Below are positions 1 through 20,000 of a DNA stretch of 20,000 nt, in pieces. A model generated the notes under the pieces. That model had not been told where the DNA came from. It did no database searches and was given only the letters and a program-made list of their open reading frames with translations. The translations under genes were made by a program, and so were the position numbers. How positions within the stretch are numbered: position 1 is the first letter of the stretch; each line of letters begins with the position of its first letter. Source of the DNA: Perkinsus olseni (lineage: Eukaryota); assembly GCA_013115125.1 (NCBI GenBank), contig JABANN010000128.1, positions 45,166 through 65,165 on the forward strand, given 5' to 3'.

Positions 1-401
1 GAAGGTCTTGACAAGGCTAACAGCTGCCGAGGGGTTGCAGTACTTCAACCATACTGCAGAGTTGAGGGCCGACCCTCCGGCGACTCTCTCCACGGACTCA
101 GCTAGTCTCTGATGATGCAGCCTGCGAACTACTAGGGCAGCGAATCTGCTACGTCCTCTCCCCACTCCGGCAGGTCGTCCTTCTCTAATCGACAGACGAT
201 ATCACAGAAGCTGTCTCCAATGACTGCTACTGCCACCGAAGGTGGTCGCGACTGATCAGAAGCAGGCCGGTGAGAAGACCACAGTGGCAGCGATAGCAGC
301 CCTACCTCCCGTCCACGTCTCCGCCTCTTGAACTCGCATATTGCGACAACACCCAAGGAAAGCACTGCTGCTCCTATCAACCGAGGGCGATCCACTTCCA
401 A
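1..401 (-). CDS. PfkB/ribokinase-family carbohydrate kinase, 5' part (runs off window start; start codon not resolved)
   Basis: ORF 132-401 gives VAVIGDSFCDIVCRLEKDDLPEWGED. Removing a 44-nt GT..AG intron (152-109) continues in frame as RLAESVERVAGGSALNSAVWLKYCNP, the PfkB N-terminal 'GG.a.N.A' motif. N-terminal hydrophobic stretch followed by KRRRR. Confidence 0.8.
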
Positions 402-593
402 ATCAAACTAAACGAACTGAGCTCGAGCGAAGCTACTCGAACGGTCCGGACGCACTCGCCGGTGAGGCCACCTCGGACGACCGACTAACAGCGCAACAAT
501 CTACAGATACAAACTTACTGCTTCAGTGATTGTGAGAGACTGGCTAAATGAAATTGAACACCATCAACGGCTGATACAGGGACGGCTGGCCCC

Positions 594-986
594 CTAGTCC
601 TTACTGAGGGACTTGTAGGCAGCCCCAGCAGCCGCACCAGCAGCCCGCCCTGCCGAGTCCAGAGCGGCATAGGTCTTGGCCTTCCTCTCAGGGGTGAAGT
701 GGTCGTCTATGAAGTCCTTGGTGGTGTGGTAGGCAGCAGAAGTAGCAGTACTAGCCACCCTCCACGTCCGGCCCAGCTGAGACCTATCCCCCCTACTAAG
801 GGAGAAACCGTCCTCTGACAGAGTGAGGAGGTAGTCATAACCCTCACAGGACTTCTGCCATGCATACTCCGAAGCCTTCTTGCACCTTTCGAAGGCTTCC
901 GAGTTGAAGATGTTATCGACGAATTCAGTGCTGCAGACCGAACTCTCAACTGCAGACATTTCTAGATCTGTCCTTAATGGCTGCAT
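594..986 (-). CDS. Hypothetical protein, 130 aa (paralogue of 1204-1977)
   Basis: Intronless ATG-to-stop ORF sharing a ~55-aa block (WQKSCEGYDYLLTLSEDG..DRSQLGRTWRVASTATS) with the neighbouring ORF. Alternative start MSAVESS at 959. Confidence 0.75.
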   Translation of the reverse strand: MQPLRTDLEMSAVESSVCSTEFVDNIFNSEAFERCKKASEYAWQKSCEGYDYLLTLSEDGFSLSRGDRSQLGRTWRVASTATSAAYHTTKDFIDDHFTPERKAKTYAALDSAGRAAGAAAGAAYKSLSKD

Positions 987-1203
987 TCAGGATGATATTA
1001 CGATACTCAATACCAACACAACCGTAGCTTGCGGAAGAAACAACAACGACTAGTGTAGAGAATCAATTGTGCTTTAAATCAGATAGGGTGTGGGACAAGG
1101 AGAACCGCTCACACCGCGATGTTTCTGCTGCTGCTGCTGCTGTCCTTGCCGGTCGTCCCACTGTGAAGAATGAGTAGTACTCTCCTCCAAGAGAGCAGCG
1201 CCT

Positions 1204-1977
1204 TTAATGGCTCCTCAGAGTGGACTTGTAGGAAGCGCTAGAGGCGGTCTTGCTGCCAGTAGAGGTACTGAAGGCCTTCCTGTTGTCAGCCACCTTCCTT
1301 CCGACACCAGGGAGAACAGGGGAAGGAGCCCCAGCCGTGTTATGGGCCTTAGCAGGGTCAACGGTACTAGCATCTCTCACCGCACCCACGGTCTTTGCCT
1401 CCTTCAAAACCTCCGCGGGCTTAGCCTCTTTCACAACATCAGTAGTAGCAGGAGCAGTCTGCTTAGTCTGCTTTACAGCATCAGCGGACTTAGTCTCGAC
1501 CTCCTTGATCAGACCAACAGGCTTCACGTCCTTCATGTCTTTATCGCCTCCGCCGCCGACCACTTTGTAGGCCTTCTCGACGTCCTTCACCACAGGGACC
1601 TTCTCGGCCTCGTCGGCCACTAGCTCTTCACCCTCCTTCTCAGCCGCTGTCTTTATACACTTCTCCTCCACCACATGCTTAGCCTCCTTCACATAACGGG
1701 GAGTGTTCTTCACAACAACACTAGTGGCGGTGCTCACAACGGACCAGCTCCGACCAAACTGAGACTTCCCATCTCTGTCCAAGTCCAAGCCTTCTTCCGA
1801 CCGAGTCAACAGGTAGTCGTAGCCCTCGCAGGTCTTCTGCCAAACATACCCAGCGGCCTCCTTAGCTTTGGCGTAGGCGTCAGAATCGACCACCTTGTGA
1901 TAGGTTTCCGAACCGCACATGGAGCCGTCGACACGAGCCTGCTCCTGTGCTGATAATTCCAATGGATAACTACTCAT
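1204..1977 (-). CDS. Hypothetical protein, 257 aa, with K/E/V/A-rich low-complexity tail (paralogue of 594-986)
   Basis: Intronless ORF; shared block WQKTCEGYDYLLTRSEEG..GKSQFGRSWSVVSTATS; loose V(V/L)KEAK repeats in the C-terminal half. Confidence 0.8.
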   Translation of the reverse strand: MSSYPLELSAQEQARVDGSMCGSETYHKVVDSDAYAKAKEAAGYVWQKTCEGYDYLLTRSEEGLDLDRDGKSQFGRSWSVVSTATSVVVKNTPRYVKEAKHVVEEKCIKTAAEKEGEELVADEAEKVPVVKDVEKAYKVVGGGGDKDMKDVKPVGLIKEVETKSADAVKQTKQTAPATTDVVKEAKPAEVLKEAKTVGAVRDASTVDPAKAHNTAGAPSPVLPGVGRKVADNRKAFSTSTGSKTASSASYKSTLRSH

Positions 1978-2133
1978 TACAAAATACTATGATACTGTGA
2001 AAAAAGTTGCGGTAGTAGGTTCTCGAAGTAGCGTTGAGGAAATGCAAGATTCGGCAAGATTGCAAGATTAGGCTAGAAGATACCGACCACACTTCAAGAC
2101 TGAACACAGTGCTGTGTATTGATAGAAACGTCG

Positions 2134-2660
2134 TCAGTCGCCGCGCCATATGTTGCCACACTTAACGCATCGGTAAAAGGTTGTCATCGGCTCATCAGCA
2201 CTCCTGATCTGCATCTGCTTGAAGTAAGCCCGGTTAGAGTCGCAGCCATCAGCAGGGCAAACAGCTGAGGAGAGGTGGTCATGGAGACGGACAGAGGGAG
2301 GCAAGAGTTCCTACCTTCAGTCTGCTGAACATCCTTCCATGCATCTGGTCCTCCGAGGACATCCTCAACCACAGGGCCACCTGGTAATGGCAAGAGAATG
2401 ACAAAAATGACAGCCGCCGGGATTGAACCCGGGTCTCTCGACAGACAGGGCTCACCTTCCTTGTGTAATATCTCCTTCTGCGTCAGCTTCTCGGAGATGG
2501 GGAATAAATAAGGACATGTCCGGCACCAGTACCTGCCACCGCGACCATCAACCCAAGTACAGCAACCTCTTCCCCCTCCTCCTTCTCACTTCATCGTATC
2601 ATGACCAGCTTGTAAGACTAGTAAATTCCCGCACGTCGGGCAAAACAACACTCCGGACAT
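2134..2660 (-). CDS. RPC11: DNA-directed RNA polymerase III subunit RPC11/RPC10 (POLR3K), 114 aa; exons 2660-2590, 2532-2456, 2380-2315, 2264-2134
   Basis: Manual splicing with GT..AG introns of 57, 75 and 50 nt gives MSGVLFCPTCGNLLVLQAGHDTMKYWCRTCPYLFPISEKLTQKEILHKEGGPVVEDVLGGPDAWKDVQQTEAVCPADGCDSNRAYFKQMQIRSADEPMTTFYRCVKCGNIWRGD*. It has two Zn ribbons, the C11-typical 'VEDVLGG..AW' and the TFIIS-like QIRSADEP acidic hairpin. Confidence 0.95.
2403..2485 (-). promoter_or_regulatory. tRNA-like Pol III element in RPC11 intron 2: B box/T-arm, T5 run and an A-box-like sequence in exon 2
   Basis: Minus strand GACCCGGGTTCAATCCCGGCGGCTGTCATTTTT. B box GGTTCAATCCC at 2429-2419 inside a CCGGG/CCCGG stem; T5 at 2407-2403; A-box-like TGACGCAGAAGG at 2485-2474. 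Confidence 0.55.
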
Positions 2661-2952
2661 TACTAAGAACAACTATTCCGTGCTTTCTGACACCTCTAGC
2701 TGTGGAACTCAGAAGCCTCGGTATGATAGAGAAATATAGCCATTATCAGCGGATATCAGGTTACAAGTTGCTTTCGTTGGTAGACGTACAGTGTTGTAGT
2801 GGAACGTAGCATCACCAGCCAGACACGACGTCTGGTGATGATGAAGGAAGAAGACGACGATGGGGAAGAAGAAGAAGGAACATGGGTGGCACGGGTCACC
2901 GGTACGGTAGACGTAATTCGACCACTCAATCTTCAAGCTGTATTTTACGTAT

Positions 2953-5011
2953 TCAGGCACTGCCCTCAGTTGCTACCTGGCCTGAAAGAAGGAATGGTGT
3001 TCCAGTATCTCCCCAAACCTCATATCAACGGCTCAAATTCCTGCCCAGGTTCGAACCCCACAACCACCATATGTTCTCTCGCCACCAATAATACCTTCTG
3101 TAGGTTTCTTCTCCGCCAGGGACTTCTTAGCGTTCTTCCCTCGGTATTTCTGTATGTTCTCCTTCCGCTTCGCCTGAGCTGCTGCCTGCTTCTCCTTGAC
3201 CTCTCTGCTCCTCGCCGCCCTACATACCACAACCATCACAACTCCTCCCCCCATCCCACCATCCTACCACTCCTCGCGTGACTTGTTCTTCTTCTTATCA
3301 ATCGCCTTCTGAGCCTTCCTCAACTTATGGACATCATCATGGACCTTCTCACCAGCAGCTCGCTTCATCGCCTGCCACAACACTCAACTGCCCCTTCCAC
3401 GCCCTTCAAAAGCTATCCCCATATCATGACTAGGTCGTGCTCAAGCTAGCTTCTCCTACACCCTACATTCACTCTGCTTCTATGGTCCCAAACTACAAGA
3501 CTCGAACTACAACCACCGCGACAGTGTACATATCGCCATCCCCGACAATACTACCCTCTCAATAGCCTTGTCTTGACTAAGTTTAACCCTCTCCTCTGCA
3601 GTGGATGCCTGGGTTATCTGCTGCTGCTCCTTCTCGGCCTGCTCTATCTCCTTCTCTAAGCGTTGCCGCTTGGAAACCTTCTTCTCCTTATGCTCCTCGA
3701 CTGAGAGATAGTGAAAAGCCGATACAACGATTCGAACCCACAACCTCGGCGAGGAAATCATCAGCGCCAACCCGCTCGGCCACATCGTCAAGATATTCCT
3801 ACCATCAGCGGCTCTCTTCTTGAAGTTGAAGGAGCTGAAGTCAAGATCTTCCTTAACGTTAGCCTTCTCCTCTAGCTCCTCCTCCTCCCTCTCCTTCCTC
3901 TTAGCCGCAATAGCTGCCTTCATCTCGGCCTTCTTCTTTCCACCATTCTTGGCCTTCTTTTTTCGCTCAGCAGCATCAGCCTTCTGCTTCGCTCTTCGAA
4001 GTCTCTTAGCCTCAGCAGCATCTTCACCCTGACAGAATGACGCTCAGCGTCCCCCCAATGGACGGGTGCCCGTCAGAGATCACTGACAGGAATTCTCCTA
4101 GACAACCTTGCCCCGCATGATTCGAGCTCAACCCAAAGATACGCGGGAACGATTGAATAGCATCCAAGCTACAGTACTGCTAACGGTTAGTCTGAGTTGC
4201 GGAATACCCGCGATATTTAACAATCATTGAACCCTACGGAAGTGTTCAATAGACTTCCCCTCTCGAATCCCAGAATCGAATTTTGCGCCCAAAAGTGGAT
4301 CCCGGGAGCGCTTTCTAAGCTCAGGAGAGCTCCATTGAAGGCCCGGAATGATCGGGCGAGCGCATCGACTACCTCCTCGTTCTCCTTAGCTGCCTTCTTC
4401 CACTCCTTCTGCGATTCCCGAGCCTCCCTGACCAACTCGAGAGATTCCAGAATAAGGGACCGTGCCGATTCTCCCACCTCAAAGCTTCGATTTTGGCGTG
4501 AAGTTTTTCTCGAAGCTCCGCACCAGATACGGGACGGGTGACTTCTGAGGACGGAAGGCGCAGTGAAGGCTACGACAGTCTGATGAACGCTCTGCGGAGG
4601 CATCCCCCTTCCCCTCTGTGGGCCACTCAAGAGCTACTAGGCTCGACAGGGAACATATCACGGCCACGACTCTACCCGTCTATTACTAGCTTTCTTCTTC
4701 TTGGCATTCTTCTTCGCCCCAGAGATCTTTTCCTGCTCAGCTTTTCGTTTGCTTAGAACCTCCTCCAACACCCGAGTAGTGGTCTTAGCATTGCGAGGGT
4801 CCAACTGCCTGCTGTGGAAGCCCGCCTCCTGTACTGTTAGCGGAGAATCGCCGAAGGTTATCGTTTGAAGGTACTGATGAGCCGGAATCAAATCGATCGT
4901 TTGATCGATTACGTCCCGTATCTCCCTATACGTGCTCCGAAGAGCCTGCTTGCTAGGTGCCTTGGACGAGGGCGCCTCTGGAGTCTTCTGCACTGATGAA
5001 GGGACAGTCAT
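2953..5011 (-). CDS. SURF6: SURF6/Rrp14-family nucleolar ribosome-biogenesis protein, multi-exon (stop at 2953 or 3033 depending on the last acceptor)
   Basis: Spliced segments: IDLIPAHQYL (Rrp14 N-terminal like), ELREKLHAKIEALR (~4544-4478), EDLDFSSFNFK, AMKRAAGEKVHDDVHKLRKAQKAIDKKKNKSREEW..AARSREVKEKQAAAQAKRKENIQKYR (SURF6 C-terminal domain pattern). Introns at 4372-4029, 3802-3701, 3554-3372 and ~3269-3221, and one starting at 3094; exon structure at 4545-4685 is uncertain. Confidence 0.85.
3048..3057. promoter_or_regulatory. Palindromic B-box (GGTTCGAACC) in the last predicted SURF6 intron
   Basis: Matches GTTCRANNC on both strands. On minus it is preceded by TGGCGA...GGTGGTTGTGG, as is the element at 3499-3538. 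Confidence 0.4.
3499..3507 (-). promoter_or_regulatory. B-box match (GTTCGAGTC) in SURF6 intron 3554-3372
   Basis: Matches GTTCRANNC. An imperfect A-box-like TAGTATTGTCGG starts 46 nt upstream (3553); T4 at 3411-3408. Confidence 0.4.
3714..3789 (-). pseudogene. Degenerate tRNA (Ser/Leu-type 5' end) retaining A box, B box and T4, nested in a SURF6 intron
   Basis: GACGATG-TGGCCGAGCGG-GTTGGCG...GTTGTGGGTTCGAATC-GTTGTATCGGC-TTTT. A box 3782-3772, B box 3738-3729; T8-to-G53 distance is 45 nt as in standard tRNA numbering. No proper anticodon stem, and the 3' T-stem strand is missing. Confidence 0.65.
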
Positions 5012-5339
5012 ATTGACGCTAAGTCAAACTACCACAGGCAAACACCGTTGAAGCCACAATCCTGCCAAACTCCACAAAAGTCCGGTGATAAAATTTTCAG
5101 CCACTCATCTTTATGATAATAATCGTAGTTCAATCGAGTTAGGCATCCCAAAGATGCCTCTCTATAAAGAGCTAAGAGCAATTCTCATTCACATCCACTG
5201 TGCGTGTATGGCTATTATTGTCATGAGTCGTTAAGTTCCGAGAATCCATCCAGGTCCTCTGAGGAATATATAATAAAACTTTCCGTCGTTGGTATGCTGC
5301 TGCCGCTGCCGCTGCGCACCACCTACAACAACAATGCAG

Positions 5340-6301
5340 CTTATCCGCTGGCCCTGTAGGGGTCGATCAGAAGGAAAACCCCAGGACGTAGCCACCCACG
5401 AATCTACCAAGCGCTCCTGATTGATATGAGAGTTCCATCAACATGAGACATTCAGTACGCTACCTCCCCTCACTGTGGAAGAGCCGCTGCCCGTTAAACT
5501 ACACTCGAGGAGCAGGAGGATTCCATCCCCGCCTCCCGCCTTGTCCCTTGCATTGAGTTGGACATCGGCAGGGCCCTAGGAGGCCCCATTCCCGGTGCCA
5601 TCACCGAGCTGCTAGTGATCAACATCCGCCGCAACTCTTCAATCTGTGCCTACACGCTGAGCCTGCTGCCCGTATCCTACCCATGAAGGATACTACTTCT
5701 AAGGCGGCCACGGTCTCCTGAAGCTCCTCAACATACCCAGCTTCGGTCTGGATCATCGCATCTTCGGTTGATGCAGAATAAGATGCTGATGACGATGGGC
5801 GAGGACCCGCAGCAGGAAGGGACCTACGTAGTAGCAACAGCATACGTGTGCCCGTCAACAGTGACCAGAGATAGCCTACCTCACGGGGTCCCCGTCATCA
5901 TCACACTCTCGGACGGGCCTCCATCGACGGCCATATCGAGGCTTCGCCCTCGACGGGCAGGTCAACACATCAACACTCGTGAGTGCTCCAAAGGGTCTGA
6001 GTAGAACCCAGTACCCCAACCACCTCCCGGACCACGGCTACTACATCCCCTCCCAGAAGCAGTCCTCCCTAATAGCCTCTTCAGTGTCCGTCAAGTCCTC
6101 CTCCTCTCCTTCACTCATGTCCGTAGTAGGGGTGGCCGAGCAAGTACTATCTCGGTCACCATAGACATCCCTGTGAAGCTGACTGGCGAACCCTCGGACG
6201 TCTGCAGCGACCTCTCGAAGGAAACAAGGCCACATCAGAAGCTACAAAGGCGTCGATCAATCGGACCTCGACCCAACCCAACAGCAGCGGCTCCCGTCCA
6301 T
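5340..6301 (-). CDS. Hypothetical multi-exon protein with acidic stretch and short coiled coil (boundaries approximate)
   Basis: Open segments LMWPCFLREVAADVRG..SEGEEEDLTDTEEAIREDCFWEG and EDAMIQTEAGYVEELQETVAALE|IEELRRML, separated by GT..AG intron-like stretches. No family recognised. Confidence 0.5.
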
Positions 6302-6425
6302 CACTCAGAGACAAATACTGTTAAGTACAACATGACGAGGATGAAGGCAATCTTCAATCGAGACTCGGCGAGATGAACTTAAGAAATGCTGGATACAATA
6401 GCGGACAGCAGCTAATTCGGCAGGA

Positions 6426-7435
6426 CTACTCATTTTTGACGTACTTCGGAGGACAAAGGAAACTAAATACGTTTTCACCAGCTACTTGGCGGACCGTCCG
6501 CGTCAACCTCTGGTCAGCCCCGCAATGGTTCGTTACAAGCTCGGCAATATCGCTGACAATTTGCACATTCAAGTTGAAGTAGTTGTGCCGTATCGAGTGA
6601 ACGTTCTGCTGCATGTGACGACAGTCCATCACGTCAATTCTGCTGCGGCCATAGGGAAGAGCCCCACTCGGGCGAGCGCACACCGGCCAAACCTTCCTCC
6701 CTATAACCTTATCCCGTGAGAAGACCTCCGAGCACAGCAGTGCGAAGTCCCTGTCGTCACAGTAGAGAGTCATCCGATCTGCCACGTCCAACACGCGGGG
6801 CACATGAACCTCCTCAAAGCCAGCTACGGGAAAGTCCGCATTGACGAGGACCACATTGGACAATCTCAGAACCCCCATACCCTCCGGATCGGTGAACCGT
6901 CGATCCTCGTACTCCTCGAGAATCATAAAGAAGAGATGTGCTGCCATGCTGTGGACGAGGCAGTGGACATGCTCGTATCCCTTCCTCCGCAGGTCCAATA
7001 GGAAGTCTAGAAGGTCCGTCGTGAACTGTCCTATACAGCCCTTCGCCTTACCGTACGACAGCGTCTGCCCCGTGGCTTGGGAGAATACAAAGGGATGAAT
7101 ATGAGAAGGGAACCTCCCCAGGGCCAGCATTTGACCCAGCCGTAGCAAAGCGTATTCAGTAGGGCAGTTGTAGCCATGAAGGAACACCAGTGCCTCGCTC
7201 GAAGGCTTAGTAACCGGCAGGGGCTCCAGGACGTACATAGAACGACCCACTATCTTCACCCTGGCACTGCACTCATAACCTCCCTTTACTTCCAGGCCCC
7301 GATTCGGCCATAGATGGGCTGTTATCCGCCTGTCCTCGTCCTCCAGGCGACTCGTTAAAGGGTTACCTCCACCACGAGATGGCGATGATACACCTACGAT
7401 GGTGGTCCCGACTGTGATAGTACAACCCTACTCGA

Positions 7436-7488
<53 letters not shown>

Positions 7489-9452
7489 TAGGTGTCAATT
7501 TCGGCACTTCTAAGGTTCCTCCGCAAAGTTCTCAGGGATTCACCGATCTCCCTTGTCTCCTGGCCTACCCTGTCAGTAACCTAACAGCCCTCTGATCACA
7601 ACCCCAACCTCATCGCGACACCTCACCTGCGGCAGGTGGGCATAGAAGTCGCCCCCAGCGCAGCACTCCACTCCCACCACCCCATACCGCATGCCTTCCT
7701 CCGAGCGTTGAGGGCAGAAGTGGGTCTCCCGGAGGTCCATCTCCGCCCTGCTAGTCGCATACCTGTCCAAATCGATCATCACGACCACGCCAGCATTCCC
7801 CCCATTACATAATGAAGGTTTGCACCGACAACGAACCTGATCCGAACTCCCGGGCTCGGAAGGGGCCCACAGGCTCCCCGTGACAGAAGCGTCCCATCAA
7901 GCATTCCCCATGGAAGGAATCATCCCGCCACTCACCCGTACCATGCGGCCGTCCCTAACGCGAATCATGAGCTGGACCGAGGCCAGGAGATTGAGCAGAC
8001 CTCCTTGTCCGTAGAGCCCGTGTATCTACATCTCCTCCAAGTACGAGGCGTGAAGATACCATATGGGATGTACCGGAACCACCCATCACCTTCGTGCTGC
8101 AACCGGAACCTAGAACGTCCATGAAGGTCCTTCGCGCTCGCTTTGGACGGTTCTAGAGGGTGCTTCACAACTCCGTTAACAATTCAAAGGTCTTGGGCTG
8201 ACGCGCAAATTTTTGTAGATAAAAATTTGAGAGAATACGACCAATGGCACAAGGAGGCAAGGTGTCCAAAATGGCGCTGTGAATCGGCGACTGCAACTGG
8301 TGAGACCCTTTACCACCAATGCTTGGCCAGCCAAGCCTCTGATATGTTGTGGATGAGCAAGGGGTACAACCAATGCAATAAGGCGTAGGCCAGGAAGAGG
8401 GCTAACTCTATGCTCATGATGAGGATCAACACCAGACGCTCGCTCTGGAAGGGGAGTAGGGACCAGGGAGAGGAGCCCATCAACCGACTACCCGTGTTGG
8501 CTTGAGGAGAAAAAAAAAAGTCCGATCCGAGTCGGGGTCATAGACCCAAGCCAGCCACATCATACCGAGGTACCTGGCAGGGTATCCTCACAGGAGCGCT
8601 GGCAGGTGGGAATACTACAGGGTGGTGAGCATGAGGGTGGGGATGACGAACTGTTGTGACTGGGCTACACTAACCATCGCCGCCACTGCAACCAGGCTGG
8701 TCACCACCACTGGGGCCCACAAGGGCACCGCCCAACGCTGAGAGACGCCCTTCGACCATGGGAACTGGGGTGGGAGGAAGGCCTACGTTGGTGACACCCG
8801 AGGAGGTGATGTTGAGGCCTAGCTGCTGGCAAAGCACGATAAATAGACAGAAGATGAGCACCGCCTGTAGTACCCCTTGGCTGACAGAACGTGCCCTGAT
8901 GGGACGATGGAGGACCTTAGGAGAGACTGAGTCGAGGAGAAGAGTAGTAACAGGGTGGGACAGTGGAAGAAATTACTTTCACGGCCCCGCTACTCTTGAT
9001 GCATGGGATTTATGGTACTAGTAGTACCACATTAATACAAGTAAAATAGATCATGTATTTTTAGGCGAGAAATATTCCCAGAGATCTATAGACCTATAAA
9101 CGGCTGCCTTGAGAGTGCTCCGAGGACTGCTCACCGAACGTCGGGAAGTGTAGAGTGTGGAAAGCGGTCAGAACCGGACTCAGAATCAATCTAGGGAGCG
9201 CTACTGATGTCACAATAGATCCATTGAACGCCTCCGTTATGACCGAGTCAGAGTAGACCCGCCCCCCCCCTTATCCCATCCTACTACCCTCAAGAGCCTC
9301 CTTCGTTCCATAATACGGAAGGTTGATGCCAGAGAATCAACGCACACTCTACCTACCGTAACAATCGGAACTACCATGGAAAGGTAGGGGTACTCACCCG
9401 CCCCTAGATGATCGGTTTCAGAGTAGTAATAGTCCGACTTGGAATCGTCCAT
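6426..9452 (-). CDS. Multi-exon membrane protein with C-terminal alpha/beta hydrolase (DUF900/esterase-lipase-like)
   Basis: Last exon (open from ~7411 to 6426) has ALVFLHGYN, CLVHSMAA (nucleophile-elbow-like Ser), VVLVNAD, LYCDDRDFAL and HNYF. Upstream exons encode TM helices (AVLIFCLFIVLCQQL; LVLILIMSIELALFLAYALLHWL). Probable start MDDSKSDYYY at 9452; internal exon borders are not fully resolved. Confidence 0.75.
7438..7488. repeat. (CTA)17 / (TAG)17 microsatellite
   Basis: Perfect trinucleotide repeat read directly from the sequence. Confidence 0.97.
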
Positions 9453-10446
9453 ATTCAACTCAGATGGTACAGTGAAGGGGCTCCTAACCCACGGGTACCC
9501 CGAAGGCCACCACCCTCTCACTAGTACCTCTCCTCGCCCTTATCAGCCATAATGATACTACTACTACTGGAGCTTCTCGATTCGCCTTGTATTATGCCAT
9601 TATGCAGTTCGGTGGCCATTCAAAACTAGTCAACCCTTCTTGTATCACTAAGAGACCCCCATCATCCTCATGACCAGCAACGCCTTTTCGTCACTCGGGC
9701 TCGCCATTCTGATCGATAACCTCACTGAGATCCGTGGATGTCATCGAATGAACGGCGATTCTAGGTGCTTGCTTTGAATTCAGTAGCGGATTATCGGGCA
9801 CCTACTGCGGCACCTCTTCGCTGTTTATGTGGTCAGTTCTGTCAAGAAGTAGCTACCTTTGAGGGAATGCAAGCTCGAATGTGCTAGGCGTAACGTCAGA
9901 TCAATTCAGGGTGAACCATCTGGTGCGAGAGGGCAGCTTTACGGCGAAGACGGCTGTTTCGGATGGTACCACACTCAGAGATGCTGCCACGTACTTCGTC
10001 GGTCGCTCTTGGGGGAATGACGATCCAAAAACAGGTCAACGAAAATAACATATTTCAGCACCTACTTGCAAGAGTGAGATGATAACTATTCCCACCACCA
10101 CGGTTGTTACCACCGGGGTTTGTAGTGCCAGCGAAGTACGTCTTTCCGAAGTGTTCAGTGGCAGTACAGGGGTAGCGACCTAGCATGGCAGGCCCTTCAC
10201 TTCTGAGTGCATTCCCGTTGTCCACTGCCGTTCCCAGTGCCGCGACTAAACTCCGTTATCGTATTGAGCATTGCGGTAGTCACGCTATCTTGCAAGGTTG
10301 TTTCTATTCGTCCTTGTGTAGGTCTTGGAGTTCACTTGGTGCCGCTCGTTTTGTCTAATGGATGCCGGCTCGCGTTTTACCACTTTTTCCATCAGTTTCG
10401 CTACGTTGTGTAATCCCTGCATTCCCGGTTGTCCGTAACATCCTCA

Positions 10447-12081
10447 ATGGGTGGCCTAGGTTTAGCCGACCTAGATCGGGTCTACGAGGTAGCAGCAGCA
10501 GAAGAGGAGGAGGAGGAGGAGGAGGAGTCTGGTCGCCACCATCATCGCAGCAGCTGCAGTATCATCCATCACGATAATAAGGGGAAGAACCGCTCCATTA
10601 CGGAGCGTCGGGGACAGAGCCATGACAGCGCTCTCCGTGGGGTTTCGTTATCGGATGTCGCTGCACGTTGGTTGATATTTTCCGGCCCTACGGGGACCAG
10701 CTCGACCTACGACCTTTCTCGTCCTGTGGACCATTTAGACCTATTCCTTAGTCACTCCTGGGGCGCTAACATGTTTTGGAAGCATCTCTCGTTGATCACC
10801 GCCTACTACATGCATATCGGTTACATCGTCATGCTCACTTTGTCGATCTCGCTGTCCATCATGATCTACTTCCTTCCTAGCGACAGAGAAGTCGTGGCCT
10901 ACTGTGTCGAGATAGGTGGCCTGGTCATCGTTTGCCTTGCTGTTGCCTTTGGTTGCTTCTTTACACGCTTGTTTCACAAGGACCCAGTGGTCTTTCTCGA
11001 CAAGTGTTGCATCTCCCAGACAGACACTGGACTGAAGTACATCGGTATTCATCACATCAGCTCATTCCTGAGCAGGTCTGATGGCCTCGTCATACTCTGG
11101 TCGACCGACTACTTTTCTCGGCTTTGGTGTGTCTTCGAGCTGGCTGGGTTCCTCAGGACCCACGAACCGGGGAGAGTAACCTTCATCTCTAATATGCAGA
11201 CTAAGTTCTGTATGTTGGTGGCGATCTGTGAAGTTGCTATTTTGGTGATAATGATGTCGATTGACCTTTCTATGGTGGCCAACCGTATCGAGTCTTTTAC
11301 TCCGCTCATTCTTTATCTGGCTCTTGAAGCTGCAGTCACGGTCATCATCAGTACCATTGTTTGCTTTATCTTTATCCCGGCCAAGGCCAACCTACAGGCT
11401 CAGATCACCAACTTCACTGTAGCTAGCGCTCAGTGTACCCTGCAGGAAGACCGTGCGTTCATAAGGGAGAGCATCACCAAGTGGTACGGATCCGAGGCGC
11501 AGTTTGAAGAGAATCTTCGAGCCCATTGGGACGAGATCGCCTCTGCTCAAATGCCGATATGGACTCTCAGCAGAAGAGGTGTCTACATTGTGGTAGCTCC
11601 CTTCCTTGCCTACGGCATCCCAGGTCTGGCCTTCTCCTTGTCAGCCGATGGTCTTCATCCTGTCCCTCAGTGGTGGATCCCCTTAAGAGACATGCTCATA
11701 CTGACCATCATGCTGGGGTGTCGAACTCCACTCATCGCCAACGTGGCTTACAAACTCTACGCTATCAATACATCACGTAGTCGCTTGTCAAGGCTTGTAC
11801 TATATACGGTTATTGTTGCCTTTGGATTGGCTTATGATGCTACTCTGGTCGTCGGCGGCGGGGCCGCACTGTTTAGTAACACTACCCGAGACCAGATCAA
11901 GATACCAGAGCCTTATGGTTGGGTATTTGTCATACCGGTGGTGTTTGTGCTGGTATACCTGTATATAACATACACTAGGCATACCAATCTGAGCATCGAC
12001 GTCGCCGCAGCAACAGCAGTGGCACTGCCTGAGCTGTCCCTATCGCAACAGGATACTCCCACCACCTCATCATCAGTGTAG
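10447..12081 (+). CDS. Intronless multi-pass membrane protein with TIR/HET-like domain
   Basis: Long ORF (first ATG at 10447). Motifs DLFLSHSW, VFLDKCCISQ, LVILWSTDYFSRLWCVFEL and AQCTLQEDRAFI. Two TM helices inserted after FLSHSW, about 6 further TM helices, and an N-terminal poly-Glu. Confidence 0.8.
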   Translation: MGGLGLADLDRVYEVAAAEEEEEEEEESGRHHHRSSCSIIHHDNKGKNRSITERRGQSHDSALRGVSLSDVAARWLIFSGPTGTSSTYDLSRPVDHLDLFLSHSWGANMFWKHLSLITAYYMHIGYIVMLTLSISLSIMIYFLPSDREVVAYCVEIGGLVIVCLAVAFGCFFTRLFHKDPVVFLDKCCISQTDTGLKYIGIHHISSFLSRSDGLVILWSTDYFSRLWCVFELAGFLRTHEPGRVTFISNMQTKFCMLVAICEVAILVIMMSIDLSMVANRIESFTPLILYLALEAAVTVIISTIVCFIFIPAKANLQAQITNFTVASAQCTLQEDRAFIRESITKWYGSEAQFEENLRAHWDEIASAQMPIWTLSRRGVYIVVAPFLAYGIPGLAFSLSADGLHPVPQWWIPLRDMLILTIMLGCRTPLIANVAYKLYAINTSRSRLSRLVLYTVIVAFGLAYDATLVVGGGAALFSNTTRDQIKIPEPYGWVFVIPVVFVLVYLYITYTRHTNLSIDVAAATAVALPELSLSQQDTPTTSSSV

Positions 12082-13743
12082 TTCGGCGGAGTTGTGGTAT
12101 TACTGATAATGATGAGGGCTACTGTATAGGACTGGCATGTTCAGACAACTCTATCGTATTTCCCACTCTGTTACCTGCCTGGTCCCGTCATCAGCAGCAT
12201 CAGTGGCCGTAGTGTCGTTATTTCCATTATTATTGAATTAATCAAGGGTTAATATATCCTTCAACGTTCCTCACCTATACTTCCTTCACTGCTTTCTACC
12301 CGACTCTCTCCGCCTTGCGTTTCGGTACAGACCACTGACACGCGGCATGCTTCATTTGGAGGAAGCTCTGGGGTCTGGAATGAACTACCAAGACTGCTGT
12401 CTACCGTAAAACTTCTTCTCCTCTTCGCGGGTCTTTGAGGGTGGAATTGCTACAACGCGTAAAAACCATCGTGTTCTCAAACAGGTCTTTGCTACCGGCG
12501 GTCCAGGACGCTCCAGTATAACGTCGATGTTAACTCTAGGAGTACCAGTACGTCTTCAGGAGAGTGCCTAGTGTCCCCGCAAACAAGCTGGGACTCGCCT
12601 TCTACGACGGTTTTTCGTTCATGCATGGGGAAATGGTTGAGGCCTTTGATATCTTATTTCCGGCAAGAGCAGACGGCTATACTCGTGCATAGTGACACTG
12701 AGGTCTAGGGTGTTGGTTGTATGAAGATGCACCCGTGCGGGACAGGAACATCATCTCACAAACTAACTTTCTGAACCTCTCGTCCTGCTTTTTTGACGAA
12801 TGCCACTTCGCCTCTCCCGCTGATGAGACGCGGGGCTGCTTGCGGGCCGTGGTATTTCCGCTGCCATCATCGTGCGACGCGAGGTGTCGACGGAGACCAG
12901 CGGCGGCATTATCATCATCGACGCCGGTCTTGTAGCGCTAATTTTAACGGTAAATCGGAGCTACCCCTCGGCGAAGTGCACTTGGAAACGCTCTTACTGT
13001 GCGGCAACTATTTCAAGTGCACCAGGAGAGGTAATACTCAGGATTCAATAGACGCGGGATGAATTCCAAGCAAGCATCTTCAGGGATATGTTTGTCCTTG
13101 GCACCAGTTGGAAACTAGTAATTGCCTTTTCCGATTTTCGGACGGGTTTCTCGCTTTTCGTTCCTGGAAGGCAGGGCTTGGATTCATCCGCAATAAAGGC
13201 GTTCTCGCTTGCTGTGGGTTTTCCGTCCTTGGGACCCAAGGCTTGGGTTTTGGCCATGCCGTGCAACCAAAGAAAGACTTAACTTGTGCATCGATTAGAA
13301 TGGCGCGCGCGATTATCCCGGTTGTCCCAGGACAGTACTCACGCCTGCAGACATCGTTGCTAGCTGGGACGTACAATGGTTGAATAGCCTCCTAGCTGCC
13401 AAGATGCTCAGTGGCCGATAGACGCAGATTAAATTTTAGAGCTGGCTCGGAAGGATGGGAATTCGCCGGCGGTTGGAATTGTTTAAGACATTTTTTCGGG
13501 GCATGGTAGGAACAATTCTGTCACAGTCGAGCCAGCTAAGCCGTGAAAGTGTGGACTGAGCAACTGCGGAATTAAGTCCTGGATGGGGGTGGAATTGCCG
13601 CTAGCTTTCCGTCTCTCGAGCACTGCGAAGCGTTGTTGTCACAATGGGGTCGAGTACCACGCTAGCGCTAGAACTGTGGTTTCACGCGATGAGAGATTAC
13701 AACTAATTTTATTTTATAAAGTTTCTCGGTTTCTCTTTTGTTG

Positions 13744-15378
13744 ATGCCCCGGTTTCACTCGGCACTCACGGAGCAGAGCAGCAAGCCTTTGTCGTGGACT
13801 GACGCCTCTGGTAATACCTATTCTTACTATGAGCATCCTTTCTTGAAGTCCGTCCTCTTCATCTTGGGGCAAGAGCTGTGTGAACGATTAGCTTACTACG
13901 GTCTTACGCCCAACTTGCAGACTTTCCTGAAGGAGTTTGCTGGTATGGATGATAGTGGAGCCAACTCGTACATTTCTATTTTCAACTCGATCATTTATTT
14001 GACCCCCCTAGTGTCAGCCGCTCTGTCTGATACTATCCTCGGTCTTTACGTCACTATCGTCGTATTCTCTCTGATCTATGCATGTGGGTTGGTTCTACTA
14101 ACGCTATCAGCTATCGAATCTATTTCCGAGCAATGGATGATTGATGTGGCACTGCTTTTCCTCATCGCACTTGGTGCTGGTGGTATCAAGAGTTGTGTCA
14201 ACATCATGGGTGCTCAGCAGTTCCATCCTGAGCACCACAGGGACCTCATCACCAGGTATTACACCTACTTCTATGCTACCATCAATATTGGTAGTATCAT
14301 CGGTGGTATCGTCTCCCCCATCCTCGTGCAGGAGTGCTCGTTCTTCGTTGCCTTTCTCTTCATCACTATCGTCTTCCTGTGTGCCTGTGCTGTCTTCCTT
14401 GCGGGTGGCATACTGGGGAGGTATGTGAAGCCGAAGCCACAGGGTTCGGCGGTACTGAAGGTCGTGGAGGTCATCGGGGTGGCCTGTACCAAGTTCTCTT
14501 TCGAGAAGTGCAAGAAGTCTAAGGGTGGACGGTTTGAAGATTCCTTTATCGAAGACACGAAGTGCTTATTGCGGTTGGTGCCCATGTTCACCATTGTGAT
14601 TCCCTTCCAAATGGTATACACGCAGATGACCACTGCTTATTTAACGCAGGCCACTAAGATGGACACCAACACCTTCGGTTGGGATATGCCTGCTGCTATG
14701 TTCCAAAACGTGGATCCCTTCGCTGTCATCATCAACTCGCTGATACTGGATCAAGTCATATTCCCCTTCTTGCAAAGGAGGGACAGGATGCCTTCAGTGT
14801 TGGGCAGGTTCTGTCTGGGTTGCATTGCTGGTGCTTGCTCTCTTCTCTGTGCTATGGGGTTGGAGTATGCTGTAATGGCAAAGCCTTTGTTTACGATCTC
14901 TGCATGGTGGCAGGTCCCACAGTTCTGGCTTATCGCTTTGGGTGAGTGTTTCCTATTTGCTACTTCATACGAAGTTGCCTTCACCTACTCGCCCGGGCAA
15001 TTGAAAGCATGTGCCTCTGGTTTGAACTTACTATTCTTCTCCTTTGGCTCCATGCTTTCGGCTGTTTTATTCCAAGTCTGCTCACCGTGGTTGCCGGATT
15101 TCAAGCCTGACGATCCTTCTACTTGGGGCGGATCTCATTATGATTACTACTACATGGTTCTCATCGGTTTCTGTGTCTTGGGTGCCATTGGTAGCCTGGC
15201 TCTCATTCCCTACTTCAACAGGGTCGCTGCGGCCAACTTGGCGGTTGCTGACCGCGATGCCGAGCAGCCGAAGAAGGAAGCTGGTCCTGCGGATTCCTGT
15301 GATTTTGACGGCGAGTCGTCGGAGTCAGCGGTGAAGTCAGACCGTGTTGATGATTTGGAGAACCAGGTGTTGGCATGA
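13744..15378 (+). CDS. Proton-dependent oligopeptide transporter (POT/PTR family, MFS), intronless
   Basis: ELCERLAYYG (ExxERFxYY motif), LIALGAGGIKSCVNIMGAQQF, YFYATINIGS, WQVPQFWLIALGE and ~12 hydrophobic segments. First ATG at 13744. Confidence 0.95.
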   Translation: MPRFHSALTEQSSKPLSWTDASGNTYSYYEHPFLKSVLFILGQELCERLAYYGLTPNLQTFLKEFAGMDDSGANSYISIFNSIIYLTPLVSAALSDTILGLYVTIVVFSLIYACGLVLLTLSAIESISEQWMIDVALLFLIALGAGGIKSCVNIMGAQQFHPEHHRDLITRYYTYFYATINIGSIIGGIVSPILVQECSFFVAFLFITIVFLCACAVFLAGGILGRYVKPKPQGSAVLKVVEVIGVACTKFSFEKCKKSKGGRFEDSFIEDTKCLLRLVPMFTIVIPFQMVYTQMTTAYLTQATKMDTNTFGWDMPAAMFQNVDPFAVIINSLILDQVIFPFLQRRDRMPSVLGRFCLGCIAGACSLLCAMGLEYAVMAKPLFTISAWWQVPQFWLIALGECFLFATSYEVAFTYSPGQLKACASGLNLLFFSFGSMLSAVLFQVCSPWLPDFKPDDPSTWGGSHYDYYYMVLIGFCVLGAIGSLALIPYFNRVAAANLAVADRDAEQPKKEAGPADSCDFDGESSESAVKSDRVDDLENQVLA

Positions 15379-18040
15379 GACATTTTTCACAGCGAGATGT
15401 TGTTAGTCTCGCTCTTGCTGCGGTGGTCGTTGCGGCGCGTCGCTTTGTACCCTCGAACGTAATGAGGATGTGGCATCGCGCACCGTCTAGGATATGTGAG
15501 GTTTGTAATTGCGATTATCATCGTAGCAGCCGAGAATAACAGTAGTTTTCTCTCTCTCAAGTTCTCATCACCATCATCAAGCCTGCTCGTACTATTACTA
15601 CCACTGAAGAGAAGCTGCCATCTTCATTATTCTGTGGTGGCTACTACAATAAGTCTTATTATACGATATGGTCATTAGTCATTTGTCGTCATCATGTGTC
15701 GTGGGTGCTGTCGGAAACATCATCACTTCCACCAACAACCTCATGTTACCATTCGCTTGTTGCTGCCGCCCATAGACGTGGCTCAGCTGATTGGTTGTCG
15801 TTGTTGTGGTAAAGTTCTTGATGTGTTGTCCATAAAGGCTACGTAATTACCAGTAGCTTGTGTTATATCTTTCATTTTCCCCTCACTCTATTCTTATGCT
15901 TAGACTATGTCTTTTCAACATTCATACGCTTGCTGTAACCACCGAAGTGACTCAGATCGTGCCGATGACGACCAACCCGTCGGCGTTTCGGTCATTTCTC
16001 GTCACAGTACCAGTTGTTAGTCTTTTCCGCTGTACCGTCGCATTCTGATTTTGATGGTTGCAGTCTGGCTTGAGCAGTGATTGTGCTCGCTCGGTAGCCT
16101 TTGTTGCCACCCTAGAGGGGCTTACTGTCAGCTATTCATAGCGATCGCTAAGTGGTACGGTTGCGGCACGATTGTTGTTAGAACCACGTCGTCGTCCTTC
16201 TATGCTCTAGGCTATGATGGAATTTTGTCGCATGCCAATACTACCGGTGTGTTGACTGTAAAAAGTTTAAATGATAAATACTACTATGATGTCTCCTCTG
16301 CACTTGAGTGTCGTAACACTACCATCTTCCGTCGTCGGGTGATTACTGATCATCATGGCGGCTATTGCTGTGAAGGCCCCTGTTACCGTTATCATCGTTG
16401 GTGTGCCAAAACCGAGAAAGATCGGCTTTTGGTATGCTCGAAGCTGTCTGATTCCAGCGGTACTGTCGTGATTGTGGCTGCTCTTGTCGCTGCTTATGTT
16501 GCGGGCAATAGTGTGAGCATCGATATGGTCATACATCGTGTCCCCTGTTTAGCATTGTACGAATGTTGTTGCGGGTCAATGCGTCTAGAGACGTTAAAAC
16601 GATGTTCAGGATTCTTAGGTAGTCGTACTATGATCCTTATTCTGTCCTCAGTACAACCATCTGTTGTTGTGATTATCAAGGTTTTACACTACCAAGATTC
16701 CTTAAGTAATATGATAAACAGCTTACCGTTGCTTTGTGTTGGGTTGTTATTGAAGTAGGGTTGTGGTTGGGCCATCGTCACACTGGCTGACGGATAGTAC
16801 TAGGGCAGCCTGATCAGATCCATCTTTAGGGTAGTTGGAAGTTCTAGAAAACAACCGGAGAGAGCCATTGCTTCGGAGGTGTGCAACAAGCGTTTTTTAG
16901 GAGAATACTGAAAAGAGTTGGGTCATTGCTCTCTGTGTGTCGTCCCGTCGAGCTCTCTGTGGACGACCGAGTACTAGAATTGTTTAACTTGTTAGTAGAA
17001 CCGTCAAAGAGTTCGGCGCGTTATTGTATGTGCGTGCACCGTAAGCGGATCGATCTCTGCGAGTCAGCTATTCTCGTAGTAACCCCTTGTCGTATATTTG
17101 CTCGTATCGGCCTGTCGTGTTCGTCAATCGAGGACTGGTCCTACTATCGTTAGTGCACTTACGACTCACCAAGCGCGGAGGCCGCCCCCTATTGGTGGTG
17201 GCATGTGGATGCATGACCATAAATTCCTGGTACACTTACGGACTAGCTTCAGCCACCTTCAGTTTTGTAAGGTGCCAGAACGGTAGCCTGGCCTCCAGGC
17301 GCTCGGTCATCGCCACCGTAGTCCGCCGTTGCTAGTCGTCCCTCGAAGTAACTTCCCCATCCCCTTAGGGGGCGCCCCTTGAGATCCCAAGCTGGGACCT
17401 CTTACCGAGCCGAGGTTTCCAGTATGTGACTCATACTGAACACCAGAACGAATCGAGGCGGCTGATACTCCAGTTCGGTGCCTGTCACACAGGGCAGTCG
17501 TTGTTAGTAGACGCCCACTACCGTCTTCCGTCAGTGCCTTCTATGCCGCAGGAAAACAGCCCACTATAGGTCGAGGATAATGCTCAAAGATTGCTGCATC
17601 AATAGCCTACTCGTCGAAAACACAACATAGCGAACCTCTGGCGCCGCGAGCCAGTATTGCGACCGGCTCCATCTCGACATCCCAAACCGCACACTCGATC
17701 AAATGCTCGATACCGAAGGAGCTCCGGACTATTGTAGTCACTTGGCCAACGCAATCCTGCTGCCGTTGTGTGAGCGATTTTGTCGGCGAATGAGCCGTTC
17801 AAAGTAATGAGACAGAGAATAACGAAATTCACTGGTTTTTCAACGAACCCGCCTATTTGATCGGCTCATGACATGATTGACACACTGGGAGTGTGTGACA
17901 ACCAGGACGAATGAGCGTAATCATTACCATATCATAAGAGTGGTTGAAAATAAGCGGCCGGGCTCAGTGTAGTGGCCACGTGGAACATAGCTACCGGACG
18001 CCTCCCCTCACCGGCGGTGAGTTCGCCCCTCATCACGACC

Positions 18041-18265
18041 TCAGTTCTTGCACTGGCATATGATATTGTCAGCACAGTCGCTGGCGAACGGGTTGGTAGG
18101 AGCACAGTGCCCCCACTTGCAGTTGCAGAAAACCTTGACGCCTCCGCAGAGACTGTTGGATGCCTGCTGGCAGTCATTGTCGGCCTTAGGATCTCCGCCA
18201 GGGTCGTGACTGTTGGCGTGCCACGTGAAGATAGTCAGTAGGAAGATGATGGAAAAGGAGTTCAT
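18041..18265 (-). CDS. Small, probably secreted cysteine-rich peptide (74 aa, 8 Cys)
   Basis: True ATG; hydrophobic signal-peptide-like MNSFSIIFLLTIFTWHANS; mature part C-x7-C-x6-C-x-C-x4-C-x9-C-x5-C-x-C, ending two residues before the stop. Confidence 0.6.
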   Translation of the reverse strand: MNSFSIIFLLTIFTWHANSHDPGGDPKADNDCQQASNSLCGGVKVFCNCKWGHCAPTNPFASDCADNIICQCKN

Positions 18266-18983
18266 AGTGTTGAAAATTGGGGAGTCCAGCTAAGAGGAGG
18301 AGCAAACAATAGCCAAGAAAGGTGGGACAGACTCACCCCGGCGAGTCCGCGTGCAACCGTGACGCCACTGTGCGGTCGCCATGTGTGTCCTGCCCGGGTT
18401 GCTGAGAGCCCTGTGATTGGAGGGGCTCCTTCGCAGCGGATCATGCGGGAGGTGTTTGATGGTTGCGTCGCGTTAAGGTCTAATGTCTGTAATGAGTCAA
18501 CGATAAGATGATTGAGGAGTTAGTCAGCTGAGACCATCGGTGACATGAGAGAGAAGGTGTGGGCGGATATCTTCAACGTCGTGATCGAGTCGTCGATTGA
18601 TACTATGTGCGGTTCAGCGCAGTGTACGGAGACCTGTTAACTATTACGGTTGATCTGTCTCTTGTATGATAGTATTCATCGTTACACTGTTACAGTATTT
18701 ACTATATTGTCTGTGCTGTCTATTGTGCTAGCCTCGGTGTTGTGAGCTCACCGATTTGTGCACGCGTGCTGTCTCCTTAAGGGTTGTGAGGATCCTTAGG
18801 GTGAGGCGTTCGCGAACGAACAAGGTCGTTTACTTACGTTGGACTTGAGCCTAGGCTCAGGGTGAGTTACTGTGATTTGAGGTATCTTATCCGCTAGTGG
18901 CTACGCTTCGTCTGAACGGTATCGTAGTCAAGGGTTAGTTACGGTATTGTCTAACGAGTTAGGCATTGAGTTGAATAGTCACG

Positions 18984-19301
18984 ATGGTATTGACTCGTAG
19001 TGGCAAGAGTTCCAATAGAGTCGTTGATCAGTCGGATGGACTTGAACCAATTGATAGGATTGTGAAGGTCAAGGAACGTGCTCGTTGTACGGTTCGTTTC
19101 AAGATCTTAGGGAGAGTTAAGAGTGATCCCAGTCACTACACGCAGCGGTTACCTACGCCCACTGGGAAACTACCTACGCCTAAGGTTGCGATTACCAATA
19201 CCGACCGCAGCAACCGCCGCCGCGCACAACTACAGGTAGTCGATGCCAGTGACTCTGGTAACACAATCCCAAAGGCAATACAGATATCAGATAATAGTTG
19301 A
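18984..19301 (+). mobile_element. Possible truncated retrotransposon gag-like ORF start
   Basis: ORF begins MVLTRSG (M-x-TRS starts are common in LTR-element gag proteins), preceded by a T/G-rich non-coding leader. No zinc knuckle, pol domain, PBS or paired LTR is visible. Confidence 0.25.
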
Positions 19302-19523
19302 GCTGCTGCTGACGAGTTGGCGGACGGGCCAACTGTAATCCACATTGTGGATTCCACAAGAATCCACGAAAGACTCTAAATGCAATCGATCCACTGACGC
19401 ATACACATACAAGCTGCGCTTAACACTCTCGCGCCCGCAAAATACTGTCTATCTGTCTACTTTGCACGCGCGGGCCGCACAATCAGAAAAAGATAACAGC
19501 AAGTAAGGCCGAACGGAGTCGAT

Positions 19524-20000
19524 TTACATATAGCGAACAATCGATGTCTCGCAGCTAAAACACTGGCCAACAGGAGCGGGCAGATCCTCCTGCCACAAAG
19601 GGGAGACAGGGAGTCGCATGGAGACGCCATGGAGGTCCCAGGCGTAAGACTTCATTATCAGACGGGACACTATTCGGTAGCAGCGCCTTCTGACGATTCC
19701 TTTGTTGCTTCTCTGCTGCCAGAGAGTGTATGCGGAGTCATCTTCGGGGAGCAATTCCTTAAACGCGTATACTGTTCGGCGTCACGGTGCTCATACCTCG
19801 GCGGTTGAATGGGGACTCCCCATTGGGGAGGAGGGAAAGGGAGTCCCTCTCGACCCCGAACGTACGGTGTAACATATCTCCGGCGAAGCGAGGCAGTATT
19901 GAGGCCAAACCGCGGGTGGCATCGGCCCTGTACAGGGTGTTCCAATTCGATATGCAAATCACAAAAATCAGTCTAATTCAGCACATACTACGTGTTTGAG
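19524..20000 (-). other. Possible 3' end of a spliced or frameshifted gene entering from beyond the window
   Basis: Overlapping protein-like frames (SNWNTLYRADATRGL..PNGESPFNRR; YAFKELLPEDDSAYTLWQQRSNKG..WQEDLPAP) join only through a 25-nt GT..AG gap or a frameshift. Confidence 0.25.

What the first reader, a model, noticed from the sequence alone, without database searches (positions are those of the whole stretch)
2381..3802. Cluster of four intronic Pol III B-box/tRNA-like elements in the adjacent RPC11 and SURF6 genes
Seen: four GTTCRANNC matches within 1.4 kb (2429-2419, 3057-3048, 3507-3499, 3738-3729). All are readable in the host-gene sense and all lie in predicted introns that are longer than the ~50-nt local norm (75, 54 or 113, 183, 102 nt). 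Three are followed by T4/T5 within the same intron. At even base composition the motif is expected about once per 8 kb per strand. Known: B boxes bind TFIIIC; yeast TFC6 is autoregulated through the ETC6 B box, and a Pol III-transcribed MIR in a mammalian POLR3E intron interferes with host transcription. Inference: this may be an undescribed system that couples Pol III/TFIIIC activity to expression or splicing of Pol III and ribosome-biogenesis genes, or a family of intron-nested Pol III small RNAs or tRNA-derived inserts.
Basis: partly seen in the sequence, partly recalled or inferred. Interest (0 to 1): 0.85.

Follow-up and report, generated by a model that had tools for sequence, protein, structure and literature searches.

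The report
Decayed tRNA-like inserts in Perkinsus introns
Four introns of two neighbouring genes in the clam parasite Perkinsus olseni carry worn-down pieces of tRNA-gene-like sequence, which probably record how these introns arose or grew rather than a proven regulatory switch.

Summary
Four GTTCRANNC matches lie on the minus strand at 2420-2428, 3048-3056, 3499-3507 and 3729-3737. All four sit in introns confirmed by RNA contigs (75, 113, 183 and 102 nt) of an RPC11 gene and a SURF6 gene. In the 1,164 nt of intron in these two genes, 0.13 matches are expected and 4 are seen; 0 of 5000 shuffles reach 4.

The organism is not a fungus. It is Perkinsus olseni: both mRNAs carry the Perkinsus spliced-leader end, and public P. 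olseni protein models match.

The 102-nt intron holds a complete but decayed tRNA-gene-like unit: A box, B box 33 nt later, 6 of 7 acceptor pairs, and T4 at the tRNA terminator position. The 75-nt intron holds a tRNA 3' half, a perfect 11-nt B box and T5 at position 74. It is also bracketed by a 12-13-nt direct repeat. The other two introns hold only T-arm-like fragments.

None is a working tRNA: ARAGORN at default settings and the Rfam tRNA model are both negative, and no intron folds unusually well.

Best reading: relics of tRNA-gene-derived insertions that built or enlarged these introns. The proposed Pol III/TFIIIC feedback remains untested. Environmental RPC11 genes show no B-box excess. 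No genome or orthologous introns could be reached.

The parts
2953..5011 (-). SURF6-family gene CDS (358 aa, 8 exons, 7 introns). The mRNA contigs span 2727-5030, with the SL acceptor AG at 5030-5029.
   Evidence: Joints in 4 of 4 RNA contig sets; spliced ORF; Pfam SURF6 E=3.7e-6 on one exon; identical to the SURF6 part of P. olseni model P0070.
2134..2660 (-). RPC11 (Pol III subunit C11/RPC10) CDS (114 aa, 4 exons, 3 introns). SL acceptor AG at 2674-2673.
   Evidence: Joints; spliced ORF; TFIIS ribbon E=1.1e-19 and RPB9 ribbon E=9e-5; 113 of 114 residues identical to MMETSP transcript P0001, and named RPC10/RPC11 by sources.
2381..2455 (-). RPC11 intron 2 (75 nt, phase 1, in frame and stop-free). 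It consists almost entirely of a tRNA 3'-half-like insert.
   Evidence: Joint in 4 of 4 runs, with 5 ambiguous letters at the junction; sequence.
2419..2429 (-). B box GGTTCAATCCC, a perfect match to the 11-nt consensus GGTTCRANNCC.
2403..2407 (-). T5 run starting at tRNA position 74 when the B box is numbered 52-62. This is where a tRNA gene's Pol III terminator sits.
2445..2457 (-). 5' copy of the direct repeat, AGGTGAGCCCTGT. It spans the 5' splice site of RPC11 intron 2.
   Evidence: Boundary-repeat score 10, against 3-8 for the other 14 introns.
2371..2382 (-). 3' copy of the direct repeat, AGGTGGCCCTGT. It spans the 3' splice site and the start of the next exon.
2982..3094 (-). SURF6 intron 7 (113 nt) with the palindromic B-box-like site GGTTCGAACCT at 3047-3057. 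A T3 run starts at tRNA position 72.
3372..3554 (-). SURF6 intron 5 (183 nt) with the weakest site, AGTTCGAGTCT, at 3498-3508 (2 mismatches to the 11-mer).
3701..3802 (-). SURF6 intron 4 (102 nt, phase 1, in frame and stop-free).
3717..3789 (-). 73-nt decayed tRNA-like unit: acceptor stem 6 of 7 pairs, D arm, weak anticodon stem, unpaired T stem.
   Evidence: ARAGORN finds it only at 85% of its thresholds. Not found by ARAGORN at default settings or by the Rfam tRNA model.
3772..3782 (-). A-box-like TGGCCGAGCGG, ending 33 nt before the B box begins.
   Evidence: The A-B composite occurs once in the window and in 0 of 2000 simulated windows.
3728..3738 (-). B box GGTTCGAATCG (1 mismatch to the 11-mer).
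3714..3717 (-). T4 run starting at tRNA position 73.
4029..4372 (-). SURF6 intron 3 (344 nt) with a further degenerate site, GGTTCAATGAT, at about 4223-4233. That site is the 3' arm of a 7-bp hairpin.

Best explanation
The four B-box matches are the T-arm remnants of tRNA-gene-like DNA sitting in sense orientation in introns of SURF6 and RPC11. These are two tightly spaced, SL-trans-spliced genes of Perkinsus olseni.

- Intron 3701-3802 holds a whole but decayed tRNA-type Pol III unit (A box, B box, T4).
- Intron 2381-2455 holds a tRNA 3' half (T arm, 11 nt of acceptor strand plus discriminator, T5).
- Introns 2982-3094 and 3372-3554 hold only short fragments resembling a variable loop plus T arm.

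Shown: the tRNA-like piece makes up most of each of the first two introns. Removing it would leave 29 nt of intron 3701, or 13 nt of repeat in intron 2381.

Inferred: these introns were created or enlarged by insertion of tRNA-gene-derived DNA. That DNA could be a pseudogene fragment captured at a break, or a tRNA-headed mobile element. For RPC11 intron 2, an AGGT-containing direct repeat supplies both splice sites, so splicing removes the insert plus one repeat copy.

Inferred: the elements have since decayed and have no demonstrated present function.
For: Enrichment. 4 sense matches against 0.13 expected in 1,164 nt of intron; 0 of 5000 shuffles reach 4. All four are in RNA-confirmed introns.

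tRNA-gene geometry.
- With the B box numbered 52-62, T5 starts at position 74 (intron 2381) and T4 at position 73 (intron 3701).
- B box followed by T4 within 8-14 nt occurs at 2 distinct sites, against a mean of 0.07 per shuffled window.
- An A box followed 25-55 nt later by a B box occurs once, inside intron 3701. It occurs in 0 of 2000 simulated windows with the strict pattern, and in 27 of 2000 with a relaxed one.
- Acceptor stem pairs at 6 of 7 positions, at places fixed by the A and B boxes.

Relatedness. Of 105 intron pairs, the two best local alignments both join B-box introns and extend beyond the motif: i3372-i3701 with 24 of 30 identities, and i2982-i3701 over 16 columns. Each beat all 300 shuffles.

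Insertion signature. RPC11 intron 2 has the direct repeat AGGTG(A)GCCCTGT at both boundaries. Its score is 10, against 3-8 for the other 14 introns, and the junction has 5 ambiguous letters.

Decay. ARAGORN at default settings finds no tRNA. The Rfam tRNA model is silent even when a single intron is searched. No intron folds unusually well: z from -2.64 to +2.12, and -0.56 to +1.06 for the four B-box introns.
Against: - No genome was held, so I could not show a source tRNA, other copies or a repeat family.
- Inside the window no further copy exists outside the two genes.
- Similarity among the elements outside the B box is modest. In a flank-only test only 1 of 6 upstream pairs reaches P=0.005, one reaches 0.046, the rest are 0.13 or worse, and no downstream flank matches. 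GGTTGT-type words are common in local introns generally.
- Two of the four elements (introns 2982 and 3372) show little beyond the motif itself.
- The relaxed ARAGORN hit is not evidence alone: simulated windows give 2.4 such hits per 20 kb.
- Only one intron has a boundary repeat.
- Clustering of four elements in 3.3 kb, with none in about 16 kb of flank, is not what a randomly dispersed repeat predicts.
- The motif and region were chosen after looking, in a very large scan.
Confidence: 0.55

Rival explanations
1. Functional TFIIIC/Pol III sites. TFIIIC, or a full Pol III complex, binds the intronic B boxes and impedes Pol II or splicing on the SURF6-RPC11 unit. This would give feedback from Pol III factor level onto a Pol III subunit and a ribosome-biogenesis gene.
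For: - One site is a perfect 11-nt B box and two have 1 mismatch.
- Intron 3701 has a full A box-B box-T4 layout that Pol III could in principle use.
- The elements cluster in a Pol III subunit gene and its upstream neighbour, which lie on one strand about 55-65 nt apart.
- Precedents exist. A Pol III-occupied MIR in the first Polr3e intron interferes with host transcription (PMC5358760, abstract seen). TFIIIC regulates TFC6 (PMC3334521, abstract seen).
Against: - No occupancy, small-RNA or conservation data could be obtained.
- T stems and cloverleaf are decayed, as expected without constraint.
- 44 environmental RPC11 loci show 2 sense and 2 antisense matches in 16,390 nt (0.12 per kb per strand), the same as their flanks at 0.144. 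This test has low power because those loci have few introns.
- The Polr3e MIR is antisense to its host; these elements are in the sense orientation.
Confidence: 0.12
2. One ancestral tRNA-bearing intron was copied to other positions of the same primary transcript, for example by reverse splicing and recombination. On this view the B boxes in SURF6 introns 4, 5 and 7 are inherited from one event, not from independent insertions.
For: - The two best of 105 intron-intron alignments link exactly these three introns and extend 9-13 nt upstream of the motif.
- The upstream-flank test gives P=0.005 and 0.046 for two of the three pairs.
- All three introns lie in one gene.
Against: - Similarity is short (16-30 nt) and does not extend to the intron ends. 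Full-intron MAFFT alignment is poor, with 49% mean column identity.
- The element sits at different offsets from the 5' splice site.
- The RPC11 element differs in T-loop and flanks: P is 0.31 or worse for all six of its flank comparisons.
Confidence: 0.1
3. Chance plus local intron composition. These introns are G+T-rich and share words such as GGTTGT and GGGTTC. A very large scan would then pick out a coincidental cluster.
For: - The whole-window count is unremarkable: 8 against 4.53, and 19 of 200 shuffles reach 8.
- Introns are 33% G and 28% T.
- GGTTGT is in 5 of 10 introns and GGGTTC in 4.
- The finding was selected after looking. Two of the four sites have nothing tRNA-like beyond the motif.
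Against: - Composition-preserving shuffles of the same introns never reach 4 (0 of 5000).
- Independent features agree with tRNA-gene geometry: an A box at the right distance (0 of 2000 simulated windows), T4/T5 at positions 73-74, and 6 of 7 acceptor pairs.
Confidence: 0.08
4. The long SURF6 introns host small nucleolar or other processed RNAs, and the B-box-like words are incidental parts of them.
For: - SURF6 is a nucleolar protein gene with several introns two to seven times the local norm.
- Intron 3701 contains a C-box-like CUGAUGA, which gave weak partial hits to C/D snoRNA models.
Against: - Those hits score 10-16 bits against gathering scores of 50-75 and cover only the C box. No D box follows.
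- No Rfam family reaches its threshold.
- No intron has an unusually stable fold.
Confidence: 0.03

Closest known systems
tRNA pseudogenes and tRNA-derived SINEs nested in introns (for example the MIR in the first intron of mammalian Polr3e, PMC5358760)
   Same: - Internal A-box/B-box promoter remnants inside an intron of a Pol II gene.
- The host gene is a Pol III subunit gene.
- The elements are decayed relative to a real tRNA.
   Different: - Here the elements are in the sense orientation; the Polr3e MIR is antisense.
- They end in a T run at the tRNA terminator position rather than continuing into a SINE body and tail.
- No dispersed family, Pol III occupancy or conservation has been shown.
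- The organism is a perkinsozoan, for which my searches found no SINE or tRNA-derived repeat report.
Extra-TFIIIC (ETC) sites and TFC6 autoregulation in budding yeast (PMC3334521, PMC3395662; abstracts seen)
   Same: Isolated B boxes without a working tRNA gene, near or in a gene of the Pol III apparatus.
   Different: - As I recall (not checked in any call here), the yeast sites are promoter-proximal or intergenic and conserved among related yeasts.
- These sites are intronic, only 1 of 4 is a perfect 11-mer, and neither binding nor conservation is known.
Introners and other insertion-made introns (PMC9860276, PMC12130899; invasive intronic elements of Amoebophrya, PMC7789003)
   Same: - In RPC11 intron 2 the intron equals an insert plus one copy of a short direct repeat that supplies the splice sites.
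- Several element-bearing introns occur in one gene, as the PMC12130899 main text describes for Amoebophrya, another member of the dinoflagellate-perkinsid lineage.
   Different: - Introners are defined by many near-identical copies across a genome. Here the copies are only weakly alike, and no genome could be searched.
- I saw no terminal inverted repeats.
- 'tRNA' and 'Perkins' have no occurrence in the main text of PMC9860276 or PMC12130899, and 'SINE' has none in PMC12130899 (not searched for in the other). Supplements were closed.

Membership tests
Functional tRNA gene | Cloverleaf detectable by standard tRNA finders | tested here: not met
   - ARAGORN at default settings finds 0 genes in the window, and 0 at 95% and 90% thresholds.
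- The Rfam tRNA model gives no hit at E<=10 on 2.6 kb or on single introns.
- The T stem of the 73-nt element is essentially unpaired.
Type 2 (tRNA-type) Pol III transcription unit | A box, B box 30-60 nt downstream, and an oligo-T terminator after the gene end | tested here: met
   Met for intron 3701 only: TGGCCGAGCGG, then 33 nt, then GGTTCGAATCG, then T4 at position 73. Intron 2381 has a B box and T5 but no A box. Introns 2982 and 3372 have the B-box-like word only.
Type 2 (tRNA-type) Pol III transcription unit | TFIIIC/Pol III occupancy and a Pol III transcript | not testable with these tools
   Only assembled RNA contigs were available, and they cannot show small RNAs, their ends or their levels.
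tRNA-derived SINE | tRNA-related head joined to a body and a 3' tail, present as many dispersed copies with target-site duplications | tested here: inconclusive
   - A head-like part is present.
- No body or tail was recognised, because a T run follows directly.
- No further copies occur elsewhere in the 20-kb window.
- The genome was not available.
- One element has flanking direct repeats.
Introner (intron-generating transposon) | Many near-identical intron copies genome-wide | not testable with these tools
   No genome was held. Within the window the candidate copies share only 16-30-nt blocks.
Introner (intron-generating transposon) | The insertion plus a target-site duplication provides the splice sites | tested here: inconclusive
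   Consistent for RPC11 intron 2: AGGTG(A)GCCCTGT at both boundaries, the best score of 15 introns. Not seen at the three SURF6 introns.
ETC site (TFIIIC-only B box) | Consensus B box bound by TFIIIC without Pol III, conserved among relatives | not testable with these tools
   By sequence, 1 of 4 sites is a perfect 11-mer, 2 have 1 mismatch and 1 has 2 mismatches. Binding and conservation could not be tested.
Intronic C/D box snoRNA | C box and D box brought together by a terminal stem | tested here: not met
   Only partial C-box hits of 10-16 bits, against gathering scores of 50-75. No D box lies downstream in intron 3701.
RPC11 / C11 subunit of RNA polymerase III (host gene) | N-terminal RPB9-type and C-terminal TFIIS-type zinc ribbons in a protein of about 110 aa, with nearest relatives named RPC10/RPC11 | tested here: met
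   Spliced ORF of 114 aa. PF01096 E=1.1e-19 and PF02150 E=9e-5. Source names RPC10/RPC11 among the hits.
SURF6 / Rrp14 family (host gene) | Pfam SURF6 domain | tested here: met
   PF04935 at 27.3 bits, against a cut-off of 23.1, on a single 34-aa exon. Perkinsus orthologues carry PF04935 and the name 'Surfeit locus protein'.

The most novel reading that the evidence does not exclude
Perkinsus may have introns made from tRNA-gene-type Pol III units. On this reading, a tRNA-headed mobile element or captured tDNA inserts in the sense orientation into coding sequence and is spliced out using an AGGT-containing duplication. The surviving B boxes then still recruit TFIIIC. The SL-trans-spliced SURF6-RPC11 pair, which includes a Pol III subunit gene, would thereby be throttled by the Pol III machinery itself.
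Probability: 0.12. Interest if true: 0.75.

Novelty: new member of a known kind. Interest (0 to 1): 0.4.

Why it matters
If the relic reading is right, this locus is a small, clear example of introns that consist mostly of tRNA-gene-derived DNA. One of them is bracketed by a splice-site-bearing direct repeat. It comes from a lineage (Perkinsozoa) where I found no report on how introns arise. That makes a genome-wide question cheap to ask: what share of Perkinsus introns carry Pol III promoter remnants?

If the B boxes instead prove conserved and occupied, the locus would join Polr3e and TFC6 as a case where the Pol III apparatus regulates its own components. It would be the first such case inside a trans-spliced gene pair of an alveolate parasite.

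As it stands, this is an interesting sequence relic without shown function.

Tried and rejected
- Genome-wide intron scan: impossible, because no genome is held for this window.
- Rfam on 1800-4400 and on the single introns 3701-3802 and 2381-2455: no tRNA and no family near its threshold. The only hits were snoRNA, miRNA and lncRNA noise at 5-19 bits.
- Relaxed ARAGORN: finds the 73-nt element at 85% thresholds, but simulated 20-kb windows give 2.4 such hits each. I do not count it as independent evidence.
- Intron folding: z-scores from -2.64 to +2.12 across 15 introns, and -0.56 to +1.06 for the four B-box introns. No structured RNA is indicated.
- MAFFT alignment of five long introns: poor, so no clear common element is defined.
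- Sensitive blastn of eight introns against the window: no extra copies of the tRNA-like parts. The only notable hit is a 58-nt, 71% match of intron 4029 to 9189-9245.
- Orthologous introns via metagenome contigs: 80 RPC11-like loci were fetched, the best at 69% protein identity and none Perkinsus. I dropped 36 loci with only partial matches. The remaining 44 show no B-box excess.
- Orthologous introns via mis-annotated proteins: the P. marinus, P. chesapeaki and P. olseni models all splice these introns out, so they give no intron sequence.
- RNA contigs: they confirm splicing but cannot show small intronic RNAs. Lack of contig cover over the introns is not evidence either way.
- Literature: no paper links Perkinsus with introners beyond passing mentions, with SINEs or tRNA-derived repeats, or with tRNA features of the P. 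olseni genome. The introner surveys do not mention Perkinsus in their main text, and their supplements, which list species, were closed.
- A first locus search with a 42-aa exon was rejected as too short.
Full report
WHAT IS THERE

GTTCRANNC matches the minus strand at 2420-2428, 3048-3056, 3499-3507 and 3729-3737. The window holds four more matches. One is the palindromic plus-strand reading of the second site. Three lie far away, at 11718, 15019 and 19039. Over the whole window this is not unusual: 8 against 4.53 expected, and 19 of 200 shuffles reach 8.

I laid RNA contig sets from four public runs on 1-7400. Their splice joints define every intron of the two genes in 4 of 4 runs. After GT..AG adjustment:
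- RPC11 introns are 2265-2314 (50 nt), 2381-2455 (75 nt) and 2533-2589 (57 nt).
- SURF6 introns are 2982-3094 (113), 3220-3267 (48), 3372-3554 (183), 3701-3802 (102), 4029-4372 (344), 4428-4477 (50) and 4545-4686 (142).

All four motifs are intronic.

In the 1,164 nt of intron in these two genes, composition-preserving shuffles give 0.13 matches, and 0 of 5000 reach the observed 4. The five confirmed introns of the flanking genes have none.

HOST GENES AND ORGANISM

Joining the exons gives a 114-aa protein with an RPB9-type N-terminal ribbon (E=9e-5) and a TFIIS-type C-terminal ribbon (E=1.1e-19). It also gives a 358-aa protein whose single 34-aa exon already passes the Pfam SURF6 cut-off. Database relatives are named RPC10/RPC11 and 'Surfeit locus protein'.

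The same nine unaligned letters sit at the 5' ends of both mRNAs: at 5030 in 4 of 4 runs and at 2674 in 1 of 4 runs. Read on the gene strand and joined to the genomic AG, they equal the 3' end of the Perkinsus spliced leader PmaSL1. PmaSL1 differs from the dinoflagellate leader at exactly the position seen here (passages read in PMC3101222, and PMC9399869).

P. olseni protein models are identical or nearly identical to the window's products. The P. marinus and P. chesapeaki models differ. So the window is P. olseni or a very close strain, not a fungus.

SURF6 contigs end at 2727-2739, and the RPC11 leader acceptor is at 2674-2673 on the same strand. The two genes are therefore about 55-65 nt apart and may share a primary transcript. 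That last point is inference.

ANATOMY OF THE FOUR ELEMENTS

I number the B box as tRNA positions 52-62.

Intron 3701-3802
- It holds TGGCCGAGCGG, then 33 nt, then GGTTCGAATCG, then 11 nt to position 73, where a T4 run begins.
- The 7 nt before the A-box region pair with the 7 nt before the T run at 6 of 7 positions.
- An A box followed 25-55 nt later by GGTTCRANNC occurs once in the window. It occurs in none of 2000 simulated windows, and a looser pattern occurs in 27 of 2000.
- The T stem is unpaired and the anticodon stem is weak.

Intron 2381-2455
- It holds a perfect 11-mer, GGTTCAATCCC, with a T stem that pairs if the loop lost one base (read directly from the sequence).
- Exactly 11 nt follow, ending in A, and then T5 at position 74.
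- There is no room for an A box.

Introns 2982-3094 and 3372-3554
- Both hold GGTGGTTGT, followed by GGG or by A, directly before the GTTCGA of the motif, with 1 and 2 mismatches to the 11-mer.
- Intron 2982 has a T3 run at position 72. Intron 3372 has a T3 run at position 68.
- The 2982 site is palindromic and reads better on the antisense strand.
- A fifth, weaker site, GGTTCAATGAT, lies in the 344-nt intron.

B box followed by T4 within 8-14 nt occurs at two distinct sites in the window, against 0.07 expected.

NOT WORKING tRNAs OR STRUCTURED RNAs
- ARAGORN at default settings finds nothing.
- It reports the 73-nt element only at 85% of its thresholds, a setting that gives 2.4 hits per simulated window.
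- The Rfam tRNA model is silent even when a single intron is searched.
- No intron folds unusually well.

RELATEDNESS AND ORIGIN

Among 105 intron pairs, the two best local alignments link i3372 with i3701 (24 of 30 identities) and i2982 with i3701. Both extend beyond the motif and beat all 300 shuffles.

With the motif masked, only the upstream 16 nt keep a signal. P is 0.005, 0.046 and 0.13 for the three SURF6 pairs, and nothing is seen for the RPC11 element or for any downstream flank. GGTTGT-type words are frequent in local introns anyway.

So the three SURF6 elements may share a source, either a tRNA type or one ancestral intron. The case is modest.

RPC11 intron 2 is bracketed by AGGTGAGCCCTGT at the 5' splice site and AGGTGGCCCTGT at the 3' splice site and following exon. 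This is the strongest boundary repeat among the 15 introns, scoring 10 against 3-8.

Taking out the tRNA-like part would leave 29 nt of intron 3701 and only the repeat of intron 2381. From this I infer that the insertions made these introns, rather than landing in older ones. For intron 2381, splicing removes the insert plus one repeat copy.

THE REGULATORY IDEA

The abstract of PMC5358760 describes the Pol III-occupied MIR in Polr3e, though that MIR is antisense to its host. The abstract of PMC3334521 describes TFIIIC regulating TFC6.

Nothing I could run supports the same mechanism here. From 80 metagenome loci encoding RPC11-like proteins, I kept the 44 with near-full-length matches. Their gene spans hold 2 sense and 2 antisense motifs in 16,390 nt, the same rate as their flanks. 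This is a weak test, because those genes have few introns and none is a Perkinsus relative.

I could not test conservation in P. marinus or P. chesapeaki. No genome is held, and all public protein models splice these introns out.

LITERATURE

I found no report of introners, SINEs or tRNA-derived repeats in Perkinsus. The two large introner surveys do not mention Perkinsus or tRNA in their main text.

VERDICT

The best reading is decayed tRNA-gene-derived inserts that built or enlarged four introns of the SURF6-RPC11 pair in P. olseni (confidence about 0.55). Pol III/TFIIIC feedback stays an open, testable minority reading (about 0.12).

The clustering of four elements in 3.3 kb, all or nearly all in the sense orientation, remains unexplained by simple dispersal. 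It is the main reason the locus deserves the genome-wide and cross-species checks listed under next steps.

Noticed in passing
window 5029-5030 and 2673-2674 (minus strand): Both mRNAs carry the same unaligned 5' letters, which match the end of the Perkinsus spliced leader. SURF6 contigs end at 2727-2739, only about 55-65 nt upstream of the RPC11 leader acceptor. The two genes may therefore form one trans-spliced transcription unit.
   Followed up: partly
window 2381-2455 and 3701-3802: Both tRNA-like introns are multiples of three (75 and 102 nt) and have no in-frame stop. Retention would add 25 and 34 residues instead of truncating the proteins.
   Followed up: no
window about 600-9540; proteins P0002, P0003, P0070, P0072: Public Perkinsus gene models at this locus are fused. 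P0070 (1136 aa) joins upstream genes to SURF6. P0002 joins SURF6, RPC11 and the downstream gene. P0003 joins the last RPC11 exons to the downstream gene. The RNA contigs show separate, tightly packed genes.
   Followed up: partly
window 4299-4354 versus 9189-9245 (minus strand): A 58-nt stretch of the 344-nt SURF6 intron matches a second place in the window at 71% identity (E=0.003 within the window). This may be a piece of a dispersed repeat.
   Followed up: no
window 4226-4250: The degenerate B-box-like GGTTCAAT in the 344-nt intron is the 3' arm of a 7-bp inverted repeat (ATTGAAC ... GTTCAAT).
   Followed up: no
window 7426-7484: A trinucleotide microsatellite (ACT/CTA repeats, about 60 nt).
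   Followed up: no
window 2533-2589, 3372-3554, 4545-4686, 5323-5502: Local introns share other short words. GTCGCGGTGG occurs in RPC11 intron 1 and SURF6 intron 5. TGATATG occurs in 3 of 10 introns. GGTAGA(G/T)TCGTGG occurs in introns 4545 and 5323. Together with the G+T richness (33% G, 28% T), this hints at a common intron vocabulary or shared ancestry.
   Followed up: partly
window 2863-2864, 3182, 1247: One RNA contig set (X19) differs from the window by three single-letter changes and a 3-nt insertion in the SURF6 3' untranslated region. These are most simply strain differences.
   Followed up: no
window 10414-12081 and 13720-15378 (plus strand): Two long uninterrupted ORFs of 555 and 552 aa. 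From reading its sequence alone, the second looks like a proton-dependent oligopeptide transporter. Neither was checked against a family library.
   Followed up: no
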